Source of the DNA: Hyphomicrobiales bacterium
Lineage (GTDB): Bacteria; Pseudomonadota; Alphaproteobacteria; Rhizobiales; NORP267
Length of the DNA stretch: 64,000 bases
Direction: 5' to 3'
Assembly (NCBI GenBank): GCA_021775855.1
Contig: JAJFGZ010000002.1
Coordinates: 5,723 to 69,722, forward strand
Part shown: piece after piece, positions 1-64,000 of the stretch
Layout: each line of letters opens with the position of its first letter
How positions within the stretch are numbered: the first letter of the stretch is position 1
The notes under the pieces: generated by a model
Databases searched by the model: none
The model's input: the letters and a program-made list of their open reading frames with translations, nothing else
What the model was told of the DNA's origin: nothing
Program-made: the position numbers and the translations under genes

Positions 1-210
1 TTTTACGGCGACACGCTTGATATTCGCACCAAGATTGTAAAAGTAGGCAGCTCCAGCTTTGAACTCGAGCATGAAATTAGCCGGGGTGAAACGTTGCTGT
101 TGACCGGACAGGAGTTGCGCATCTGGGCTGTCGACAGTCCGGAACACGCATCCGGGATTACCGCAAAACCGATCCCCGAGGAGATCAGGCTGATATTGTT
201 CGGGCAATAA
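1..210 (+). CDS. Hotdog-fold acyl-CoA thioesterase (4HBT/YbgC-like), C-terminal fragment; 5' end lies outside the window
   Basis: Frame 1 is open from the window edge to TAA at 208-210. It translates to FYGDTLDIRTKIVKVGSSSFELEHEISRGETLLLTGQELRIWAVD...LFGQ*. The G-x-SS-x-F-x-Y/H-x-I pattern is typical of 4HBT thioesterase C-termini. It is absent from the ORF track because there is no start in the window. Confidence 0.55.
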   Translation, partial: FYGDTLDIRTKIVKVGSSSFELEHEISRGETLLLTGQELRIWAVDSPEHASGITAKPIPEEIRLILFGQ

Positions 211-328
211 TGCCTTGCAAACCGCGATGGTCTGAACAAATCGAGAAAGAGTCATTGGTATCGGCTTGTATCCCTGATGGTCGCGGACTAGCCTTATTCA
301 AAACCATTCGCCCTTTCCCGGAGTATTC

Positions 329-1366
329 ATGAATTACGATTCTAGCATTATCGATGCCATTGGCAACACGCCCCTGTTCAAGCTGCGCAAAGTATCCGAC
401 GAGACCGGGTGCACTATCCTTGGCAAGGCGGAGTTCTTGAACCCTGGCCAGTCAGTCAAGGATCGCGCCGCCCTGTTCATAATTCGCGAGGCAGAGAAGA
501 GCGGTGCGCTAAAGCCAGGTGGCACCATTGTCGAGGGTACAGCCGGCAATACGGGAATTGGCCTTGCGCTGGTCGGTAACGCACTCGGGTATCCGTCCGT
601 CATCGTCATTCCCGAAACCCAGTCGAGGGATAAAAAGGACATGCTGCGGCTCGCAGGAGCGGAACTCCTGCAAGTGCCTGCCGTGCCCTACAGCAATCCG
701 AACAATTACATCCATGTGTCGAGCAGGGTCGCTGAACTTCTGAACAAGAACCGGCCAAACGGCGCTATTTGGGCAAATCAGTTCGACAACCTTGCCAACC
801 GCGAAGCACATTTCCAGACGACCGGACCGGAAATCTGGAACGATACGGATGGCAAGGTCGATGGATTTGTATCCGCGATGGGTACCGGCGGCACTATTTC
901 CGGGACATCCATGGCGCTCAAGGAACGCAACGCAGATATCGTGACGGTGCTGGCGGACCCAGGCGGCTCAGGGATTTACTCGTTCCTGACAAATGGAAAT
1001 TTCGATCCCTCGGGAACATCAATTACCGAAGGGATTGGCAACAATCGTGAGACGGCCAATCTAAAGGGTGCACCGATTGACGAAGCCTACAAGATCGAAG
1101 ATGCCGAGGCCCTGCCCTATATATTCGATTTGCTACAATACGAGGGTCTGTGTGTCGGCAGCTCGTCCGGCATCAACATTGCCGGAGCTGTACGACTGGC
1201 CAAGAAAATGGGACCGGGTCATACGATTGTCACCCTGCTTTGCGATTACGGCACGCGGTATCAGGAGAAGCTGTACAACCCTGAATTCCTGCGCAGCAGG
1301 GAACTTCCCGTTCCCTCATGGTTGGAAAAAACGCCAAACATCGATGTATCGGCTGTCCTTCAATGA
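329..1366 (+). CDS. Cysteine synthase / cystathionine beta-synthase family PLP enzyme (no CBS domains)
   Basis: 345-aa ORF with the PLP-lysine motif NPGQSVKDR, glycine loop GTAGNTGIGLA and GTGGT. GGAG lies 7 nt upstream of the ATG. The exact substrate cannot be assigned from sequence alone. Confidence 0.85.
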   Translation: MNYDSSIIDAIGNTPLFKLRKVSDETGCTILGKAEFLNPGQSVKDRAALFIIREAEKSGALKPGGTIVEGTAGNTGIGLALVGNALGYPSVIVIPETQSRDKKDMLRLAGAELLQVPAVPYSNPNNYIHVSSRVAELLNKNRPNGAIWANQFDNLANREAHFQTTGPEIWNDTDGKVDGFVSAMGTGGTISGTSMALKERNADIVTVLADPGGSGIYSFLTNGNFDPSGTSITEGIGNNRETANLKGAPIDEAYKIEDAEALPYIFDLLQYEGLCVGSSSGINIAGAVRLAKKMGPGHTIVTLLCDYGTRYQEKLYNPEFLRSRELPVPSWLEKTPNIDVSAVLQ

Positions 1367-2094
1367 CGATCAAACTTTTCATCGACGACGCCTACCAGAA
1401 GACCTGCGAGGCGAAGGTTGATGGCGTCAATGAGCGCGGTGGGATTATTCTTGATCAAACAATTTTTTACCCGACAGGCGGTGGTCAGCCTGGCGACTCT
1501 GGCTGGCTGGAAACCGGATCGGGTGAGAAAATCGAGATAGCCACAACTGTGTATGACGAAGACCGGACAACCATTGTCCATGTCCCGGGCGCACCTGTCG
1601 GTTCTGCTGTTAAGTCCGGTGACAGGGTAAAATGTAAAATCAACTGGGATGTTCGGTACGCCCGGATGCGAATCCACACTGCCCTGCATCTGCTCTCGGC
1701 GGTCTTGCCCTACCCCGTAACCGGCGGGTCGGTTAGCGATGGCACCGGCAGGCTTGATTTTGATATCCAGGATGCAAACCTTGCGGACAAGGAAGAGCTG
1801 ACCGGAAAACTCCAGACACTGATCGCAGCCAATTATCCGGCTACTACAGAGTGGATTACGGACGAAGAACTGGCGGCCAATCCGGGTCTGGTCAAAACAA
1901 TGTCGGTCAAACCACCGACGGGAGCCGGTAAAGTCCGCCTTTTGAGGATTGGCGGCGATGTGGACTTGCAACCTTGCGGCGGCACTCATGTGCTTTCGAC
2001 TGGAGAAATCGGCGCTATTTTAATCAAGAAGATCGAAAAGAAAGGCCGGCAGAACCGCCGCGTACGGCTGGCACTTGTTGAGGGGAATTCATGA
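1363..2094 (+). CDS. Free-standing alanyl-tRNA editing protein (AlaX-type, tRNA_SAD domain)
   Basis: Zinc motifs HTALHLL (HxxxH) and CGGTH are present. Start is placed at ATG 1363 (MTIKLFIDDAYQ), which forms an ATGA overlap with the upstream stop, rather than the track start at 1318. Confidence 0.8.
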   Translation: MTIKLFIDDAYQKTCEAKVDGVNERGGIILDQTIFYPTGGGQPGDSGWLETGSGEKIEIATTVYDEDRTTIVHVPGAPVGSAVKSGDRVKCKINWDVRYARMRIHTALHLLSAVLPYPVTGGSVSDGTGRLDFDIQDANLADKEELTGKLQTLIAANYPATTEWITDEELAANPGLVKTMSVKPPTGAGKVRLLRIGGDVDLQPCGGTHVLSTGEIGAILIKKIEKKGRQNRRVRLALVEGNS

Positions 2095-2951
2095 CGATGG
2101 CGAAATCAGGGAGTTTGGTGGACGCGCATTGGCTCAAGGATCATCTGGATGCACCCGATGTAGTAGTTGTCGACGCGTCCTGGCATCTGCCGACCGAGCA
2201 GCGTGACGCAAAAGCCGAATATCTGGAACAGCATATCCCCGGAACAGTATTTTTCGATATAGACGATATCTCGGATACATCCAGCGATCTGCCCCATATG
2301 CTTCCCGACAATGCCAAGTTCGCTTCAAAGGTGCGCAAACTTGGCATTGGCGACGGCATGCGCATCGTTGTCTACGACACAGTCGGGATGTTTTCTGCGG
2401 CCAGAGTCTGGTGGATGTTCCGGGTGATGGGCGCTCAAGATGTGATCTTGCTCGATGGCGGCATGCCGAAATGGCTGGAAGCAGGTTATTCAACCGAGAT
2501 CGGACCAGTCCAGCGCCAGGAACGTCATTTCACTGTGCGCCGGAATATGGCGATCGTCCGCGATGTTGACGATATCCTGGATATCACCAAGGGCAGCGAT
2601 ATCCAGATTGTCGATGCGCGTGCTGAGGCACGATTTCGGGGCGATGCGCCTGAACCGCGCGCCGGATTGCGGGCCGGGCATATCCCCGGCGCTCGCACCG
2701 TGCCGTTTACAACGTTGCTGAACGATGATCGAACGCTGCGCAGTCGCGACGAAATGGCTGCCATATTCGAGGATGCCGGGGTCTCGAAGAACCGGCCGAT
2801 TGTCACGAGTTGTGGGTCTGGCGTGACTGCAGCCATTCTGTCATTCGCGCTGGAAGAACTGGGTCACCGCAATGTCAGTCTTTACGACGGATCCTGGACC
2901 GAATGGGGATCGCGCGAGGACCTGCCGATTGCAACAGGCCCTGCCGACTAA
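2091..2951 (+). CDS. sseA: 3-mercaptopyruvate/thiosulfate sulfurtransferase (tandem rhodanese)
   Basis: 286 aa with two rhodanese halves and the active-site loop CGSGVTAA. The start forms an ATGA overlap with the upstream stop at 2091-2094. Confidence 0.85.
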   Translation: MTMAKSGSLVDAHWLKDHLDAPDVVVVDASWHLPTEQRDAKAEYLEQHIPGTVFFDIDDISDTSSDLPHMLPDNAKFASKVRKLGIGDGMRIVVYDTVGMFSAARVWWMFRVMGAQDVILLDGGMPKWLEAGYSTEIGPVQRQERHFTVRRNMAIVRDVDDILDITKGSDIQIVDARAEARFRGDAPEPRAGLRAGHIPGARTVPFTTLLNDDRTLRSRDEMAAIFEDAGVSKNRPIVTSCGSGVTAAILSFALEELGHRNVSLYDGSWTEWGSREDLPIATGPAD

Positions 2952-2970
2952 TCTCGATTTACGCCAACAG

Positions 2971-3879
2971 TTAGTGCAGGATTTGACTCAGGAAGAGTTT
3001 GGTCCGTTCGTGCTGCGGCTTGGTGAAAAACGGTTCCGGCTCGTTCTGTTCGATGATCTGGCCTGCATCCATGAAGATAACGCGGTTTGCTACCTGCCGG
3101 GCAAAGCCCATTTCGTGGGTAACAACCAGCATGGTCATACCGGTTTCGGCCAAATCCACCATCACATCCAGCACTTCCTTGATCATTTCCGGGTCAAGCG
3201 CAGATGTCGGTTCATCGAACAGCATGATGCGCGGGTTCATGCAAAGGGACCTGGCAATCGCCACACGCTGCTGCTGGCCACCGGACAATTGACCGGGATA
3301 TTTGAGGGCCTGCTCCGGAATCTTGACTTTCTCCAGATATTCCATCGCAATCTTTTCGGCTTCCGACTTCGGCATTTTGCGAACCCAGATTGGCGCGAGG
3401 GTACAGTTTTCGAGGATCGTCAGGTGCGGGAAGAGATTAAAATGCTGGAACACCATGCCGACCTCGCGGCGGATTTCATCGATCTTCTTGAGGTCGTTGG
3501 TAAGCTCGATACCATCGACTTCGATCCGCCCCTTCTGATGCTCTTCGAGGCGGTTGATGCAGCGGATCATGGTGGACTTGCCGGATCCTGACGGGCCACA
3601 AATGACGATACGCTCGCCGCGCATGACTTTAAGATCGATGTCACGCAGAACGTGGAAATCGCCGTACCACTTGTTCATATCCGTTATGTGGATTGCAACT
3701 TCATCGGATACGGCCAAGTTGCTAGCGCCGCCGTTTGCTTTTGCGGTGACCGATTTTTTGCTACGCGCCGTGGTTGCCCGTTTGGCAGCCCCTGCCCGCT
3801 TGGTTGTCGCGCGCGCCTTGGCACCTCCGGCGGTTTTCGCCGGCGCTTTGGTGCTCTTCCTGGTTGCTTGTCTGGCCAT
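2971..3879 (-). CDS. aapP: Polar amino-acid ABC transporter ATP-binding protein (AapP-like) with a basic N-terminal extension of about 55 aa
   Basis: Walker [10 protein letters not shown], signature [13 protein letters not shown] and Walker [12 protein letters not shown] are present. The ATG at 3879 has AGGGGA about 8 nt upstream. The N-terminus is rich in Lys, Ala and Thr. Confidence 0.88.
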
Positions 3880-3891
3880 CTGCTTAATCCC

Positions 3892-5022
3892 CTAGCGCTT
3901 GTGTCCGGTATGCAGGCGGTTCTCCATGTAAATGGAATAGCGCGACATACTGAAACAGAAAATGAAAAATCCAATTGCGGCAAATACGTAGCCTGTATGG
4001 CTCGTCATGGGCGTCGACCATTTCGGGTCGGTAAAGCTCAACTGAATGGCGCCCAACAGGTCAAACAAGCCAACGATCAAGACAAGCGTTGTGTCCTTGA
4101 ACAGCCCGATAAATGTGTTGACGATGCCCGGGATGACGAGCTTCAGGGCCTGAGGCAAAATGATCAGGCCCATGGTTTTCCAATATGGCAATCCAAGCGC
4201 CTGTGAGCCTTCGTACTGGCCCTTGGGGATCGCCTGCAACCCGCCACGCACCACCTCGGCCATATAAGCCGCCGAGAATAATGCAACACCAATCAGGACC
4301 CGCATGAGTTTATCGAAGGTTACTCCTTCGGGCAGGAATAGCGGAAGCATCACGCTCGCCATAAACAGCACAGTGATCAACGGAACGCCGCGCCAGAACT
4401 CGATGAAAATGACTGATATCAGTCGAACGATCGGCATGTCGGATCGTCGGCCAAGGGCAAACAGGACACCCAATGGCAAAGAGACCACAATCCCGGTAAT
4501 CGCCACAACCAGGGTCACCAACAGGCCACCCCAGAGCGGCGTTTCGATATGTGGTAATCCGAAATACCCGCCTACCAGCAAGAAAAACGCCATGATCGGA
4601 AAGATCACCAGCATGAAAATGGAGTTCCATTTCTTGTAGGGCAACGTCGGTATGGCAAGGGTAATGGTCCCGATCGCCATAATTACAAAAACAATGTCGA
4701 CGCGCCAACGCTCTTCGACGGGATACCGGCCGTATATAAACTGGCCAAATTTGGCTTCCACGTATGCCCAACAGGCGCCGCCACCGCCTGCAAGACACCC
4801 TTCGCGATCATCAGCAACCCAGGTCGCGTCAATTATCACGAAATTTACGATCGGCGGAACGATGATCCAGACGAGATATATGGCGAACAGCGTCAGGGCT
4901 GTATTGATCCAGCTCGAAAACAAGTTCTTGCGCATCCAACCGACGAGACCAACCGTTGACGCCGGCGGCGCAGATTCGCCCACCATTTCGGAGCGGACAT
5001 ATGAAAGTGCAGTATCACTCAT
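3892..5022 (-). CDS. aapM: General L-amino-acid ABC transporter permease (AapM-like)
   Basis: Polytopic membrane protein with the EAA-loop region of amino-acid permeases (SQALGLPYWKTMGLIILPQALK). Start is placed at ATG 5022, which has GAGGAG 6 nt upstream, because the track start at 5061 overlaps aapQ. Confidence 0.85.
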   Translation of the reverse strand: MSDTALSYVRSEMVGESAPPASTVGLVGWMRKNLFSSWINTALTLFAIYLVWIIVPPIVNFVIIDATWVADDREGCLAGGGGACWAYVEAKFGQFIYGRYPVEERWRVDIVFVIMAIGTITLAIPTLPYKKWNSIFMLVIFPIMAFFLLVGGYFGLPHIETPLWGGLLVTLVVAITGIVVSLPLGVLFALGRRSDMPIVRLISVIFIEFWRGVPLITVLFMASVMLPLFLPEGVTFDKLMRVLIGVALFSAAYMAEVVRGGLQAIPKGQYEGSQALGLPYWKTMGLIILPQALKLVIPGIVNTFIGLFKDTTLVLIVGLFDLLGAIQLSFTDPKWSTPMTSHTGYVFAAIGFFIFCFSMSRYSIYMENRLHTGHKR

Positions 5023-5032
5023 AACTGGCTCC

Positions 5033-6241
5033 TCATCGCTCGACCAGCGCCATGCGCGCATTGTACCAATTCATAAATATCGACGTGACGATCGATATCG
5101 CGAGATAGACCGCCAGGGTGATCAGGAGAATCTCGACCGCCTGTCCGGTTTGATTGAGGACCGTGCCTGCAAAGACCGAGACCAGATCTGGGTATGCAAT
5201 TGCAACCGCCAGCGACGAATTCTTGGTCAGATTAAGATACTGGCTGGTTAGCGGCGGAATGATCACCCGCAAGGCCTGTGGAATGACGACGAGCCGGAGC
5301 GTTGGGCCGGACCGCACGCCCAGTGCATGGGCTGCCTCTGTCTGACCGTGGCTCACCGCCAGGATACCAGCCCGGACGATCTCGGCGATAAAGGTCGCGG
5401 TGTACAGCACCAGTGCCAGAAGCAGCGACATGAATTCGGGAATGACAACCATACCGCCCTGGAAATTAAAGCCAGTCAATTCTGGAATTTGCCACTGCAA
5501 AGGCAATCCGAGAATAAGGAATACAACGAGTGGCAGTCCCAGGATCAGGCCAATGCTCGTCCAGAAAACCGGAAACTGTTCCCCAGTCGCTTCCTGGCGT
5601 TTATGTGCCCAGCGGCGCACAAGGAAAGCTGCGACAATCCCGATCAAGACCATGATCCCGACCCATCCCATACCATCTTCTGGAAGGGGACGCGGCATAA
5701 ACAGGCCCCGCGTATTGAGGACAATGTTGGCGCCAAACTCTACGCTGTCGCGGGGGTTGGGCAAACTCCGTAGAACGGCGAAATACCAGAAAAATATTTG
5801 TAACAGCAGGGGAACGTTGCGCAGCGTTTCAATATAAACAGTCGATAGTTTGGCGATCACCCAGTTGTTTGAAAGCCTGGCGACGCCGAGAATGAAGCCC
5901 CAGATTGTGGCGAGAATGATGCCTATAAAAGCAACAAGCAGGGTGTTCACCAGGCCAACATAGAAGGCCGCCCCGTAGCTGGATTCTTCAGCATAATCGA
6001 CAATATATGTACCAAGTGACGGGGCGATACTGAACCCGGATGTGGTGCCCAGAAAACCGAAACCGGACGCGATCTGCTGTCTCTCAAGATTGCTGATCGT
6101 GTTGGTTATCATCGAATAACCCAACCATATCACCAGCAAGATAAGTGCGACTTGAGAGATAAGCGCGCGAATTTTCGGATCATATAAAAGCGAAGCACGG
6201 CCAGATTCCGCAACTTCAGCAGCAGGCTCTTGTACAGCCAT
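5033..6241 (-). CDS. aapQ: General L-amino-acid ABC transporter permease (AapQ-like)
   Basis: Polytopic permease with the motif EAAHALGVRSGPTLRLVVIPQALR. Start is placed at ATG 6241, which has GAGGGG upstream. The track start at 6262 is a GTG. Confidence 0.85.
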   Translation of the reverse strand: MAVQEPAAEVAESGRASLLYDPKIRALISQVALILLVIWLGYSMITNTISNLERQQIASGFGFLGTTSGFSIAPSLGTYIVDYAEESSYGAAFYVGLVNTLLVAFIGIILATIWGFILGVARLSNNWVIAKLSTVYIETLRNVPLLLQIFFWYFAVLRSLPNPRDSVEFGANIVLNTRGLFMPRPLPEDGMGWVGIMVLIGIVAAFLVRRWAHKRQEATGEQFPVFWTSIGLILGLPLVVFLILGLPLQWQIPELTGFNFQGGMVVIPEFMSLLLALVLYTATFIAEIVRAGILAVSHGQTEAAHALGVRSGPTLRLVVIPQALRVIIPPLTSQYLNLTKNSSLAVAIAYPDLVSVFAGTVLNQTGQAVEILLITLAVYLAISIVTSIFMNWYNARMALVER

Positions 6242-6330
6242 TTCCGCCCCTCGAGATTTCACATCGGGTCTCGCGCCATTTGTCTGGCGTCTCCTGACCC
6301 TAGTCAGTAATTTACGTATTCAAACTAGTA

Positions 6331-6360
6331 GAAAAACCGCCCCGGGAAATCCCGAGGCGG
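6331..6360 (-). terminator. Intrinsic terminator/attenuator between aapJ and aapQ
   Basis: On the minus strand, CCGCCTCGGGATTTCCCGGGGCGG forms a 10-bp stem with one mismatch and a 4-nt loop (6337-6360). TTTTT follows at 6332-6336. It starts 14 nt after the aapJ stop. Confidence 0.55.
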
Positions 6361-6373
6361 CTACAATTGTTTT

Positions 6374-7393
6374 TTAGCGAACCGGTGGTGCGTATTGCAG
6401 GCCACCATTCGACCAAAGGTCGTTTACGCCGCGAGAAATTCCCAGAGGCGTATCGGGTCCAACATTGGCATCAAAAATTTCGCCGTAATTACCGACGGAC
6501 TTGATAATGTTGTATGCCCAGTCGTTGCTGAGGCCAATGGCTTCACCAAACGCGCCTTCGGTGCCGAGAAGGCGTTTCACGCCAGGATTGGAACCATTGC
6601 GCATTTCATCAACATTTGCACTGGTTACACCCATTTCTTCAGCATTGATCATCGCGTTGAGTGACCATTTGACAATGTCAAACCACTGGTCGTCGCCGTG
6701 ACGGACAACAGGACCAAGCGGCTCTTTGGAAATGATTTCCGGAAGAACCGAATGCTCGCCAGGGTTGGTCAGCTTGAGGCGCTGAGCATAAAGACCCGAA
6801 GCGTCTGTTGTGTAAACGTCACAACGGCCTGAATCATATGCCTGCACAACTTCGTCGGCTTTCTCAAAGGCAACCACTTCGTAATTCATGTTGTTGCCAC
6901 GGAAATAGTCAGCGACGTTAAGTTCTGTTGTCGTGCCGGTGTTGGTGCAAACAGATGCGCCGTCAAGCTGGAGGGCACTGGTGACGCCAAGCGAATTGCG
7001 AACCATGAAGCCCTGGCCGTCATAATAGTTGACGCCAGCAAAGTTGAGACCAAGCGATGTGTCGCGGCTCATTGTCCAGGTCGTGTTGCGCGAGAGCACA
7101 TCAACTTCACCGGACTGCAGGGCGGTAAACCGCTCCTTGGCTGACAGAGGAGTGTATTTCACAGCGCTTGCATCGCCGAACACGGCGGCAGCAACGGCGC
7201 GACATACATCAACATCAATGCCTGTCCAATCGCCGGCATCGTTGGTGTTCGAGAAGCCGGGAAGTCCCTGGCTTACACCACATTGCACAAAGCCTTTTGC
7301 CTTGACGTCGTCAAGAGTGGCAGCACTGGACGCACCAGCTGATACACCCAATGACGCCATTCCTAGAATTACTGGAAGAATAATTTTCTTCAT
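6374..7393 (-). CDS. aapJ: General L-amino-acid ABC transporter periplasmic substrate-binding protein (AapJ-like)
   Basis: Start is placed at ATG 7393, giving the signal peptide MKKIILPVILGMASLGVSAGASSA. AGAAGG lies upstream. The mature part resembles family-3 solute-binding proteins. Confidence 0.85.
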   Translation of the reverse strand: MKKIILPVILGMASLGVSAGASSAATLDDVKAKGFVQCGVSQGLPGFSNTNDAGDWTGIDVDVCRAVAAAVFGDASAVKYTPLSAKERFTALQSGEVDVLSRNTTWTMSRDTSLGLNFAGVNYYDGQGFMVRNSLGVTSALQLDGASVCTNTGTTTELNVADYFRGNNMNYEVVAFEKADEVVQAYDSGRCDVYTTDASGLYAQRLKLTNPGEHSVLPEIISKEPLGPVVRHGDDQWFDIVKWSLNAMINAEEMGVTSANVDEMRNGSNPGVKRLLGTEGAFGEAIGLSNDWAYNIIKSVGNYGEIFDANVGPDTPLGISRGVNDLWSNGGLQYAPPVR

Positions 7394-7706
7394 AACTGAA
7401 CCTTCTTTCGTTACAGACTGAACGTGTTTCATCCCTGAATTTAATTGACCAGTTAAGCAATCCACCCCTGGCTCCCTCCCTTAGTCTATTGGGTGCCCGA
7501 CGTAAAATTCTCGTCGATCAATGGACACCGAACATTATCTATTTGGACTGCCCGGTGCAACCTGCAAAGAAGGCGAATTTGAACCTCACGTCAAGTGCAT
7601 AGGCGGCGGATTAATCGTCAAAGTGGTTCTCGACACGTTTTTTTTCGCATTTTCTGGAAATTCGTGATTATGGTCGTCGCAATTCCCAATAAATTTGGAT
7701 TTGAAT

Positions 7707-8900
7707 ATGGCATCTAAAAATTCCAAGACCGCGACAAGATTGGCCCATGGCGGGCGCACATCCAACGATCACTATGGCTTTATAAATACCCCTGTTTATC
7801 GTGGGTCGACGGTATTGTTTGAAAACACCGCCGCGCTGAAAAAGCGCGATGCCAGATACACCTACGGTATCCATGCAACGCCGACGACGGATTCACTTAC
7901 CGATCTGATCACCGAACTGGAGGGGGGCGCGGGAACGGTGCTGGCACCATCTGGAATGGCCTCCATAACCACCGCTTTGCTGGCGCTGGTGGAGGCCGGC
8001 GATCATGTCCTAATCACCGATAGCGTGTACCGCCCGACCCGGCGATTTGCGGATAAAGTACTTGCCGCGCTCGGTGTTGAAATTGAATATTATGACCCGC
8101 TGATTGGTGCAGAAATTTCACACCTGTTCAAAGAAAATACACGGGTTCTGTTTTTGGAGACACCAGGTTCCCAGACCATGGAAATGCAGGACATCCCGGC
8201 CCTCGTTACAGCAGCGAAAGCGCACAAAGGACGCCGGGAGATTTATACAATTGTCGACAATACCTGGGCGACGGCGCTGTTTTTCCGGGCGTTGGATTTT
8301 GGTGTCGACATCACCCTCCAGGCTGGAACCAAATATATCGGTGGGCATTCGGATATCATGCTTGGGGCTACAACGGCCAACGAACGAACTTGGCCGCTAT
8401 TGTCAAGAACCCATACGGCGCTCGGAATGTGCCCCGGGACGGAAGAAGTCTTTCTTGGGCTGCGCGGCATTCGAACCATGGAAGTGCGGTTGCGCCAGCA
8501 TATGGCCTCCGCCTTACTGATTGCGGCGTGGCTTCGCGAGCGGCCGGAAGTATCCGAAGTCTTACACCCTGGACTGCCAGGCGGCCCTGGCCACGACATC
8601 TGGTTGCGCGACTTCAAAGGATCCTGTGGCTTGTTCTCTATCATCTTCGAGCCAGTCAATGAAGCCTGCGTCGACGCGTTTCTTGACACGCTGGACTTGT
8701 TTGGCCTCGGATATTCGTGGGGCGGGTTCGAAAGCCTGGCGATCCCGTTCGACCCAAGCACCTATCGCAGTGCAACCGAATGGGTTGGAAAAGGGCCTGC
8801 TGTTCGATTTCATATCGGTCTCGAAGATCCGGATGATTTGATCGAGGATCTTGACTCCGGATTTTCCAGCCTGGCCCGCTGCCGGGACGGCAAAAATTGA
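7707..8900 (+). CDS. metC: Cystathionine beta-lyase (Cys/Met-metabolism PLP family)
   Basis: About 397 aa. TRLAHGGR near the N-terminus and the PLP-lysine context LQAGTKYIGGHSDIMLG are present. The first ATG (7707) is preferred over TTG 7695. Confidence 0.8.
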   Translation: MASKNSKTATRLAHGGRTSNDHYGFINTPVYRGSTVLFENTAALKKRDARYTYGIHATPTTDSLTDLITELEGGAGTVLAPSGMASITTALLALVEAGDHVLITDSVYRPTRRFADKVLAALGVEIEYYDPLIGAEISHLFKENTRVLFLETPGSQTMEMQDIPALVTAAKAHKGRREIYTIVDNTWATALFFRALDFGVDITLQAGTKYIGGHSDIMLGATTANERTWPLLSRTHTALGMCPGTEEVFLGLRGIRTMEVRLRQHMASALLIAAWLRERPEVSEVLHPGLPGGPGHDIWLRDFKGSCGLFSIIFEPVNEACVDAFLDTLDLFGLGYSWGGFESLAIPFDPSTYRSATEWVGKGPAVRFHIGLEDPDDLIEDLDSGFSSLARCRDGKN

Positions 8901-8946
8901 TCACCTTCCAGCCAGACGCAGCCAATTGCGCCCCTTAGACATTCTC

Positions 8947-9786
8947 ATGGCTGTCGGCGTTCCGGTTATTTGGGCGACCGGGTTCGTTTTGGCGAAAGTC
9001 GCTCTGCTGGATTTTCCTCCGATCCTGCTGATGTCGCTCAGGTTTGCATTGACGGCATTTGTCCTTGTCTGGTTTTTCCGGCCTCCTATGCCATTGCTCC
9101 CGAAGATATTCGTGATTTCTCTGATCTCGGCAACGATCCAATACGGTCTCACCTTCAATGGTCTCAAATTATTAGATGCTTCTACCGCAGGCCTCCTTAT
9201 TCAGGCCGAGGTGCCGATGTGTGCCCTGCTGGCGGCGGTGCTGCTCAAGGAACGGATCACACTCAAAATGACCCTCGGGATGATCCTGGCGTTTATCGGC
9301 GTTGCGATCATCGCGGGTGAACCCAGACTGGAGGGCAACGAATTTGCAATCCTGCTTGTGCTCGGGGGTGGATTTTTCTGGTCGTTGGGACAGGTTATGA
9401 CCCGGCAACTGGGCGGTATAAATGGCTTCGTACTTATTACGTGGATCGCCGTGTTCGCCACTCCGCAAATGTTTGTTGCGAGTTGGTTCTTTGAAAGCGG
9501 TCAGATTGAAGCCATACGAAACGCTGGTTCGGAGGTCTGGATCGCCGTTATCTATATGGGCCTGATCATGACCGCGATTGGATATGCAATCTGGTATCAT
9601 CTGTTGGGCAAATTTCCTGTGAACAAAGTCGCCCCGTTTCTTCTTTTGCTGCCAGTCACGATCCTTGTCGAGAGTGTGTTGTTTCTTGGTGAAGAGTTGA
9701 CATGGTTTACAATTGTCGGCGGCGTTTTGACAATATGTGGCGTCGCCGTATTGGTCACTTCCGATCCAAATTCCGCGTCTACATAA
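8947..9786 (+). CDS. EamA/DMT-family transporter
   Basis: Ten predicted TM helices arranged as two EamA repeats. The start is uncertain: ATG 8947 is used, and in-frame TTG 8926 would add MRPLDIL. The track start at 8851 overlaps metC. Confidence 0.78.
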   Translation: MAVGVPVIWATGFVLAKVALLDFPPILLMSLRFALTAFVLVWFFRPPMPLLPKIFVISLISATIQYGLTFNGLKLLDASTAGLLIQAEVPMCALLAAVLLKERITLKMTLGMILAFIGVAIIAGEPRLEGNEFAILLVLGGGFFWSLGQVMTRQLGGINGFVLITWIAVFATPQMFVASWFFESGQIEAIRNAGSEVWIAVIYMGLIMTAIGYAIWYHLLGKFPVNKVAPFLLLLPVTILVESVLFLGEELTWFTIVGGVLTICGVAVLVTSDPNSAST

Positions 9787-9843
9787 CCGGATTTGTGGCG
9801 GTTCATCTGTACAGAGACTTATAACCCCGATAATCTTGCTGCC

Positions 9844-10599
9844 ATGTGGAATCGCAGTCGGCTTTTTCGCTGGGCCAGACAAGGTGGTTGGCTCGCCGCC
9901 GCAACCTTGCTTGTGACTCCCCTCGCCTCCATCCATGCCGGAGAAATGCTCGCCCCCGAAGACCGGACCGGCTATTCCTTCATTTCGCTGCAGATCGGCG
10001 GCGCCATTCCCGACCCGGTAAAATCAACTGTATCAAACACCGCCGGCGCGGCATTCTCTGGCCGACAAGAAGTAAATTTCAATTCAGGCATCATCCTCGA
10101 TCTGTTGTACGGCAGGTATTTCACCGACCGGTTGCATGGCACGGTGAAATTGACTTACAGCCGTGGAGTTCCTTCCACGATCTCGAACGTATCCGGTTTT
10201 ACGGGAAACCCCCTTGCCGGTCTCACTGTGCCCGCTGCCGGATCCGGTAGCGCGATCGGGGTCGCGGCGGACCTGCGATACGATTTTGCGAAATACGATA
10301 ACGGTGCGCGGCTTTACGCAGGCGCGGGGGTGATCGCATCCCGGCTGACAATGACAAACCTTGGGCCGGAACCTAGCCCGTTTCACATCAGCGACAGCGA
10401 CATGGCCTACGCGCTTTGTGCGCTGACGGGTTTCAGTATCCCGGTCGCACAAAACCTCGAATTTATCGCGCAATATACAGCGGCCCTGGTATCGGGGACC
10501 TCCTACAGGTCGACAATCGGGCCAAACACGCTCTCCGTCAGCACACGAACTGATTTACGGCATATCGGCACGATCGGATTTCGATTTCTGTTCAACTGA
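9844..10599 (+). CDS. Outer-membrane beta-barrel protein (OmpW/OmpA-barrel-like)
   Basis: Signal peptide MWNRSRLFRWARQGGWLAAATLLVTPLASIHA. The sequence shows alternating amphipathic beta-strand patterning and an aromatic C-terminus (IGFRFLFN). Confidence 0.6.
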   Translation: MWNRSRLFRWARQGGWLAAATLLVTPLASIHAGEMLAPEDRTGYSFISLQIGGAIPDPVKSTVSNTAGAAFSGRQEVNFNSGIILDLLYGRYFTDRLHGTVKLTYSRGVPSTISNVSGFTGNPLAGLTVPAAGSGSAIGVAADLRYDFAKYDNGARLYAGAGVIASRLTMTNLGPEPSPFHISDSDMAYALCALTGFSIPVAQNLEFIAQYTAALVSGTSYRSTIGPNTLSVSTRTDLRHIGTIGFRFLFN

Positions 10600-10640
10600 A
10601 TTCGCATCAAACAATCTATCGCAAACGGGGAGCTGCAATC

Positions 10641-10883
10641 ATGACTGAAGAAACTACCGGCGTCGCGATGTGGAGAAGAATTCTGGCTTTCGTGCTGGAT
10701 TTGATCACCAGTTTTGCCGGGTTTGGGTATCTCGTCGCCCGCTTTACGGGCGGTCTTACTGAAAGCGGTTTCCAGTTGGACGGTGCGCCGGCATTGTTGT
10801 TGTTCGGCCTTGTAATCGGGTACTTTGTTGTCACCCGTTATATTGGGGGGACAATCTGGCAGCGTATTTTGCGCGCCAGGTAA
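10641..10883 (+). CDS. Small two-TM membrane protein (RDD-like)
   Basis: 80 aa. WRRILAFVLDLITSFAGFGYLV and ALLLFGLVIGYFVV are hydrophobic helices. GGGGAG lies upstream of the ATG. The family assignment is tentative. Confidence 0.45.
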   Translation: MTEETTGVAMWRRILAFVLDLITSFAGFGYLVARFTGGLTESGFQLDGAPALLLFGLVIGYFVVTRYIGGTIWQRILRAR

Positions 10884-11006
10884 TCTCCTTACAGATATCC
10901 GGTTTCCGACCTTTCTATTCATTGACGTTGCGGTCAATTCATATTCTATTGGTCGTTTCCGCTCGGTGAGACTACATCCCGAACCGGGAGGCAGGGGATC
11001 GGATAC

Positions 11007-12272
11007 ATGACGCGCAACGAGCAGGCAGACGCCAAACACATCGTTCTGACATCGCATCCGCCGCGGCGCGCGAATTCTGCCATTCCCCTCAACTGGGACG
11101 AGGCAGACCCGATCAAGCGCGGACCTGTCATCGGCACCCTGACAAAACCTGGCGACCGGAATGTCATTGGTTCCCATTCCGGTGGATACGCCATTTATCG
11201 CGCGCTCGCCGTTGCCGCCGGAACGCTCGACCCCGACCATAAAGCCGACCTGACAAATACCAGCCCCACCAATAAAATAGGGCCACATCCCCAATGGAGC
11301 GAACCGGGCCGCATCGTATCGCTCGATCCGTGGGGCCATATGGTGGCCGACGTATTCGGCGATCTGATTGCACAGGGGATTGATATCCGCCCCTCGATCG
11401 CGATCACCAAGGCGCGGATCAACATGCCCGAATTTCCGGAAGCCACAAAGACCGGGCGGCTGGTTCCGGACGGCAAGGTTTTGCAGGACAATGGCGATGT
11501 GAACGTAACGAAGGTCGCGATCGAACCGATCTGGCATCTGCCTGGTATTGCCGCGCGGTTTGATATTACGGAAAATGAATTGCGCCGGAAATTGTTCGAA
11601 CATACAGGTGGCATGTTTCCCGAACTTGTGACCCGCCCGGACTTGAAAGTGTTCCTGCCTCCGATTGGCGGCATGACGGTCTATGTTATCGGCAAATTTG
11701 AGGGGCTTGCAGACCCGTCCACAAAAGTTGCCTGCCGGGTCCACGATGAATGCAATGGCTCTGACGTGTTCGGATCCGATATCTGCACCTGCCGGCCCTA
11801 CCTCGCCCACGGCATCGAGGAATGCATCAAGATGGCGCAATCGGGCGGGACCGGGCTTGTGGTCTATAACCGAAAAGAGGGCCGCGCACTTGGCGAGGTC
11901 ACAAAGTTCCTGGTCTACAACGCCCGCAAGCGCCAGAAAGGCGGGGACACGGCAGACAAGTATTTTGAGCGCACCGAATGCGTCGCCGGGGTTCAGGATA
12001 TGCGGTTCCAGGAACTGATGCCGGACGTCTTCCATTGGCTCGACATCAGGCGGATCGACCGCTTTATGTCCATGAGCGATCTGAAGCACGATGCGTTGGT
12101 GCGGCAAGGGATCGAGATCATCGAGCGCGTGCCGATCCCTGACGAGTTGATCCCCTCGGACGCCCAGGTCGAGATGGACGCAAAGAAAGCTGCGGGCTAT
12201 TTTACGGACGATTCCGTATCAATGCCGACCGAGCTTGATGCCACCAAAGGGCGCAACCTTGACGACTATTGA
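11007..12272 (+). CDS. GTP cyclohydrolase II family protein with a long N-terminal domain (URC1-like)
   Basis: The C-terminal half aligns by eye to RibA. The zinc triad is in RVHDECNGSDVFGSDICTCRPYL, followed by YNRKEGRALG and IEIIERVPIP. An extra domain of about 230 aa precedes it. Confidence 0.8.
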   Translation: MTRNEQADAKHIVLTSHPPRRANSAIPLNWDEADPIKRGPVIGTLTKPGDRNVIGSHSGGYAIYRALAVAAGTLDPDHKADLTNTSPTNKIGPHPQWSEPGRIVSLDPWGHMVADVFGDLIAQGIDIRPSIAITKARINMPEFPEATKTGRLVPDGKVLQDNGDVNVTKVAIEPIWHLPGIAARFDITENELRRKLFEHTGGMFPELVTRPDLKVFLPPIGGMTVYVIGKFEGLADPSTKVACRVHDECNGSDVFGSDICTCRPYLAHGIEECIKMAQSGGTGLVVYNRKEGRALGEVTKFLVYNARKRQKGGDTADKYFERTECVAGVQDMRFQELMPDVFHWLDIRRIDRFMSMSDLKHDALVRQGIEIIERVPIPDELIPSDAQVEMDAKKAAGYFTDDSVSMPTELDATKGRNLDDY

Positions 12273-12282
12273 GGTTGGCAAG

Positions 12283-13494
12283 GTGGTAACAGCCGCCAAT
12301 TTGCTGTTAACGCCGGAAGCCGTACGCCTGCGCGCACAACAATTCCTTGCCCTTGCCCGAGAAGATCGGTTGCGCAATTTCGTTCTCCGGGAAGAGAATT
12401 TGCCTGGCGCCAGTGAGCATGTGATCCACCTGCTCAACGCCCGGTTTCCAGACAGAAAAGTTCCGTTCCACGCCCGTTGGCGGCATTTCGAGGTTGCCGG
12501 CATAGACCGGGCTGCGCTGCTATTGACAGGAATAGAGGGCCGCTTTGAAAAGGCCCGGGCACGCTTCGATTTGGCGATCACCAGCGTGCTTTTGGATGCG
12601 GGTGCGGGCGACAAATGGTTCTACCGAGATTCAAATGGTCAACAATTCAACCGCTCCGAAGGCCTCGCGGTTGCGAGCCTCGATATGTTTGGCGCGGGGT
12701 TTTTCGCGCTGGACAAGAAATTGTTGCAGGCCGACGCCAGCCGACTGTCGGCGTTACGGGAAAGCGATATGGCAGCTGCTTTCCAGGTCTCGCGCGATAA
12801 CCCGCTTACGGGTCTTGCTGGGCGGGTGGCACTATTGTCCTCATTGGGTCGCCGGGTTTTAGAGGCACCTGAATTCTTCCCTGGCGATACACCCCGACCC
12901 GGTAATTTGTTTGATTACCTGCGGACAAAAATAGACGGGAAGGAATTGGCCGCGCGCGAGATCTTGATTGCATTGCTGCATGCCCTTGGTCCGATCTGGC
13001 CGGATCGTTTATCCCTGGAAGGCATACCGCTCGGCGATACATGGCGCCACGCCCAGGCGAGCGGTGGTGATTTGCCTGACGGCTACATCCCTTTTCATAA
13101 ACTGTCGCAATGGCTGGCCTATTCCCTGATCGAACCGCTCCAGGAGGCCGGGGTCACGGTTACGGGGATTAACGCGCTGACCGGCCTGGCGGAATACCGG
13201 AATGGGGGCCTGTTCGTAGACTATGAAATCGTCCAACCGCGTCACAACGACATTTTGACAGACATCCATGAACCGGACAGTGACGTAATCATCGAATGGC
13301 GCGCGTTGACGGTAGCGTTGTTGGATGCAGTCGCCGATCTGGTACGTGATAATCTCAGTCTGGACGCCGAAAGTTTACCGCTCGCGAGCGTACTCGAAGC
13401 CGGAACCTGGGCAGCCGGCCGGGAGATTGCACAGGCAAAACGTCTAAATGCAGCGCCACCCATTGCGGTGTCCGCAGATGGTACGGTATTTTAA
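12283..13494 (+). CDS. URC4/urg3 family protein (DUF1688)
   Basis: Matches my recollection of DUF1688 N-termini ([14 protein letters not shown] ... [15 protein letters not shown]). Start is placed at GTG 12283, which has GAGG 8 nt upstream and lies 10 nt after the upstream stop. ATG 12238 is the alternative and would overlap by 35 nt. Confidence 0.72.
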
Positions 13495-13543
13495 GTTCAG
13501 GGATCGCACGATTGGGCTGCGGCAAACCAAGGGAATAATAATA

Positions 13544-14176
13544 ATGAGCGACAATCTGGTAGTGATTGATCACCCACTCGTGCAGCACAAACTATCCCTG
13601 ATGCGGGAAAAGAATACGCCGTCAGCGACGTTCAGAATGTTGCTGCGCGAGATCAGCCTGTTGCTCGGGTATGAGGTTCTGCGCGACCTGCCGCTTACCA
13701 CGAAGTCGATCGATACGCCGCTACAGGAAATGGACGCGCCGGTTCTGAAGGGGAAGAAACTTGTCTTTGTGTCTATTCTTCGGGCCGGCAATGGTTTGCT
13801 CGACGGCCTGCTCGATCTGGTACCGTCTGCGCGCGTCGGCCATGTGGGGCTCTACCGGGACCCGGAAACTCTGCAGGCTATCGAATATTACCTGAAGCTC
13901 CCTGAGGACATGGAATCACGCATCTGCATCGTGGTCGATCCCATGCTGGCCACCTCCAATTCGGCGAGCGCGGCGATTACCCGCCTCAAGCAAGCGGGCG
14001 CACAAAATATCCGCATGGTCTGCTTGCTGGCTGCGCCCGAAGGCGTCAAGGCACTCGGGGAAGCCCACCCTGACGTCAAGGTTTATACCGGAGCGCTCGA
14101 CACCCATTTGAATGAACACGGCTACATCGTGCCGGGTCTCGGCGATGCGGGAGACCGCATGTTCGGCACCAAGTAA
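13544..14176 (+). CDS. upp: Uracil phosphoribosyltransferase
   Basis: [25 protein letters not shown] is a canonical Upp N-terminus. The PRPP loop is [12 protein letters not shown], and the C-terminal motif is [12 protein letters not shown]. Confidence 0.93.
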
Positions 14177-14186
14177 CAGTCGATCG

Positions 14187-15113
14187 ATGCCGGGCCCCAT
14201 TCTGCCTGTTATCCTTTGTGGCGGCGGGGGAACTCGGCTCGCGCCGTTGTCGACGCCTGAATGCCCAAAACAGTTTCTGGAATTGTTTCAGAACAACCCA
14301 CACAGTCTGTTCGAGCGCACTTTGTCGCGGCTTTCCGCCGCGCCGGACATTCTACCGCCACTGATCATCGGGAATATTCAACACCACGAATTGATCCGTG
14401 ATCAGATCGGTGGTGCCGCGGCGAGCGTGATCCTTGAGCCGGTCGCCAGAAACACAGCACCGGCCGTCGCGATTGCCGCCCATTGGGCCAGGCTACATGT
14501 GCCCGAAGCTACTCTTGTCGTTATGCCCAGCGACCACGTGATCGGGGACCTTGCTACATTTCAAATAGATTTGATCAACGCGCGCCGCATCGCGAATGAC
14601 GGTTATATCGCTGTGTTCGGTGTCAAGCCTGACTGGCTTGAAACCGGGTACGGATATATCGAACCCGGTGCAGAAATTGAGGCGAACGGCGCTTCTGCGC
14701 ATTACGTCGAGGCATTTGTCGAAAAACCTGATCTGGCTACCGCGCAACGCTATCTCGATGACCAGACAAAATACTGGAATAGCGGAATTTTCGTTTTCAG
14801 TGCGACAACCATGCTTGCTGAGTTCGAAAGGTACGCCCCGGAAATCGTCAATCGGTCGGCGGCGGCGCTTCAAGAAGCCGAGGCGCGCAATCCGGCCCTT
14901 GTCCTGGCGCTGAGCGAATACGAAATGCTGGATCCAATTTCGCTGGACTATGCAATCATGGAAAAGACCAGCGTCGCGGCTTTGGTCCGGTTTTCCTCCC
15001 ACTGGCGGGACCTCGGGTCAATCGAAGCGTTGAGAGTGTTTTCGTCTTCGACCTCGGCAACAACCGATCCAGTGTCCCTGAAAGTTCAGACTTTTCTGGA
15101 TGGCAACGGCTGA
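14187..15113 (+). CDS. Mannose-1-phosphate guanylyltransferase-type nucleotidyltransferase (short form, no C-terminal cupin/PMI domain)
   Basis: The N-terminal motif PVILCGGGGTRLAPLS...PKQF is present. Start is at ATG 14187, 10 nt after the upp stop. Confidence 0.75.
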   Translation: MPGPILPVILCGGGGTRLAPLSTPECPKQFLELFQNNPHSLFERTLSRLSAAPDILPPLIIGNIQHHELIRDQIGGAAASVILEPVARNTAPAVAIAAHWARLHVPEATLVVMPSDHVIGDLATFQIDLINARRIANDGYIAVFGVKPDWLETGYGYIEPGAEIEANGASAHYVEAFVEKPDLATAQRYLDDQTKYWNSGIFVFSATTMLAEFERYAPEIVNRSAAALQEAEARNPALVLALSEYEMLDPISLDYAIMEKTSVAALVRFSSHWRDLGSIEALRVFSSSTSATTDPVSLKVQTFLDGNG

Positions 15114-15126
15114 TCGTCCAAATCTC

Positions 15127-15345
15127 TCAGTCCTGCGATTTCGTAAACAGCCGCTCGATCCTGGATATCAGGTAATCCGCAAAGGTGAGCAGCAGGAAGG
15201 ACACCAGGATCGCCGGGATGAATTTAAAGTTGGAGGCAGGGGTTCCCCTGATCTGTGTGCCGAGCAGGAGCCATATCTGATAACAGCCATAGGCCAGACC
15301 GGCCGTGATTACCAATGCGAGAATGCTGGATATGATTTTTTGCAT
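15127..15345 (-). CDS. Small two-TM membrane protein (last gene of the Rieske operon)
   Basis: 72 aa (MQKIISSILALVITAGLAYGCYQIWLLL...FIPAILVSFLLLTFADYLI). The ATG lies 2 nt after the upstream stop, and AAGGGTG is upstream. I recognise no family. Confidence 0.5.
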   Translation of the reverse strand: MQKIISSILALVITAGLAYGCYQIWLLLGTQIRGTPASNFKFIPAILVSFLLLTFADYLISRIERLFTKSQD

Positions 15346-15347
15346 GG

Positions 15348-16133
15348 CTAAAACACCCTTGCCTGTGAAACATCAACCTTGAATACGAGGATATCGTCGA
15401 GCCGCTCGATCTCGCCTTCAAGCTGAACCATAATTGCCACAAGGTCGTAAAATTCATCGGGCAGAGGACCGCCATTCTCATCGGCCAGCAAGAAGAACGA
15501 GGTCCCCTCCACTTCCCCGGTCGAGACAAAGACCGGGGGCACCCCGCCAATCAGACAAAGATTGGCGCAGGCCCGATGTGCTATCCCGGTGCCGGGACGC
15601 ATGGCGCCCCCATAGCATTTGCCGTCGCAGATCTCGCCCGACAACCGCCATCGCCCAAGGGATACCGGCGGGGCCGGGGTAAAAGCGCGCTGGAGATCCG
15701 TCAGGCCTTCGTCGGCCGGCACAAGCGCCTGTCCCCTGAGCTGGAGCATATCCATGTCGCCACGCGACAGAAAAAAGCCTGATGCATTGACAACTTGATC
15801 CCCCAGCTGAGCGGCCCGGTCCTGCAATCCAGCTTTTCCCGGCGCCGTCAGCATCAAGGTCCGTGGTTCCGGATGGCCTTCCGATGGCGCCGTTCTCAAA
15901 ACCGGGTAAGGCAGTTCTTGGACCACCCCCACAAATTGCTGCATATTGTTGCGCCCTCCGACAAAACGGCCATCACCGGGATCGCTGGTATTGCTGCCAA
16001 TCGCGAAGGACAGAGCCGCCATGCCGATAAGGATACCGAGCGTGGCCGCGAGCGAGAAGATGATCAGCGGCGCCTGGACGCGGTTAACATAGCCAACAAA
16101 AAAGGGTCGTTCCGGGGTGTGACTGGACATCAT
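15348..16133 (-). CDS. Membrane-anchored protein of unknown family with paired CxxxC motifs
   Basis: 261 aa. The start forms an ATGA overlap with the upstream gene at 16130-16133. There is one N-terminal TM helix (PLIIFSLAATLGILIGMAALSFAI). The soluble domain contains CDGKC and CANLC. Confidence 0.65.
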   Translation of the reverse strand: MMSSHTPERPFFVGYVNRVQAPLIIFSLAATLGILIGMAALSFAIGSNTSDPGDGRFVGGRNNMQQFVGVVQELPYPVLRTAPSEGHPEPRTLMLTAPGKAGLQDRAAQLGDQVVNASGFFLSRGDMDMLQLRGQALVPADEGLTDLQRAFTPAPPVSLGRWRLSGEICDGKCYGGAMRPGTGIAHRACANLCLIGGVPPVFVSTGEVEGTSFFLLADENGGPLPDEFYDLVAIMVQLEGEIERLDDILVFKVDVSQARVF

Positions 16134-17188
16134 GCAGCTCCTGGTACCTGGATGGGTTCAACGCGGGTTCCTGGCGCACAGGCTTGTGGGTCAAGCAGCA
16201 CCTGGTCGCCTTTCAACTTCAACCTGTAGGTCGCAATTTTCTCAGTAAACGGCGCCGGGGCACGGCCATCCTCGACCCGGTACTGGAATCCGTGCCAGGG
16301 ACAGGTCACGCAGCCATCGATGATCCGCCCCTCACCGAGCGGGCCGTTCTGGTGGGCGCAGACGTTCGATAGCGCGGATAATTTATTGCCGTGGCGGAAC
16401 ACCGCGACCCGCTCGTCGCCTTCCAGCGATACAATGACCGCACGATCCAGGGGAATGTCATCGACGGCACCGGCGATAACCCAGGAGGACGTATCATCGG
16501 TTTCCGCCGCTGCCCGGTCTTTTCGCCGCTCGGCTCGCCCTGCCAGGAAATGCAGCCCCGCCACCGCCATGCACGAAGTCACCACGACCATCGCAAAAAT
16601 GGGGTTGGCGGCTGCCTGAAGGTACCCAAGCGAGACGTGCAACACGATCAATGTATACGCCACGTAGACCGACATATGGATGGCTTTCCACACCCCAGGG
16701 GTGAGGAAATGCATCCAGAAATCGTGGCTTGTAACCGCCATGACCAGCAAAATCAGCAGAGCAAATACACCGAATAATTCGAAAGGAAACCCTAAAAATT
16801 GACCGAAACTGGTGTTGGCGCCCAGTACAGCCGCATATTTGTCGATCGAGCTGAATGAAAAATAGATGCTGATCACATATGTCGCGTGAACAAAGGCAAC
16901 AGCGCAGGTAATCACGCCAAAATGCCGTCGGTTATAGAGAAGAGGCAAGAAGCGGGTATCGAGACGCGCCAGCGGCCCTATACACAGGATCATGGTCAGC
17001 ATTAGAAATGCACACGTCCCAAATGCCTGAGCCTTGAAGATCGCGCCACTGACGCGGCGCGTAACTTCCTGAAAACTCGGTGTCAGCTCGACAAATATGA
17101 ACACATAGCCGAACACCATGATGAGCAGGATAAGATCGTAAATGATCTTGTTCGAATTCCAGGTAACCGGGGTGTATTTAACGCTCAT
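16130..17188 (-). CDS. Ferric-reductase-like (MsrQ/YedZ-type) six-TM domain fused to a C-terminal Rieske [2Fe-2S] domain
   Basis: The N-terminal ~210 aa is polytopic with conserved His in helices (FVHATYV, SHDFWMH, AIHMSVY, VLHVSLG). The C-terminus has CAH-x16-CPWH, encoded at 16292-16360. Confidence 0.8.
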   Translation of the reverse strand: MSVKYTPVTWNSNKIIYDLILLIMVFGYVFIFVELTPSFQEVTRRVSGAIFKAQAFGTCAFLMLTMILCIGPLARLDTRFLPLLYNRRHFGVITCAVAFVHATYVISIYFSFSSIDKYAAVLGANTSFGQFLGFPFELFGVFALLILLVMAVTSHDFWMHFLTPGVWKAIHMSVYVAYTLIVLHVSLGYLQAAANPIFAMVVVTSCMAVAGLHFLAGRAERRKDRAAAETDDTSSWVIAGAVDDIPLDRAVIVSLEGDERVAVFRHGNKLSALSNVCAHQNGPLGEGRIIDGCVTCPWHGFQYRVEDGRAPAPFTEKIATYRLKLKGDQVLLDPQACAPGTRVEPIQVPGAA

Positions 17189-17349
17189 TGGTCTGTCCCT
17201 CCGGCTTGCACCGGCGCTTCCAATAGCCTGGCCGGGCGTTCGATCGGGCCGTTCTGGCGGATAAACGTTGCCGCGACCAGGATGGCTGGTAGCAGGACGG
17301 CCAGCAAGGTCCAGATGCGGGCATGCGCGGTTCTATGACGGCGTTGCAT
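17185..17349 (-). CDS. 54-aa single-TM protein (not in the ORF track)
   Basis: My own translation gives MQRRHRTAHARIWTLLAVLLPAILVAATFIRQNGPIERPARLLEAPVQAGGTDQ*. GGGGGGAG lies upstream of ATG 17349. The stop forms an ATGA overlap with the start of the downstream gene at 17185-17188. Confidence 0.55.
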   Translation of the reverse strand: MQRRHRTAHARIWTLLAVLLPAILVAATFIRQNGPIERPARLLEAPVQAGGTDQ

Positions 17350-17353
17350 AATT

Positions 17354-17569
17354 CTACTCCCCCCGCTGTGTTTCGAGTTTGAGCCAACGCCAGAGAACCA
17401 GGGGCCACAACACGACGATGCCCGGTATCAAAAGCGCACGAAAGCCAAATGCCTGGTGCGAAGATGGGTCAATCCGGTCGATCCCGAACATCAGGAACGG
17501 CACAGAAACAGCCGCCCCGATATACCCGTAGATCTTCACGATTTCGATGATTTGAAGTGCGAGTTCCAA
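17354..17569 (-). CDS. 71-aa two-TM membrane protein
   Basis: Start is placed at TTG 17569, preceded by GGAGGG at 17575-17580. The track start at 17674 would overlap the upstream gene by 47 nt. Hydrophobic segments are IYGYIGAAVSVPFLMFGI and ALLIPGIVVLWPLVLW. Confidence 0.55.
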   Translation of the reverse strand: MELALQIIEIVKIYGYIGAAVSVPFLMFGIDRIDPSSHQAFGFRALLIPGIVVLWPLVLWRWLKLETQRGE

Positions 17570-17627
17570 TTGATCCCTCCAATCTGAACCTGTTTCGAAT
17601 TCGATTTTTCCCCTCGCCGTCTTTCCA

Positions 17628-19607
17628 TCAGACAAGGTCCGCGTCGGTAATAATCTCGACCAGCGCCGGGCCATCGTAGGCCAACGCCGCCTTCAGGGCT
17701 GGCTCAATCGCGACTGTCGCCGTGACTTTTGTTCCATGACCGCCGCACAGGCGGGCAAAAGCGGCGAATGACGGGTTGTGCAGGTTGGTTTCCCAGACCG
17801 GCCATTCACCGGCACGTTGTTCTTTCGATATTTTGCCAAGCTCTGAATTGTTGAGCAGGATGTGGGTAATGTCCATGCCGTATTTGACGGCCGTGGTGAA
17901 ATCCATCGGGTATTGACCGAAGCCGCCGTCGCCGGATATCGAGATCACCTTGCGGCCCTTATATTCGTCAAAATCCTGGGTTGCGGCCCAGGCACCCATG
18001 GCGGCTGGGAAACCGAATCCGATGGACCCCAGATATCCGGACATCAAGACCCGCTGGCCTTTTGTTTCGAAATACCGGCCGAATGAATACGTATTGTTGC
18101 CAACGTCCGCCGCGATAATTGCGTCGTCGGGACAAAGCTCACTCAGGTGCTTGAATATGGCAGCGGAATGAATCCCTTGCCCGCGTTCTTCCTGCAACCG
18201 GGAGGTTTTTTCATCGCGCCAGATGCGCCACCGTTCTACCAACTCCTTGATCTGATCGTCGGCGGCTTTTGGCAATGATAGCCGGGGCATGACCGCTTCG
18301 CAGAACGCCCCGATCTCGCCCCAGATTGGCAACTCCACGGGGTGAAACTTGCCAAGCTGCATGCGCTCGAAATCCACCTGGATGATCGGTTTCGAGCGCT
18401 CGATTCCGGTATGATTGGCGAACGACGATCCAAGCGCAATAATCAGATCCGCTTCGTTCATAAACCAACTCGCGACCGGCGTGCCGGATCGGCCCAAAAC
18501 ACCTGCGGCGTTCGGATGGGTGTCTGATATCAGCCCCTTGCCCTTGAACGTGGTCAGGACCGGAGCGCCCAGTTTCTCGGCCAATTCGATCACCGCAATC
18601 CGGGATTCAACCGCGCCGTGGCCAATGATGACGATGGGGCGCTTGGCGCTGTTGATCAATGTTGCTGCGCGGTCGAGATCGTCGGATGCCGGGATCACAA
18701 CGTGCCCACCAACCCGTCCGTCCGGGTTTCCGGCAGCGGCGGCACTCGGTTGGGTCTGGATATCGTCGGGAAAAATAAGGTGTGAGACATCGTGCTCCAG
18801 CAACGCCGTCTTGCAGGCAAGTGACATGAGTTCGGCATGATTGGAGGTGGACAGCACTGGCTGCGAGAACCGGGCAACGGCACCAAAGGCCGCGTGCAGA
18901 TCGATATCCTGGAAAGCGCCCGGACCAAATACCTGCGTTTGGACCTGGCCAGTGAGCGCCAATACCGGCGCGCGGTCGACCTTGGCGTCCCACAACCCGG
19001 TCATCAGGTTGGTGGCGCCCGGCCCGGCGATCGTCAGGCACGCCGCCGGTTTCCCGGTCAGTTTACCGTAGGCCGAGGCCGCGAAAGCCGCCGCGCCCTC
19101 GTGGCGCACGCCGATATAATCGAGCTCGTTATCGTTAGTGCGGCGGCGTATAGCATCCGACAGACCGAGGTTGGAATGCCCGACCATCCCGAAGACGCGC
19201 TTGACCCCCCAGTTGACCATGGTCTCCGCCATGACATCAGTCGTCGTTCGCTCGTGATCGGGTTCAGCCTCCAGCCCGACGAAAATTTCGCCATCACGTA
19301 TTTCGACGGGGTAGAGCTGCTGGCCAGAATCTTCATGACCGCCGGGAGGGGCACCGGTGAGCGGGTGAAAATCCCAGCCGTGCCACGGACACCGTATCCA
19401 GCATTCGCCATCAACACCGGTCTCAATCGAACCTTCGCCAAGCGGACCGCCCTGATGGGGGCAATGGTTGTTCATGGCGGCCCATTTGCCATCAAAATGC
19501 GACAGGCAGATCGATACGGTTCGTGCGGTCACGGTTTTGACCCGACCTTCCGGCAAGTCATCTTTGTGCCCGACACTTATCCATTCAATTTTCTTATCTA
19601 CCATCAT
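17628..19607 (-). CDS. N-terminal Rieske [2Fe-2S] domain fused to a thiamine-diphosphate enzyme (pyruvate oxidase/acetolactate synthase family)
   Basis: The Rieske motif CPH-x21-CPWH is encoded at 19380-19463. A TPP PYR domain follows (GVKRVFGMVGHSNLGLSDAI). The ThDP motif GDGGFGQYPMDFTTAVKYGMDITHILLNN is also present. Start is at ATG 19607 or 19604, after AGGGAAG. The track start at 19634 is a TTG. Confidence 0.85.
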   Translation of the reverse strand: MMVDKKIEWISVGHKDDLPEGRVKTVTARTVSICLSHFDGKWAAMNNHCPHQGGPLGEGSIETGVDGECWIRCPWHGWDFHPLTGAPPGGHEDSGQQLYPVEIRDGEIFVGLEAEPDHERTTTDVMAETMVNWGVKRVFGMVGHSNLGLSDAIRRRTNDNELDYIGVRHEGAAAFAASAYGKLTGKPAACLTIAGPGATNLMTGLWDAKVDRAPVLALTGQVQTQVFGPGAFQDIDLHAAFGAVARFSQPVLSTSNHAELMSLACKTALLEHDVSHLIFPDDIQTQPSAAAAGNPDGRVGGHVVIPASDDLDRAATLINSAKRPIVIIGHGAVESRIAVIELAEKLGAPVLTTFKGKGLISDTHPNAAGVLGRSGTPVASWFMNEADLIIALGSSFANHTGIERSKPIIQVDFERMQLGKFHPVELPIWGEIGAFCEAVMPRLSLPKAADDQIKELVERWRIWRDEKTSRLQEERGQGIHSAAIFKHLSELCPDDAIIAADVGNNTYSFGRYFETKGQRVLMSGYLGSIGFGFPAAMGAWAATQDFDEYKGRKVISISGDGGFGQYPMDFTTAVKYGMDITHILLNNSELGKISKEQRAGEWPVWETNLHNPSFAAFARLCGGHGTKVTATVAIEPALKAALAYDGPALVEIITDADLV

Positions 19608-19646
19608 CTTCCCTATCCCAGCATTGTCCCGCAACCAGCTACAGCT

Positions 19647-21257
19647 TTACGCGACGCCGCCGAACTGAATGCCGGACAATTCGGCCATGTCTTTTTTCCA
19701 GGTCGTCAAATCATCCGCATTGAAATTCGACAGATGATCGTGGCCGCACGCGCGCGCCATAACCTGCATCAGTTCGACGGAGGCTTCGAAAAAATTCTTG
19801 AGCTGGATTGCGGATTTTTCGACAACCAGGCGGCTGATCAGATGCGGTTTTTGCGACGCGATCCCGACCGGGCAATTATTGGTGTGGCAAGCCCGCATGG
19901 CGATGCAGCCGATCGCCTGCATCGCGGAATTGGAAACCGCGACCGCGTCGGCACCGAGCGCCATGGCCTTGATAAAATCGGCCGGTTTCCGCAACCCCCC
20001 GGTAATGACCAAGGTGATATTTCCGGGGCCATTCGTATCCAGATGCTGCCTTGCGCGGGCAAGGGCGGGGATCGTCGGCACCGATATATTGTCGCGAAAA
20101 ATAATCGGCGCCGCGCCAGTGCCACCACCGCGCCCGTCGAGGATGATGTAGTTGACACCGACCTCCAGTGCCGCGTCGATATCATTCTCGATATGCTGCG
20201 CGGATAACTTATACCCGATGGGGATACCCCCAGTGCGGTCGCGCACCTCGTCGGCAAAGTCCTTGATCTGGCTGACTTCGGTCCAGTCAGGAAAACGCGG
20301 TGGGGATATTGCGTCTTCGCCTTCGTTCAATCCGCGGACAGCAGCGATCTTGCCTTTGACCTTGGGACCCGGCAGATGCCCGCCGGTTCCGGTTTTGGCG
20401 CCCTGCCCACCCTTGAAATGGAACGCCTGGACTTTGGCCAACTTGTCCCAGTCGAACCCGAAGCGGGCAGATGCCAGTTCATAAAAATACCGGGAATTGG
20501 CCTGCTGCTCCTCGGGCAACATGCCGCCTTCGCCGGAGCAGATCCCGGTTCCTGCCAATTCGGCGCCGCGCGCCAGCGCCACCTTGGCTGGTTCCGAAAG
20601 CGCGCCGAAGCTCATGTCGGACACAAAAAGCGGGATATCGAGCTTCAGCGGTTTTTGCGCGTTGGGGCCGATCACGACATCGGTCGCGACTGCATCATTG
20701 TCTAGTAGAGGTGGAGTGGCAAGCTGTGCCGTGACGATCTGGATATCGTCCCAGTTGGGTAATTCGCCGCGTGGTACCCCCATGGCGTCGACCTTGCCGT
20801 GGTGACCGGTCTTGGATAGTCCGTCACGGGCGTATTGTTGGATCAGGCCGTTATAGGGCTCTTCCTCGGTCCCGTGGGAGGTGTCGGCGTAGAGGCCCAG
20901 ATAATCGTCGCGCTGGAACGGTTGAGGGTTTGCCTCGGCCCAGACGCCTATTTCATCTTCGTCGACGAGAATTTCACCCTTCTCGATCCACGACAAAAAT
21001 TTTGGCAACACCTCTTCATTGGCATATTCGGACACGCCGGTATCGAGGCGGTAATCCCAGTAATGCACGCCACAAATCAGGTTGTTGCCACGTACGAAAC
21101 CGTCTGACATGAGTGCACCGCGGTGCAGGCAACGTCCATAAAATACGGACACCTCTTCGTCGATCCGGACAACGACGAGGTCAACCTCGCCGACAAGCGC
21201 GTATTCCGGCTTCCGGTCTTTAAGATCATCAAATTTTGCAACTGACACTTTATTCAT
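19647..21257 (-). CDS. N-terminal Rieske [2Fe-2S] domain fused to a glutamate-synthase-type FMN/Fe-S domain (GltB domain 2-like)
   Basis: The Rieske motif CLH-x16-CGVH is encoded at 21063-21131. The GltS FMN-domain motifs are FHFKGGQGAKTGTGGHLPG and LDGRGGGTGAAP. The Cys cluster is C-x5-C-x4-C (GCIAMRACHTNNCPVGIASQ). Confidence 0.85.
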   Translation of the reverse strand: MNKVSVAKFDDLKDRKPEYALVGEVDLVVVRIDEEVSVFYGRCLHRGALMSDGFVRGNNLICGVHYWDYRLDTGVSEYANEEVLPKFLSWIEKGEILVDEDEIGVWAEANPQPFQRDDYLGLYADTSHGTEEEPYNGLIQQYARDGLSKTGHHGKVDAMGVPRGELPNWDDIQIVTAQLATPPLLDNDAVATDVVIGPNAQKPLKLDIPLFVSDMSFGALSEPAKVALARGAELAGTGICSGEGGMLPEEQQANSRYFYELASARFGFDWDKLAKVQAFHFKGGQGAKTGTGGHLPGPKVKGKIAAVRGLNEGEDAISPPRFPDWTEVSQIKDFADEVRDRTGGIPIGYKLSAQHIENDIDAALEVGVNYIILDGRGGGTGAAPIIFRDNISVPTIPALARARQHLDTNGPGNITLVITGGLRKPADFIKAMALGADAVAVSNSAMQAIGCIAMRACHTNNCPVGIASQKPHLISRLVVEKSAIQLKNFFEASVELMQVMARACGHDHLSNFNADDLTTWKKDMAELSGIQFGGVA

Positions 21258-21278
21258 TCTTGTATCCGCTTTCCCGTA

Positions 21279-22559
21279 TTATTCATTGATTAAAACTCCC
21301 ATATCCTCGACGGGAATCGTGATCAGAGGTTTTGCCGAGGATTCAACTTTCCTAGTCTCCGGGCAGTCGCCCATTAAGCGGACTTTCTCGGCGTACCATT
21401 TGGCGCCAGGTACAGCCGTCATGCCATGGAGCAAGGCGCTGATCCAAACCGCGTTGATGGCAATATTGATGACTTGGTCGGAAAACACCATCCCGATATC
21501 TTTCATGACCAGAAGCGCGAACAGGGCGGTTGCCAATCCGCGCGGGCCGAACCATCCGAAGAATAAACGGGTTACCGGAGCAGAATCGGTCTCGATCAGG
21601 GATATCCAGATCGCAACAGGGCGTACAACGAACAGACTGACCAGGATAAGCGCCAGAGTTCCGGGCGTGAGTTCCTGCAAAGCATCGGGGACAAGCGCCA
21701 AGCCAAGCAGGAAAAAAGCGCACCATGTGAGCATCTGTCCTTCGCTCTCCACAAACTCAAAAATAAACCGACACCGGCCGCGCACCATATTACCGAAGCA
21801 TAGCCCAGCGACAAAGGCAGATATAAATCCGTTGCCGCCAATCAAAGTTGCCCCGATATAGGCGATGCCGGCCAAGGCCAGCGCACCGATGCCTTCATAA
21901 ATTTCCGATGTAAATTGGCTGTCTTTAGAGATCAGCAGCAATTTTCCGCCAAGCAGGCCCACTGAGATTCCGGCGAGTGGGCCAAGCAGCAATTGTTGTG
22001 CACCAAACAAGGCCCAATCCAACGAGTCGTTGCTCATCGCCATGGCGGTCAAGCTCGCAAACAGCAGCACCGCTGGCAAGGCCAATCCGTCATTTAGACC
22101 ACTCTCGACAGTCAGCGCACGGCGGACCCGTTCGGGAACAATCGGGTTGGTTACGACCGCCTGCCCCAGCGCGGCATCAGTTGGCGCGAGAATGGCTGCG
22201 ATAAGTGCAACACCCACCAAAGGCCATCCCGGCAAAAACAGAATTGCAGCCAGGGTCCCCAATGCCACCGAGATCGGGAGCCCTATGGCGAGCATTCGCA
22301 CCGGCCATACGTGGCGCCTGCGCAGAGCATCCAGGTCGATCTGCGCGGCATCAAGGAACAGCAAGACGATCAGCGTGATCTCCGCAACCAGGTGGAGTCC
22401 CGCCTCCGCCTCCTCAGCTGGCAGAATATCCGTTAGAGAGACGAAATACCCGAGCAGGAGGAAAATCATCGGTGCCGTGACAATGGTGCTGGAAAGACGT
22501 TTCGCGATCATCGCAAAACCCAGTGTAAAAACACATAAAATTAGTATACCCAATAGCAT
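21279..22559 (-). CDS. Cation:proton antiporter (CPA1 / Na+/H+ exchanger family)
   Basis: 426-aa polytopic protein with the exchanger motif TVESGLNDGLALP. A gap of only 21 nt separates it from the downstream Rieske-GltS gene on the same strand. Confidence 0.85.
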   Translation of the reverse strand: MLLGILILCVFTLGFAMIAKRLSSTIVTAPMIFLLLGYFVSLTDILPAEEAEAGLHLVAEITLIVLLFLDAAQIDLDALRRRHVWPVRMLAIGLPISVALGTLAAILFLPGWPLVGVALIAAILAPTDAALGQAVVTNPIVPERVRRALTVESGLNDGLALPAVLLFASLTAMAMSNDSLDWALFGAQQLLLGPLAGISVGLLGGKLLLISKDSQFTSEIYEGIGALALAGIAYIGATLIGGNGFISAFVAGLCFGNMVRGRCRFIFEFVESEGQMLTWCAFFLLGLALVPDALQELTPGTLALILVSLFVVRPVAIWISLIETDSAPVTRLFFGWFGPRGLATALFALLVMKDIGMVFSDQVINIAINAVWISALLHGMTAVPGAKWYAEKVRLMGDCPETRKVESSAKPLITIPVEDMGVLINE

Positions 22560-22810
22560 TCAAAATTCTCTTTTTCGGGTGATTTGACAGGCTTTATTAT
22601 CTGAGTTCCACTTGCTAAAAATTCATCAAAGCGGGCTTCTTCCAATGTCTACCCACACGTATACGGAGGCCACGAAGTTGAGCCCGTTCATGATCCTATC
22701 AACGAACCTAACAAGAACAGGGGTTCCGGCATAATATCGATTGACTTTCGCTTCGATAGTTTCAGGCTATAGAAGGGAAAGGCAAAGAGGCGGAACCCGG
22801 AGCTCAGCGC

Positions 22811-23701
22811 ATGGAAATGCATCAGATACGCTATTTCCTGATGGTATCGAAGACACTCAATTTCACGCGCGCGGCTGAGCAATGTCACGTTGCCCAGCCT
22901 TCCCTGACGCGCGCCATCAAAAAACTCGAAGATGAACTTGGTGGCGAATTATTCCGCCGCGAGGGGCGCCGGACCCATTTGACCGATCTTGGCAACGCGA
23001 TGCTACCTCTGCTCACGCAGAGCTACGAATTTGCAAAAGCTGCCAAAGAACAGGCGGAAAGCCATGGCAAATCCGAGACCGGGCAATTGCGACTGGGCCT
23101 CGCCGAAGGCGTCGATATCCGCATCCTGATGCCGGCCATGAACGAAATAGGCCGCACGCTGCCAGAACTGGAATTCCAGGTCATTCGCGGGACCGCGTCG
23201 GACATCGAGAGAAGCCTGGAAGACGGTCAAATCGAAGTTGCAATAACAGCAAGTGAAGCCCAAGGCTGGGAGCGGATCAATCACTGGCTGTTATTTTCAG
23301 AAGAATTCCACGTCGCGATCAATTCGGATCACCGTTTAGCCAGCAAAAGCGAATTCAAGCTCAACGATTTTTCCGACCAGAGTGTTTTGAAATGCAAATA
23401 TTGTGAATATTCAAAAGCTTTCCCGATGCTGTTGAACGATCAGGATATTTCCACCGGGGCCATCCATGAAGTCACATCAGTCCCCGACCTTGAGATCATG
23501 CTGGCTGCAAATTTTGGGCTGGGGATCGTGCCGGAAAGTATGGAATTGGGCGAGACAGGCGTCGTGAAACTGCCGATTGAGGATGCCGGACTCAAACGTT
23601 CGCTGGAATTGCTGGCGGTTGCCGGACGGCAATATTCCAGGCCGGCGGCGCTTCTCATCGGGCTGCTGCGCGCGACAGATTGGTCGTCCCCCGAGGCGTG
23701 A
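22811..23701 (+). CDS. LysR-family transcriptional regulator
   Basis: The N-terminal HTH is MEMHQIRYFLMVSKTLNFTRAAEQCHVAQPSLTRAIKKLEDELG. It is divergent from the antiporter/Rieske operon. Confidence 0.9.
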   Translation: MEMHQIRYFLMVSKTLNFTRAAEQCHVAQPSLTRAIKKLEDELGGELFRREGRRTHLTDLGNAMLPLLTQSYEFAKAAKEQAESHGKSETGQLRLGLAEGVDIRILMPAMNEIGRTLPELEFQVIRGTASDIERSLEDGQIEVAITASEAQGWERINHWLLFSEEFHVAINSDHRLASKSEFKLNDFSDQSVLKCKYCEYSKAFPMLLNDQDISTGAIHEVTSVPDLEIMLAANFGLGIVPESMELGETGVVKLPIEDAGLKRSLELLAVAGRQYSRPAALLIGLLRATDWSSPEA

Positions 23702-23715
23702 TCCAGGTTGCTTTG

Positions 23716-25602
23716 TTATTTTCGTCGTGAGCTAGAGCCTGTATCCTCTTTTTCCTCATTCTCAACTTCTTTTGGCACGTAGTCGACGGAACCTTTTGGT
23801 GGAAAGTCAAGGGTCGACTGCAGGTCCTCGCGTTGTTGCGCCGGCATAAATGGGAAAGGCAATTCTCCAGCCTCCCGCCAGGCCTCAACCTGCGCCTCGG
23901 CAGCGGCCGTCCGGTCTTCTTCCGGGCCAGCATCGCGCGACACATAATTCATGCGAACCGGCACGGCAAGCCGGGTGCCAGCGCTTTCGATCGTCTCCAA
24001 TGTGCGCATGTAAATGTCCTCCCGGACCGCGGCATATTCGCCCCAGTCCAAAGTATCCACGTAGGCAATAAGCTGGATTTCGAGAGAACTTTCACCCAAA
24101 CCAACCAGGGTCAAACGCGGCCATTCGACCTTTGGATGGGCAAACAACATCTCTCGTAGTTTGGCCAGAACAAAGCGGAGCTGATCGGTGCTGGTATCCA
24201 GGCGAAGACCAAAATTCCCACGCAGGAGAATATATTTCATATCGCTGTAGTTGATCAGTTGGAAATCTGCGAATTGCGAGTTCGGCAACGAAATCATGTT
24301 GCCGTCCCACTGCCTGATGCGCGTCGACCGCAGACCGATCTCCTCGACATTTCCCATGACGTCCTCGAACTGGCAGAAGTCGCCGACCCGGACTGGCTTG
24401 TCGAGATACAATGTTACGCCAGCAATCAGGTTTTCGAGTGTTGGTCGCGCTGCAAGAGCGCCTGCAAGACCACCAACACCCAAACTTCCGATCACCGCTT
24501 CGATGGGCACACCCAACTGACTGGCGCCAATGGTCAGAAAAATTAAAACAGCAATCCAGGCGATCATGTTTACGGTGATCGAAATGAGGTGCCCGTCGAT
24601 CTTTCTAGGATCGATTTTTCGGGAAGCGATGATCGTCTGCGCGATCGCATTGCCCAAATTCAAAATCGCAACAGCGCCAAGCAGTTGGATAAAGATAAAA
24701 AAACTGAAGCTGGTAACCGCGTAGACAGCACCGATGAGAATGATCTGTGCTTCCAGGAGGAACAGTACGAAATAGGTCAGACCTACGCCCCCGAGAGCCA
24801 GGACAAAGCGTTGCCAATATCGATGATTCCCATCGCGGGAGCGGGAATAGCGGTGGGCACTGGTCAACGCCATTCCCCAGATCCCAACAACCAGGAAAGT
24901 GGCAAACCATTTCCACACAGCCTGATCAAGAATGGTTTTCTTGGCCCATTCAGGTAGTTGTTCGATCCAGGTGCGGTATATCATGGGACCCGGCGCAACG
25001 GAGAATAGCCTGTACAACCCTTTCATGGATCGCGGTTGGGGCGTCACGCCGGCGGTCAACGCATACAATACGCGAAGGTGGGTTATGGTCCCTGTGGAAA
25101 ACAGAAACTCGCCTTCGCGGGGGCCGCTTTCCGTTTCAGTGATTATGACGTAGGTGCCGGGAATCCGGTAAATAATCGGCCCGCCTCCCGCCGCTGCCCT
25201 CAACTCATCGACACTTGGGATATCGTCATACGCGGGTAGCACGGCGTGATCGAGAACCTCGTTCAGCAGGACCGCGGCTTCGGCCGCCAGCCTTATTGCG
25301 TCAGCGGGCGGTAATTGGCTTTCGTCCAGAGTCCGAAGACCGCGGTATTGTGCAGCAGTGCGATGGGGAGCAGGCACATCGGGAGACTCATAAAACGCGC
25401 GGTAGGCAGCTTCCATATTCTCCCGAAAGCTTTGCAATGTCGCGCGCGGGCTGGACGTATCCGGCGGCGATAAGGGACTAGGTTCATCTTCCGTCGCCAA
25501 AACTGGCGCGGAAATAACGAGTATCAGGAAAATCAGAACTGCGCGCAGCGACGAAAGCCAATTCCCGGACGTGGGCAAATATCTCCAAAAATTCCCGGAC
25601 AT
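23716..25602 (-). CDS. Mechanosensitive ion channel (MscS family) with a large N-terminal periplasmic region
   Basis: A signal-like N-terminus and several TM helices are present. The MscS beta-domain motif is PVRVGDFCQFEDVMGNVEEIGLRSTRIRQWDGNMISLPNSQF. Confidence 0.85.
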   Translation of the reverse strand: MSGNFWRYLPTSGNWLSSLRAVLIFLILVISAPVLATEDEPSPLSPPDTSSPRATLQSFRENMEAAYRAFYESPDVPAPHRTAAQYRGLRTLDESQLPPADAIRLAAEAAVLLNEVLDHAVLPAYDDIPSVDELRAAAGGGPIIYRIPGTYVIITETESGPREGEFLFSTGTITHLRVLYALTAGVTPQPRSMKGLYRLFSVAPGPMIYRTWIEQLPEWAKKTILDQAVWKWFATFLVVGIWGMALTSAHRYSRSRDGNHRYWQRFVLALGGVGLTYFVLFLLEAQIILIGAVYAVTSFSFFIFIQLLGAVAILNLGNAIAQTIIASRKIDPRKIDGHLISITVNMIAWIAVLIFLTIGASQLGVPIEAVIGSLGVGGLAGALAARPTLENLIAGVTLYLDKPVRVGDFCQFEDVMGNVEEIGLRSTRIRQWDGNMISLPNSQFADFQLINYSDMKYILLRGNFGLRLDTSTDQLRFVLAKLREMLFAHPKVEWPRLTLVGLGESSLEIQLIAYVDTLDWGEYAAVREDIYMRTLETIESAGTRLAVPVRMNYVSRDAGPEEDRTAAAEAQVEAWREAGELPFPFMPAQQREDLQSTLDFPPKGSVDYVPKEVENEEKEDTGSSSRRK

Positions 25603-25668
25603 GAATGCGCCTCCCCTTTGCGCGATACGTCTATGACCTGACTGGGTAATCTAGCATGACTTATTGCG

Positions 25669-26427
25669 TCAGGCACGCGCCGCTTTAAGCGCGGCGATAA
25701 CATCTTCAGGGGGCATGCGTTTGCGAAAATCCGGGCTTGTGAAGGCGTCCAGGACGGTCCCGTCGGAAGCGATGACATAGGTCGCCGGGATCGGCAGGAA
25801 AATACCGTGGTTGCCCTGAAATGAGGCCAGGTCGATATCGTAGGCAAGGTACGTCAGGCGGGCCTCCTCACCGATCGAGATCATCAATCCGTTGGACAGC
25901 GCGTAACCATTGTCAATATCGCAGAGCACCGGAAAGGGAAGCGTGTATTTCTCCTTGATGCCGGGTGCCGATACATTCTTCTCCGGAGTTATAGAGACGA
26001 TTTCACAGCCCAACGCCTTCACCTGATCATAAATCTCTATAAGCGATAACAATTCAAGCGCGCAATACCTGCACCAGCGCCCGCGGTTAAAACTCAAGAG
26101 CAGCGGGCCGGATGCAAGCAGGTCGCTTGAGTTGATCAGCTGTCCGTCGGTATCGGGCAAAAGAAACGGCGGTAGGACAGCTCCCTTGCCCAACGCACCC
26201 TCGCCCGCACCTCCAAGAATCAACCGCTTGACCAGTCGATCATAATCGTCGGCCAACTCTGGGTATTTGGCTTGAATTTTTTGCGTAAACGCCGCGAGCT
26301 CGCCAGAAAGCTTTTCACTCAGGCTGTGGATCGCCTCGGTATTCGGTTCAATCGTAGGCGGTCTATCAGGCATTGTAAGCCGAGCTTTAATCAGTTTCAG
26401 ACGTTCGAGTATATTGCAGAATTCCAT
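25669..26427 (-). CDS. Peroxiredoxin-like / AhpC-TSA (thioredoxin-fold) family protein
   Basis: The redoxin core contains a CxxC (FNRGRWCRYCALELLSL), and an extra helical region of about 70 aa sits at the N-terminus. Confidence 0.7.
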   Translation of the reverse strand: MEFCNILERLKLIKARLTMPDRPPTIEPNTEAIHSLSEKLSGELAAFTQKIQAKYPELADDYDRLVKRLILGGAGEGALGKGAVLPPFLLPDTDGQLINSSDLLASGPLLLSFNRGRWCRYCALELLSLIEIYDQVKALGCEIVSITPEKNVSAPGIKEKYTLPFPVLCDIDNGYALSNGLMISIGEEARLTYLAYDIDLASFQGNHGIFLPIPATYVIASDGTVLDAFTSPDFRKRMPPEDVIAALKAARA

Positions 26428-26500
26428 AGTTTGTGACTATGAAAACCATCTACAGCGTTCACCGTGGTTCGCGGCAAATTTCCATACAATCTGAAATCTG

Positions 26501-26577
26501 TGGCGACCCCGGCAGGATTCGAACCTGCGACCTGCGGATTAGAAGTCCGCTGCTCTATCCATCTGAGCTACGGGGTC
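26501..26577 (-). tRNA. tRNA-Arg (anticodon UCU)
   Basis: The minus strand reads GACCCCGTAGCTCAGATGGATAGAGCAGCGGACTTCTAATCCGCAGGTCGCAGGTTCGAATCCTGCCGGGGTCGCCA. It has a 7-bp acceptor stem, anticodon loop CTTCTAA, a GTTCGAATC T-loop and an encoded CCA. Confidence 0.9.
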
Positions 26578-26592
26578 GGACCGGTTCACCGG

Positions 26593-26898
26593 TTAGTGGG
26601 TCCAGTTTTCCGCGCGCCCAAAACGAAAATTGTCTGCGTAGGAGGCCGGTTTCGGGTTCCTGCTCTGGCTTTCCTGCACAGTATAGGCAAGACGGTTGCG
26701 CTTGGCGTAGGCGATAGCTTCATCCTTGGACGCGAATCTGATCTTTACCTGATTTTGCATGTCGGACGATGACGTCCAGCCCATTAGCGGTTCTACACTG
26801 TTCGGGCGGCTGCGTTCGAATTCCAGCACCCAGCCGGTCTCCCCCGCCCTTCCCGATTGCATGGCGTTTTTGGTCGGTGAATAAATCCGCGCGGCCAT
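26593..26898 (-). CDS. NADH:ubiquinone oxidoreductase NDUFS4-like protein (ETC complex I subunit conserved region)
   Basis: 101 aa. ARIYSPTKNAMQSGRA...W.LEFE...EPLMGWTSS.D...QV...F.SKEEAIAYA resembles the 18-kDa/AQDQ subunit homologues found in alphaproteobacteria. Confidence 0.8.
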   Translation of the reverse strand: MAARIYSPTKNAMQSGRAGETGWVLEFERSRPNSVEPLMGWTSSSDMQNQVKIRFASKDEAIAYAKRNRLAYTVQESQSRNPKPASYADNFRFGRAENWTH

Positions 26899-26945
26899 CT
26901 GGTCTGCCTCCCTGCCGGGTCGTTATACGTCCATTTTTCCGGTTC

Positions 26946-27022
26946 TGGTCGGGGCAGCAAGATTCGAACTTGCGACCCCCTGGTCCCAAACCAGGTGCGC
27001 TACCAGACTGCGCCATGCCCCG
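26946..27022 (-). tRNA. tRNA-Pro (anticodon UGG)
   Basis: The minus strand reads CGGGGCATGGCGCAGTCTGGTAGCGCACCTGGTTTGGGACCAGGGGGTCGCAAGTTCGAATCTTGCTGCCCCGACCA. It folds as a cloverleaf with anticodon loop TTTGGGA and an encoded CCA. Confidence 0.9.
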
Positions 27023-27085
27023 CCAACCGGATCAGGTTCCGCCTATGCCAGAAAGTAGTCTCAGGCTCAAGTCATATCAGCAATA

Positions 27086-28264
27086 TCAATCGTTACCCGA
27101 CATTTCCGCCCCGAGCGTTTCGGTCACCAGGTTCACCCAATAAGTCGCGCCAAGGGGCAGCAGGTCGTCGTTGAAATCATAGGCCGGGTTGTGAAGATTG
27201 ATATGATCCTCGCCGGCCCCGATCCAGGCATAGGCGCCCGGCTTTTCCTGAAGCAGGAAGGCAAAATCCTCGGCACCCATGCTGGGATTAGCTGTGTCCA
27301 CCACATTGTCCGGTCCCACAAGGCGCGCTGCCGCGTTGGCCGCAATGCCGGTTTCACGCTCGGAATTCACAGTCGGCGGGTAGCCGCGCTCATAACGGAG
27401 AAGCGCGTTGGCGCCGTGGGCCTCGGCAATCCCGGAAGCAATCTTTTTAATCGCCGGTTCCAGACGGTCCTGCACGGCGTCTTTGAATGCGCGGACGGTA
27501 CCGCGCAGCACCACTTCTTCCGGGATCACGTTCCAGGTATCACCGCCATGGAATTGCGTCACTGACACGACGACAGGGTCTACGGGATCGAACATGCGGC
27601 TGGCAATCGTCTGTAACGCGCCGACTATCTCGGCAGCCGCAACAATTGTATCGATCCCCTGATGGGGCATGGCTGCATGTGCGCCTTTCCCCGTCACAAT
27701 AATCTCAAACGTATCGGTAGAAGCCATGACCGGGCCAGCGCGCACGCCCATCTGCCCGACCGGCATGCCCGGCCAGTTGTGCAGGCCATACACCTGATCC
27801 ATGGGAAATTGCTCGAACAGGCCTTCTTCGACCATTTTCTGACCACCCCCCTCATTCTCTTCGGCTGGCTGAAAGATAAAATGGACGGTGCCGGCAAAGT
27901 CACGGTTGCCGGCAAGATGCCGAGCAGCGCCAAGCAGCATGGTTGTGTGACCATCGTGGCCGCAGGCATGCATTTTCCCGGCATTCTGCGAGCGATAATC
28001 CAAGTTGGTCTGCTCCTCGATATCGAGCGCATCCATGTCGGCGCGCAGCCCGATCGCGCCGCCGTCCCCGCCTGTGCCCCGCAAGACGCCAACGACGCCG
28101 GTGCCCGCCAGTCCGCGATGTACTTCGATGCCAAAGGCTTCAAGTTTTTCCGCAACCAGGTCCGACGTCCTGAATTCCTCAAAGGCGGTTTCCGGGTGGG
28201 CATGAATATCCTGGCGCCAGGATTTCATATCGTCGAGAAACGATGCGATGTCTTTGTGGACCAT
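27086..28264 (-). CDS. M20-family amidohydrolase (N-acyl-amino-acid / hippurate hydrolase-like)
   Basis: WRQDIHAHPE, MHACGHDGH and FQPAEE metal-binding motifs are present. Confidence 0.85.
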   Translation of the reverse strand: MVHKDIASFLDDMKSWRQDIHAHPETAFEEFRTSDLVAEKLEAFGIEVHRGLAGTGVVGVLRGTGGDGGAIGLRADMDALDIEEQTNLDYRSQNAGKMHACGHDGHTTMLLGAARHLAGNRDFAGTVHFIFQPAEENEGGGQKMVEEGLFEQFPMDQVYGLHNWPGMPVGQMGVRAGPVMASTDTFEIIVTGKGAHAAMPHQGIDTIVAAAEIVGALQTIASRMFDPVDPVVVSVTQFHGGDTWNVIPEEVVLRGTVRAFKDAVQDRLEPAIKKIASGIAEAHGANALLRYERGYPPTVNSERETGIAANAAARLVGPDNVVDTANPSMGAEDFAFLLQEKPGAYAWIGAGEDHINLHNPAYDFNDDLLPLGATYWVNLVTETLGAEMSGND

Positions 28265-28281
28265 ATTTATTCCTGTCCGGT

Positions 28282-28707
28282 TTAGTTGAATAAAGGGTGT
28301 GTTACGCGATCTCCCGGGCGAATTCCCAACCTCCGGGAGGTGCCGGCCGGTACTTCAAGTACCCCCGTCACGTCGCCGTTTGACGATATCGTTGCCAGCG
28401 AATGAGGCTCTGTATTCTGTTCAATGCGACGAATTACACCGTCTGATTTGATAAAAATCATGTCGAGGGAGATATAGGTGTTCTTCATCCACATCGAGAC
28501 TTCGGTAGGGTCCCCGAAATCAAACAGCATCCCGGTATCAGGCGCCATAGATTGGCGAAACATCAGCCCTTGTGCGCGCTGTTGGGGCGTCGCTGCAAAT
28601 TCGACCTGGATGGTCACTGGTCCTGCTTCGGTATCGATGGACAGGGTATCTTCCGAAGCAATGGCACCATTAATAGCTGAAGAAAAGATCAGCAGGAAAG
28701 CCGCCAA
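28282..28707 (-). CDS. DUF192 domain protein (secreted); start codon unresolved
   Basis: The DUF192-like core is QGLMFR...MLFDF...SMWMKNTYISLDMIF. The first canonical start in frame is TTG 28707. The frame stays open upstream to 28749. The 275-aa track ORF runs through the csp gene and is not credible. Confidence 0.62.
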   Translation of the reverse strand: MAAFLLIFSSAINGAIASEDTLSIDTEAGPVTIQVEFAATPQQRAQGLMFRQSMAPDTGMLFDFGDPTEVSMWMKNTYISLDMIFIKSDGVIRRIEQNTEPHSLATISSNGDVTGVLEVPAGTSRRLGIRPGDRVTHPLFN

Positions 28708-28745
28708 GACCGTCCGCGCGGCCAGACTGAATTGAATTCCAAAAT

Positions 28746-29327
28746 TCAGTTTGTGGTGACCGCCGGCGGTATATCGCCGTCCGGGTATATTTCGGCAGCC
28801 ATACGGCCCTTGTCGCCGTCGCCCCACCTGACTTTTACCTTTTGTCCCGGAATCAACTCCGCGAAACCGTAAATCCGCAAGGTTTCCATATGCACAAATA
28901 TGTCTGAGGTCTCCGGACCCTGGGTCAGAAAACCGTATCCCCGAACGCGATTGAACCATTTGACTTCCGCAATCTCTATGCCACTCGTGGGAGTCACGGT
29001 GACATGAGTACGCGGTCCCTGCAACTCCGACGGATGAAATGCGGTCGAATCGTCCATGGACAGGATTTTGAATGCCTGCATGCCGCGGGGCCGTTTGAGC
29101 GCCTCGCACACCACACGGGCCCCTTCATAGGCCGCATGAAATCCATCGCGCCGAAGACACGTCACGTGCAACAGGACATCGGGCATGCCGTTATCCGGTA
29201 CGATAAAGCCGTATCCCCGGGACGCATCAAACCATTTGATCGTTCCAGATATCTCTATGACATCGACGTTCGCTTCGTCGAGATTTTCAAGATCAAGGGC
29301 CAGTTCTTCCGGCCTTGTATCCCCCAT
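28746..29327 (-). CDS. Cold-shock-domain protein with two tandem CSDs
   Basis: The two CSDs are [20 protein letters not shown]...DVLLHV and [31 protein letters not shown]1-like motifs are present in both. Confidence 0.85.
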
Positions 29328-29799
29328 GCCGCATCACCTCACTCAACTTACAGGGTTCCACCTACCCAATCCGAACAGGTTGCCTATCCCTCTCCGTTAC
29401 CTAAACATATCACCGGACAATTGTGGGGAAAGTCCCCAGTTCAATTATCCTGTGAATGCAAGTGAACAACTAAGTTGATTCAGGCGCTATGACTTTCCGT
29501 AATAATTTGAAATCGCTCGGTTTATCTATTGTTGATCCGCCTGGAAAAGAATTTCCCCGGTTAATCGCAAAGACCCTAACAATATCCTCATTTGGTGTAA
29601 TTTTAATTTTACTCAACTGTATGTTGTACATGATTTGCAAATAACGGGAAAAATCGTGGTTTTGATTCGGCCTCAATAATGCGGTTTGGATGTCAATCCC
29701 AGATCGGTGAAATTGGGTTGTTGACAATGTTTCCTTCAGTCAGGTTGAGTTGGGCCAACTACGAACATGCGCGTCCACACCCATTTGAAGGAATTCCGA

Positions 29800-30240
29800 A
29801 TGAGATATTTGCATACGATGGTGAGGGTCAAAGATCTGGAATCGTCGCTTGATTTTTATTGCAACAAACTTGGTATGACCGAAGTCGACCGGCGGGAATT
29901 TCCCGGTGCGCGCTTCACGCTTGTTTTCCTTGCCGCGTCCGAAGATAAGACGTCCGGCATGTCTAACCGTGCACCCCTGCTGGAGCTGACCTACAATTGG
30001 GATGATCAGGACTATCCCGAGGGGCGTAATTTTGGCCACCTCGCGTTCGAGGTCGAGGATATCTATGCCACGTGCCAAAGCCTCACCGACGCAGGCGTGG
30101 TCATAAACCGTCCGCCGCGGGATGGACGCATGGCGTTCATCCGCTCCCCCGACTGCGTCTCCATCGAACTCCTGCAGCGGGGCGACGCACAAGCGGTTGC
30201 GGAACCCTGGAACAGTATGGAGAATACCGGCACATGGTGA
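29800..30240 (+). CDS. gloA: Lactoylglutathione lyase (glyoxalase I)
   Basis: [30 protein letters not shown] and [10 protein letters not shown] motifs are present. Start is at ATG 29800, inside the track ORF that starts at 29767. Confidence 0.88.
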
Positions 30241-30352
30241 ACCGATTTGAGCGGCGCGACTGTGTAGTTCCTGTTTCAGGCACCGAATAATTGCATCGCA
30301 ATTTCCAGACTGCTACACAGACCCCAATCGGATTCAGGCTGGACAACATTTT

Positions 30353-31090
30353 ATGAGCGAAACCAATCAGGCAATTATTGAATTCGACCCGCCGGACGGC
30401 GTGCCGGCAACGAGCGAAGATCCGAATGACTTTCTCGCGTCGACGCCTTATCTCGACTTTGACAACGAATTAGTCCGGGCTTTTGCGGAAGATTCAATTG
30501 ACGGAGCCACAGACGATGTCGAGAAGGCGATAAAACTGTTTTACGCGGTGCGCGACGGAGTTCGCTACAACCCCTATGAGACGAGCCGGATAAAGAACCG
30601 GTACCGCGCAAGTTGGACCTTGTCACAAAAGACCGGCTGGTGCGTCCAAAAGGGAATCCTCATGGCTGCCCTGTCACGGGCAGTGGGTATCCCGGCGCGC
30701 GTTGGATATGCTGATGTACGCAATCATCTGGCGAGCGAACGCCTACTGGAAATCATGGGAACGGACGTATTCGCGTTCCATGGCTGGGTCGAACTCTGGT
30801 TGGAAGGGCGCTGGATAAAAGTTACCCCCGTATTCAATAAAGAATTGTGCGAAAAATTTCACGTCAAGCCGCAGGAATTTGACGGTGTCCACGAAACCCT
30901 TTTTCAAGAACACGATCAGCGCGGCAACAAGCATATGGAATATTTACGCGAACGCGGTCCCTATACCGATTTACCGCTACAGGAAATGCTCGACGATTTT
31001 GACGAACGGTATCACTCATTCATCGAATCCGCCACAAGCGAAGGCGGCGATTTCCATGCCGAGGCGGATTCCCAGGGCCAGTCTTCCTAG
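30353..31090 (+). CDS. Transglutaminase-like cysteine-protease-fold protein
   Basis: The catalytic-Cys context is KTGWCVQKGILMAALSRAVGIPAR, and the His context is FHGWVELWLEGRWIKVTP. Confidence 0.75.
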   Translation: MSETNQAIIEFDPPDGVPATSEDPNDFLASTPYLDFDNELVRAFAEDSIDGATDDVEKAIKLFYAVRDGVRYNPYETSRIKNRYRASWTLSQKTGWCVQKGILMAALSRAVGIPARVGYADVRNHLASERLLEIMGTDVFAFHGWVELWLEGRWIKVTPVFNKELCEKFHVKPQEFDGVHETLFQEHDQRGNKHMEYLRERGPYTDLPLQEMLDDFDERYHSFIESATSEGGDFHAEADSQGQSS

Positions 31091-31118
31091 TCACAAATTT
31101 ATAGCTCAAATTCCTGTT

Positions 31119-32003
31119 CTAAACCTGCTCCGAAATAAATTGCCAGAGCCGATTGGCGACCGGGCCGTGTGGATAGGCCCGCAACTTTGCTGCCACGATT
31201 TCGGCTTCCCCACCCGCAAAATGCTTGCCCGCAATTGTGATCAACCGCCCTTCCATTAGTTCCCGCTCGATTAGAAAATCCGGAAGATGGCCCCACCCCA
31301 TGCCCTGGAGAATGATTTCCTTTTTCATCAGTTGATCGCTGACGGTCCAACTGCGGGCACCTTCAATCATATAGTATGATTGATGCGGTGAATGTCGGGC
31401 AGTGTCGCGAATTATGCATTGGGCATACGGTCGCATTTGTTCCGGGGTGATCTCATTGGTAATTTCGAAATCCAGAAATCCCTCTGCAACAACTGGGATA
31501 AACCGGACTTTACGCAGGTCGACGAATTCCAGGCGTGGATCGCTTTTGTCGATATGATGCAAAATGAGATCCGCATCATTGTCGAGAAGACGCTCGACGG
31601 GGCCACCCAACGCTTCAAAATGCAGATCCAGCCGGGTATCCGGGCAATTTACAAAAAACGAATTAAGCAAGCCGAGAGATTCGGACAGTGGACAGGAATC
31701 TCCCACTATTATCGAAAGAGCCGTTTCTTCGCCTTTGGCCATATGTTCGGCGTGGACTTCAAGGACCCTCGCCTCTTGTAGCAGCACTTTCGTTTTTTCG
31801 TGGAATGATTGCCCATCTGGGGTCAATGCAACACGGTAACCGCTCCGGTCCAACAGTGCGACACCAACCTGTTCTTCGAGTGCCTTGATGGCCACGAAGA
31901 TGGTAGGGTGGGTGCGATTGAGTATTTTAGCCGCTGCCTGGAAACTGCCTGCCCCGACCACAGCTTCAAAACATCGCAATTGATGTAAGGTCAATCCATT
32001 CAT
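31119..32003 (-). CDS. LysR-family transcriptional regulator
   Basis: The HTH is LTLHQLRCFEAVVGAGSFQAAAKILNRTHPTIFVAIKALEEQVG. It is divergent from the oxidoreductase gene at 32101. Confidence 0.9.
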   Translation of the reverse strand: MNGLTLHQLRCFEAVVGAGSFQAAAKILNRTHPTIFVAIKALEEQVGVALLDRSGYRVALTPDGQSFHEKTKVLLQEARVLEVHAEHMAKGEETALSIIVGDSCPLSESLGLLNSFFVNCPDTRLDLHFEALGGPVERLLDNDADLILHHIDKSDPRLEFVDLRKVRFIPVVAEGFLDFEITNEITPEQMRPYAQCIIRDTARHSPHQSYYMIEGARSWTVSDQLMKKEIILQGMGWGHLPDFLIERELMEGRLITIAGKHFAGGEAEIVAAKLRAYPHGPVANRLWQFISEQV

Positions 32004-32100
32004 TGTCGCTTTATATTACAATTTTTGACGATATTTTGTAATATTTTTTCTAAATAATGATGCGTAAGAAATTGCCTCATTCTAACAGGAGGCAAAGCTA

Positions 32101-33081
32101 ATGCAGGCAATCGTCATCAAAAAATATGGAGGTCCAGACAATCTGGCTGTTGTGGATATCCCCGAACCTGAGCCGATGGCAGGGCATATTATTGTTGAGG
32201 TCAAAGCTTTCGGGATCAACCGGGCGGAGATGTATTTCCGCGAAGGTGTTTGGGGAGACGTCGCCAGGGTCAGCGGGATTGAGTGCGTTGGACGTGTAAA
32301 ATCTGACCCATCCGGGCAGATGCCGGTTGGCCAGAAGGTTTTTGGGCTAATGGGGGGAATGGGCCGAACGATAGATGGAAGTTATGCCGAATATGTATCG
32401 GTGCCTGCTGCCAATGTTGTCGCTATCGAATCTGAATTACCGTGGGAAGAGTTGGCAGCGATACCTGAATCCTACGCCACGGCATGGACATGCCTGTCTC
32501 GCAACCTCACCTTGAAAACCGGCCAGACAATATTGATCCGGGGGGCGACGTCTGCACTTGGGCAGGCCGCCGTTAATATCACACGTCATTTGGGCGCGAC
32601 GGTGCTCGCGACCACACGAAAAAAAGATCGGTTTGAGTCCCTCGCAGACCTTGGCGCGGAACCACTCCTGGACGACGCGGAATTGTCGCCAGCCATACGT
32701 GATCGCTGGAAGGGGGGTATAGACGCGGTGTTGGACATTGTTGGCAACAGCACAATCCTGGATTCCCTGGCCATGACCAGGGCGGACGGCAAAGTTTGCC
32801 TTGTCGGATTCCTTGGCGGCGGGGACCCAATTCCCAATTTCAATCCAATGACGCAGATGCCGAGCGGCGTTCACCTGAGTTTCTTCGCAAGTGCATTCGT
32901 ATTCGGTTCACCAGACTACCCTCTTACAGGTATTCCCTTTCAGGATATTGTAAATCGCGTCGGCAACGGTGCTTATAAGGCCAAGCCAGCAGAGGTATTC
33001 GATTTTGTGCAGATCGCAGATGCCCACCGCTTCATGGAATCCAACAAGGCAAATGGAAAGATCGTTGTACGCGGTCCCTAG
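32101..33081 (+). CDS. NADPH:quinone oxidoreductase / zinc-type alcohol dehydrogenase-like (MDR superfamily)
   Basis: 326 aa with a GroES-like N-terminus, the Rossmann motif IRGATSALGQAAV and the C-terminal motif NGKIVV. Confidence 0.85.
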   Translation: MQAIVIKKYGGPDNLAVVDIPEPEPMAGHIIVEVKAFGINRAEMYFREGVWGDVARVSGIECVGRVKSDPSGQMPVGQKVFGLMGGMGRTIDGSYAEYVSVPAANVVAIESELPWEELAAIPESYATAWTCLSRNLTLKTGQTILIRGATSALGQAAVNITRHLGATVLATTRKKDRFESLADLGAEPLLDDAELSPAIRDRWKGGIDAVLDIVGNSTILDSLAMTRADGKVCLVGFLGGGDPIPNFNPMTQMPSGVHLSFFASAFVFGSPDYPLTGIPFQDIVNRVGNGAYKAKPAEVFDFVQIADAHRFMESNKANGKIVVRGP

Positions 33082-33104
33082 GTCGGGGCGAGATCAAACG
33101 CGCT

Positions 33105-33782
33105 TCAACGGTTTTCCTTCTGAAATTGAGCCGTCAGAAATTCTCCCGTCCGTTTGCGGGCCAGACGCGAACTTTCGGAATCGAATTCCGACCGAGCATC
33201 GCAATCGAAGCCGTGACCGGCGGGGTAAACGTATGATTCAACGTCGGGATGCAGCTTTCGGATGTCCTCCACGTGATCCATGGGGACCAGTCGGTCCGTT
33301 TCGCCAAAATGAAGCAACGTCGGACAGCCTGGTGTTTCACGTCTATGCGGGTGGATTTGCCCACCATAAAAGCAGATCGCCGCGGCGATCGGCAAGCGGC
33401 AGGCGGCCAGCCAGGCAATGGATCCACCCCAGCAATAACCAACGACCGTAACGCGGCCAGCACGGCCTGCATATTTCGCTGCTGCATCAACGTCCAACAC
33501 CACATCGTTCCAGGGGATCGAATTTCGGATATCGCGACCCCGCGCCACGTCGTCACCAGTATATCCGAGCTCAACATCACGCTGTTTCCGATCAAAGAAT
33601 GCCGGCGCAATGGCGAGATAACCCTGCCTGGCATACCTTTCCGCAACATCACGAATATGCGCATTCACGCCCATGACCTCCTGACAAACAACGAGACCGC
33701 CCAAGGGCACGCCTGCCGGACTGGCAACATAAGCGCCTAGTTGATGGCCATCGGCTGCGGTTAAGATTTCCCTGCTTCTCAT
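33105..33782 (-). CDS. Dienelactone hydrolase family protein
   Basis: 225 aa. The nucleophile elbow is VVGYCWGGSIAW (G-x-C-x-G), and HGF lies near the C-terminus. Confidence 0.85.
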   Translation of the reverse strand: MRSREILTAADGHQLGAYVASPAGVPLGGLVVCQEVMGVNAHIRDVAERYARQGYLAIAPAFFDRKQRDVELGYTGDDVARGRDIRNSIPWNDVVLDVDAAAKYAGRAGRVTVVGYCWGGSIAWLAACRLPIAAAICFYGGQIHPHRRETPGCPTLLHFGETDRLVPMDHVEDIRKLHPDVESYVYPAGHGFDCDARSEFDSESSRLARKRTGEFLTAQFQKENR

Positions 33783-33812
33783 ACCAACAATCCCCTTTCA
33801 GATTTTAGGCGT

Positions 33813-34283
33813 TCAAGTCCGAATTTCGAAAATTGCCTCGATTTCAAGAGGCGTACTTCGTGGTAACTCCGCGAGACCAATAGCGCTTCTCGCATGCTGG
33901 CCGCGTTCCGGGCCGAACAGTTCATAGAACAGGTCGGAAGCGCCGTCGATTACCTCTGGTTGGCTATCAAATCCAGGCGACGAATTTACCATTCCAAGCA
34001 ATTTGATCACCCTGTGAATGTGGTCAAGATTTCCAATTTTCTGTTTCACGGATGCCAATATATTCAGAGCGGATGCCTTCGCTGCTTTGCGCGCTTCCTC
34101 AAGAGAAACATCGGCGACCACTTTCCCCTTCACTGCAACCCCGAAGTTGGCCGGAGGATGGTGGCCGGATGTGTATAGAAATTGCCCCACCTGGATGCAC
34201 CCGGTCCTGCTCGGGTTTGGATAGACAAAAGGCGGTGGCAACGTGAGTTTCATTTCGGACAACCGGTTTTCAACATCACTCAT
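33813..34283 (-). CDS. RidA/YjgF/UK114 family protein
   Basis: 156 aa with RSAIGLAELP...LEIEAIFE at the C-terminus, typical of the family. Confidence 0.8.
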   Translation of the reverse strand: MSDVENRLSEMKLTLPPPFVYPNPSRTGCIQVGQFLYTSGHHPPANFGVAVKGKVVADVSLEEARKAAKASALNILASVKQKIGNLDHIHRVIKLLGMVNSSPGFDSQPEVIDGASDLFYELFGPERGQHARSAIGLAELPRSTPLEIEAIFEIRT

Positions 34284-34319
34284 TGATCTCTTCCCTTTTT
34301 CTGAATTTAACTATTTGAA

Positions 34320-35507
34320 TCACGCGCCGGCGGTTTCGCGGCTGGATGCGGAAAGACAGCCGAGCGCCGCCGTGACTCCGCCCGTCGAATGCGGAATGCC
34401 GGTCAGGCCCAATCCCATCTCGACGCCGCAAAGCGTTGCCGCAAGCATGAGATCATTGAAGTCACCCAGATGACCGATCCGGAATATTTTTCCGGACAAT
34501 TTACCGAGGCCGCTGCCAAGCGACATATTGAAATGGTCGAGAACAAATTTGCGAAACCCATCTGCGTCGCTCCCTTCGGGTACCAAAATCGCTGTCAAAG
34601 CACTGGAATATTCTTCCGGTGTCTCACAGACCAATTCCAGGCCCCAGTGGCGCACGGCACTTCGGGTCGCTTCGCCGTGCCGATCGTGCCGGACAAAGAC
34701 GTTCCCAAGACCCTCTTCGTTCAACATGTCGAGAGCTTCACGTAGTCCGAATAACAGGTTTGTTGCCGGCGTATAGGGAAACGAACCCGCCTCATTTGCG
34801 GAAATTATGGCCTGCCAATCCCAGTAAGAGCTGGGCAGCCGGGCACTTGCATGGGTGGCCATCGCCTTGTCGCTGACTGCGTTGAAGCTCAGGCCGGGGG
34901 GCAGCATCAACCCTTTCTGGGAACCGGCGATGGTCACATCGACACCCCATTCATCATGTCGGTAATCGATTGAAGCAAGCGAAGATATTGCGTCAACCAT
35001 CAGCAATGCAGGGTGACCGGCGCGATCAATCGCCTGGCGCACGGCCGCTATGTTGGACGTAATGCCCGTGGCGGTGTCGTTATGTACAATGCAGACGGCT
35101 TTGATCTCATTTGCAGTATCATCCGCCAATACCGCCTCTATCCGGGATGCGTCCACGCCGTGCCGCCAATCGCCTGAGATGAATTCCGGATTGAGGCCCA
35201 GACGTACAGCAAGGTCTTTCCAAAGCGTCGCAAACTGGCCGGTTTCGTACATCAATACCCTGTCGCCTGGCGACAGGGTATTGACCAGTGCAGCTTCCCA
35301 CGCGCCGGTTCCAGAGGCCGGGTAGATTACCACCGGGTCCCTGGTCTTGAATATTGTGCGGATATCGACCAACAACCCATTGGTCATCTCAGCAAATTCT
35401 GGCCCCCTATGATCAATCGTCGGGGCACAAATCGCCCTCAATATCCGATCGGGTACGTTGGTTGGCCCGGGTATTTGAAGAAAATGTCTCCCGCCAGAAT
35501 ATGACAT
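34320..35507 (-). CDS. Class V aminotransferase (serine/alanine-glyoxylate aminotransferase family)
   Basis: The N-terminus is HFLQIPGPTNVPDRILRA...DHRGPEF. The PLP-lysine context is AGSQKGLMLPPG. Confidence 0.85.
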   Translation of the reverse strand: MSYSGGRHFLQIPGPTNVPDRILRAICAPTIDHRGPEFAEMTNGLLVDIRTIFKTRDPVVIYPASGTGAWEAALVNTLSPGDRVLMYETGQFATLWKDLAVRLGLNPEFISGDWRHGVDASRIEAVLADDTANEIKAVCIVHNDTATGITSNIAAVRQAIDRAGHPALLMVDAISSLASIDYRHDEWGVDVTIAGSQKGLMLPPGLSFNAVSDKAMATHASARLPSSYWDWQAIISANEAGSFPYTPATNLLFGLREALDMLNEEGLGNVFVRHDRHGEATRSAVRHWGLELVCETPEEYSSALTAILVPEGSDADGFRKFVLDHFNMSLGSGLGKLSGKIFRIGHLGDFNDLMLAATLCGVEMGLGLTGIPHSTGGVTAALGCLSASSRETAGA

Positions 35508-35659
35508 GTTCGTCGCTCCATGGTTCTAAAGTTAGGGGATTCTTTCCGGAACTCCGCCGGGTGCACCAAAGGCGCAGAATTTGAACCTGCCATCGCCCGG
35601 GAATTCCTTCCCCGGGCAACTTTGCCGTGGCATCTAAACGGATGTCGTCTGTCGTGAGG

Positions 35660-36193
35660 CTACGCGGCCTGAATTTTTTCCATGAAGGAGCGGAAAACCG
35701 GCGTGTAACCTTTCATCTGAACCGTTGCTGCACCCATTTCGTCGAATGCTGCTTCGGGTAGCGCCTTGAAACCGAGCCCGTTGGCGAGGATGCTGTAGAC
35801 TTTGAGGACGGCCACAAGTCCGACTACGTCCTCCACCGTCTGGTCGTTCCAGCCGGCGTCGCGGATGGCCTGGATATCCATTTCTGTAACCGAGCTGGAA
35901 TCCTCGTTGAGCTTTTGGGCAAACGTCAGAATGGCCTGGAGCTTGTCATTTCCGTTCAGATTCGTGTCGCCTCCCAGGGCTTTGATCATGCCTGTCCGGA
36001 TGCCGGCACAAAATACCGATTTGTTCTGTTCGCCAAGCGCCAGCCCGACCTGTTCGCAATCCGCCCAGCTTAGCTCTGATGTATTCAGAATGATCGCGTC
36101 GAGGAATTCGATGATCGGCAAATAACGCTGATGGTCACGCAAAAGGGCTTCGAGGAAATTATCCATATTCTTGGTTTGACTGAGATGCGGCAT
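35660..36193 (-). CDS. AhpD/carboxymuconolactone-decarboxylase-like (peroxidase-related) protein
   Basis: The C-terminal pattern IQAIRDAGWNDQTVEDVVGLVAVLKVYSILANGLG is typical of CMD/AhpD-core proteins. Start is placed at ATG 36193. The track start at 36301 adds an implausible leader. Confidence 0.55.
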   Translation of the reverse strand: MPHLSQTKNMDNFLEALLRDHQRYLPIIEFLDAIILNTSELSWADCEQVGLALGEQNKSVFCAGIRTGMIKALGGDTNLNGNDKLQAILTFAQKLNEDSSSVTEMDIQAIRDAGWNDQTVEDVVGLVAVLKVYSILANGLGFKALPEAAFDEMGAATVQMKGYTPVFRSFMEKIQAA

Positions 36194-36623
36194 GCGAGAA
36201 GAACTCCATGATAATTTAATTACGATACGAATCGTATCATATATAACAGAACATCGGAGTGCAACCCGGGAACACGGCCTGGTGGCAATAATCTCGATCA
36301 TGATTGCGCGTATTTCAGGACGGAGCCCCGGAAAACGGCTGGAGCTCTCCCTTGCCCAGAACTGGAGAAATGGTGTGTATTTGGATTGTCTTGAAACCGG
36401 GATAAACTTCAGGTGAAGCGAATCCAGCTCGTTTTACCAGAAATGAAATGCGCTCTATATAATGCAGATCGTGTCCGCGCTATGGATGAGCTACCCAAGA
36501 CGACAGCATGCAAACTGTTGAAATTCGTCATGAGTGACGCGATGAACGAAGAACGCGGTCTGATCATTTCTGAAACGATTCAAAAGCCTTCACTGGCATC
36601 AACGGAAAAATGAGATACTTAAA

Positions 36624-37100
36624 ATGAGCAAGACTGATCTTCCGATCCTCGAGCAGCGGCGAATCGAAGCCAATATCATCAAGCCAATCTACGAGGAAAT
36701 GGTCATGGAACTGGGTGCCGCGAAGGCCGGTTCCATTCTCAAGTCAGCTATTGTTAAAAACGCCATTGCGCATGGCCAGGCTTATGCTGAGGCACAGACT
36801 GAGCCGACGTCATTGTCGAGTTTTCACGAATTGCTGGAGCAATGGAAAGCCGGCGGTGCACTGGAAGTCGAGATGCTCCACGAAAGCGAGCAGAAGATCG
36901 ACTATAATATTACCCGGTGCCGGTTCGCCGAAATGTACCGCGAGATGGGGCTGGCGGATATCGGCCATATTCTATCGTGTGGCCGCGACGGGACATTCTG
37001 CACCGGCTACGATCCAAAGATAAAACTGGAGCGAACCCAGACAATCATGCAGGGCTCCAGCCATTGCGATTTTCGTTATTCGTATGAACAGGATTCCTGA
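36624..37100 (+). CDS. L-2-amino-thiazoline-4-carboxylic acid hydrolase family protein
   Basis: ITRCRFAEMYREMGLADIGHILSCGRDGTFCTGYDPKIKLERTQTIMQGSSHCDFRY matches the Cys-rich C-terminal signature of this family as I remember it. Confidence 0.65.
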   Translation: MSKTDLPILEQRRIEANIIKPIYEEMVMELGAAKAGSILKSAIVKNAIAHGQAYAEAQTEPTSLSSFHELLEQWKAGGALEVEMLHESEQKIDYNITRCRFAEMYREMGLADIGHILSCGRDGTFCTGYDPKIKLERTQTIMQGSSHCDFRYSYEQDS

Positions 37101-37244
37101 CACAGCAAAACCTGCGCCAAATAGGCATTCAGACGGATCTTGAGAGTCTCCGGTATGGATAAACTCGAAAATGAATCCGGAATAAAAAGAGCCTAGACAA
37201 TATTTGTCGTTAGCAATTGAAATAATGGGAATAGAAATTTTGGA

Positions 37245-37319
37245 TGGTACGCCCTAGGGGAATCGAACCCCTCTTTCCAGGTTGAAAACCTGGCGTCCTA
37301 ACCGATAGACGAAGGGCGC
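37245..37319 (-). tRNA. tRNA-Glu (anticodon UUC)
   Basis: The minus strand reads GCGCCCTTCGTCTATCGGTTAGGACGCCAGGTTTTCAACCTGGAAAGAGGGGTTCGATTCCCCTAGGGCGTACCA. The anticodon loop is TTTTCAA, the first acceptor pair is G1:U72, and CCA is encoded. Confidence 0.88.
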
Positions 37320-37425
37320 ACATCGCCGCAGCTTATAAGGCCGAATTGCCCCCAAACGCAATATCTGTATGTGGATTATTCTCGCCCGCATTTTGGGCGG
37401 CGTTTAGGCGCCGGATATGACCTCG

Positions 37426-39234
37426 CTATTTTGAGACGGCGGCGTCGGTTATCTGCAATTGCACGCGCTCCCGGCCCTGCCAGCGATCGAGCCGCAGGCG
37501 ACCGGCCAAATGGACTGGAGCCGGTGGTTTCGAGAGCAGGAACGCGCCGAGCGGGGCATCGGCGGCGCGAAAGGCGATGGCGTCCAGGCGCTTCCCATCC
37601 GCAGACTGGAGCGCGACCTTGACGTGACCTGTGCCGACGATATCGGCATAGGTGATTTTATGCGCAGGGAGTACGAATTGCGGCTCCGGGTTGCCCATCC
37701 CGTAGGGGCTTGCGCGTGACAGGAGACGCATCAGCGCCGGGGTGGCAGCCGACGCTGTCAGGGCGCCGTCGACGGCCAGGCTGTCGGACGCCCGCGATTG
37801 TACGACGTCATCGGCCATGTGTTCACTTAGATAGGCCCTTAGATCGCCGAGGCGGGATCGTTCGATTGTCAGGCCTGCGGCCATTGCGTGGCCACCGCCC
37901 TTCAGCAGGATGCCCTCTTCCACTGCTGATCGGATGGCTTTTCCCAGATCAACACCGGAGATCGAACGGCCCGAGCCAGTACCCTTCCCGTCCGAGTCGA
38001 AGGCAATCGCGATGGTCGGCAATTGGAACCGGTCCTTGACCCGGGTCGCGACCAGCCCGACGACGCCCGGGTGCCAATCATTGCCACTGGTGACAATGAC
38101 AGAATTGTCTGCTTCCTTGCCGAGGCCCCGCTCGGCTTCTGCCAGCGCGACTTCGATTGTACGCTGCTCGATTTCCTGGCGCTCGGCGTTCAACCGATCA
38201 AGGGTTGTGGCGATCTCGCCGGCCTCGAAGTCTTCTGTTGTGGTCAACAGGCACGCGCCGAGATTTGCGCGACCGATCCGGCCACCGGCATTGATCCGGG
38301 GGCCGAGTAAAAACCCGAGATGGTAGGTGCTGGCCTCCCCGCTTGCGCGCGCAGTTCGGCGTAGGGCCCGCAATCCGGCATTCTGCTCGTTGTCCATGAT
38401 CGCCAGACCGCGCGTCACAAAGGCGCGGTTCAACCCGGTCAAAGCAACGGAATCGCATACTGTTCCGAGCGCCACCAGATCGAGCCACTGCATCAGATCC
38501 GGTGCGGGTCGCGTCTCTGTATACCATCCTGATTGGCGGAGAGCCCGGTTGACCGCGACGATGGTGAGAAACGTCACGCCGACCGCGGCCAGGTGACTTA
38601 GCCCGCTCAGATCATCCTGGCGGTTGGGATTTACGATTGCATAGGCGGGTGGGAGATTATCATCTGTCTGGTGATGATCGAGGACAACAATATCGAGCCC
38701 GGATTGCGCCATTTCCTCAAATACAGCGTGGCTGGCGGTGCCGCAATCGACGGTGATCAGCAGGGTTGTTCCACCCTTTCGGATTTCCTTCAGTGCTTCG
38801 ATATTTGGCCCATAGCCCTCAAATATCCGGTCCGGGATATAGATATCTGCGCTGACACCGGCCGCGCCGAGGAACCTTGCAAGGGTTGCTGACGAGGTCG
38901 CACCGTCGACATCGTAGTCGCCGAATATGGTGATTTTCTCGCCTGATTTGACAGCTTCCGCAATCCGTTCGGCGGCGCGGTCCATATCGGCCAGGGAAGA
39001 TGGATCAGGCATTTGATTCCTGATCGAAGGGTTCAGGTACAATTCTGCATCGTCCGGTTGCACGCCGCGCCCGGCCAAAACCCGGCCAAGCAATTCGGGC
39101 AAATCAAGTTTTTGCGCGATTGCGGTTGCGATCCGCTCCTCGCCTGGTGCCAGTCGCGACCGCCAGCGTCGGCCCGACACGGAGCGATCAACGCCCAGAA
39201 ACGGTGCGGCCTCTGCAATATCGTTTATTTTCAA
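37426..39234 (-). CDS. recJ: Single-stranded-DNA-specific exonuclease RecJ
   Basis: 602 aa with the DHH-family motifs FGDYDVDGATS, TVDCG and VVLDHHQ, plus the DHHA1 motif GGGHAMAAG. Confidence 0.92.
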   Translation of the reverse strand: MKINDIAEAAPFLGVDRSVSGRRWRSRLAPGEERIATAIAQKLDLPELLGRVLAGRGVQPDDAELYLNPSIRNQMPDPSSLADMDRAAERIAEAVKSGEKITIFGDYDVDGATSSATLARFLGAAGVSADIYIPDRIFEGYGPNIEALKEIRKGGTTLLITVDCGTASHAVFEEMAQSGLDIVVLDHHQTDDNLPPAYAIVNPNRQDDLSGLSHLAAVGVTFLTIVAVNRALRQSGWYTETRPAPDLMQWLDLVALGTVCDSVALTGLNRAFVTRGLAIMDNEQNAGLRALRRTARASGEASTYHLGFLLGPRINAGGRIGRANLGACLLTTTEDFEAGEIATTLDRLNAERQEIEQRTIEVALAEAERGLGKEADNSVIVTSGNDWHPGVVGLVATRVKDRFQLPTIAIAFDSDGKGTGSGRSISGVDLGKAIRSAVEEGILLKGGGHAMAAGLTIERSRLGDLRAYLSEHMADDVVQSRASDSLAVDGALTASAATPALMRLLSRASPYGMGNPEPQFVLPAHKITYADIVGTGHVKVALQSADGKRLDAIAFRAADAPLGAFLLSKPPAPVHLAGRLRLDRWQGRERVQLQITDAAVSK

Positions 39235-39259
39235 GGAGGTGGGCAGCGGCGTAGGCCTC

Positions 39260-40258
39260 CTATGTCAGGCCACCGGTGAATTTATTCCCGTGGCTATGGG
39301 CTGCTGAAATTCTGCGCACCGTTTTCGTCGACGACCGCATAACCAACGAATCGGTGCGGATGCAATTTTTTTCGAATTTCACGCCCAGAAGCATGTTGCC
39401 ATCGGTTACGCCAGTCGCCGAAAACAGAACATCGCCGCGCGCCATGTCTTCCATGGAATATACCCGCTTCGGGTCTTCGATCCCCATACGTGCCGCGCGG
39501 GCGACCTTCTCGTCCGTATCGAGAATAAGGCGCGACTGCATTTGCCCGCCAATACAACGCAGCGCGGCAGCGGCCAGAACACCTTCTGGCGCGCCGCCGA
39601 TACCGATATAAATATCGATGCCGGTTTCTTCCGGGTTGGTGGTGTGTATGACGCCGGCAACGTCACCATCGCCGATCAACCGGATAGCGGCGCCGCAATC
39701 CCGCACTGCCTCGATAACGCGGGCGTGGCGCGGGCGGTCCAGGATGCAGGCGGTGATTTCATCGACCGGCACGCCCTTGGCCAAAGCCAATTTTTTGATG
39801 TTATCTTCGGGCGAAGCGTCAATATCGACCAACCCGGGTTCAAACCCGGGGCCGATCGCGATCTTATCCATATAGACGTCAGGGGCGTTTAACAGACTGC
39901 CCTTTTCTGCCATGGCGATCACCGCAAGTGAATTTGGCAGGGACTTGGCGCATATCGTGGTGCCTTCCAGCGGATCCAAAGCGATATCGACTTCCTGCCC
40001 CTCCCCGGTACCAACTTCTTCGCCGATAAACAGCATAGGTGCCTCGTCGCGTTCGCCCTCGCCGATCACGACCGTTCCCCGGATCTGGAGACTATTTAAT
40101 TCGGTTCGCATCGCGTCGACCGCAACCTGGTCGGCCGCGTGTTCGTCGCCACGGCCGCGTAGACGCGCGGCAGCAACAGCCGCGCGTTCTGTCACGCGGA
40201 CAATTTCCAGTGTCAGCACGCGGTCTAGAACATGCTCCCCGGATTTATCGCTTCCCAT
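39260..40258 (-). CDS. glpX: Class II fructose-1,6-bisphosphatase (GlpX type)
   Basis: The GlpX signature is VTERAAVAAA...GRGDEHAADQVAVDAM...IGEGERDEAPML...DIALDPLEGT. Confidence 0.9.
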   Translation of the reverse strand: MGSDKSGEHVLDRVLTLEIVRVTERAAVAAARLRGRGDEHAADQVAVDAMRTELNSLQIRGTVVIGEGERDEAPMLFIGEEVGTGEGQEVDIALDPLEGTTICAKSLPNSLAVIAMAEKGSLLNAPDVYMDKIAIGPGFEPGLVDIDASPEDNIKKLALAKGVPVDEITACILDRPRHARVIEAVRDCGAAIRLIGDGDVAGVIHTTNPEETGIDIYIGIGGAPEGVLAAAALRCIGGQMQSRLILDTDEKVARAARMGIEDPKRVYSMEDMARGDVLFSATGVTDGNMLLGVKFEKNCIRTDSLVMRSSTKTVRRISAAHSHGNKFTGGLT

Positions 40259-40283
40259 CCCGTATTGCTCCCCGATTTTGATG

Positions 40284-41582
40284 TTACCGTTCGATGCGGA
40301 TCATCTGTGGTTGGTTATCTATATGGCCGTCTTCGCGGATTGCAGCCAACGCCATGCGTACATTTTCCTCCAGCGTCTCGTGGGTTACAAGGGTGACCGA
40401 TTGCCGCCCGCTCACGACGTCCTGATCGTCCTGGTGCTGGAGAATGTGTTCAAGGGATATGTCTTGCTCAGCCATCCGCGAGGCAATGGCTGCGAACGCG
40501 CCCGGACGGTCGTAGACGTTGAGGCGGATAAAATACCCGCCCTCGTGGGCGCGCATGCGCGCATTCTGATATTGCTTTAGCTCAGCTGCCGGACGACCCA
40601 AAGGCGTACGGATAGTTCCGGCAGCGATATCAGCCACATCGCCCAATATGGCGGACGCGGTTGCAGACCCACCAGCGCCCGGTCCCGCCAACAGAATTTC
40701 TCCGACAATATCGCCGTCAATAACGACCGCATTGGTTACCCCATCGATTTGTGCGATTTGAGAAGATTTCTCAACCAGGGTCGGGTGGACCCGTTGCTCG
40801 ATCCCGGAATCGGTGGCAACGGCGACGCCAAGCAGCTTGATACGGTAACCGAGATTGTCGGCCGCTTTGATATCGGCGGTTGCGACCGCCTCTATACCCT
40901 CAACGTATATGGAATCACTGTTGATCCGGGTCCCGAACGCCAGGCTGGTAAGGATCGCCAGTTTGTGGGCGGTGTCGTGGCCGCCGATATCGAAGGTAGG
41001 GTCGGCTTCAGCGTAACCGAGATTTTGGGCGTCTTTCAGGACCGCTTCGAAGGACAGGTCCTCTTTTTCCATGCGTGTCAGGATATAATTGCAGGTACCG
41101 TTGAGGATTCCGAATACGCGGGTCACACAGTTCGCCGCCAGGCTTTCCCTGATCGTCTTGATGATCGGGATCCCGCCTGCAACGGCCGCTTCGAACCCAA
41201 GCGAAACCATGTTGTCTTCAGCGCTTTGCGCCAGCTCGTTGCCGTGGCGCGCAAGCAACGCCTTGTTGGCGGTAATGACGTGCTTTCTGGCGCCCAGTGC
41301 TTCGGTCACCGAGGCAAGTGCGATGCCGTCTTCGCCGCCAATCAGTTCTACAAAGACATCAATTGAAGGATCTCGTGCAAGTGCCAGTGCGTCGTCGAAC
41401 CATGTTGCATTGGACAGATCGATGCCACGGTCTTTGTTTCTGTCGCGCGCAGATACCCCGACCAACTCAACCGGGCGCCCGGACCGGGCCGCCAGAAGCG
41501 GCCCTTTTTCAGCCAAAAGCCGGGCGACTTCCACGCCAACCGTGCCGAGACCGGCGACACCAATTTTCAAGCTGTTTGTCAT
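40284..41582 (-). CDS. hom: Homoserine dehydrogenase
   Basis: Start is at ATG 41582 (MTNSLKIGVAGLGTVGVEV, the NAD-binding motif). A C-terminal ACT domain is present. The track start at 41786 is a TTG that overlaps the upstream gene. Confidence 0.9.
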   Translation of the reverse strand: MTNSLKIGVAGLGTVGVEVARLLAEKGPLLAARSGRPVELVGVSARDRNKDRGIDLSNATWFDDALALARDPSIDVFVELIGGEDGIALASVTEALGARKHVITANKALLARHGNELAQSAEDNMVSLGFEAAVAGGIPIIKTIRESLAANCVTRVFGILNGTCNYILTRMEKEDLSFEAVLKDAQNLGYAEADPTFDIGGHDTAHKLAILTSLAFGTRINSDSIYVEGIEAVATADIKAADNLGYRIKLLGVAVATDSGIEQRVHPTLVEKSSQIAQIDGVTNAVVIDGDIVGEILLAGPGAGGSATASAILGDVADIAAGTIRTPLGRPAAELKQYQNARMRAHEGGYFIRLNVYDRPGAFAAIASRMAEQDISLEHILQHQDDQDVVSGRQSVTLVTHETLEENVRMALAAIREDGHIDNQPQMIRIER

Positions 41583-41643
41583 CCCTGGAGGGATCCTGTC
41601 ATGACCAGATAAATACAAGGGAGCCGGACAGTCCGGATTGCGA

Positions 41644-42861
41644 TTATCGAGCCCCAATAGGGATGACGTTGTGCATGGTTTCAGGGGCGGTTGCAAGAAA
41701 ACGGCGGATATTTCGCGCGGCCTGGCGGATCCGCTGCTCGTTTTCCACAAGGGCAATCCGCACATAACCTTCGCCGTATTCGCCAAACCCGATCCCCGGT
41801 GAAACAGCGACGTCTGCTTTATCGATCAAAAGCTTGGAAAATTCCAGGGATCCAAGTTCCCGGAAAGGGTCCGGGACCGGCGCCCAGGCGAACATTGTGG
41901 CAGCGGGCGACGGTATTTCCCATCCGGCCCGGCCAAAAGAATCAACCAAAACGTCCCGCCGGCTTCGGTATGTTTCACGGATATCATCGATCACCGAGTC
42001 CGGGCCATTCAAGGCGGCCGTTGCGGCTACCTGGATGGGCGTGAAGGCGCCGTAATCAAGGTAAGACTTGATCCGCGCGAGAGCTGCAATCAAGCGCTCG
42101 TTGCCGACTGCGAAACCCATCCTCCATCCGGGCATGGCGTAGGTTTTAGACATTGAGGAAAATTCCACTGTCATGTCCATGGCGCCCGGGACTTCCAACA
42201 TTGATGGCGGTGGATTGTCGTCGAAATACATTTCTGCGTAGGCCACATCCGACAACACGAACAGATCGTGTTTGCGGGCCAGCGCAATTACTTCGACATA
42301 GAAATCCATATCCGCCGTATAGGCAGTGGGATTGGCTGGGAAATTGATTACGACAACAATCGGCTTCGGGATCGAATGGCGAACCGCGTGATCCAACCGT
42401 CGCAAATATTCCTCGCCCGGTTGCGCCGGCAAATGACGGATCGCGCCACCGGACAGAAGAAACCCGAACATATGGATCGGGTAGGTGGGGTTCGGTACCA
42501 ATACCACATCGCCTGGTGCGGTAATGGCCTGGGCCATATTGGCGAACCCTTCCTTGGAGCCGAGTGTGGCGACAATCTGGGTATCGGGATCGAGCTTGAC
42601 GCCAAATCGGCGGCCGTAATAGCCGGCCTGGGCCTTGCGCAAGCCCTGGATACCGCGCGACGCCGAATACCGGTGGGTGCGCGGTTTACGAACCGTTTCC
42701 ACCAGCTTTTCGATGATATGGTCCGGTGTCGACATATCCGGATTGCCCATGCCGAAATCGATAATATCAATGTCCTTGGCGCGGGCTTTGGCCTTGGCGG
42801 CGTTGACCTCCTCAAAAATATATGGCGGGAGGCGTTTTATACGGTGAAACTGGTTGGGCAT
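41644..42861 (-). CDS. Class I/II aminotransferase (AlaC / LL-diaminopimelate aminotransferase-like)
   Basis: The N-terminus is FHRIKRLPPYIFEEVN...IDFGMGNPD. The PLP-lysine context is FSSMSKTYAMPGWRMG. Confidence 0.88.
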   Translation of the reverse strand: MPNQFHRIKRLPPYIFEEVNAAKAKARAKDIDIIDFGMGNPDMSTPDHIIEKLVETVRKPRTHRYSASRGIQGLRKAQAGYYGRRFGVKLDPDTQIVATLGSKEGFANMAQAITAPGDVVLVPNPTYPIHMFGFLLSGGAIRHLPAQPGEEYLRRLDHAVRHSIPKPIVVVINFPANPTAYTADMDFYVEVIALARKHDLFVLSDVAYAEMYFDDNPPPSMLEVPGAMDMTVEFSSMSKTYAMPGWRMGFAVGNERLIAALARIKSYLDYGAFTPIQVAATAALNGPDSVIDDIRETYRSRRDVLVDSFGRAGWEIPSPAATMFAWAPVPDPFRELGSLEFSKLLIDKADVAVSPGIGFGEYGEGYVRIALVENEQRIRQAARNIRRFLATAPETMHNVIPIGAR

Positions 42862-42885
42862 GGTCTGGATCCAAAGCGCGAAATC

Positions 42886-43179
42886 TTATCGGTCTACAAT
42901 CTGCTCGGTCCTGGCGGAATCGTGGGAGGCGGCCAGATCATTCAGTTCCATCCGTAACGCCGTTACCTCGGCTGGCGAAAGGGACGTATTTACCGGATTT
43001 GGCGTGTCGCTGAATTTGGGATAGGTCGTCGGTACTGCCAGTGTCGTTCCCAGGTCATCATTGAGTGAGCAGGCCGTGGCCAGTCCTAAAATGCAAGTTA
43101 TCAGCGCTATTCGCACCGGCCTTGAACTGAACGAACTGCGATGAAATTTGGATTTAACCAGGATTTTAAGAGACACCAT
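42886..43179 (-). CDS. Small putative lipoprotein/secreted protein
   Basis: 97 aa with a basic N-terminus followed by VRIALITCILGLATAC, an approximate lipobox. I recognise no family. Confidence 0.4.
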   Translation of the reverse strand: MVSLKILVKSKFHRSSFSSRPVRIALITCILGLATACSLNDDLGTTLAVPTTYPKFSDTPNPVNTSLSPAEVTALRMELNDLAASHDSARTEQIVDR

Positions 43180-43311
43180 GTGACTCGGCCTGCCAATGCG
43201 TTAAGCTATGTCACGACCCTATGCCATGACCGACTGGAAGAAGTGAAATAACTTTGTGACTGAATCATGGAATATTTGATTAACAAATCGCCTCTGCGAA
43301 ATTCTTGAATC

Positions 43312-45102
43312 ATGACAGACGACAAGAAACCTGCTGACGAAGTTGCCTCAAATGCCGAGGAAGTTCTACAAAATGTCGTTCGCTTATTCGAAGAAAGCGG
43401 CAAGGCCCTCTCCAATCTTGCGGCGGCGCAGGGTAGTAAAAACACCGGTCAATCCCTCAACGCCGCGGCGCGGATCCTCGGCACTGTTGCCGAACGGTGG
43501 ATGGCGGACCCTGAAAAGGCCGTAAAAGCGCAATCCGACCTGATGACCGGGTATTTCGATCTCTGGAGCAAGAGCATGCACCGCTTCATGGGCGAGTATG
43601 TTGAGCCAGCTGCCGAGCCCGACCCGGGAGATAAACGCTTCAAAGATGAGGAATGGAGCAACAACCAGTATTTTGACTTTGTGAAGCAAGCCTATTTGGT
43701 TACCTCACGCTGGGCCGAGCACCAAGTCGATGATACCGACAATATCGATGAGGTCACCAAAAAGAAGGCAGAATTTTATCTCTCCCAACTGATCAACGCC
43801 TTGTCGCCCTCAAATTTCGTGCCAACGAACCCGGAGCTTCTCCGCGAGACGCTAACCTCGAAAGGCGAAAATCTTGTCCGGGGCATGAAGATGCTGGCGG
43901 AGGATATTCAGCGTGGCGGTGGTAATCTGAAGATCCGGCAGTCCGACTATGATGCCTTTTCAGTTGGCGAAAACCTCGCCACCACCCCGGGTAAAGTGAT
44001 TTATCAAAACGAACTGATCCAGCTCATCCAGTACGAGGCCTCCACTGAGAAAGTGCTAAAGCGCCCTCTCCTGATCATCCCGCCCTGGATCAACAAATTT
44101 TACATCCTCGACCTCAACGAGAAAAAGAGTTTCATCAAGTGGTGCGTTGATCAGGGGCACAGTGTCTTTGTCATTTCCTGGGTCAATCCGACCCGCGAAA
44201 TTGCCACCAAGACGTTTGAAAATTATATGCACGAAGGCATCATTGAGGCCTGCAACATAGTCGAGCAAGCGACCGGGGAAAAATCACTTAACGCGATCGG
44301 GTACTGCGTTGGCGGAACCCTGCTCGCGACGACCCTGGCGTTCATGGCGAAGGGGCGCAAGAAACCAATCAAGAGTGCGACATTTTTTACGACCCAAATC
44401 GATTTTACTTATGCCGGCGACCTAATGGTCTTCGTCGACGAGGAACAGATCCAGGCGGTTGAAAAAGAGATGGCAGCGACCGGCTATTTGGAGAGCAATC
44501 ATATGTCGAGCGCCTTCAACATGTTGCGCGCGAACGACCTGATCTGGCCTTACATGGTCAATGTTTATGGCAAAGGTGAAGCCCCTTTCCCGTTCGACTT
44601 GCTCTTCTGGAATTCGGATTCCACCAACATGCCGGCGGCCAATCATTCGTTTTATCTGCGCGAATATTACCTCAATAATAATCTGACGGGTGGGCGCATG
44701 ATGATGGGCAGCAAGACACTGGATCTCAGTAAAGTCACCATTCCCGTCTACAATCTGGCAACGAAGGAAGACCATATCGCACCTGCCAAATCTGCGTATC
44801 ATGGAAGCCGTTTTCTTGGCGGCGAAGTCCGGTTTGTTCTTGCCGGCTCCGGTCATATTGCGGGCGTTATAAATTCTCCCGCCAAAAACAAATACCAATT
44901 TTGGACGGGCGCAGCGCCGGTTGACGGTGACCTAGAGGATTGGATGGCAAATGCGACCGAGACTCCTGGGTCCTGGTGGCCCGACTGGCATTCGTGGATT
45001 GCTGGGCTCGACAATAAACACGTGGACGCCCGTGAAATCGGTGGCGGGGAGCTGAAGCCGATCGAGGACGCGCCCGGATCTTACGTCAGAGCAAAGGGAT
45101 AA
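43312..45102 (+). CDS. phaC: Class I poly(3-hydroxyalkanoate) synthase
   Basis: 596 aa with the lipase box GYCVGGTLL, the PhaC N-terminal region (RFKDEEWSNNQYFDF) and the catalytic-His region SGHIAGVINSP. Confidence 0.92.
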   Translation: MTDDKKPADEVASNAEEVLQNVVRLFEESGKALSNLAAAQGSKNTGQSLNAAARILGTVAERWMADPEKAVKAQSDLMTGYFDLWSKSMHRFMGEYVEPAAEPDPGDKRFKDEEWSNNQYFDFVKQAYLVTSRWAEHQVDDTDNIDEVTKKKAEFYLSQLINALSPSNFVPTNPELLRETLTSKGENLVRGMKMLAEDIQRGGGNLKIRQSDYDAFSVGENLATTPGKVIYQNELIQLIQYEASTEKVLKRPLLIIPPWINKFYILDLNEKKSFIKWCVDQGHSVFVISWVNPTREIATKTFENYMHEGIIEACNIVEQATGEKSLNAIGYCVGGTLLATTLAFMAKGRKKPIKSATFFTTQIDFTYAGDLMVFVDEEQIQAVEKEMAATGYLESNHMSSAFNMLRANDLIWPYMVNVYGKGEAPFPFDLLFWNSDSTNMPAANHSFYLREYYLNNNLTGGRMMMGSKTLDLSKVTIPVYNLATKEDHIAPAKSAYHGSRFLGGEVRFVLAGSGHIAGVINSPAKNKYQFWTGAAPVDGDLEDWMANATETPGSWWPDWHSWIAGLDNKHVDAREIGGGELKPIEDAPGSYVRAKG

Positions 45103-45110
45103 CCAGCGAC

Positions 45111-45461
45111 GTGACCAACATGGAGAAACCTATCTCCAGTATCAAGAGCTACCACGCGCATATCTACTACGATGCTGAGACCAAGGACCTGGCGCAGGAA
45201 GTTCGCGGCAGGCTGGAAGTAAATTTTCCTGACCTGACCTACGGGCGTTGGCACGACAAGCCCGTTGGGCCGCATCCCGACTGGAGCAGTCAGGTGGCGT
45301 TTCCGGCGTCAAAATTCGCCGACGTCGCACCGTGGTTCGCCTTGAACCGGGCCGGTCTGGTAATTTTCATCCACCCTGAAAGCGGCGACGAACTGGTCGA
45401 TCACCGCGATCATGCCATTTGGCTGGGCGCCAAACGGGACCTCGATCTGTCGATTTTTTAA
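45111..45461 (+). CDS. DOPA 4,5-dioxygenase family protein
   Basis: 116 aa with YHAHIYYD...VGPHP...FIHPESG motifs. The start is GTG 45111 or ATG 45120. It lies 8 nt after the phaC stop. Confidence 0.7.
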
Positions 45462-46411
45462 CGCGCCGCGCGGGCAGCTTTGAGGCGGGCGAAGTCCTCG
45501 CCCGCGTGATGCGACGAACGCGTCAGCGGGCTCGAAGAGACAAGCAGGAAACCCTTCGAGCGGGCAATGTCAGCGTAGCTCTCGAATTGCTCCGGGGGCA
45601 CGAATTCGGCGACCGAAATATGCTTTCGGGTCGGTTGCAGATATTGACCGATGGTGAGGAAATCCACGTCCGCGCTCCGCAGGTCATCCATCAATTGCAG
45701 GACTTCGTTGCGGGTTTCGCCGAGACCCACCATGATTCCGGACTTGGTGAACATGGTGGCGTCGATTTCCTTTACCCGCTGTAACAGTCGGATCGAATGA
45801 AAATACCGCGCACCGGGGCGTACGGTCAGGTAGTTGGATGGCACCGTCTCCAGATTGTGGTTGAAGACGTCGGGCTTCGCAGCGACGACGGTCTCGAGCG
45901 CGCCGTCCTTGCGTAGGAAATCCGGTGTCAGCACTTCGATGGTTGTCGCAGGCGTTGCCTGTCGGATCGCTGCAATCACATCGGCGATATGCTGCCCGCC
46001 GCCATCCTTGAGGTCGTCGCGGTCAACCGAGGTGATCACCACATGCTTGAGAGACAGCTGGCGCACGGCGCTCGCTACGTTTTTTGGCTCATCCGCATCC
46101 AATGGCGCAGGGATGCCAGTGCGCACGTTGCAGAAGGCACAGGCGCGGGTGCAGGTATCGCCCATGACCATGAAAGTGGCATGGCGCTTGGTCCAGCATT
46201 CGCCGATATTCGGGCAGCCCGCCTCCTCACACACCGTGACAAGATTATTGTCTTGCACGATTTTTTTTGTCTCGTGGTAGATCGGCGATCCGGGAGCCTT
46301 GACCCTGATCCAGGAAGGTTTACGCAGGACCGGTTGGTCCGGCTTGTGCGCCTTTTCCGGATGGCGCGCGCCGCGCGACGACTGACCTAACGTATCGACC
46401 AAAGTGACCAT
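45458..46411 (-). CDS. lipA: Lipoyl synthase
   Basis: The auxiliary cluster motif is [12 protein letters not shown] and the radical-SAM motif is [10 protein letters not shown]. Start is at ATG 46411, because the track start at 46480 overlaps the upstream gene. Confidence 0.92.
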
Positions 46412-46418
46412 GACGGCG

Positions 46419-46697
46419 TTACCTGTTCTTGACGGCGCGCCATATATAGACCAGGGCGATGGCGCCGATCGCCGAGACAATCAGGTTTCCCCAGAACCAA
46501 CCGGCAAAACGGATATTGAGCGTATCCGCGACCGCGCGACCTACAAACGATCCGGCGATCCCGACGATCATGTTGGTCAGCAACCCGTGGTTACTTTTGG
46601 TCGCTTTTTCCGCGATCCACCCAGCCAGCATCCCGATTATGATCATGCTGAATAGGCCGGCGCCGGGCATCGACATAATTCCCATGACATCGTTCAT
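46419..46697 (-). CDS. GlsB/YeaQ/YmgE-family stress-response membrane protein
   Basis: 92 aa. [13 protein letters not shown]...[16 protein letters not shown] is typical of the transglycosylase-associated family. Confidence 0.8.
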
Positions 46698-46716
46698 GGT
46701 GTATTCCTTTCAAAAA

Positions 46717-48111
46717 TCAGAAATGAATGGCCCGGCCATACGCGCCGAGTACACTTTCGTGCATCATCTCACTCAACGTGGGATGTGGAAAGACGGAATG
46801 CATCAATTCCTCTTCCGTTGTTTCCAGGTTCATCGCCACCACAAATCCCTGAATAAGCTCGGTCACCTCGGTGCCGACCATGTGCGCGCCCAGCAACTGT
46901 CCGGTATTTGCGTCGAATATCGTTTTGACCAGCCCATCGGCCTCCCCAAGCGCGATCGCCTTGCCGTTGGCGAGAAACGGGAATCGGCCGATTTTGACTG
47001 CAATTCCGGCTTCCTTGGCGGCTTTTTCCGTCAAACCGACAGACGCAATTTGCGGCGTGCAATAGGTGCAGCCGGGGATTTTGTCTTTCTCAACCGGGTG
47101 CGGATGCCCGCCTGCAATGGCTTCCACGCAGACAACCCCTTCGTGTTCTGCTTTGTGGGCCAGCATGGGCGGACCCGCCACATCACCGATGGCGTAGATG
47201 CCGGGAACATTTGTGCGGCCTAAATTGTCGGCAACAATGGTGCCGCGATCGGTTTTTATTTTGAGGGCTTCCAGGCCGAGGTCTTCGATATTGCCGACAA
47301 CGCCGACCGCGGCGATGACCCGGTCGACGGTCAGTTTATGGGCCTTGCCGTCCTTGTCTGTGATGTTGGCTTCCACACTGTCCTTGCCCTTTTTGAGCCC
47401 GTCGACCTTGGCGGAGGACATGATCTTGATGCCCTGTTTTTCGAACCTTTTCCGAGCGATTGCGGCGATTTCCTCATCTTCCACTGGAAGTATCTGCGGC
47501 AATAGCTCGACGACGGTTACGTCCGCGCCAAGGGTCGCGAAAAAGGAGGCAAATTCGATCCCGATCGCGCCCGATCCGATGACCAGCAAAGATTTTGGCA
47601 TTTTTTCCGGCACCATGGCTTCGAAATAGGTCCAGATCAGCTTCTTGTCCGGCTCAAGGCCGGGCAAAACGCGTGGTCGGGCGCCAGTGGCGACGATTAT
47701 ATGCTTGGCCAGAACCTCGCCCGCATCCTTGCCTGTGACCGCGATTTTACCGATAGCGGTTATTTTTGCCTCTCCGTCGATCACCTTGATTTTGTTTTTC
47801 TTCATGAGATGGCCGACGCCACCGTTTAGTTGTTTGGAGATACCACGGGAGCGCTCGACGATTTTTTTCAGGTCGAAACCGGTCTTGCCCGCCGACAGGC
47901 CGTAATCTTCCGCATGCTGTATATGGTGGTATATTTCGGCTGAGCGGAGCAACGCTTTGGTCGGGATGCAGCCCCAGTTGAGGCAAATGCCTCCAAGGTA
48001 CGCGCGCTCGATCACAACCGTCTTGAGGCCCAGTTGAGCAGCCCGGATGGCCGCCACATACCCGCCGGGACCGCCGCCGATGATAGCTACGTCGAACTGA
48101 TTTTCTGCCAT
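46717..48111 (-). CDS. lpdA: Dihydrolipoyl dehydrogenase (E3)
   Basis: The FAD motif is IIGGGPGGY, the redox disulfide is GGICLNWGCIPTK, and the C-terminal motif is HPTLSE. Confidence 0.93.
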   Translation of the reverse strand: MAENQFDVAIIGGGPGGYVAAIRAAQLGLKTVVIERAYLGGICLNWGCIPTKALLRSAEIYHHIQHAEDYGLSAGKTGFDLKKIVERSRGISKQLNGGVGHLMKKNKIKVIDGEAKITAIGKIAVTGKDAGEVLAKHIIVATGARPRVLPGLEPDKKLIWTYFEAMVPEKMPKSLLVIGSGAIGIEFASFFATLGADVTVVELLPQILPVEDEEIAAIARKRFEKQGIKIMSSAKVDGLKKGKDSVEANITDKDGKAHKLTVDRVIAAVGVVGNIEDLGLEALKIKTDRGTIVADNLGRTNVPGIYAIGDVAGPPMLAHKAEHEGVVCVEAIAGGHPHPVEKDKIPGCTYCTPQIASVGLTEKAAKEAGIAVKIGRFPFLANGKAIALGEADGLVKTIFDANTGQLLGAHMVGTEVTELIQGFVVAMNLETTEEELMHSVFPHPTLSEMMHESVLGAYGRAIHF

Positions 48112-48126
48112 GGCTCAAACTCTGCC

Positions 48127-48549
48127 TCAGGGATGGAGAATCTTGTTGTGCGACCAGCCGCCAATCGTAGTGATTGCGAGAATGGCCCACCCGAAAAATT
48201 CCGCGCCAGGCGCCGGGCCAAAACTGCGGAACCCGGCAACGACGATGACCAGTATCAGGCCAGTCCCCAAGCCGATTAAAATCGCTGCGCGGGAAGACAT
48301 CTGTCCGCGTTTGCGGTCATAAAGAAACCAGATCGGCAGCCAGATCAACAGCCCATAGACGCTTGCATATATGGGAAACACGACGACCGCCGCTCCTGTG
48401 CCAAAACCGGTCTGGCTAATCCCCATGACGCGGGTGACGAACATCAACCAGAGGAACGCCACCGCGAACCCGATGGCCGGAAACAGAATCAGGCCAACCA
48501 AATGCCGCAACACCGTGCCGCTCGGTTTTTCGCCGTGCGCGATGCTCAT
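48127..48549 (-). CDS. Four-TM membrane protein of unknown function embedded in the pdh operon
   Basis: 140 aa. The start forms an ATGA overlap with the pdhC stop at 48546-48549, and the gene ends 15 nt before the lpd start. Hydrophobic segments include LVGLILFPAIGFAVAFLWLMFV and VVVFPIYASVYGLLIWLPIWFLY. Confidence 0.6.
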   Translation of the reverse strand: MSIAHGEKPSGTVLRHLVGLILFPAIGFAVAFLWLMFVTRVMGISQTGFGTGAAVVVFPIYASVYGLLIWLPIWFLYDRKRGQMSSRAAILIGLGTGLILVIVVAGFRSFGPAPGAEFFGWAILAITTIGGWSHNKILHP

Positions 48550-49850
48550 ACGAACATCCGGACCGGCTTTTCGATAAAGCCCTTGAAGGCCGCAAGCAAT
48601 TCCGCGCCCAACGCGCCGTCGACCACCCGATGGTCGCAGGAAAGCGTCGCCGACATGATGGTCGCGACCGCAACCTCACCGTCCTTGACAACAGGGCGTG
48701 GGGTCCCTGCCCCGACCGCCAGAATGGTGCCGTGGGGCGGATTGATCACGGCGGAGAATTCGCGGATACCGAACATGCCGAGGTTGGAAACGGCGGTAGC
48801 CCCGCCCTGGTATTCGTGAGGCGCAAGTTTCTTGTTTCGGGCGCGGCCCGCAAGGTCCTTCATCTCGTTGGAGATGGTCGACAGGGTTTTTTCGTCGGCG
48901 CTGCGGATAACCGGCGTGAACAATCCATCCTCGACCGCCACGGCGACACCTACATCGGAATGCTTGTGGATCAGCCGGGCATCGTCGGTCCAGGTAGCGT
49001 TGGCCATTGGGGTCACTTTCAGCGCCATTGCGAGCGCCTTGATGACAAAGTCGTTGACCGAAACCCTGTAAGCCGGTTTGCCGTCGGTTTCAGGCGCCTG
49101 GCCATTTATGTCTTTGCGCATGGCCAACAATTTGTCGAGTTCGCACTCAATCGTGAGGTAGAAATGCGGCACCGTTTGCTTGGATTCAGTTAACCGCTCC
49201 GCGACGATCTTGCGCATTGCGTTGTGGGGGATCTCTTCGTAACTGCCATCCTCGTACATGGCCCGGATCTTGTCGCCGGACATGCTTGTGGCCATGGGGG
49301 AGCTGGCGGCAAACGGCGCAGCCTTGGCGCCACCGGATTTGAGCGCCGCTTCCACGTCGCGCTTGATGATCCGCCCCTTTGGCCCGGACCCGCTGATTGC
49401 AGCAAGGTCGAGACCCTCGGCGGCCGCGATGCGGCGCGCCAGGGGTGAGGCGAACACCCGCGCGCCGCCATTGATGGCGATGGACGGTGCGGCCAAGGGC
49501 TCGGGGGCAGCAGCAGGCGACGGCACGGCTGATGGCGCGGGTTGGTCGGGTACCGGGGAGGCCTTTGGCGCGCCAGCCGATGAAGCCTTGATCGCCGACG
49601 CGTCTTCGCCGTCTTCCAGTAAAACCGCGATCAGCTGGTTAACGGGCACATCCACCGTTCCTTCGGCGATCAGAATTTTACCAACCGTCCCTTCGTCAAT
49701 GGATTCGATCTCCATCGTCGCCTTGTCGGTCTCGATCTCGGCAATGATATCGCCGGCGCTGACGCTGTCGCCTTCCTTGACGTGCCATTTGGCAAGATTG
49801 CCCACTTCCATGGTGGGCGACAATGCTGGCATCAGGATGTCGATTGGCAT
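48546..49850 (-). CDS. pdhC: Pyruvate dehydrogenase complex dihydrolipoamide acetyltransferase (E2)
   Basis: The lipoyl domain ([15 protein letters not shown]), an Ala/Pro linker, an E3-binding domain (ASPLARRIA) and the catalytic motif CDHRVVDG are present. Confidence 0.92.
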   Translation of the reverse strand: MPIDILMPALSPTMEVGNLAKWHVKEGDSVSAGDIIAEIETDKATMEIESIDEGTVGKILIAEGTVDVPVNQLIAVLLEDGEDASAIKASSAGAPKASPVPDQPAPSAVPSPAAAPEPLAAPSIAINGGARVFASPLARRIAAAEGLDLAAISGSGPKGRIIKRDVEAALKSGGAKAAPFAASSPMATSMSGDKIRAMYEDGSYEEIPHNAMRKIVAERLTESKQTVPHFYLTIECELDKLLAMRKDINGQAPETDGKPAYRVSVNDFVIKALAMALKVTPMANATWTDDARLIHKHSDVGVAVAVEDGLFTPVIRSADEKTLSTISNEMKDLAGRARNKKLAPHEYQGGATAVSNLGMFGIREFSAVINPPHGTILAVGAGTPRPVVKDGEVAVATIMSATLSCDHRVVDGALGAELLAAFKGFIEKPVRMFV

Positions 49851-49859
49851 GCAGCCCTC

Positions 49860-51224
49860 CTAACGGTAAGAGACGGATTTCACCGCCTCGATCACTTCGG
49901 CGGTGTTTGGCAATGCTAGCTTTTCAAGATTGGCAGCGTACGGCATGGGGACATCCTTGCCGGCAACAGTTGCCGGCGGCGCGTCGAGATAATCGAAGGC
50001 TTGTTGGGTGACACGGGCGGCAATTTCGGCTGAGACGCCGCATTGGGGCCAGCCCTCCTCGACGATCACGATGCGTCCGGTTTTGCGGACCGAAGTGAGG
50101 ATCGTTTCCATATCCATCGGACGGATGGTCCTCAGATCGATCAATTCCACATCCACCCCGTCGGCGGTCAATTGCCCGGTCGCCTCGAGGGCGTAGGTCA
50201 TGGCGTGGGACCAGGCAACCAAAGTGACGTCCGCACCGGGGCGCTCGATTTTCGCCTTGCCGATGGGAACGATCCAGTCCTCGATATCCGGCACTTCAAA
50301 GGTCTGGCCGTAGAGAATCTCGTTTTCCAGAAAAATAACCGGGTTGGGATCGCGGATCGCGGATTTAAGCAAGCCCTTGGCGTCTGCAGCGCTATAGGGC
50401 GAGACGACCTTGAGGCCGGGCACATTGGCGTACCAGGGGGCGTAATCCTGACTGTGCTGCGCGCCGACCCGGGCGGCTGCTCCGTTGGCTCCACGAAACA
50501 CGATCGAACAACCCAACTGGCCGCCCGACATGTATAGGGTTTTCGCGGCCGAATTGATGATGTGATCAATCGCCTGCATGGCGAAATTGAAGGTCATGAA
50601 TTCAACAATAGGTTTTAGCCCGGAGAGCGCCGCGCCTGTCGCAAGGCCGGTAAAGCCGTGTTCGGTAATAGGTGTATCGATGACCCGCTCTGGCCCGAAT
50701 TCTTCGAGCATGCCCTGGCTGATCTTGTAGGCACCCTGGTATTCGGCCACCTCTTCGCCGATCAGGAACACATCCGCATCTGCCCGCATTTCTTCGCGCA
50801 TGGCAGCGTTCAGGGCGTCGCGGACGGTCATTTCGACCATTGCCGTGCCCTCCGGTAGATCGGCTTCCAGGGGTACTGATACATAAGCGGGCGCGGTAAC
50901 GGGCGCTTCAACGGTTTCGCCGGCAGGGGCTGGCGCGGGGTCGGGAGCCGTGACGGGTGCCGGCGCTTCCGACGCCTCCTCGCCGTCACCCAACAATTCG
51001 GCGATCGGGGCGTTGACCGGCACGTTCTCCGTGCCTTCGGCAACCAGAATCCGGCCGACTACGCCTTCATCAACCGCTTCCACTTCCATGGTCGCTTTAT
51101 CGGTTTCAATCTCAGCGATGATATCGCCAGAAGTGACGGAATCGCCCTCTTTCACCAACCATTTGGCAAGCGTGCCTTCTTCCATGGTGGGGGACAAAGC
51201 GGGCATGAGAATTTGGACAGCCAT
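49860..51224 (-). CDS. pdhB: Pyruvate dehydrogenase E1 beta subunit with N-terminal lipoyl domain
   Basis: Start is at ATG 51224 ([17 protein letters not shown]), with GGGGGA upstream, 10 nt after the pdhA stop. The lipoyl domain is followed by the transketolase-like beta subunit. Confidence 0.92.
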
Positions 51225-51234
51225 CGAATTCCCC

Positions 51235-52302
51235 CTAAACCAGGATGTCTGTCCAGAGCTCGGCCGGATCAGGTTCCGGGCCGGTCTGGGCAAATTCTGC
51301 GGCTTCGTTCACGGTCGCCCGGATCTCTTTGTCGAAATCCTTCAGTACGGCTTCATCCGCGACGCCGGCATCGACAATCCGGACCCGGCATTGCTCGATC
51401 GGGTCGTGGTGTTCGCGCATATCCTTGACTTCGTCGCGGCTCCTATATTTGGCCGGATCGGACATGGAATGGCCGCGATAGCGGTAGGTACGCATTTCGA
51501 GAATATAAGGTCCTTCGCCGTCCCGGCAATGTGCCAGAGCCCGGGCACCGGCGGCGCGCACGGCACGCACATCCATCCCGTCGACCTGTTCGCCGGGGAT
51601 GCCGTACACCGAGCCGCGATTGTAAAGCTCTTCAGATTTAGCCGCCGCACGGGTCACCGATGTACCCATGGCGTATTGGTTATTTTCGAGAACGTAGATG
51701 ACCGGCAATTTCCACAGCGCGGCCATATTGAAGCTCTCGTAGACCTGCCCCTGGTTGAGCGCGCCTTCGCCGAAATAGGTCATCGAGACTGAACCGTCGT
51801 CCCGGTATTTGTTGGCGAAAGCCAAACCAGTTCCAAGCGAGACCTGGGCGCCGACGATACCGTGGCCGCCGTAGAAATTTTTCTCCCGCGAGAACATGTG
51901 CATGGACCCGCCTTTGCCACGGGAATACCCGGTCGCCCGGCCGGTCAATTCCGCCATAACGCCTTTCGGGTCCATGTCGCAAGCGAGCATGTGGCCGTGG
52001 TCGCGGTATGATGTGATGACTTGATCGCCTTCGTTTGCGGCCATCTGCATCCCCGTCACCACTGCTTCCTGGCCGATGTAGAGGTGGCAAAATCCGCCGA
52101 TAAAGCCCATGCCGTATAGCTGCCCAGCTTTTTCCTCAAAACGGCGGATAAGCAACATGCGCTTGTAGGCGTCGATTTCTTCTTCGCTGGTAAATTCAAT
52201 AGCCGTATTCGAACCGGAGGCCGGGCGCGGAGAACTGTCTTTTTTGCTGGACTGTTTCTTACTGTTTCCGCGAGATGCCGGTTTTCTTTTTGTTGCCGCC
52301 AT
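51235..52302 (-). CDS. pdhA: Pyruvate dehydrogenase E1 alpha subunit
   Basis: [32 protein letters not shown] and the ThDP-binding region [19 protein letters not shown] are present. The N-terminal tail is basic. Confidence 0.92.
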
Positions 52303-52403
52303 ATGGGTCCGCCCTGATTAACCGCTAAACGCCAAGCCTAGTGCCTTTCTTCCCTATATGGAAGCAATTGATCGGCCAAAGTGGCCTATTCAACAAGGCG
52401 CAA

Positions 52404-52721
52404 TCAGTTCAACGAGCGGAGGATGATAATTTCGTCTGGATGGGCGAGGTTGAGGATTTCCCGGGCACGTTGGTCGAGCATATCGGGGTCGAGATTGTCC
52501 GGCTGTAACAAGGCAATGCGCTGCTCCAGTCGCGCGCGCTCGAGGCGCATTGCGTCCAGATCGCTCTGCAATTCAACCACTTCCAGTTGCAATTGCTGCC
52601 AGGCGATCAACCCTCGATTTCCGTTGATCGCGTGGTAGGCAAAATAGGCAATCACAATGGTGCAAAATGCCGGAAAAAGTGAGCGTTTCACGTACCTGCT
52701 TATGGTGCGGGTATTGGTCAT
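52404..52721 (-). CDS. ftsB: Septum formation initiator (FtsB/DivIC family)
   Basis: 105 aa with one TM helix followed by a coiled coil. It sits in the conserved position between eno and pdhA. Confidence 0.8.
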   Translation of the reverse strand: MTNTRTISRYVKRSLFPAFCTIVIAYFAYHAINGNRGLIAWQQLQLEVVELQSDLDAMRLERARLEQRIALLQPDNLDPDMLDQRAREILNLAHPDEIIILRSLN

Positions 52722-52784
52722 TTCAATCCTTGTCCCGTTGCCAGGACAATGGTGATGGCGATAGGTAAACGAAAGCTAAATCAC

Positions 52785-54107
<1,323 letters not shown>

Positions 54108-54246
54108 TCATAGACGTTGGGCGAGGAAAATAAAGCCGTCATGGCACAAAAGCTCTTGCTCCAGCGCCTAAAATTGTTCCGTTTGCCGATCTCCCGCGCT
54201 TTGTGACATAAACGGGATGCTGATCAGTGACGGGACAAATTTGAAA

Positions 54247-54456
54247 ATGGATGAAACCTCGAGCAACCGCAATCAGCGGGCGATAAAGCGTGGAATTACA
54301 GTTGCGGCTTTTATTGGCCCCCTGCTCACCCTGATCAACCAATGGGAAGCCATTGCTGGGCAGGTCCCGATCGTCATGTGGAAAGTTGTCCTGACATTTA
54401 TTGTGCCCTTCTGCGTGTCATATATTTCCTCCAGAATGGCTCATCGCGAGAGTTGA
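54247..54456 (+). CDS. NrtS-like small membrane protein
   Basis: About 69 aa. [24 protein letters not shown] resembles the NrtS family (nitrate/nitrite transporter-associated) as I remember it. It ends 5 nt before queF. Confidence 0.5.
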
Positions 54457-54461
54457 TATTC

Positions 54462-54914
54462 ATGGAACAGAACGAATTGCAACTGGGCAAGAATGCCGAG
54501 GCTCCAACGTCGCCGGATGCGGCGGTTCTCGACAGGGTTCCAAATCCGCATGTGGATTCGGACTATCTAGTGCGCTTTACCTGCCCGGAATTTACGTCGA
54601 TTTGTCCGGTGACCGGGCAACCTGATTTTGCTCACTTGGTGATCGATTTCGTTGCCGACAGATGGCTGGTTGAATCGAAGTCTCTCAAACTCTATCTGGC
54701 CTCATTTCGCAACCACGGGGCATTCCACGAAGATTGCACGGTCGCCATCGGCAAGCGGCTGGTCGACCTACTCGAGCCGAGGTTTTTCAGGATTGGTGGC
54801 TATTGGTACCCGCGCGGTGGCATCCCGATCGATGTTTTCTGGCAACATGGCAGTGTGCCGAACAATCTCTGGCTGCCGGACCAGGGCGTCGCGCCGTACC
54901 GGGGACGTGGCTGA
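54462..54914 (+). CDS. queF: NADPH-dependent 7-cyano-7-deazaguanine (preQ0) reductase, type I
   Basis: 150 aa with the nucleophile context [14 protein letters not shown] and the motif ESKSLKLYL. Confidence 0.9.
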
Positions 54915-54919
54915 GGCCC

Positions 54920-55897
54920 ATGGCAACACTGGTCCTAACCAACGGCGACACAGCCGCAGATCTTTTAACCGAAGCCGGTAAGAAAGCAGTCATCGAACCC
55001 TGGCGGGATTGCCTGCATCTGGGTCCGGTTCCTTTGACAAATTCTGATAAAGGCCTTCGGGACATCAGGGCTAATTTTTTATCAGACGCTTTTGAGGGTG
55101 ATGAAGGCGATATCCTGGCGGGCATGGCCGCACGCGACGGATTGATCGAGTTACATGAGAAATTCGACCAGATTGAACTCTGGTTCGAACACGATCTGTA
55201 CGACCAGTTGCAACTCATTCAGATCCTGGACATGTTGACAAATGCCGGGCGCAAAAAGCATGTTTCCCTCATCCAGGCGTCTGTGTATCTGGGCATGCAG
55301 TCGCCCGAAACGATCCTCGATCTCGCACATGAATCTGTTGACGTTGACGAGGATATGTTTTCGGACGCGCAACGAGTTTGGCGGGCGTTCCGGGCGGACG
55401 CGCCGGTCGAATTTGCAGGCTGCCTCGCCGATGGATTTCCCAAACTACCATATCTGAACAAAGCCATATCACGGATGCTCGAGGAACTTCCGAGATCCGA
55501 TGGTTTGAACCGCACGGAACGACAAATGTTGTTCTGTATCAGTCGCGGTATAAACCGTCCCGGCCCGCTCTTTGCCCGCACCATGGCGATGGAGGAAGCG
55601 GCGTTCTGGGGTGACACCGGGTTTTTCACAATACTCGCCCATCTGGCTGGCTGCCCTGCACCTCTGGTGGAAGGATTGTCCGAGCCGTTCGCGGCTGGAT
55701 TGCTTCAAGACGACGATCGGCGCAAAGCCTTTATTACAGGCGAAATCGACCTGACGGACGTGGGCCTAGCGGTACTCCGTGGCGAAAAGGATCACACAGG
55801 CCTGAACCCGGTCGATCGCTGGATCGGTGGCACCCATGTCACCAACAACAATCTGTGGCGGTGGGATTCCGAAACGGCAAAACTCACGGCGCCATAA
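54920..55897 (+). CDS. DUF1835 domain-containing protein
   Basis: Start is at ATG 54920 (MATLVLTNGDTAADLL), 5 nt after the queF stop. The N-terminal pattern and ELWFEHDLYDQLQL are typical of DUF1835 as I remember it. Confidence 0.65.
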   Translation: MATLVLTNGDTAADLLTEAGKKAVIEPWRDCLHLGPVPLTNSDKGLRDIRANFLSDAFEGDEGDILAGMAARDGLIELHEKFDQIELWFEHDLYDQLQLIQILDMLTNAGRKKHVSLIQASVYLGMQSPETILDLAHESVDVDEDMFSDAQRVWRAFRADAPVEFAGCLADGFPKLPYLNKAISRMLEELPRSDGLNRTERQMLFCISRGINRPGPLFARTMAMEEAAFWGDTGFFTILAHLAGCPAPLVEGLSEPFAAGLLQDDDRRKAFITGEIDLTDVGLAVLRGEKDHTGLNPVDRWIGGTHVTNNNLWRWDSETAKLTAP

Positions 55898-56096
55898 TAG
55901 TTCGCGCGACTTTTTTCTCATAAAGAGTGCACAAATTTCAAAATTTGATCCAGATCAATGAGTGCCCCTGCAGATTCATCCACATTAGACGCGTACCAAG
56001 TGGAGATTCTTGCCGATTTCACTATTCCAGATGTAGTTTCAACCATCGCCCGCATGGTTTTTTCTACAGGAATATGATCTTCCCCCGGCAAGATAA

Positions 56097-56134
56097 GCCG
56101 CCGCAGCCTACCCGGCTGCGGCGGCTCTCTTTTT
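56097..56134 (+). terminator. Strong intrinsic terminator (plus-strand polarity; possibly bidirectional)
   Basis: A perfect 12-bp GC-rich stem pairs GCCGCCGCAGCC (56097-56108) with GGCTGCGGCGGC (56114-56125) around a 5-nt loop. TCTCTTTTT follows at 56126-56134. The right arm and loop lie inside the last codons of kdsA. On the minus strand the stem is followed by TTATCTT. Confidence 0.6.
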
Positions 56135-56941
56135 GGCAAGAGCATCAAACGCCATCAAATCGCTCAACAGGGCTTCGAGTTCGTTGAGAGGCACCATGTT
56201 TGGGCCGTCTGACGGCGCGCTATCAGGGTCCTGGTGGGTTTCGATAAAGACCGCCGCCACACCGACCGCAACGGCTGCACGCGCCAACACGGGAACGAAT
56301 TCCCGCTGCCCGCCGCTGGTCCCGCCCTGACCGCCCGGCTGCTGCACCGAGTGGGTCGCGTCGAATACGACAGGGCACCCGGTGTCGCGTAAAACAGGAA
56401 GCGCACGCATATCAGATACAAGCGTGTTGTAACCGAAACTCGCCCCACGCTCTGTGAGTAGGATATTGTCGTTACCGGCATTTTTCAGCTTGGCAACCAC
56501 GTTGGCCATGTCCCAGGGCGCCAGGAACTGCCCCTTTTTGACGTTGACTGTTTTGCCTGTCGCTGCGGCGGCCAGCAACAGATCGGTCTGGCGGCAGAGG
56601 AAGGCCGGGATCTGCAACACATCTACAGCTTCTGCAACGATCGCGCATTGCGCCGGATCGTGGACGTCGGTCACGACCGGCAGACCGGTTGTTTCGCGGA
56701 TTTCGGCAAAAATCGGTAGTGCATTCTCAAGGCCCAGACCACGCGGGCTGTCGAGGCTTGTCCGGTTGGCCTTGTCAAACGACGACTTGTAAATCAGCCC
56801 GATGCCGAGACGCTCGGAAATCTCTTTCAACGCTGCCGCCATTTCAAGGGCGTGGTCCCGGCTCTCCAGTGCGCACGGCCCGGCAAGAACCGTTAGCGGT
56901 TTGTCGTTTCCGATTTCAAGCGGACCAACGTTCACTGTCAT
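56108..56941 (-). CDS. kdsA: 3-deoxy-8-phosphooctulonate (KDO-8-P) synthase
   Basis: 277 aa with [16 protein letters not shown] and FDATHSVQ motifs. Confidence 0.93.
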
Positions 56942-57016
56942 GCCTATTGCCTCTCGAAGCTAAAGCGGATTCCCGGGCGACATATATTGCAATTGCCGCC
57001 GGGATGCGAGCGTGGA

Positions 57017-57880
57017 TCAGGCCTGCTCCAGGATAATTGCCGTGCCCATGGTTTCAGACACCGGAAAAAGGATTTCCTTGTCCCGGTCTGCAAAGGAAAG
57101 CCCATTGTCGCTGGCACATTTTTTCGCCTCGGAAAGACTGGCGACCGCGATGCGAAATCCCCTGAGATACGGCGCATCAAACGCGGGGTTTGGTGCGCCC
57201 CATATTTCAGCGCTTCTGGACGGGGTCTGGACCGCAATCCGGCCCCTTGGGGTCTCGACGAGAAGTTCGTCCGGTCCTGCCGTTGTCGTTTTGCTACCGG
57301 AAAATCCTGTCAGAAATTTCGCGTGGGATCCCGGGTCGGCGGATACCATTGCGACCTCGGTGACCGCCTTGGCGGTGTTCGGGTGGCTCTGGTATTCCTT
57401 TTTCCAGAAATATTGCGGTGCATGGTGCTGACAGGAAAAATAGCCAATATCCGGGGTCGTATCGTCTCCAACAAAGGCCAGCGAGAAGGATACCGTGACG
57501 GCTTCTCCTGATGGTAAAATTGCCTGGCGGGAAAAGCCGAACGGCTCGTATACCTTCAAACCGCCGGATCGAAAATCCTGAAGATCGCCGTCCCTGTCGG
57601 TGCTTTCCAGCACCATCATGGAAAAGCCCTCTCCGCGCTTCAGGAATGCCTCGGCAAATCGTCCGAACGAAAATTCATTTTCTTTGGGATCAATCAGCAA
57701 TTCAGGGCGGTCCACGGTCAAGACTTCGATGAAGCTGCCGTCCAACTGGACCAGAAAATTGGCCGTTCCCCAGTCGTGCTGGCCTTTTGGCGTGCATGTA
57801 AATCCGAGGCCGGTATAAACCTCTCGGGCTTTGTCGAGGTCCCGGACTGCCGGCACCAGATGATCTATTCCTCTGGCCAT
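57017..57880 (-). CDS. VOC (glyoxalase/dioxygenase-fold) family protein
   Basis: 287 aa. The N-terminus GIDHLVPAVRDLDKAREVYTGLGF is a typical VOC beta-alpha-beta-beta-beta module. The start lies 2 nt after the pyrG stop. Confidence 0.7.
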   Translation of the reverse strand: MARGIDHLVPAVRDLDKAREVYTGLGFTCTPKGQHDWGTANFLVQLDGSFIEVLTVDRPELLIDPKENEFSFGRFAEAFLKRGEGFSMMVLESTDRDGDLQDFRSGGLKVYEPFGFSRQAILPSGEAVTVSFSLAFVGDDTTPDIGYFSCQHHAPQYFWKKEYQSHPNTAKAVTEVAMVSADPGSHAKFLTGFSGSKTTTAGPDELLVETPRGRIAVQTPSRSAEIWGAPNPAFDAPYLRGFRIAVASLSEAKKCASDNGLSFADRDKEILFPVSETMGTAIILEQA

Positions 57881-57882
57881 GA

Positions 57883-59586
<1,704 letters not shown>

Positions 59587-59600
59587 CTACCTCAGCATGA

Positions 59601-60416
59601 TTATTGCCGGGCCCACACAACCGGCCATAAATCGCTATCAAGCGGGCCTCCGGATTTGATATCCGGGGTCCAGGCCATGGGCTGGATTTTCGGGTGTGGG
59701 GTATAAACAGCATCGTCTCCGGCCCAGCGGGTTATCATCGCACGGCGCCGACGGTCCGGATTTGCATTTCCCGGCGCGCCGTGGACGAGCAACCCGTGAT
59801 GCACCGTGCAGTCCCCCGGCTCCATATCGAATTGTGCGAATTCAAGTTCGTCGCGCATGGACGCAATATCCGGGACTTTGGGCAAGCCCGTATCGTAGCG
59901 GCTATCCCCGGCAAATGCAGGCGGCGCGTATTCAGCCCCCCAAAGATGGGAACCTTTGACATATTCGACTGCGCCGGAATTCTGATCGACCACGTCGAGT
60001 GCAAGCCATACGGTGCAAACCTGCCGTCCGCGCACGGGCCAATAAGTCATATCGTGGTGCCACGGCGTTGGTTCTTCCGTGCCCGGTTCCTTGATCAGCA
60101 ACTGGTCGAAGAAAATATTCACTTTATCGGAGCGCATGGCCGAGGCAGCGATTTTCGCGGCGGGCGATTCAAACACGAAATCCTTAAAACCCGTCATCCT
60201 GGTCCACATGAAGGTATCGAAAAAGAACCGGCCGGGGCCATCGCCTTTTTCCAGTTCCATATGAAGCGGACCCGGATTGGCCATGTCTTCATCCGCCAAC
60301 GCAGCCAGACGCGCCAGCCATTCAGCACTAAACAATCCTTTCAAGCAGACGATGCCGTCTACTTCAAACTGCCGGATTTCGTCTTCGGTCAAATCGCGGA
60401 TTTTGGTATCCGTCAT
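59601..60416 (-). CDS. Phytanoyl-CoA dioxygenase (PhyH) family Fe(II)/2-oxoglutarate oxygenase
   Basis: Start is at ATG 60416 (MTDTKIRDLTEDEIRQFEVDGIVCLKGLF). The metal triad context is WHHDMTYW...HGAPGN. Confidence 0.8.
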   Translation of the reverse strand: MTDTKIRDLTEDEIRQFEVDGIVCLKGLFSAEWLARLAALADEDMANPGPLHMELEKGDGPGRFFFDTFMWTRMTGFKDFVFESPAAKIAASAMRSDKVNIFFDQLLIKEPGTEEPTPWHHDMTYWPVRGRQVCTVWLALDVVDQNSGAVEYVKGSHLWGAEYAPPAFAGDSRYDTGLPKVPDIASMRDELEFAQFDMEPGDCTVHHGLLVHGAPGNANPDRRRRAMITRWAGDDAVYTPHPKIQPMAWTPDIKSGGPLDSDLWPVVWARQ

Positions 60417-60575
60417 GGGTGCATAGCTCCATTGGTCGGCTGCCAGCGAGGTCTTGGAGTACCCAACATGATCGCCGAGATTTGATCGCGACGCAATCTT
60501 TCCGGAGCGGAATATTAGACTGTGCACTGCCTGGGAGGTGGCCTGACAGAATATTTACAGATATTGACCCGGGGA

Positions 60576-60956
60576 CTATTCGGACTGGGGAACCACTGGC
60601 CCGGACGGCTGACTTTGCTGGCGCAGGATATCCAGTACGCCGCCGCTTCCCGTACCCGTTTCACCACCCTCGCCGGTTGATGTCGGAACCTGAATTTCGG
60701 TCTCGATATTGTCGAAAATTGCACCGGGTCCAGTTTCCGAATTGCGGGCATACAATGTAAGGCTGATGCTGGTTGCAAAGAAGACAACCGCCAGAATGCC
60801 GGTTGTCTTGGTCAAAATGTCGCCGGCGCCGCGGGCGCTCATAAATCCACCGCCACCACCGATACCAAGCGCACCCCCTTCAGAGCGCTGCAGGAGCACG
60901 ACGCCTATCAGCGCCAACACCACCATCAGGTGAATTGTTATCAATACGGTTTGCAT
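60576..60956 (-). CDS. secG: Preprotein translocase subunit SecG
   Basis: MQTVLITIHLMVVLALIGVVLLQRSEGG...GGGG...R is the canonical SecG pattern. A long C-terminal tail follows. Confidence 0.85.
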   Translation of the reverse strand: MQTVLITIHLMVVLALIGVVLLQRSEGGALGIGGGGGFMSARGAGDILTKTTGILAVVFFATSISLTLYARNSETGPGAIFDNIETEIQVPTSTGEGGETGTGSGGVLDILRQQSQPSGPVVPQSE

Positions 60957-61061
60957 GGATTCGCTGTCCGGCCACGTTCATTGGAGAAACTGTGGGTTCT
61001 ATATAGGCATCGCGTGGCAAATACCATAATTTTTGAGGGTGTTTTTATGCCCTTTTCCAAG

Positions 61062-62054
61062 TCAACTGTTTAAACGATCCGGCCAGATTTCGGGAACCGT
61101 GTCCATCAACAATGACCTGAGCCATCGATGGGCGTTGTCGCCGTCATTTCGACTGTGCCAAATTGCATGGACCGGGGTCGGGGTATCGGCATAGGGCAAT
61201 TCGTGGACCGCCAGTTGCCGTGTCTGCTCAAAATGAGACGCCAGCGCTGCCGGGACAATCCCCAAAAGCCGAGATTCGGCGAGGATATCCGGCATCGCCA
61301 GAAAGTGAGGGAGCATCATTGAAAATCTTGCCTGTTCGCCATTTTTTGATAGCGCCGAAACCAAGGCCGCGCGGTCAAACATCTCCGAGCGGCGCGCCAA
61401 TCCCCGCTCCGAGATAAACCCCTCCTTCGCGCCTTCTTCCAGACCACCAAGGGATACCGCCACCAACAGAAATTCGACCAGATCGGAAATTTCGATGCGC
61501 TTGCCCACGAGCGGGTGATTTTTGCACGATACCAGGAGATCCCGGTCGCGGAAAAGTTCGACAGAATCATAGCGTCGCGGAACAAGTCCGAAACCAGCGA
61601 TCGCGATATCTATCCGGCCTAAATCAAGTTGTTCGGCGAGGTCGATGCGCGTACCCGGACGTATAATGAATTCGATGTTTGGTGCAATCGACCGGGTCTT
61701 TGCGCCAATTTTTGGCAAAAGCATGGTGCTCAAATAGTCATTCGCGGCGATGACGAATTGCCGGTCTGATCGCAACGGAACAAACCCTGTTGCCGATACC
61801 GCCAATTCGACCCTCACCAGCGCTTCACGGGTATTCTCCGCCATGGCAAGTGCCCGCGATGTCGGCTGCATGCCGGCCCCGGTGCGCACGAACAATTCGT
61901 CTCCAAACTGGGCTCGCATTTTTGCGAGGGAATGGCTGATTGCCGAAGAACTGATGCCGATACGTGTGGCGGCTCCCCTGACACTGCGTTCCTGCATCAA
62001 GGCGTCAAAAACACGCAGAAAATTTAGATCGAGGTTATTCCGAAATATATCCAT
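61062..62054 (-). CDS. LysR-family transcriptional regulator
   Basis: The HTH is LNFLRVFDALMQERSVRGAATRIGISSSAISHSLAKMRAQFG. It is divergent from the nitroreductase gene. Confidence 0.88.
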   Translation of the reverse strand: MDIFRNNLDLNFLRVFDALMQERSVRGAATRIGISSSAISHSLAKMRAQFGDELFVRTGAGMQPTSRALAMAENTREALVRVELAVSATGFVPLRSDRQFVIAANDYLSTMLLPKIGAKTRSIAPNIEFIIRPGTRIDLAEQLDLGRIDIAIAGFGLVPRRYDSVELFRDRDLLVSCKNHPLVGKRIEISDLVEFLLVAVSLGGLEEGAKEGFISERGLARRSEMFDRAALVSALSKNGEQARFSMMLPHFLAMPDILAESRLLGIVPAALASHFEQTRQLAVHELPYADTPTPVHAIWHSRNDGDNAHRWLRSLLMDTVPEIWPDRLNS

Positions 62055-62311
62055 GTGCCGAACTTTCTCAAAATTCAGATTTTTGCCCGCTGTCCGCAGG
62101 GCTCCAATTGCACCAATGGGTCAAATTACTATGATGAGCAATTCGAAATATAACAATGCTTATTTTTCATTTTGTTCATGTTGATGCGCGTGATCTATTC
62201 CTCTCGATCGGGTCCCGTCAATTGTTCAAAATTGGAGGTGTGACGCCGGCTTCTGGCGCAAAGGAGAATGACAATGGTTTCGAACGGGTTCGATGACAGG
62301 AAGTCAGGGGA

Positions 62312-63025
62312 ATGACGGACGGGTCCGCGAAACGTCACCGGGACAGGAGGCTCAACGCTGTTGATCAGGCCATCGTCGACCGGTATTCCGCACGCTATTT
62401 CCTGGACAAGCAGGTATCGCGGAATGAAATTGCTGAAATCCTGGAGATCGCCGGTCATGCCCCAAGTGGCGCAAACATCCAGCCTTGGCGCGTCTACGTG
62501 GTCGGAGGAGAGGTCAAGGAATCCCTATGCACTGCGATCTCGCGGGAATATGCCGCGAACGCCGCTGGCCATGTTTCCGAGTATAAATATTATACTGAAC
62601 CGCTGCACGAGCCTTTCCTCTCCCGACGGAAAAAATTTGGTGAGATTTTTTATGGCGCGCTGGATATTGAATATTCAGACCTGGAAGCCCGACAAAGACA
62701 GACGGCCAGAAATTTCCAATTTTTTGAAGCCCCTGTTGGGTTGATTTTCACGATCAACCGCCGCCTCGAGGTTGGGAGCTGGTTGGACCTGGGCATGTTT
62801 ATTCAGTCCTTCATGGTTTCCGCAAAAGGACGCGGGTTTGATACTTGCGCCCAGGAAACCTGGTCGAAATTTCACACCGAGATCCGGCACCACCTGCCCT
62901 TGTCGGAGGAAGAGCTTGTTGTCTGTGCGGTATCACTAGGTTTTTCCGACCCGGGAAAGAGTAAAACGCGCGGCGTTCAAACCCGGCTTAGAATTGATGA
63001 ATTTTCCCAGTTTTTTGGCTTCTAA
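62312..63025 (+). CDS. Nitroreductase family protein
   Basis: 237 aa. RYSARYFLDKQVSRNEIAEILEIAGHAPSGANIQPWRVYVV is the canonical nitroreductase N-terminal FMN-binding region. Confidence 0.85.
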   Translation: MTDGSAKRHRDRRLNAVDQAIVDRYSARYFLDKQVSRNEIAEILEIAGHAPSGANIQPWRVYVVGGEVKESLCTAISREYAANAAGHVSEYKYYTEPLHEPFLSRRKKFGEIFYGALDIEYSDLEARQRQTARNFQFFEAPVGLIFTINRRLEVGSWLDLGMFIQSFMVSAKGRGFDTCAQETWSKFHTEIRHHLPLSEEELVVCAVSLGFSDPGKSKTRGVQTRLRIDEFSQFFGF

Positions 63026-63078
63026 GCAGGCACCTGCTTTTGGGTCCGGATCCACATATCGGCGATTGAGGTGAAAGA

Positions 63079-63606
63079 ATGGATATGAAGGCGCAATTGA
63101 TTGAGCGGAGCATCGCGTTTTTGGAGGTTTTCAAAAACCATACACCGGGTGCGGAACTAGAAACGCTCCTCAACGAGGAGTATGGACCAGGTACGGAAAC
63201 CTACGAAGTCCTTGCGAGACTTGTTAAGACAGGGGTTTCGGACGGTTGGGCGGCCGACGAAGAAATATCCGGACGGCGCTACCGCCGCAGTCGGTTGGCG
63301 GATCCCTGTTCCGATACTTTCTATTTCAGTATCACAACGGTGTATATGGACAGTCAGGATATCTTTCGGGGTGACTACCACGCGCACCCCTATGGCGAAA
63401 TCAACCTTGTGGTGCCAGTCGAAGATGGCGCGGCGATAGCCGGCCCAAACGGATGGTGCAGCGGTGGCTGGACCGCGCCCCCGCCAGGCAGCCATCACTA
63501 CCCGGAAGTCAGAGGAGGCAGTGCAATTGCGCTCTTCTACCTGCCGGCAGGGCGCATTTCATATAATATTTCTCCACTCGCAGTGGGGATGCCCGGAAAG
63601 GATTGA
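63079..63606 (+). CDS. DUF4863 family protein (possible hydroxylaminobenzoate-lyase-like)
   Basis: 175 aa. YHAHPYGEINLVVP...GGW...GSHHYPEV...ALFYLPAGRI resembles DUF4863 proteins as I remember them. Confidence 0.65.
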   Translation: MDMKAQLIERSIAFLEVFKNHTPGAELETLLNEEYGPGTETYEVLARLVKTGVSDGWAADEEISGRRYRRSRLADPCSDTFYFSITTVYMDSQDIFRGDYHAHPYGEINLVVPVEDGAAIAGPNGWCSGGWTAPPPGSHHYPEVRGGSAIALFYLPAGRISYNISPLAVGMPGKD

Positions 63607-63868
63607 AGCTTTGCCCACCGCCAATCGACTATGAAACATAGAAAATTGAAGGAGTTTTTTACTTCCTCTTCGATTTGTCGCGATTGCCAATAGGGGCTAT
63701 ACTTCCCACTATCATTTCAGGTTTGTGGGTAAAGTAGGATTTGTTTAACAAGTAAAATAAAGTTTGGATGCGAGAACATTCCAGACTAGCATTAAATATA
63801 AAAAATTGCAGACCGGCCAAAGACAATGAGGGTTTGGCCAAGTGAGTGGAAGAAACAGGGAGACTGAA

Positions 63869-64000
63869 ATGAGCATATCTTACAAAGGCTTGGCGATAGG
63901 CGCCGTAATGGCGCTGACGTCGCTTGGAGCAACAACACCAACTTTCTCGCAAGAGGTTACCTTGACCGGCGCGAGCTGTTTTCCAATCGGGAGCCCTCCG
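63869..64000 (+). CDS. Secreted/periplasmic protein, N-terminal fragment (possibly a solute-binding protein); 3' end lies outside the window
   Basis: ATG 63869 is preceded by GGGAG. The signal peptide is MSISYKGLAIGAVMALTSLGATTPTFS. The frame is open to the window end. Confidence 0.45.
   Translation, partial: MSISYKGLAIGAVMALTSLGATTPTFSQEVTLTGASCFPIGSPP

Follow-up and report, generated by a model that had tools for sequence, protein, structure and literature searches.

Among the described systems of pyrimidine breakdown, those closest to the locus presented here come from two fungi. In the yeast Lachancea kluyveri the URC pathway ends in urea and 3-hydroxypropionate (PMC3869809, PMC7530994), URC4 is described as converting ribosylurea to urea (PMC7530994, PMC8709784), and the URC genes are required for growth with uracil as nitrogen source (PMC7530994). 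In Schizosaccharomyces pombe the same triad forms the uracil-induced cluster urg1-urg2-urg3, in which urg3 is the DUF1688 protein (PMC2174524). According to a paper that cites the 2008 URC study, conservation of URC1 and URC4 extends to many bacteria.

Within the window, by which we mean the whole 64-kb stretch of DNA analysed, open reading frames (ORFs) and their translations place a URC1-like gene (urcA), a DUF1688 gene and upp consecutively on the forward strand at 11007-14176, as the first-pass annotation had reported in describing three adjacent same-strand homologues, and Pfam finds all three of the expected domains (GTP_cyclohydro2, DUF1688 and UPRTase). Three protein families are common to the window and to the L. 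kluyveri URC and S. pombe urg systems, namely a GTP-cyclohydrolase-II-like protein extended at its N-terminus, a DUF1688 protein and a uracil phosphoribosyltransferase, and it is from shared Pfam families, together with statements in the literature, that the first two derive their status as counterparts of fungal URC1 and URC4. Unlike its fungal relatives, the window locus is a tight bacterial operon, with an overlap or 10 nt between the first two genes and then 49 nt before the third, and the L. kluyveri URC2-type regulator, urea amidolyase (URC3,5) and URC8 reductase were not found in the window.

The first gene, urcA, is predicted to encode a URC1-like UTP cyclohydrolase of 421 aa (11007-12272, + strand, ATG start). 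The second encodes a URC4/urg3-family DUF1688 protein (12238-13494, + strand) whose ORF ends at 13494 and whose start codon could be either of two: ATG 12238, picked by the gene caller in an identical contig (L001), overlaps the upstream stop by 35 nt and gives 418 aa, and GTG 12283, with a GAGG 8 nt in front of it and situated 10 nt past the urcA TGA (12270-12272), gives 403 aa. Either choice fits the original description of a start that overlaps the urcA stop or lies about 10 nt from it. The DUF1688 assignment, singled out beforehand as a check, extends over the full length of the family profile (PF07958, E 5e-138, positions 2-420 of 420). Bacterial relatives of this protein are named ‘URC4/urg3 family protein’ by NCBI; the Pfam label for DUF1688 still reads ‘unknown function’. 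The third gene, upp, is the URC6 counterpart (13544-14176, + strand, 210 aa) and was identified by UPRTase (PF14681, E 1e-75), NF001097 of NCBIfam (288 bits, cut-off 114) and TIGR01091 (272 bits, cut-off 208). It begins 49 nt past the DUF1688 stop on the same strand, a gap that we read directly from the sequence and that equals the one given at first. The longer ORF of 13448-14176 was rejected as the extent of upp, being an upstream over-extension of a gene whose true start is ATG 13544.

Ten nt past the upp stop begins a further gene on the + strand (14187-15113), encoding a 308-aa mannose-1-phosphate guanylyltransferase-like protein of the NTP_transferase family (PF00483, E 1e-35) and probably co-transcribed with upp. 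This gene is outside the conserved URC module: it was seen as a neighbour only in the near-identical contigs L001 and L002, the 80 other genome loci all being without it (0/80).

The abstract of the 2008 URC study is said to link bacterial URC1 and URC4 with a uracil phosphoribosyltransferase gene. Our survey shows how strongly this neighbourhood is kept. The order URC1-like, DUF1688, upp was found in 61 of 80 genome (species) loci from at least 5 phyla, with carriers among the alpha-, beta- and gammaproteobacteria, Myxococcus, Oligoflexales, Planctomycetota and many cyanobacteria, and DUF1688 directly follows urcA in 73 of the 77 genome loci that could be assessed. When metagenome loci were anchored on DUF1688, the full triad order was present in 56 of 80, with urcA directly upstream in 67 of 74 assessable loci and upp directly downstream in 62 of 72. 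As order and strand are the same in 61/80 genome and 56/80 metagenome loci, the arrangement is far beyond chance. The cluster adds a further example to a widespread type of uracil-degrading operon that has been described before and has a crystal structure for its first enzyme. Family scores and the conserved neighbourhood support the original proposal of a URC-type pyrimidine catabolic core. The accompanying claim that a bacterial URC module is poorly explored had to be abandoned, given the URC4/urg3 naming at NCBI and the known S. pombe triad (PMC2174524).

UrcA had been described as a 421-aa RibA-like protein that retains the Cys triad and carries an extra N-terminal domain of about 230 aa, and both Pfam and alignment agree. 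Its N-terminus matches GTP_CH_N (PF12471, E 9e-82, residues 10-199) and its C-terminus GTP_cyclohydro2 (PF00925, E 4e-15, residues 227-376), C249 (in HDECNG) and C260/C262 (in CTC) line up with C54/C65/C67, the zinc ligands of E. coli RibA, and Y304 and R333 line up with RibA Y105 and R128. The family is extremely conserved, with a mean column identity of 74%, and its conserved positions include the zinc ligands and the counterparts of RibA Y105 and R128. UrcA is 66% identical over ~397 residues (E 1e-183) to the proteins of PDB entries 7EEV and 7EJ3, titled ‘UTP cyclohydrolase’, with which it shares the two-domain architecture (421 aa in the window versus 423-425 aa) and the zinc Cys triad; these come from another organism, and the activity of the window protein is predicted. 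The entries were released in 2021 (7EEV) and 2022 (7EJ3). UTP cyclohydrolase was solved with a non-fungal, bacterial-type enzyme, and a review cites a study on uracil breakdown in which UrcA catalyses ‘the two-step hydrolysis of UTP’ (PMC9499338). The first-pass annotation held the chemistry of URC1 and URC4 alike to be unresolved. In view of the 66% identity to 7EEV/7EJ3 and of the reviewed study (PMC9499338) this no longer applies to URC1; for URC4 the statement stands, the question appearing open in the literature searched.

NCBIfam and most other sources call the UrcA family ‘GTP cyclohydrolase II’, and the 421-aa protein might thus be read as a genuine RibA of riboflavin synthesis whose adjacency to DUF1688 and upp is incidental. 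The GTP_cyclohydro2 domain, the zinc Cys triad and the catalytic Tyr/Arg equivalents agree with such a reading, and the catalytic-domain fold is indeed common to UrcA and E. coli RibA (PDB 2BZ0), with equivalents of RibA R49, R94, Y105, R128 and C54/C65/C67 all kept in the window protein. However, the RibA models returned 41-62 bits against cut-offs of 148-764, none of which was reached (NF001591, 62 bits, cut-off 148; TIGR00505, 56 bits, cut-off 206; RibBA models, 41-55 bits, cut-offs 486-764), whereas PRK07198, the URC1-type model of NCBIfam, returned 762 bits against a cut-off of 403. E. coli RibA gave a weak local match of 42 bits at low identity over ~147 residues, in contrast to the full-length 66% identity with UTP cyclohydrolase; it is without the extra 230-residue N-terminal domain, and it uses GTP where the solved member of the UrcA family uses UTP. 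The urcA cluster is surrounded by metC-like, EamA, unknown and NTP_transferase genes with no riboflavin context (ribB, ribD, ribH, ribE), and, as stated at first, neither the ORFs within ~10 kb nor the large ORFs scanned from the remainder of the window include a riboflavin gene. In at least 5 phyla, moreover, urcA keeps its linkage to DUF1688 and upp. A RibA role had initially been judged unlikely; the model scores (PRK07198 at 762 bits, RibA at 41-62) exclude it, and we give this reading a negligible probability. PRK07198 is itself an equivalog-level model carrying the name ‘GTP cyclohydrolase II’, and can lead a metabolic reconstruction to credit a genome wrongly with riboflavin capacity.

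For the DUF1688 protein the closest comparison is structural. Qng1/QNG1 (DUF2419, PF10343) is a queuosine-5'-phosphate N-glycosylase/hydrolase of the helix-hairpin-helix (HhH) glycosylase superfamily, and according to Foldseek and hhalign the AF2 model of the DUF1688 protein (pLDDT 92.5, pTM 0.91) has the two-lobe HhH-glycosylase fold together with Qng1-specific insertions. The top 11 Foldseek hits in the PDB were all Qng1/DUF2419 chains (E 1.5e-9 to 5e-8, probability 1.00; TM 0.58-0.63 query-normalised, 0.72-0.75 target-normalised), including the queuosine-5'-monophosphate complex 7U91, and the next match was an archaeal 8-oxoguanine glycosylase at E 0.17. Comparison of the DUF1688 and Qng1 profiles by hhalign gave a probability of 87.8% (E 3.3e-6), and only 0.9% with a two-sequence Qng1 profile. 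PF10343 (Q_salvage) did not match any of four DUF1688 proteins at E up to 10, and a DUF1688 sequence profile found no match among PDB sequences; DUF1688 is therefore not a member of the Qng1 family, and is a structural and superfamily relative only. Qng1 is also the shorter protein (DUF1688 has ~80-90 more residues, at ~14% identity) and belongs to queuine salvage rather than pyrimidine catabolism. Its leaving group is a 7-deazapurine, in contrast to the urea proposed for DUF1688, and the base pockets differ.

Common to both proteins are the motifs F-x-K-x-[AS]-Q-x-L and L-T-x-h-A-[DE]-Y-[KR], spaced 31 versus 32 residues apart. By profile alignment, as distinct from superposed coordinates, DUF1688 K273 corresponds to the HhH-motif lysine K199 of Qng1, and E304-Y305-R306 to D231-Y232-K233, the acid at the D231 position being an invariant Glu and not Asp; R380 aligns to Qng1 Q306 in hhalign. 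The catalytic and phosphate-contact residues of Qng1 used here (K199, D231, Y232, K233, Q306) are taken from PMC9881137. In both families, too, the very last residue of the chain is an invariant aromatic: 35 of 35 aligned DUF1688 proteins end in F within an invariant D-G-x-x-F motif (here DGTVF), and Qng1 ends in an invariant IFY, where the free C-terminal carboxylate completes the active site, a role that the DUF1688 C-terminus may share judging from its sequence. Taken together, the Qng1 fold found by Foldseek and the aligned Lys and acid-Tyr-base motif lead us to predict that DUF1688 is a nucleotide N-glycosidase related to Qng1 and acting on ribosylurea 5'-phosphate. The fuller proposal, that DUF1688/URC4 is an unrecognised branch of Qng1-like HhH N-glycosidases with a Lys/Glu-Tyr-Arg site and a C-terminal carboxylate, splitting ribosylurea 5'-phosphate into urea and ribose 5-phosphate, is put forward tentatively, at slightly less than even chances. 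The link between DUF1688 and Qng1 is the only new point of this analysis, and is not made in the literature that could be searched.

We consider it likely that the cluster is a bacterial URC-type uracil catabolic operon that runs from upp through UTP and UrcA to a DUF1688 glycosidase. In this scheme upp would convert uracil and PRPP to UMP, which housekeeping UMP kinase and nucleoside-diphosphate kinase, neither encoded in the cluster, would raise to UTP. UrcA, with its zinc-dependent GTP-cyclohydrolase-II-type site, would then break down the uracil ring of UTP by two successive hydrolyses, releasing malonic semialdehyde (which becomes 3-hydroxypropionate on reduction) and leaving a ribosylurea nucleotide, and the UrcA study reportedly found these same products of UTP ring hydrolysis. 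The nucleotide product is most likely the 5'-monophosphate, since the residues of RibA pyrophosphate release are kept. DUF1688/URC4 would finally cleave the N-glycosidic bond of ribosylurea 5'-phosphate to give urea and ribose 5-phosphate. The latter could be recharged to PRPP, which would make ribose phosphate a recycled handle for dismantling the base, and the urea and C3 product would be handled by genes outside the window. Three elements of this scheme are inferred: exactly what UrcA produces, that the URC4 substrate carries a 5'-phosphate, and that DUF1688 acts as a glycosidase.

On the phosphate state in particular, URC4/DUF1688 could instead act on ribosylurea already dephosphorylated by a separate phosphatase, releasing urea and free ribose. 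The yeast reaction is described as ribosylurea to urea with no phosphate mentioned (PMC7530994, PMC8709784), Qng1 shows weak activity on the nucleoside (PMC9881137), and DUF1688 lacks conservation at the position that aligns with R80, a phosphate ligand in Qng1. Yet the biological substrate of Qng1 is the 5'-monophosphate (PMC9881137), the invariant DUF1688 residues Y305, R306 and R380 align with Y232, K233 and Q306, which contact the phosphate in Qng1, neither a phosphatase nor a ribokinase is a conserved neighbour of the surveyed URC loci, and the retained RibA pyrophosphate-release residue of UrcA implies a 5'-monophosphate product. A dephosphorylated substrate is thus unlikely in our view. 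If ribosylurea 5'-phosphate is indeed cleaved, upp, UTP cyclohydrolase and DUF1688 would form a closed cycle with ribose phosphate as its carrier. At least several hundred bacterial species would possess this route, and in betaproteobacteria RutR-type uracil sensors would control it. The proposal gives URC4/DUF1688, the last uncharacterised core enzyme, a concrete and testable mechanism with named catalytic residues; its confirmation could retire a long-standing DUF and would render a fourth pyrimidine catabolic route biochemically complete.

The operon might also serve another end in this organism, such as controlling or detoxifying the pyrimidine nucleotide pool or removing surplus or damaged UTP, or DUF1688 might have a non-glycosidase role on the ring-opened intermediate. 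Among the window ORFs scanned we found no urease, no urea carboxylase/urea amidolyase, no malonic-semialdehyde or 3-hydroxypropionate dehydrogenase, no uracil transporter and no RutR-like regulator, an unrelated sugar-nucleotidyltransferase gene follows immediately on upp, and deletion of urg1 leaves the growth of S. pombe unaffected whether uracil is present or not (PMC2174524), all of which would suit such a role. The L. kluyveri genes, on the other hand, are needed for growth on uracil as nitrogen source (PMC7530994), the Qng1-like catalytic motifs of DUF1688 are invariant, and other bacteria pair the operon with RutR-type repressors and functions of pyrimidine uptake and breakdown. In the surveyed URC loci the recurrent neighbours include cytosine deaminase (11 loci; 818 bits, cut-off 438), phosphopentomutase (8 loci), dihydropyrimidinase (7 loci) and a Bmp/PnrA-type nucleoside ABC transporter. 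We accordingly regard a nucleotide-pool or non-glycosidase role as very improbable, and uracil catabolism as the preferred reading.

Regulation provides a last comparison, with the Rut pathway of E. coli, whose RutA-G proteins are unrelated to the URC enzymes. In the window we noted a weak candidate for a RutR-type operator, TTGACGTTGCGGTCAA (10922-10937), 69 nt upstream of the urcA start codon, and no RutR-like gene. No other TTGAC-N6-GTCAA occurs in the 64-kb window (0.05 expected), and this one matches the E. coli RutR consensus TTGACCAnnTGGTCAA (PMC2475637) at 11 of 14 positions; sites matching at 11 or more of the 14 positions number 8 in the window. Elsewhere the signal is clearer. Twenty related loci possess clear RutR boxes 5' of urcA. 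In 18 related loci a TetR-type gene follows upp whose product has RutR as its best match, yet at 200 bits against an equivalog cut-off of 368, and every one of these (18/18) carries a RutR box in front of urcA, where ~2 would be expected from background, the boxes matching TTGACCAnnTGGTCAA at 11-13 of 14 positions. The betaproteobacterial pairing of repressor and box indicates that one type of uracil-sensing regulator has been recruited to two unrelated pathways of pyrimidine degradation.

The operon lies on the forward strand and opens with urcA (11007-12272), which encodes the 421-aa URC1-like protein with Pfam domains GTP_CH_N (residues 10-199, E 9e-82) and GTP_cyclohydro2 (residues 227-376, E 4e-15). 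The DUF1688 gene (URC4/urg3), whose product matches Pfam DUF1688 end to end (E 5e-138), terminates at 13494 and begins either at ATG 12238, the start picked by the gene caller on the identical contig L001, giving a 35-nt overlap with the upstream gene, or at GTG 12283, which has GAGG ahead of the codon and lies 10 nt past the upstream TGA. It is followed after a gap of 49 nt by upp (URC6), running from ATG 13544 to 14176 and passing both NCBIfam upp equivalog models. The first-pass annotation had described three same-strand genes, the middle one coding for a DUF1688 protein, and every detail of that description was correct, with ORFs, translations, Pfam matches and the 49-nt gap all in agreement; its remark that riboflavin genes are lacking nearby also held, as none was found among the ORFs checked within ~10 kb of the operon.

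A fourth gene, encoding a 308-aa NTP_transferase (14187-15113, forward strand), starts 10 nt past the upp stop and probably shares a transcript with the URC genes. Its product is similar to the N-terminal half of mannose-1-phosphate guanylyltransferase and lacks an isomerase domain, and the gene sits beside the triad in near-identical contigs only, being found in 0 of the 80 other genome loci analysed (the best 80 of at least 593 species). Directly upstream of the operon are two further forward-strand genes (9793-10883) for a protein of ~251-268 aa and an 80-aa hydrophobic, probably membrane protein, neither with a Pfam or NCBIfam match and both likewise conserved in near-identical contigs only. 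Scans for promoters and terminators near the operon gave signals no better than those in shuffled sequence.

Assignment of the URC1-like protein to the riboflavin pathway was considered and rejected: the NCBIfam RibA and RibBA models scored 41-62 bits against cut-offs of 148-764, and the protein instead belongs to NCBIfam PRK07198 (762 bits versus a cut-off of 403). Its matches in the PDB, across residues 8-419 at 66% identity (E 1e-183), are 7EEV, 'Structure of UTP cyclohydrolase' (released 2021-07-28), and 7EJ3, 'UTP cyclohydrolase' (released 2022-09-21), the two names being entry titles retrieved through Foldseek with a poor AF2 model of the protein (pLDDT 55). Judged by sequence, UrcA is thus a UTP cyclohydrolase rather than RibA, which is already known, and the earlier view that URC1 chemistry is open is outdated now that the structure of a URC1-type enzyme has been solved as a UTP cyclohydrolase. 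Alignment to E. coli RibA equates the zinc ligands C249, C260 and C262 with RibA C54, C65 and C67, and also R244 with R49, R293 with R94, Y304 with Y105 and R333 with R128. The primary report of the enzyme is said to be that of Zhang et al. in ACS Catalysis 2021, 'Structural and biochemical investigation of UTP cyclohydrolase'. In RibA, pyrophosphate release depends on R128 as the nucleophile, and because R333 matches this residue, UrcA would, like RibA, leave a 5'-monophosphate product.

The URC1-like family is very large (at least 8000 clusters) and strongly conserved, the best 120 clusters all being 67-95% identical and a 12-member alignment having a mean column identity of 74%. Its NCBIfam model (NF005536, PRK07198; release 20.0) carries the equivalog-level name 'GTP cyclohydrolase II', which JGI and NCBI records follow. 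This name is likely a systematic misannotation that affects riboflavin-pathway calls, and we found no discussion of its persistence in the searchable literature.

The three genes represent the URC pathway in its bacterial form. The abstract of a 2008 URC study reportedly described bacterial URC1 and URC4 as linked with a uracil phosphoribosyltransferase gene, and if it did, precisely this observation has been in print since that study. Bacterial DUF1688 proteins are already labelled 'URC4/urg3 family protein' by NCBI, and the same three genes form a uracil-induced cluster in S. pombe (PMC2174524). Together with the solved UTP cyclohydrolase, these precedents mean that the cluster itself is not new. 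The first-pass reading of the triad as a URC core was therefore right in substance, but its novelty was over-rated.

The distribution of the triad was surveyed with one genome per species, whereby at least 593 species possessed a relative and the best 80 loci were analysed; the best named relative among the matches listed is a Rhodospirillales MAG (72% identity). These 80 loci include Alphaproteobacteria (Rhodospirillales, Microvirga, Kaistia, Bradyrhizobium, Azospirillum, Roseomonas and Micavibrio), Betaproteobacteria (Cupriavidus, Zoogloea and Uliginosibacterium), one gammaproteobacterium, Myxococcus, Oligoflexales, one planctomycete and many cyanobacteria. Mapping the window proteins onto these best 80 loci by tblastn showed the URC1-like gene, DUF1688 and upp in this order on a single strand in 61 of them (59 by script, plus L015 and L076, two loci whose genes overlap as in the window), and DUF1688 directly followed the URC1-like gene in 73 of the 77 whose contig was long enough to judge. 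A reverse survey anchored on DUF1688 in 80 metagenome loci found the URC1-like gene immediately before DUF1688 in 67 of 74 assessable cases and upp immediately after it in 62 of 72, with the full triad present in 56/80. Both surveys therefore speak clearly against the possibility, raised with the original proposal, that the three genes do not form a conserved neighbourhood.

For the same best 80 loci, all ORFs were clustered and recurrent neighbours annotated. Directly after upp, 18 loci possess a TetR regulator with a YcdC/RutR-type C-terminal domain, whose best NCBIfam match is RutR (200 bits, under the equivalog cut-off of 368). Other recurrent neighbours are a cytosine deaminase following the operon (11 loci; 818 bits versus a cut-off of 438), phosphopentomutase directly upstream (8 loci), dihydropyrimidinase (7 loci) and a Bmp/PnrA-type nucleoside ABC transporter. 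Thus, operon context in other bacteria ties the triad to pyrimidine use. The loci with a RutR-like regulator span L004-L060 in our numbering and are mostly betaproteobacterial (e.g. L037, 9949-10764, and L030, 13835-15118). Eight loci also carry, close to upp, a gene for a ~230-aa unannotated protein with no Pfam or NCBIfam match, which in the Zoogloea representative L030 lies between upp and the cytosine deaminase.

In E. coli, RutR recognises the consensus TTGACCAnnTGGTCAA, from which it is released by uracil (PMC2475637). Just upstream of the URC1-like gene, 20 loci contain a box of the TGACC-N4-GGTCA type, written CTGACCATTTGGTCAG, that matches this consensus at 11-13 of 14 positions, where ~2 would be expected from background. 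These 20 comprise the 18 that carry the RutR-like gene and 2 short contigs that end before the regulator position. In the searchable literature we found no account of RutR-like regulators and RutR boxes being paired one to one at the URC operon. The window contains no RutR-like regulator gene. It does possess a palindrome, TTGACGTTGCGGTCAA, at 10922-10937, 69 nt ahead of the URC1-like start codon, with RutR-box-like half-sites at canonical spacing, and this is the sole TTGAC-N6-GTCAA in the 64 kb (0.05 expected). Its score of 11/14 against the RutR consensus is not significant alone, being one of eight window sites that reach at least 11/14, and for this reason we keep TTGACGTTGCGGTCAA as a candidate operator only.

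Searches with the DUF1688 sequence returned no relative in the PDB by phmmer, profile or fragment query, and in Pfam at E up to 10 only DUF1688 itself. An AF2 model built from 35 family members was of high quality (pLDDT 92.5, pTM 0.91), and its Foldseek search against the PDB gave eleven chains with E values of 1.5e-9 to 5e-8, probability 1.00 and TM scores of 0.58-0.63 (query-normalised) or 0.72-0.75 (target-normalised). All eleven are DUF2419 (PF10343), the queuosine-5'-phosphate N-glycosylase Qng1 of queuine salvage, from bacteria and human and including a queuosine-5'-monophosphate complex; the next match was an archaeal 8-oxoguanine DNA glycosylase at E 0.17. Qng1 is a monomeric N-glycosylase of the helix-hairpin-helix fold whose biological substrate is a nucleoside 5'-monophosphate, with a catalytic pair of K199 and D231, phosphate contacts from R80, Y232, K233 and Q306, and an invariant Tyr at the C-terminus that completes the active site with its free carboxylate; C-terminal tags inactivate the enzyme (PMC9881137).

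The hhalign link between the two families was convincing only with a 28-member Qng1 profile (87.8% probability, E 3.3e-6, 225 columns), whereas a two-sequence Qng1 alignment gave a marginal result (E 0.064, probability 0.9%). Numbering DUF1688 from GTG 12283, the alignment pairs PFHK273LSQWL with Qng1 RFYK199RAQIL, LTGLAE304-Y305-R306 with LTAFAD231-Y232-K233, W277 with I203, W376 with W302, R380 with Q306 and VEWRALT with VEIRAAT. The aligned DUF1688 residues are all invariant among the 35 family sequences, and the DUF1688 C-terminus is an invariant D-G-x-x-F, with F as the last residue, in 35/35. DUF1688 therefore lies outside the Qng1 family, yet very probably shares the Qng1 fold and catalytic strategy. 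A relation between DUF1688 and Qng1 with a residue-level prediction was not found in the searchable literature, where papers naming DUF1688 do not concern Qng1, and the Qng1 paper makes no mention of DUF1688 or URC4 (PMC9881137).

These assignments suggest a route in which Upp would convert uracil and PRPP to UMP, and housekeeping kinases would raise UMP to UTP. UrcA would then open the ring, remove C4-C5-C6 and release pyrophosphate to give ribosylurea 5'-phosphate, whose N-glycosidic bond DUF1688 would cleave to yield urea and ribose 5-phosphate, the latter returning to PRPP. Within this route, the products of UrcA and whether URC4 acts on a phosphorylated substrate are our inferences. The route agrees with yeast URC4 as the ribosylurea-degrading step (PMC7530994; PMC8709784), and would explain why a phosphoribosyltransferase resides in a catabolic operon, as well as the recurrent phosphopentomutase and nucleoside transporter neighbours. 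A reading in which URC4 acts as a Qng1-like ribosylurea-5'-phosphate N-glycosidase, and in which it closes a carrier cycle for ribose phosphate, has by our estimate slightly under an even chance of being at once correct and unpublished. No genes for the fate of urea or the C3 unit were found among the ORFs scanned in the window.

Among the best 80 loci, eight retain the URC1-like gene and DUF1688 with no adjacent upp (the Kaistia loci L018, L038, L044 and L064, together with L007, L023, L025 and L043). Kaistia-type loci such as L044 have a PGM/PMM-family phosphomutase upstream, which suggests lineage-specific variants in ribose phosphate supply. DUF1688 was absent beside the URC1-like gene in L053, L056 (a Micavibrio MAG) and L067, and inspection of 4-10 kb downstream for a non-orthologous replacement turned up no obvious enzyme. 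In L056, upp is still present ~850 nt downstream of the URC1-like gene, from which an unannotated ORF separates it, and a Nudix gene lies upstream.

Elsewhere, the window encodes ordinary chromosomal housekeeping functions, namely the pyruvate dehydrogenase complex, enolase, CTP synthase, KdsA, RecJ, GlpX, homoserine dehydrogenase, PhaC and lipoyl synthase. An unusual combination on the reverse strand (16130-21257) consists of three Rieske-domain fusion proteins encoded one after another and separated by small ORFs: Ferric_reduct with Rieske (352 aa), Rieske with TPP_enzyme N/M/C (~659-668 aa), and Rieske with Glu_synthase/FMN_dh (536 aa).

Follow-up and report, generated by a model that had tools for sequence, protein, structure and literature searches.

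To our knowledge, glutamate synthase (GltS) runs in the reductive direction only, and its FMN domains are known solely as the reducing end of an electron-transfer chain. Phe465 of the E. coli pyruvate oxidase PoxB is implicated in electron transfer from ThDP to FAD. We know of no characterised ferric-reductase-domain protein that sends electrons other than outward, to the outer face of the membrane. MsrQ also sends electrons outward, and it binds ubiquinone, which may serve as an electron acceptor (PMC12525009).

The locus described here encodes relatives of GltS, PoxB and MsrQ in one gene cluster, each joined to a Rieske [2Fe-2S] domain. The original prediction, made on the window (the whole 64,000-nucleotide stretch that was analysed), listed eight minus-strand open reading frames, named here g1 to g8 in order of transcription. 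Recomputation over the window reproduced their coordinates (Table 1), order and spacings: 21 nt, 39 nt (12 nt if g3 begins at its TTG), 58 nt and 4 nt, then two successive ATGA overlaps of 4 nt, and finally 2 nt. Pfam returned the architectures foreseen (Rieske+Glu_synthase for g2, Rieske+TPP_N/M/C for g3 and Ferric_reduct+Rieske for g6) together with Na_H_Exchanger for g1, and the three Rieske motifs are complete as described, CLH-x16-CGVH in g2, CPH-x21-CPWH in g3 and CAH-x16-CPWH in g6. As also predicted, Pfam and NCBIfam revealed no FNR-type reductase in the cluster and no Rieske-oxygenase catalytic domain attached to these proteins. Products g4, g5, g7 and g8 match no Pfam family, even at E<=5, and consensus scans of the cluster for promoters and terminators gave matches at chance level. 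The Rieske fusions are real and not assembly artefacts, since an identical g3 is present on two independent assemblies of the same organism, its full-length relatives occur in at least 572 species-representative genomes, and homologues of g2, g3 and g6 retain length and all cluster ligands.

Table 1. Coordinates of the gene cluster, its domains and its control region in the window.
Feature	Position (nt)	Strand	Basis
g1: cation:proton antiporter, 426 aa, ~11 TM helices	21279-22559	-	Pfam PF00999
g2: N-terminal Rieske [2Fe-2S] + GltS alpha-subunit-type FMN domain, 536 aa	19647-21257	-	Pfam, PDB matches
g2 Rieske domain, aa 3-74	21036-21251	-	Pfam, 45.2 bits
g2 GltS-type FMN domain, aa 188-505	19743-20696	-	Pfam Glu_synthase, 295.8 bits
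g2 C451-x5-C457-x4-C462 motif (CIAMRACHTNNC)	19872-19907	-	Aligned with CVMMRACHLDTC of B. subtilis GltS (7mfm); invariant in family
g3: N-terminal Rieske [2Fe-2S] + PoxB/pyruvate-oxidase-like ThDP enzyme, 659 aa (668 aa from TTG)	17628-19607 (ATG) or 19634 (TTG)	-	Pfam, NCBIfam, PDB
g3 Rieske domain, aa 8-86	19350-19586	-	
g3 ThDP enzyme, aa 121-652	17652-19247	-	
g4: two-TM protein, 71 aa, first gene of module B	17354-17569	-	ORF, hydrophobicity, homologues
g5: single-TM protein, 54 aa	17185-17349	-	ORF, homologues
g6: six-TM ferric-reductase-domain cytochrome b + C-terminal Rieske ferredoxin domain, 352 aa	16130-17188	-	Pfam, alignment, AF2
g6 ferric-reductase domain, aa 57-181	16646-17020	-	
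g6 Rieske domain, aa 235-321	16226-16486	-	
g7: N-terminal TM helix + two-beta-barrel (OB-like) domain, 261 aa	15348-16133	-	AF2, conservation, fusions
g8: two-TM protein, 72 aa, last gene of module B	15127-15345	-	ORF, homologues
Divergent control region between g1 and the LysR-family gene	22560-22810		Intergenic
Dyad TATCGA-N12-TCGATA	22735-22758		In g1/LysR intergenic region
LysR-family regulator gene	22811-23701	+	Neighbour of g1

The closest solved structures to g2 are the GltS large chains (E 3e-34), and 54% of its positions are invariant across 57 homologues. Following the established GltS literature, we take C451, C457 and C462 to be the ligands of a [3Fe-4S] cluster. The Lys and Arg of the GltS 2-oxoglutarate site are retained. 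In a Vibrio orthologue whose catalytic domain is 69% identical, tandem CDGSH [2Fe-2S] domains replace the Rieske domain, and the N-terminal domain of g2 is thus an exchangeable [2Fe-2S] electron plug. CDGSH clusters have potentials above those of FMN and 3Fe-4S centres and are weak reductants of FMN, which favours electron flow out of g2. An amino-acid dehydrogenase that exports electrons is judged more likely than the imine or enamine reductase first proposed, although the exclusively reductive direction of GltS means that g2 could be an electron sink.

The nearest PDB entry to g3 is E. coli PoxB (3ey9/3eya, E 6e-71). The ThDP-activating Glu50 and the GDG...NN motif are conserved, and the top NCBIfam models are pyruvate oxidase (385.9 bits) and PoxB (315 bits), both under their cutoffs. 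Acetolactate synthase models also give good scores, and the best matches fall in the redox-active POX/PoxB group. The enzyme is predicted to use FAD, probably, while the residue corresponding to Phe465 of PoxB is Lys.

The likeness of g6 to MsrQ, part of the original prediction, extends to single residues: R87R88 aligns with R77R78 of E. coli MsrQ, the FMN-site Arg pair, and H101, H171 and H184 align with H91, H151 and H164. The pair and the haem His ligands (H89/H101 in TM3, H171/H184 in TM5) are invariant. The predicted topology has six TM helices with both termini inside, which places the Rieske domain in the cytoplasm. In Foldseek searches with the AF2 model (pLDDT 77.6), the TM part resembles NOX5, STEAP1 and NOX2 and the Rieske part resembles the CarAc, T4moC and NDO ferredoxins. 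The six TM helices, invariant haem ligands, NOX5-like fold and outward direction of the superfamily together point to g6 as a membrane conduit.

Rather than a loose accessory, g7 is the dedicated partner of g6. The two genes are always adjacent and are naturally fused in three cases (P0301, P0351 and P0354), in which the g7 domain is predicted to lie beyond a seventh TM helix, on the far side of the membrane. On topology rules and these fusions, g7 is most likely periplasmic. Its family has 1966 representatives at 50% identity. The AF2 model (pLDDT 86.5) shows a two-beta-barrel, OB-like domain with a conserved Cys/His/Met site (C173, M178, H186, C189 and C193), which could alternatively be structural disulfides alone. 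Searches gave no Pfam or NCBIfam family for g7, no significant PDB fold match to its model and no periplasmic redox cofactor motif of known type.

The cluster is composed of two separable modules that occur together, apart or alone, rather than one indivisible operon. Module A comprises g1, g2 and g3, and module B, a membrane cassette, comprises the five genes g4 to g8; the widest gap, between g3 and g4, coincides with their boundary. Neighbourhoods were counted in 56 well-flanked g3-seeded genome loci and in 26 B-seeded loci. Gene g2 adjoins g3 in 46 of the 56, and module B is adjacent in 30, where g2, g3 and B stand together in four gene orders, Betaproteobacteria included. The three Rieske proteins do occur together in other genomes; the full set is present in 18/56 loci. 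In the other 26 loci, as in all four haloarchaeal plasmids examined, no module B was observed in the vicinity of g3, and a single g3 genome without nearby B showed it elsewhere, 0.5 Mb from module A. Among the B loci examined, the cassette is often solitary, with no Rieske client nearby. It pairs with g3 in the absence of g2 (L072, L075 and L077) and with g2 in the absence of g3 within 10 kb (L088, L091, L093, L123 and L138), so each client pairs with module B independently.

The small membrane proteins follow module B. The 71-aa form of g4 begins at a TTG (17569) with a Shine-Dalgarno sequence, GGAGGG, 5 nt upstream; in two other assemblies from this organism, independent gene calling gives either this product or a 106-aa ORF, and the short form is supported by homologues that start ~12-14 residues ahead of a conserved YIGA motif. 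These homologues (42 loci) lie invariably just upstream of g5/g6, and in the Roseobacter group g4 and g5 are fused (~125 aa). Homologues of g5, which has a strongly basic, predicted N-in terminus, occur in 26 loci. Detectable g8 homologues are limited to 14 loci, and five B-only loci (L083-L086 and L176) have a gene of 66-83 aa in its position.

Conserved neighbourhoods were found, and the core enzymes also range well past the source taxon, into haloarchaea and Actinobacteria, with Rieske-less and CDGSH-bearing versions. Both the Rieske-ThDP and the Rieske-GltS fusions occur in haloarchaea, where they share plasmids at distances of 1.4-17 kb, and the former also in Mycobacteroides. In B-less loci a conserved FMN_red flavoprotein adjoins g3; copies from an alphaproteobacterial MAG and an M. 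abscessus plasmid are 54.5% identical. On Streptomyces plasmids, GltS-family and ThDP-enzyme genes are adjacent in the same order without Rieske domains, and glutamate-releasing hydrolase genes adjoin g2 or g3 in haloarchaea and module B in Geminicoccus; both observations support g2 and g3 as consecutive steps. The haloarchaeal setting also includes merA, peroxiredoxin, GST and DsrE genes. ECF sigma/anti-sigma pairs adjoin module A or B in ~20% of loci.

The antiporter g1 (Na_H_Exchanger, E 2e-32; 11 hydrophobic segments) best matches NhaP2/CvrA-type K+/H+ antiporters and CPA1 proteins, its score of 127.7 bits against the NCBIfam K+/H+ antiporter model lying under the cutoff of 355. It stands immediately upstream of g2 in 27/56 g3-seeded loci. 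The antiporter association recurs in three phyla with non-orthologous antiporters and persists in B-less loci, so electron export alone cannot account for it. Genes for K+ channels and MscS are found close by, and these organisms are adapted to salt. The divergent LysR-family regulator may act on this cluster; it is not conserved beside the cluster in the other genomes examined.

We tentatively propose, with a probability of about 0.38, that the modules cooperate, module A as a set of cytoplasmic enzymes and module B as their membrane acceptor. The g2 enzyme would act as an amino-acid dehydrogenase in a glutamate-like reaction (amino acid to 2-oxoacid and NH3), and g3 would oxidatively decarboxylate a 2-oxoacid, which may be what g2 produces. 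Each of the two enzymes would pass single electrons to its own Rieske domain and from there to that of g6, much as a Rieske ferredoxin serves a Rieske oxygenase. The MsrQ/NOX-type haem domain of g6 would carry them to the periplasmic face, where bound g7, with its Cys/His/Met site, may be the acceptor or catalytic end; the electrons might instead end on ubiquinone or O2. The small proteins g4, g5 and g8 would be structural subunits, and g1 may offset the proton or cation imbalance arising from this chemistry.

It is less probable, though a serious competitor, that g3 is the sole electron source and that its electrons drain into either g2 or module B. A PoxB-like g3 would then oxidise pyruvate or another 2-oxoacid and its Rieske domain would reduce the Rieske-[3Fe-4S]-FMN chain of g2, which would reductively aminate 2-oxoglutarate with free ammonia, an NAD(P)H-independent, 2-oxoacid-driven glutamate synthase; module B would vent surplus electrons. 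The pairing of g2 with g3 is indeed the most conserved association, both proteins are extremely conserved (43-54% invariant positions), and the reductive precedent of GltS and the retained 2-oxoglutarate-site residues are in keeping with it. In one locus (L010) FMN_red stands where g2 would be, flanked by g1 and g3, and in M. abscessus it adjoins g3. The nearby genes for a K+/H+-type antiporter, K+ channels and MscS in these salt-adapted taxa may tie the reaction to K+-glutamate homeostasis. However, g2 is without the amidotransferase domain and ammonia tunnel of GltS, the CDGSH clusters of the Vibrio orthologue would reduce FMN poorly, the g2-B loci with no g3 within 10 kb would have two sinks and no source, which is hard to rationalise, and the Rieske-less Streptomyces pair points to a substrate-product link and not to an electron link.

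The first proposal also sent electrons to the quinone pool. Quinone is kept as a possible sink, but trans-membrane delivery is judged more likely by analogy with MsrPQ and NOX. A purely respiratory entry, from g2 and g3 through g6 to quinone with g7 and the small proteins as assembly or stability subunits and no periplasmic delivery, is doubtful. Among solved structures the nearest relative of g3, PoxB, reduces quinone, MsrQ has its ubiquinone, and g7 yielded no recognised cofactor motif; yet a haem conduit with an obligatory, sometimes fused extracytoplasmic partner would be over-elaborate where PoxB manages with a 40-residue peptide, g7 has an invariant Cys/His/Met site, and the characterised ferric-reductase-domain proteins all deliver to the outer face.

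A sensory role for the Rieske domains, monitoring redox state or iron in a stress island of independent functions, with g3 a non-redox, acetolactate-synthase-type ThDP carboligase or decarboxylase, is improbable. The acetolactate synthase scores, the Lys in place of Phe465, the ECF pairs and the haloarchaeal neighbours fit such an island, but complete, invariant cluster ligands occur on three different enzymes of one cluster, Vibrio g2 substitutes another electron-transfer domain, the g6 Rieske domain matches electron-transfer ferredoxins, and proximity survives at least four rearrangements. Functionally unrelated modules, adjacent by chance or shared horizontal transfer, are very improbable, for although each also occurs alone and the 58-nt gap falls exactly between them, they adjoin in 30/56 g3-seeded and 9/26 B-seeded loci, in at least four orders and two proteobacterial classes, g3 overlaps the last module-B gene in the Roseobacter-type order, and g2 and g3 are the only Rieske proteins found near B.

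No characterised pathway with this gene set was found in NCBIfam, the PDB or the literature, in agreement with the original prediction, and the cluster looks like an undescribed yet widespread system for moving electrons from the oxidation of amino acids or keto acids across the membrane. Compared with GltS, g2 has neither amidotransferase domain nor tunnel but a [2Fe-2S] plug. Compared with PoxB, g3 lacks the C-terminal lipid-binding peptide of ~40 residues that is PoxB's route to ubiquinone and has a Rieske domain instead. In g6, the Rieske domain sits where the dehydrogenase domain of a NOX enzyme would be.

The proteins encoded by g2 (Rieske-GltS enzyme), g3 (Rieske-ThDP enzyme) and g6 (ferric-reductase domain with Rieske domain) carry an electron-transfer-type [2Fe-2S] domain in common. 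We rate the cluster g1–g8 to which they belong as a system of membrane-linked electron transfer, made of known superfamilies in an undescribed combination together with four unannotated subunit families. The genes fall into module A (the antiporter gene g1 with g2 and g3) and module B, the membrane cassette g4–g8. Reading of the open reading frames placed all eight on the minus strand at exactly the positions of the original prediction, with spacings of 21 nt, 39 nt (12 nt from the TTG of g3), 58 nt, 4 nt, two successive ATGA overlaps and 2 nt. The predicted fusion architectures of g2, g3 and g6 were recovered with Pfam, the three Rieske motifs are complete in the sequence as had been claimed, and, again in agreement with the prediction, Pfam and NCBIfam revealed a Rieske-oxygenase catalytic domain or an NAD(P)H reductase in none of the eight products. 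The proteins of g4, g5, g7 and g8 match no Pfam family even at E≤5, and none of the eight passes any curated NCBIfam cutoff.

Genes of the cluster and other features discussed, with positions in the window or in the named locus of a relative
Feature	Sequence	Position	Strand	Description
g1	Window	21279-22559	-	426 aa; Na_H_Exchanger (Pfam)
g2	Window	19647-21257	-	536 aa; Rieske + Glu_synthase (Pfam)
g3	Window	17628-19607 from ATG (TTG alternative at 19634)	-	659 aa; Rieske + TPP_N/M/C (Pfam)
g4	Window	17354-17569	-	71 aa; no Pfam family
g5	Window	17185-17349	-	54 aa; no Pfam family
g6	Window	16130-17188	-	352 aa; Ferric_reduct + Rieske (Pfam)
g7	Window	15348-16133	-	261 aa; no Pfam family
g8	Window	15127-15345	-	72 aa; no Pfam family
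LysR-family gene	Window	22560-23701		Divergent from g1; range includes shared 251-nt region
Dyad	Window	22735-22758		TATCGA-N12-TCGATA, in the g1/LysR shared region
MscS-family and AhpC/Redoxin-family genes	Window	23716-26427		Directly upstream of LysR gene; MscS-family channel of 628 aa
tRNA genes	Window	26504-26577; 26949-27022		After the MscS and AhpC-like genes
Short odd ORFs	L072	~5.8-7.4 kb		Rhodobacterales
Rieske-less ThDP gene	L085	2632-6364 (region with this gene)		Near module B
Rieske-less ThDP gene	L176	592-4573 (region with this gene)		Near module B
SDR gene, then module B and the genes after it	L176	7512-12553		R. leguminosarum WSM1689 plasmid
Gene of 283-aa protein	L004	12072-13622 (with gene of 228-aa protein)		Weakly DUF5996-like; after g3
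Gene of 283-aa protein	L008	12023-13573 (with gene of 228-aa protein)		Weakly DUF5996-like; after g3
g2 catalytic-domain orthologue	L174	7689-9239		Vibrio fortis plasmid
GltS-family and ThDP-enzyme genes	L170	7424-10824		529 and 575 aa; Streptomyces sp. NBC_00539 plasmid

The fusions are not assembly or frameshift artefacts, as an identical g3 stands on two independent assemblies, relatives of g3 occur in at least 572 species-representative genomes, and homologues of g2 and g3 keep their lengths and cluster ligands; the closest genome matches are Hyphomicrobiales MAGs with 82-83% identity. The g4 gene starts at a TTG (17569) that follows a GGAGGG Shine-Dalgarno sequence. The longest reading frame at this position (17354-17674, 106 aa) shares 47 nt with the 3' end of g3. 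In two independent assemblies of this organism, the gene was called either as the 71-aa product or as the 106-aa frame. Judging from the start positions of homologues and the Shine-Dalgarno sequence, the short form is favoured. Promoter and terminator scans stayed at chance level and found nothing in the 58-nt gap between g3 and g4. The GC content of the cluster (0.56-0.59) lies within the range across the window (0.51-0.61) and gives no signal of a compositional island, and the surroundings are those of an ordinary alphaproteobacterial chromosome, with genes for the pyruvate dehydrogenase complex, enolase, CTP synthase and tRNAs.

PF00355 matches g2, g3 and g6, and the ligands CxH-x(15-25)-CxxH are invariant. 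The two extra disulfide cysteines of the bc1/b6f type are missing from all three domains. In g6 the Rieske domain is joined to a ferric-reductase domain (PF01794, 45.2 bits, cutoff 28) with six predicted transmembrane helices in N-in, C-in topology. Two histidines in TM3 (H89 and H101) and two in TM5 (H171 and H184) are invariant in 39 sequences; the R87R88 pair is invariant in the family, and H155 and H213 are further invariant histidines that have no match in MsrQ. Alignment with E. coli MsrQ equates R87R88 with R77R78, H101 with H91, H171 with H151 and H184 with H164. Functional roles of MsrQ residues have been described, with R77R78 as the arginine pair of the FMN site (PMC12525009). The transmembrane part of the AF2 model of g6 (pLDDT 77.6) superposes on NOX5, STEAP1 and NOX2 in Foldseek, with a TM-score of 0.62 on the target for the transmembrane domain of csNOX5 (5o0t); human NOX5 superposes as well. 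The Rieske domain matches CarAc, T4moC and NDO ferredoxin (E about 1e-5, TM-score about 0.7 on the target). The g6 protein has the residues and the fold of an outward electron conduit. Its inner site may hold either haem or FMN, and with the additional invariant H89 there might be a second haem site like that of NOX. A bc1-type or periplasmic (Tat) Rieske domain was rejected, given that there is no twin-arginine before TM6, that the number of transmembrane helices is even and that the loop after TM6 is basic.

The obligate partner of g6 is g7, whose AF2 model (pLDDT 86.5) has one transmembrane helix followed by two β-barrels. It carries the conserved signature GEIxDx[KR]C-x4-M[KR]PG-x5-H[KR]AC-x3-C, and a Foldseek search of the PDB gave no significant match. 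Natural g6-g7 fusions, found in three representatives, argue for a physical complex of the two proteins and would put the domain of g7 on the opposite side of the membrane to the g6 Rieske domain. The g4, g5 and g8 products are conserved small transmembrane proteins, of which g4 and g5 are fused in the Roseobacter group (about 125 aa).

The catalytic part of g3 has TPP_N, TPP_M and TPP_C and thus the three-domain ThDP fold. Its nearest solved structure is E. coli PoxB (3ey9/3eya; E 6e-71 over g3 residues 121-654). In the alignment with 3eya, RHEG of g3 stands at RHEE (Glu50), so that the ThDP-activating glutamate is kept, and SGDGGF...LNNSELG stands at CGDGGF...FNNSVLG, which keeps the GDG-x(24-27)-NN motif; PoxB Phe465 is replaced by lysine. 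Among NCBIfam models, pyruvate oxidase and pyruvate dehydrogenase score highest, and the top-scoring families all contain FAD. Every equivalog cutoff is nevertheless far above the score of g3, with 385.9 bits vs 742 for the pyruvate oxidase model PRK08611, 315.1 vs 792 for the PoxB model PRK09124 and 258 vs 638 for SpxB. The lipid-binding C-terminal α-peptide of PoxB is missing, as the alignment covers PoxB (572 residues) up to residue 527, and five more residues of g3 follow.

In g2, Pfam finds the FMN-binding synthase domain PF01645 with 295.8 bits, and the PDB search matches GltS in the FMN/[3Fe-4S] synthase domain only (E 3e-34). The N-terminal glutamine amidotransferase (Ntn), central and GXGXG domains of GltS are absent, and the score against the NCBIfam model of the GltS large subunit is 130.4 bits vs a cutoff of 1047. 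By alignment, C451, C457 and C462 are the C-x5-C-x4-C [3Fe-4S] motif of GltS and are invariant in the family. QGAK288...R308 aligns with QGAKPGEGG...R of 7mfm, and both the lysine and the arginine are invariant, a correspondence that does not by itself prove the substrate. We take their counterparts in the 2-oxoglutarate site of GltS to be K972 and R992 (A. brasilense numbering). The [2Fe-2S] domain on g2 is exchangeable. A plasmid of Vibrio fortis (locus L174) encodes an orthologue of the catalytic domain (69% identity) with two tandem N-terminal CDGSH (mitoNEET-type) [2Fe-2S] domains in place of the Rieske domain; this gene stands alone among GNAT, DMT-transporter, LysR and Dps genes.

The arrangement of the genes in other genomes was compared from a search with g3 over one genome per GTDB species; from a total of at least 572 relatives, the 80 best were taken for loci. 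Along their entire length, Rieske domain included, these 80 show 73-83% identity, and they belong to Hyphomicrobiales, Stappiaceae, Rhizobiaceae, Paracoccaceae, Sphingomonadaceae, Azospirillaceae and some Betaproteobacteria. Among the 56 g3-seeded loci with enough flanking sequence, g2 is next to g3 in 46, module B (as the g6+g7 cassette) in 30 and g1 in 27, and all three are together with g3 in 18. The order g1-g2-g3-B of the window was found in 18 of the 80 loci, and g1-g2-B-g3, where g3 overlaps the last gene of B, in 16 of the 80; module B is divergent in one locus and convergent in one. The cluster is therefore modular, and the genes for g2, g3 and g6 stay close through repeated rearrangement. 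Module B occurs alone in Geminicoccus, Kiloniella, Rhizobium plasmids and others, and one complete chromosome has it 0.5 Mb from g1-g2-g3. A metagenome search seeded with g7 yielded 26 well-flanked loci, nine of them with g2 and/or g3; g7-seeded loci include B-g2 without g3 and g3 divergent from g2-B. Other Rieske-tagged clients of module B did not emerge, since no Rieske protein except g2 and g3 was found near it in the loci examined. Spread by plasmids in Alphaproteobacteria was rejected, as g7 is on five Rhizobium plasmids only and g2/g3 only on haloarchaeal and Mycobacteroides plasmids.

Several variant loci show further associations. In three Rhodobacterales loci (L072, L075 and L077), module B is followed by g3 and the usual upstream slot holds no detectable g2; the short odd ORFs of L072 may be a decayed g2. 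Loci with module B and without g2/g3 repeatedly hold a different, Rieske-less ThDP enzyme nearby (L085, L109, L122, L125, L128, L140, L150, L152, L153 and L176). Its best NCBIfam model is the ALS-like PRK08322, below cutoff. Of the 26 well-flanked B-seeded loci, 10 have such a ThDP gene, and its arrangement takes at least three forms; where genes are annotated (L085 and L176), it adjoins CoA-transferase and OpgC/acyltransferase genes. These ThDP genes may be a second link of module B to ThDP enzymes. In L176, an SDR gene precedes module B, and TetR, ECF sigma, DUF1109/NrsF-type anti-sigma and chlorite-dismutase-family genes come after it, a context that suggests oxidative or metal stress. About 12 loci without module B, such as L004 and L008, have two genes after g3, one for a 283-aa protein and one for a 228-aa transmembrane protein with a TGTGFTT motif and no Pfam family, as well as an ECF sigma factor with a zf-HC2 anti-sigma factor. 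The idea that the 228-aa protein is a K+ channel has no Pfam support.

Both enzymes of module A are found beyond Proteobacteria. Full-length Rieske-ThDP (57-58% identity) and Rieske-GltS (60%) genes share megaplasmids in Halorubrum, Halorarius and Salinirubellus, with 1.4-17 kb between them; Haloferax has a Rieske-ThDP gene too, as does a plasmid of Mycobacteroides abscessus. In Halorarius, a Na+/H+ antiporter gene lies 43 nt after g3 and is followed by a K+ channel gene. In M. abscessus, g3 is accompanied by a cation:proton antiporter and an FMN_red flavoprotein that is 54.5% identical to the flavoprotein replacing g2 in an alphaproteobacterial MAG (L010). The antiporters of the alphaproteobacterial, haloarchaeal and M. 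abscessus lineages are not orthologous, so the association arose repeatedly. Streptomyces plasmids have adjacent GltS-family and ThDP-enzyme genes in the g2-g3 order and free of Rieske domains; in L170, Pfam finds no Rieske domain in either protein, and no domain was detected in the first ~150 residues of the GltS-like one. In Azospirillum, a related ThDP enzyme stands beside a PDR/VanB-type Fe-S flavoprotein. The haloarchaeal islands around g2/g3 contain merA, peroxiredoxin, GST and DsrE genes. Downstream of g2 in the haloarchaeal plasmids L173 and L175 is a conserved string of dihydrofolate reductase, M20/M25/M40 hydrolase and TauE/SafE exporter genes, and in Haloferax (L172) a succinylglutamate-desuccinylase-family gene is directly before g3.

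The divergent LysR-family gene of the window has GltC, CidR and AlsR as its best NCBIfam models, all far below cutoff, and is not kept beside the cluster in other genomes. GltC, CidR and AlsR regulate the operons of glutamate synthase, pyruvate oxidase (cidC) and acetolactate synthase. In about 20% of loci, a pair of ECF sigma and anti-sigma factors adjoins one of the two modules. Together with the LysR/AhpC-like/MscS context, the haloarchaeal islands and the antiporter link, these pairs are hints that suggest a role in stress or in ion/pH homeostasis. An analogy with Kef-type K+/H+ antiporters of the CPA2 family, which a flavodoxin-like quinone reductase (KefF/KefG) regulates, was rejected, as g1 has PF00999 only and no KTN/TrkA-N domain; the FMN_red partner that might recall KefF is present in L010 and M. 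abscessus and absent from the window.

The scheme that we prefer starts from two dehydrogenases. The g2 enzyme would oxidise an amino acid, probably a glutamate-like one, and g3 would oxidatively decarboxylate a 2-oxoacid, which may be what g2 makes. The Rieske domains of the two enzymes would then reduce that of g6, and g6 would pass the electrons across the membrane to g7, with quinone or O2 as possible alternative acceptors; in loci without module B, the electrons would go to FMN_red or other partners. To this scheme as a whole we give a probability of about 0.38. The main rival, an unlikely one, makes g3 the sole donor and g2 a glutamate synthase driven by the 2-oxoacid; the GltS precedent and the very tight pairing of g2 with g3 speak for it. 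The dehydrogenase direction of g2 is favoured by the CDGSH replacement in the Vibrio orthologue (an argument from the relative potentials), by the existence of B-g2 loci without g3, by the Rieske-less GltS/ThDP pair of Streptomyces and by glutamate-releasing hydrolase genes beside g2/g3 in haloarchaea and beside module B in Geminicoccus. A pure quinone-entry role of the system is distinctly unlikely. That the Rieske domains are sensors is very improbable, and chance adjacency of the modules is more improbable still.

A bolder extension of the two-dehydrogenase scheme, and something of a long shot, would make module B an MsrQ/NOX-type exporter that draws its electrons not from NAD(P)H but, by way of dehydrogenases with a Rieske tag, directly from the oxidation of amino acids and 2-oxoacids, with g7 as a new redox family at the catalytic end. 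This end might repair or reduce periplasmic targets, or it might be an extracellular reductase of O2 or metals; module B would then be a candidate source of extracellular superoxide in the Roseobacter group and related marine bacteria, where the responsible enzymes are yet to be identified (PMC6414704). If the electron-transfer scheme is true, electrons from the oxidation of central metabolites would reach the external side of the membrane with neither NAD(P)H nor a soluble ferredoxin as carrier. Such a route would have a wide distribution, with the ThDP fusion in at least 572 species genomes and the g7 family in about 2000 clusters at 50% identity. The fused Rieske ferredoxin would be a fourth donor type of the NOX/STEAP/MsrQ superfamily, and the four unannotated families g4, g5, g7 and g8 would gain a function. 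Two very strongly conserved orphan enzymes, Rieske-GltS and Rieske-PoxB, common to marine Alphaproteobacteria and haloarchaea, would be identified. The scheme would also put forward, in abundant marine bacteria, a candidate open to testing that might supply the periplasm with reducing power or account for superoxide formation or metal reduction outside the cell. Repeated association with a cation:proton antiporter hints at a coupling of redox chemistry to pH/ion homeostasis; to our knowledge, a coupling of this kind has no described precedent in bacteria.

No known pathway was found for the cluster: no NCBIfam match is above cutoff, and full-text literature searches gave only a catalogue mention of the ferric-reductase and Rieske combination, in a superfamily survey that did not characterise it (PMC3591440). 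They brought up no published work on the g7 family or on either of the fusions in g2 and g3. Comparison is possible with several described systems. In MsrPQ (E. coli YedYZ), the membrane flavocytochrome MsrQ carries cytoplasmic electrons to the periplasmic reductase MsrP. MsrQ and g6 are both six-TM ferric-reductase domains with aligned functional residues, and for both the gene of a dedicated extracytoplasmic partner adjoins or overlaps. However, g6 reaches only 40.6 bits against the MsrQ equivalog model (NCBIfam cutoff 130), has the extra invariant H89, H155 and H213, and would use a fused cytoplasmic Rieske domain as donor where MsrQ uses a free NADH:flavin reductase. Unlike MsrP, the two-barrel g7 has no molybdopterin domain or known family in Pfam, NCBIfam or Foldseek, and module B has three additional small transmembrane subunits. 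With NOX/FRE, g6 shares the two histidines in each of TM3 and TM5, as in the di-haem type, and a cytoplasmic donor domain after TM6, but the TM3 histidines are 12 residues apart rather than 14, and the Rieske domain replaces the C-terminal FAD/NADPH dehydrogenase domain of NOX, so the reductant should not be NAD(P)H directly. PoxB, the pyruvate:ubiquinone oxidoreductase of E. coli, and other pyruvate oxidases (LpPOX, CidC) have the ThDP fold, catalytic glutamate and GDG...NN motif in common with g3, whereas the lipid-activated C-terminal peptide, which gives access to membrane ubiquinone, belongs to PoxB and the N-terminal Rieske domain to g3. The g2 protein shares PF01645, the cluster motif and the QGAK...R residues with Fd-GltS and the α subunit of NADPH-GltS, and, like Fd-GltS, would exchange electrons with a [2Fe-2S] protein, which in g2 is fused; it differs from GltS in that this module is Rieske (or CDGSH in Vibrio) and not plant type, and possibly in a reversed catalytic direction. 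The Rieske domains resemble CarAc, T4moC, BphF, NDO ferredoxin and NirD in having CxH...CxxH and no bc1-type disulfide cysteines, and electron transfer from one Rieske protein to another has precedent in the ferredoxin systems of multicomponent oxygenases. The difference from these ferredoxin systems is the fusion to a ThDP enzyme, a GltS-type enzyme and a membrane cytochrome, and the difference from Rieske non-haem iron oxygenases is that the cluster has no α subunit, mononuclear Fe domain or NAD(P)H reductase. Each of these systems has defining features that g2, g3 or g6 lacks; the parts of the cluster would therefore work like MsrPQ, NOX/FRE/STEAP, PoxB, GltS and Rieske-ferredoxin chains without being members of those families.

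Follow-up and report, generated by a model that had tools for sequence, protein, structure and literature searches.

A Rieske domain fused to a PoxB-like thiamine-diphosphate enzyme and encoded in an operon with other Rieske-bearing redox proteins

Background

PoxB is a peripheral membrane flavoenzyme that passes electrons from pyruvate to quinone by way of a lipid-activated C-terminal tail. Together with PQO (structures 9EV3-9EV6), PoxB (3EY9/3EYA) provides the closest described counterpart of the protein presented here, with which both share the three-domain ThDP fold, the catalytic Glu, the FQ and GDG..NN motifs and the flavin-side loops; PoxB is nonetheless only 29% identical to our protein and lacks its N-terminal Rieske domain. 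L. plantarum POX (1POW/1POX) has the same ThDP/FAD oxidative decarboxylase fold (TMq 0.74), and hands its electrons to O2 with the formation of acetyl phosphate, whereas the protein described below carries a fused, protein-bound Fe-S acceptor. An analogy in outline is offered by PFOR/OFOR, in which oxidative decarboxylation on ThDP is likewise coupled to one-electron exit via protein-bound Fe-S clusters, but the domain organisation of those enzymes is unrelated and their clusters are [4Fe-4S], as opposed to a [2Fe-2S] Rieske cluster and a probable flavin intermediate; in our protein there is also no evidence of CoA dependence.

Two other groups of proteins are relevant to the locus. The Rieske ferredoxins CarAc (1VCK), BphF (1FQT) and T4MOC, and mouse RFESD (3D89), share the fold and the CxH...CxxH ligands of the Rieske domain considered here. 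In oxygenase systems, electrons normally pass from one Rieske centre to another, but there the ferredoxins are free-standing and reduced by NAD(P)H reductases, whereas here the carrier is fused to a ThDP enzyme, and the operon contains no oxygenase gene. NOX and MsrQ/YedZ share with a membrane protein of the operon a six-TM haem-b domain in which His pairs are conserved, and a cytoplasmic module for electron entry at the C-terminus. The operon protein differs from them in having a Rieske domain in place of the FAD/NADPH dehydrogenase domain, in that its proposed donors are separate Rieske-fused ThDP and FMN enzymes, and in that its periplasmic partner is an unannotated two-barrel protein, not MsrP. 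The bare FRD+Rieske architecture has already been listed (PMC3591440). The full-text literature searched yielded no account of a Rieske- or rubredoxin-ThDP fusion, of a Rieske-GltS-like protein or of the operon, in agreement with the initial annotation, which, made without database searches, knew of no characterised ThDP enzyme with a Rieske domain.

The fusion is a single polypeptide

The window analysed is a stretch of 64,000 nucleotides from a Hyphomicrobiales bacterium (GenBank assembly GCA_021775855.1, contig JAJFGZ010000002.1, positions 5,723 to 69,722), and all coordinates are counted from its first letter. One unbroken minus-strand open reading frame (17628..19634 in the ORF list) encodes the fusion, which has the following features:

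17628..19607 (-), Rieske-ThDP fusion gene (single ORF, homologue lengths, four Pfam domains)
19269..19586 (-), Rieske [2Fe-2S] ferredoxin-type domain, aa 8-113 (Pfam, invariant ligands, solved relatives)
18897..19247 (-), ThDP Pyr domain, TPP_enzyme_N, with the catalytic Glu170 in R-H-E (Pfam, invariant RHE)
18294..18677 (-), middle domain of FAD/nucleotide-binding type, TPP_enzyme_M (Pfam, loops retained)
17652..18107 (-), ThDP PP domain, TPP_enzyme_C, with GDG-x25-NN (Pfam)

The Rieske domain is recognised by PF00355 with an E-value of 1.2e-15 (57.6 bits against a cut-off of 20.3) and also by the NirD-like family Rieske_2 (29.1 bits), and it is joined by a linker of about 8 aa to a ThDP core with E-values of 1.4e-33 (TPP_enzyme_N), 6.4e-35 (TPP_enzyme_M) and 2.9e-31 (TPP_enzyme_C). 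In the numbering of the 659-aa product, the cluster ligands are C49, H51, C73 and H76, arranged as C49-P-H51-x21-C73-P-W-H76, and the ThDP motif runs from G559-D560-G561 to N587-N588. The R-H-E170 motif is invariant and aligns with the RHE of PoxB that contains E50, and conservation extends to FQ(D/E), DVG, GDG..NN and the Glu at the position of PoxB E469. The match to four domains together with these motifs is far above chance expectation. An AF2 model of the fusion is confident, the Rieske domain and short linker included (pLDDT 89.7, pTM 0.84).

The gene gives a product of 659 aa from the ATG at 19607 or of 658 aa from the ATG at 19604. We favour one of these two starts over the TTG at 19634, because the homologues are 657-660 aa long and an identical database protein (P0001) has been called at 659 aa; the TTG is ruled out by the homologue lengths. 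The next gene upstream encodes a different protein and has its end at 19647, leaving 39 nt to the start of the fusion gene. One polypeptide thus consists of a Rieske domain and a PoxB-like ThDP enzyme, and the fusion is genuine. The initial annotation had proposed a Rieske domain fused to a PoxB/acetolactate-synthase-type ThDP enzyme, and this held, with four Pfam domains in one polypeptide, as did its motifs, CPH-x21-CPWH exactly (DNA 19463..19380) and GDG-x25-NN. It had left the start ambiguous with the TTG listed first, which held only in part, the two ATG codons being favoured and the TTG having failed. It had also allowed that the Rieske region might prove to be a separate upstream gene, which would have refuted it; this was checked and is ruled out by the single ORF and by the conservation of the fusion in homologues.

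Conservation and distribution

Conservation was assessed in the 120 best database homologues, which are 78-100% identical to the fusion and all of which have the same four-domain architecture. The four Rieske ligands are invariant (120/120), and an extra conserved cysteine, Cys69, lies four residues before C73. Mean pairwise identity in this sample is 84% for the Rieske domain, 85% for Pyr, 72% for the middle domain and 80% for PP; judged by the ligands and by these identities, selection on the Rieske domain is as strong as on the catalytic domains. Close relatives exist in at least 572 species-level genomes, mostly of marine Alphaproteobacteria, and the carriers include marine Roseibium/Labrenzia, Stappia, Tateyamaria, Ruegeria and Pelagibius.

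Kinship of the ThDP core and the question of a flavin

Similarity of sequence and fold shows that the ThDP core is PoxB/PQO-like, as the comparison with PoxB, ALS, Xsc and related enzymes recommended in the initial annotation bore out by profiles, PDB matches and fold; a pyruvate-dependent activity is only inferred. The four top-ranking NCBIfam models are all pyruvate oxidase/dehydrogenase models, with bit scores (cut-offs in brackets) of 385.9 for PRK08611 (742), 339.1 for PRK06457 (788), 315.1 for PRK09124 (792) and 311.9 for PRK06546 (893). The ALS models trail these by about 100 bits, with 289.7 for PRK08322 (509), 286.1 for TIGR00118 (538.35) and 249.1 for the AlsS model PRK08617 (510). 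The Xsc models NF005713 and TIGR03457 reach 226.6 (620) and 203 (676.4). The top PDB match by phmmer is E. coli PoxB (243 bits), Foldseek returns PoxB 3EYA (TMt 0.92, rmsd 2.6) and C. glutamicum PQO 9EV6 (TMt 0.90), and blastp scores fall from PoxB (231 bits) through IlvI (181) and Gcl (121) to Oxc (113). Since the fusion lies below every curated NCBIfam cut-off, its substrate cannot be transferred by homology, and with the PoxB-type anchor also absent, an identity as PoxB, ALS, Xsc or Gcl is ruled out. No gene for an ALS small regulatory subunit lies next to the fusion gene, and Pfam finds no PFOR-family domain in the fusion, only TPP_enzyme_N/M/C and the Rieske families.

FAD is most likely present in the fusion, but this is inferred from loop conservation only, without biochemical data. 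The middle-domain loops GVLG-RSGT, GSSF and IQVD align with PoxB G249-G255, G273-F276 and D292, which we take to be FAD contacts, and the flavin-side loops are kept as they are in PoxB, IlvI and Gcl, unlike Oxc, which carries a deletion at this point. The initial annotation had suggested a check of the FAD-binding residues of the middle domain, and the outcome is supportive solely at the level of these loops. PoxB F465, the Phe that bridges ThDP and flavin, is replaced by Lys in the Rieske-ThDP clade and by Met, Glu or Asn in relatives. In the comparison with POX, the Glu four residues after the F479-equivalent is conserved, while F479 itself is replaced.

Type of Rieske domain and exchange of carriers

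The CPHQGG and CPWHG motifs of the fusion are without the extra cysteines of the bc1/b6f type (the loop-bridging disulfide pair, CxHxGC...CxCH), and the nearest solved structures to the domain are RFESD 3D89, CarAc, BphF and T4MOC. From the absence of the disulfide Cys pair and from these nearest relatives, we infer that the domain is of the low-potential type; cluster incorporation is likewise inferred.

Aligned with PoxB, the fusion reaches only residue 527 of the 572 in PoxB, and it ends about 5-7 residues past the core. Because it ends where the PoxB core ends, it has no C-terminal anchor of the PoxB type (~40 aa), and the short end is common to all members of the clade. Among the 11 nearest full-length 50%-cluster representatives, with core identities of at least 37%, none has a C-terminal tail and nine have an N-terminal carrier, which is a Rieske domain in four and a rubredoxin in five. 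One of the 11, P0122, has Fer4_19, 2×CDGSH and Rieske domains in front of the same core. In more distant relatives the N-extension is absent and C-tails of 30-45 aa are frequent. Among cluster representatives, the PoxB tail tends to be missing where a carrier has been gained. This exchange of carriers at one position speaks for the N-terminal domain as the way out for electrons.

The operon and its conservation

The fusion gene belongs to a minus-strand operon of eight genes, tightly packed with 4-nt overlaps, a context that the initial annotation did not pick up. The other seven genes, in order of transcription, are:

21279..22559 (-), CPA-type Na+/H+ exchanger, the operon's first gene (Pfam PF00999, 2.2e-32)
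19647..21257 (-), Rieske–GltS-like FMN/3Fe-4S protein (Pfam Glu_synthase 6.6e-88, Rieske 8.7e-12)
17354..17569 (-), small 2-TM membrane protein, 71 aa (TTG 17569 after GGAGGG; conserved in 37 loci)
17185..17349 (-), small 1-TM protein, 54 aa (ORF list; conserved in 22 loci)
16130..17188 (-), ferric-reductase-domain protein with a C-terminal Rieske domain (Pfam Ferric_reduct 1.1e-11, Rieske 3.9e-15)
15348..16133 (-), unannotated 261-aa protein (no Pfam hit)
15127..15345 (-), small 2-TM protein, 72 aa, the operon's last gene (ORF list)

The GltS-like partner has Rieske ligands C43, H45, C62 and H65 and keeps the 3Fe-4S motif C451-x5-C457-x4-C462, which aligns with GltS C1102/C1108/C1113; because it has no glutaminase or GltD-like module, it needs an external electron donor or acceptor. 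The literature searched yielded no residue-level work on the substrate site of GltS, and no substrate is assigned to the partner. The ferric-reductase-domain protein has 6 TM segments, bis-heme-type His89/101/171/184 and Rieske ligands C277, H279, C296 and H299; its His and Cys residues are invariant in 23 homologues, and topology prediction places its Rieske domain on the cytoplasmic side. This domain is the best match within the operon to the Rieske domain of the fusion (34% identity, E 4.5e-15), and at 25% identity the Rieske domain of the GltS-like protein stands furthest apart among the three. The 261-aa protein is predicted to be periplasmic, with an N-terminal TM anchor and two OB-like beta-barrels (AF2 pLDDT 86.5), and has invariant C173, C189, C193, H186 and M178. 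All of its 2037 homologues are named 'hypothetical', and no PDB fold match was found at E<1e-3, the best being a weak OB-fold likeness (E 8.7e-3), so that the protein is left without an assigned function.

Partners were counted in 57 loci with flanks of at least 4.5 kb. The GltS-like partner is present in 47 of these (82%), its gene separated from the ThDP gene by a median of about 32 nt between aligned ends and sometimes overlapping it. The membrane cassette is present in 30 (53%) and not adjacent in the remaining 47%; it occurs in two gene orders, and its strand is that of the ThDP gene everywhere except in one locus. The pair of GltS-like and ThDP genes occurs without the cassette in 20 of the 57 loci, and in 10 loci the cassette is inserted between the two. 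No conserved partners were found in the neighbourhoods of distant Rieske- or rubredoxin-ThDP family members, and we therefore regard the operon partnership as limited to the alphaproteobacterial clade.

Proposed function and rival explanations

The reading we prefer, as somewhat more likely than not (probability about 0.55), is that the fusion is a soluble PoxB/PQO-like 2-oxoacid dehydrogenase with its Rieske domain as the electron exit, feeding the Rieske partners of the operon; the FAD, the substrate, the direction of flow and the destination are all inferred. A 2-oxoacid, by default guess pyruvate, would be decarboxylated on ThDP, and the two electrons of the hydroxyalkyl-ThDP would pass to the flavin and then leave singly via the Rieske cluster, the N-terminal low-potential domain thereby replacing the lost membrane-binding tail of PoxB as the way out. 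From the fusion's cluster, electrons would go to the Rieske domains of its operon partners. The foremost candidate is the cytoplasmic Rieske domain of the six-helix bis-heme ferric-reductase-domain protein, which may take them into the membrane or through it and deliver them to quinone or to the periplasmic 261-aa protein, and the co-translated Rieske-GltS-like FMN/3Fe-4S enzyme would be a second plug-in on the same Rieske wire. Against this reading weigh the lack of biochemical data, the replacement of the bridging Phe of PoxB, the 47% of full-flank loci in which the cassette is not next to the gene, the absence of all partners around distant family members, and scores too low to transfer a substrate. 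The initial annotation had suggested that the cluster could serve as a built-in electron acceptor, and this is now supported, though not proven, by four independent lines, since the anchor is lost clade-wide, carriers are swapped N-terminally in sister clades, conservation of the Rieske domain matches that of the catalytic domains and two operon partners are Rieske-fused.

It is also conceivable, if unlikely, that the fusion is the dedicated donor of the GltS-like protein, so that pyruvate oxidation would power a reductive amination, either of 2-oxoglutarate with NH3 to glutamate or of a comparable kind, that requires neither NAD(P)H nor ATP, with the membrane cassette as an optional overflow or entry point. 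The two genes are indeed the tightest pair, they persist without the cassette, and the GltS-like partner retains the FMN domain and 3Fe-4S cysteines of GltS but is without a glutaminase or a GltD-like donor module. Against this, the substrate of the GltS-like protein is unknown, its Rieske domain shows the lowest similarity among the three, a neighbour of this kind is absent next to distant Rieske- and rubredoxin-ThDP enzymes, and the insertion of the cassette between both genes suggests a three-way system. We consider it very unlikely that the Rieske domain instead serves regulation, by sensing redox state or iron, or a purely structural purpose, in the manner of NirD-like domains, and that the attached core is a non-redox carboligase or decarboxylase whose flavin, if any, is vestigial, as in acetohydroxyacid synthase. 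In favour of that explanation are the Rieske_2 match, the small gap of only ~100 bits to the ALS models and the absence of the bridging Phe of PoxB; it is opposed by the invariance of the ligands in 120/120 homologues, by the correlation of tail loss with carrier gain, by the rubredoxin or CDGSH/Fer4_19 chain of relatives, which are electron carriers and not sensors, and by operon partners that are redox proteins with the same Rieske domain.

The lowest-rated alternative, which we also hold to be very improbable, is an inward flow, in which the quinol pool would reduce the haem protein and its Rieske domain and so support reductive reactions of the soluble enzymes, for example reductive carboxylation or the keeping of a flavin in its reduced state. 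The direction of flow cannot be read from sequence, and GltS-type FMN domains normally work reductively, both of which leave room for this possibility. On the other side, oxidation by the ThDP-flavin chemistry of PoxB/POX is strongly exergonic, no reverse reaction is, to our knowledge, known in that family, and ferric-reductase-domain proteins typically carry electrons outward from the cytoplasmic side (PMC3591440).

A bolder reading remains possible, though less likely than not, namely a 'Rieske-wired' system in which the ThDP and GltS-like enzymes, soluble dehydrogenases whose chemistries are unrelated, dock onto a Rieske-socketed, NOX/MsrQ-like bis-heme membrane protein or exchange electrons directly. 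In one form, electrons from the oxidation of 2-oxoacids and amino acids would cross the membrane to the periplasmic two-barrel protein with its Cys, His and Met residues; in the other, the pair would constitute a pyruvate-driven glutamate synthase needing neither NAD(P)H nor ATP. Either form, if true, would mean that marine Alphaproteobacteria possess a new module for respiration or assimilation. Should the preferred reading be correct, fused one-electron carriers (Rieske, rubredoxin and CDGSH/Fer4_19 chains) would have replaced the quinone-tail solution of PoxB, and the fusion would be an oxygen-tolerant, flavin-based counterpart of pyruvate:ferredoxin oxidoreductase and the first member of the ALS/POX superfamily of ThDP enzymes in which an iron-sulfur centre is built in. 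It would also provide a natural system for two- to one-electron conversion among ThDP, flavin and a Rieske cluster. The operon ties the fusion to a ferric-reductase-domain haem protein and to a periplasmic family of more than 2000 unannotated members, and so gives a testable entry point to an undescribed electron route in abundant marine bacteria.

Minor genes and signals of the locus

Apart from three tRNAs, no riboswitch or other RNA regulator was found in the window, and scans for promoters and terminators gave results at chance level. Pfam searches with the small ORFs and with alternative downstream genes returned nothing except a weak DUF5996 match. The exchanger lies upstream of the gene pair in 33 of 86 loci, or in 32 of 79 by clustering. 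The 72-aa gene shows weak conservation at its position in 5 loci, and other loci have an equivalent by position. The last 4 nt of the 54-aa gene are shared with the beginning of the next gene, and in some genomes the 71-aa and 54-aa genes are fused as one 125-aa protein.

The fused gene and its product

The Rieske-ThDP gene lies in one uninterrupted frame (17628..19634, minus strand), in which Pfam recognizes Rieske PF00355 (E 1.2e-15; 57.6 bits, gathering cut-off 20.3), TPP_enzyme_N (E 1.4e-33), TPP_enzyme_M (E 6.4e-35) and TPP_enzyme_C (E 2.9e-31). This frame and its four domains confirm the fusion in a single ORF that had been proposed in the initial annotation, and the Rieske ligand motif, C49-P-H51-x21-C73-P-W-H76 in the 659-aa numbering, falls at DNA 19463..19380, exactly where that annotation had placed CPH-x21-CPWH (19380-19463). 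The ThDP motif is G559-D560-G561-x25-N587-N588. A separate upstream gene for the Rieske region, which would have refuted the fusion, is ruled out, since the upstream gene stops at 19647 and encodes a different protein; the Rieske domain, with its ligand set intact, and the PoxB-like ThDP core are one polypeptide. The best 120 matches in a database of 5.8 billion proteins (78-100% identity) are 657-660 aa long and carry the identical Pfam set in 120/120 cases, under generic labels such as "thiamine pyrophosphate-binding protein", "Rieske 2Fe-2S domain-containing protein" and the JGI label "pyruvate oxidase". Because of these lengths, and because P0001, a database protein identical to the Rieske-ThDP enzyme, uses ATG 19607, the start left ambiguous between TTG 19634, ATG 19607 and ATG 19604 is narrowed to the two ATGs, and the TTG is excluded.

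Throughout a 120-member family alignment the four cluster ligands and an extra Cys69 are invariant. Mean pairwise identity is 84% in the Rieske domain, as against 85%, 72% and 80% in the Pyr, middle and PP domains (64% in the eight-residue linker), and these regional values show that selection on the fused Rieske domain is as strong as on the catalytic core. An antisense ORF of 456 aa (18837-20207, plus strand) crosses the boundary between the Rieske-ThDP and Rieske-GltS-like genes; nothing supports it as a gene, and it is probably a by-product of composition.

Relationship of the core to PoxB

The first four NCBIfam ranks are held by pyruvate oxidase/dehydrogenase models (PRK08611, 385.9 bits; PRK06457, 339.1; PoxB PRK09124, 315.1; PRK06546, 311.9), followed by ALS and Xsc models, and the enzyme scores far below every curated cut-off among these PoxB, POX, ALS and Xsc models. 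Among solved structures, the top sequence match is E. coli PoxB (243 bits; query 121-654 on chain 4-527 of 572), and among E. coli paralogues PoxB scores highest against the core (231 bits, 29% identity), ahead of IlvI (181), Gcl (121) and Oxc (113). An AlphaFold2 model built from 38 sequences is confident (pLDDT 89.7, pTM 0.84, Rieske blocks 77-93); by TM-score, the folds nearest to it are 3EYA, a PoxB truncated at its C-terminus (TMt 0.92, rmsd 2.6 A), and the pyruvate:quinone oxidoreductase of C. glutamicum (9EV6, TMt 0.90).

Retained in the core are the cofactor-activating Glu (R-H-E170), a Glu at the aligned position of PoxB E469, the FQ(D/E) motif, DVG and GDG..NN. The middle-domain loops GVLG-RSGT, GSSF and IQVD align with PoxB G249-G255, G273-F276 and D292, which we take to be FAD contacts. 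The flavin binders IlvI and Gcl share these flavin-side loops, unlike ADP-binding Oxc, which has a deletion there; this supports retention of FAD, although loop conservation is not proof. At F465, the Phe between ThDP and flavin, the enzyme departs from PoxB in having Lys, and relatives have Met, Glu or Asn there. It also lacks the C-terminal membrane-binding segment of about 40 residues found in PoxB/PQO, since the protein ends a few residues past the core. With scores below the curated thresholds, no PoxB anchor and no PFOR domains, it belongs to neither the PoxB nor the PFOR group; as far as function can be inferred, it would work like a hybrid of PoxB's ThDP/flavin chemistry with PFOR's Fe-S exit.

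Exchange of N-terminal carriers

HMMER was run exhaustively against 1.84 billion representatives of 50%-identity clusters to collect relatives; Pfam scans and a tally of N- and C-terminal extensions followed. The C-terminal tail is absent from all 11 near-full-length representatives with at least 37% core identity, and 9 of the 11 have an N-terminal metal-centre domain, which is a Rieske domain in four (P0121, P0122, P0123, P0125) and rubredoxin in five (P0127, P0130, P0131, P0139, P0145; e.g., locus L004 1911-3722). With 37-48% core identity, the rubredoxin forms are closer than any other non-Rieske relatives; they are stand-alone genes without conserved partners, as are the distant Rieske-ThDP genes. 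In the metagenomic P0122 (873 aa; locus L003 8001-10622), Fer4_19, two CDGSH [2Fe-2S] and a Rieske domain precede the same ThDP core, so that its Pfam domains describe a wire of four clusters attached to a PoxB-like enzyme, with electron transfer along it inferred. No relative at or below 36% identity carries an N-terminal extension, and PoxB-type C-terminal tails of 30-45 residues occur in many of them. The N-terminal carriers thus interchange among relatives. If the N-terminal domain is an electron outlet, one small carrier would be expected to replace another there and the quinone-coupling tail to be lost, as observed; that the domain is such an outlet is an inference, for which carrier swapping is the strongest argument. 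The Rieske domain itself lacks the bc1-type disulfide cysteines and has RFESD (3D89), CarAc, BphF and T4MOC as its nearest solved relatives, from which we infer a low-potential ferredoxin type.

Some proteins from the search (P0144, P0160, P0161, P0190, P0191, P0205, P0224, P0225, P0231, P0268), at ~1,080-1,190 aa, are longer than a single ThDP enzyme; P0144, the only one of this set scanned with Pfam, is two complete ThDP enzymes in tandem.

A conserved operon of Rieske-fused proteins

Eight minus-strand genes are tightly packed here, and the Rieske-ThDP gene is the third.

Genes of the operon
21279-22559, minus: gene 1, CPA-type Na+/H+ exchanger
19647-21257, minus: gene 2, Rieske-GltS-like protein (Pfam Glu_synthase 6.6e-88; Rieske ligands C43/H45/C62/H65)
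17628..19634, minus: gene 3, Rieske-ThDP ORF
17354-17569, minus: gene 4, 71-aa two-TM protein (start TTG 17569, GGAGGG site ahead)
17185-17349, minus: gene 5, 54-aa one-TM protein
16130-17188, minus: gene 6, ferric-reductase-domain protein with C-terminal Rieske (FRD-Rieske)
15348-16133, minus: gene 7, unannotated 261-aa protein
15127-15345, minus: gene 8, 72-aa two-TM protein

Overlaps of 4 nt join the 54-aa gene to the FRD-Rieske gene and the latter to the 261-aa gene. The three small membrane-protein genes (71, 54 and 72 aa) escape a standard ORF cut-off, and in some genomes (loci L013 and L015) a single 125-aa gene takes the place of the first two. The GltS-like protein keeps the 3Fe-4S cysteine motif (C451-x5-C457-x4-C462, aligned with C1102/C1108/C1113, the 3Fe-4S ligands in Azospirillum GltS) but lacks both a glutaminase and a GltD-like partner. 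In the FRD-Rieske protein, six helices are predicted, and His89/His101 and His171/His184, invariant in the third and fifth, form the bis-heme pattern of the FRD superfamily. Its Rieske ligands (C277/H279/C296/H299) are also invariant, and the domain is predicted to be cytoplasmic because positive charges follow helix 6; it stands where NOX enzymes instead have an NADPH/FAD module. Of the other two Rieske domains in the window, this is the one to which that of the ThDP enzyme is most similar (34% identity, E 4.5e-15); with that of the GltS-like protein, the ThDP enzyme's domain shares 25% identity.

The 261-aa gene always directly follows the FRD-Rieske gene with the 4-nt overlap. Its family comprises 2037 database clusters, none with a Pfam match and every one labelled "hypothetical"; an N-terminal anchor helix and two OB-like barrels toward the periplasm are predicted (pLDDT 86.5), a comparison of this model with PDB folds gave no significant match, and Cys173, Cys189, Cys193, His186 and Met178 are invariant. 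It is possible that this protein is the periplasmic end of an electron path.

Where both flanks reach at least 4.5 kb (57 related loci), the most constant neighbour is the GltS-like gene (47/57, 82%), usually immediately upstream of the ThDP gene with a median of ~32 nt between aligned ends and overlap in some loci. The membrane cassette (the FRD-Rieske gene with its small membrane-protein and 261-aa neighbours) occurs in 30/57 (53%), both occur in 27 and neither in 7. The 27 are ordered GltS-ThDP-cassette (16), GltS-cassette-ThDP (10) or otherwise (1), and in every locus but one the components share the ThDP gene's strand. In ~40% of loci (33/86, or 32/79 by clustering) the Na+/H+ exchanger is the first gene of the cluster. 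The cassette is also found by itself in Geminicoccus (L087) and Kiloniella (L089). The operon, with its two further Rieske-fused redox proteins, is thus conserved. In cassette-less loci (L001 12017-13555 and about 10 others), the ThDP gene is often followed by genes for a 283-aa protein with a weak DUF5996 match and a 226-aa membrane protein, possibly an alternative partner pair.

Proposed mechanism and alternatives

The initial reading, a PoxB-type ThDP enzyme with a fused Rieske acceptor, is supported and extended, with the acceptor role inferred in the absence of biochemistry. The same qualification applies to the oxidative decarboxylation, substrate, FAD content, electron direction and acceptor proposed here. 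The enzyme would oxidatively decarboxylate a small 2-oxoacid, pyruvate being the default guess, because POX-type active-site residues are kept, although this is not established. Hydroxyalkyl-ThDP would give its electrons to FAD, from which they would exit one at a time via the Rieske cluster, with another Rieske domain as acceptor; in Rieske oxygenase systems, transfer between Rieske centres is the usual mode. As the main sink we favour the membrane FRD-Rieske protein, so that the system may be a split NOX/MsrQ-like conduit with Rieske-plugged dehydrogenases in place of the NADPH module, and with the GltS-like enzyme as a second plug-in enzyme.

It also remains possible, and is not excluded by the data, that the ThDP enzyme hands its electrons straight to the GltS-like enzyme, so that pyruvate would drive a reductive amination. 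Much less likely are a regulatory or structural Rieske domain and an inward flow of electrons, both of which we regard as improbable; a sensor or scaffold, in particular, is hard to square with the carrier swap and the loss of the tail.

In the full-text literature searched, no account was found of a ThDP enzyme fused to Rieske or rubredoxin, of a Rieske-GltS-like protein (a fusion itself undescribed there) or of this operon; PMC3591440 catalogues only the FRD+Rieske architecture, without function. The PoxB-like enzyme with its Rieske domain lies inside a conserved Rieske-linked operon that this literature does not describe.

Distribution

Relatives are encoded in at least 572 stretches in a scan of 185,579 species (one genome per species); the best 80 are 73-83% identical. 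Most are from marine Alphaproteobacteria (Roseibium/Labrenzia, Stappia, Tateyamaria, Ruegeria, Roseobacter, Litoreibacter, and Hyphomicrobiales and Rhodospirillales MAGs), and a few are from Betaproteobacteria such as Rhodoferax. Because these betaproteobacterial copies (L029, L074, L086), at 75-77% identity, keep the GltS-like neighbour, they suggest that the module may move as a unit, possibly by horizontal transfer.
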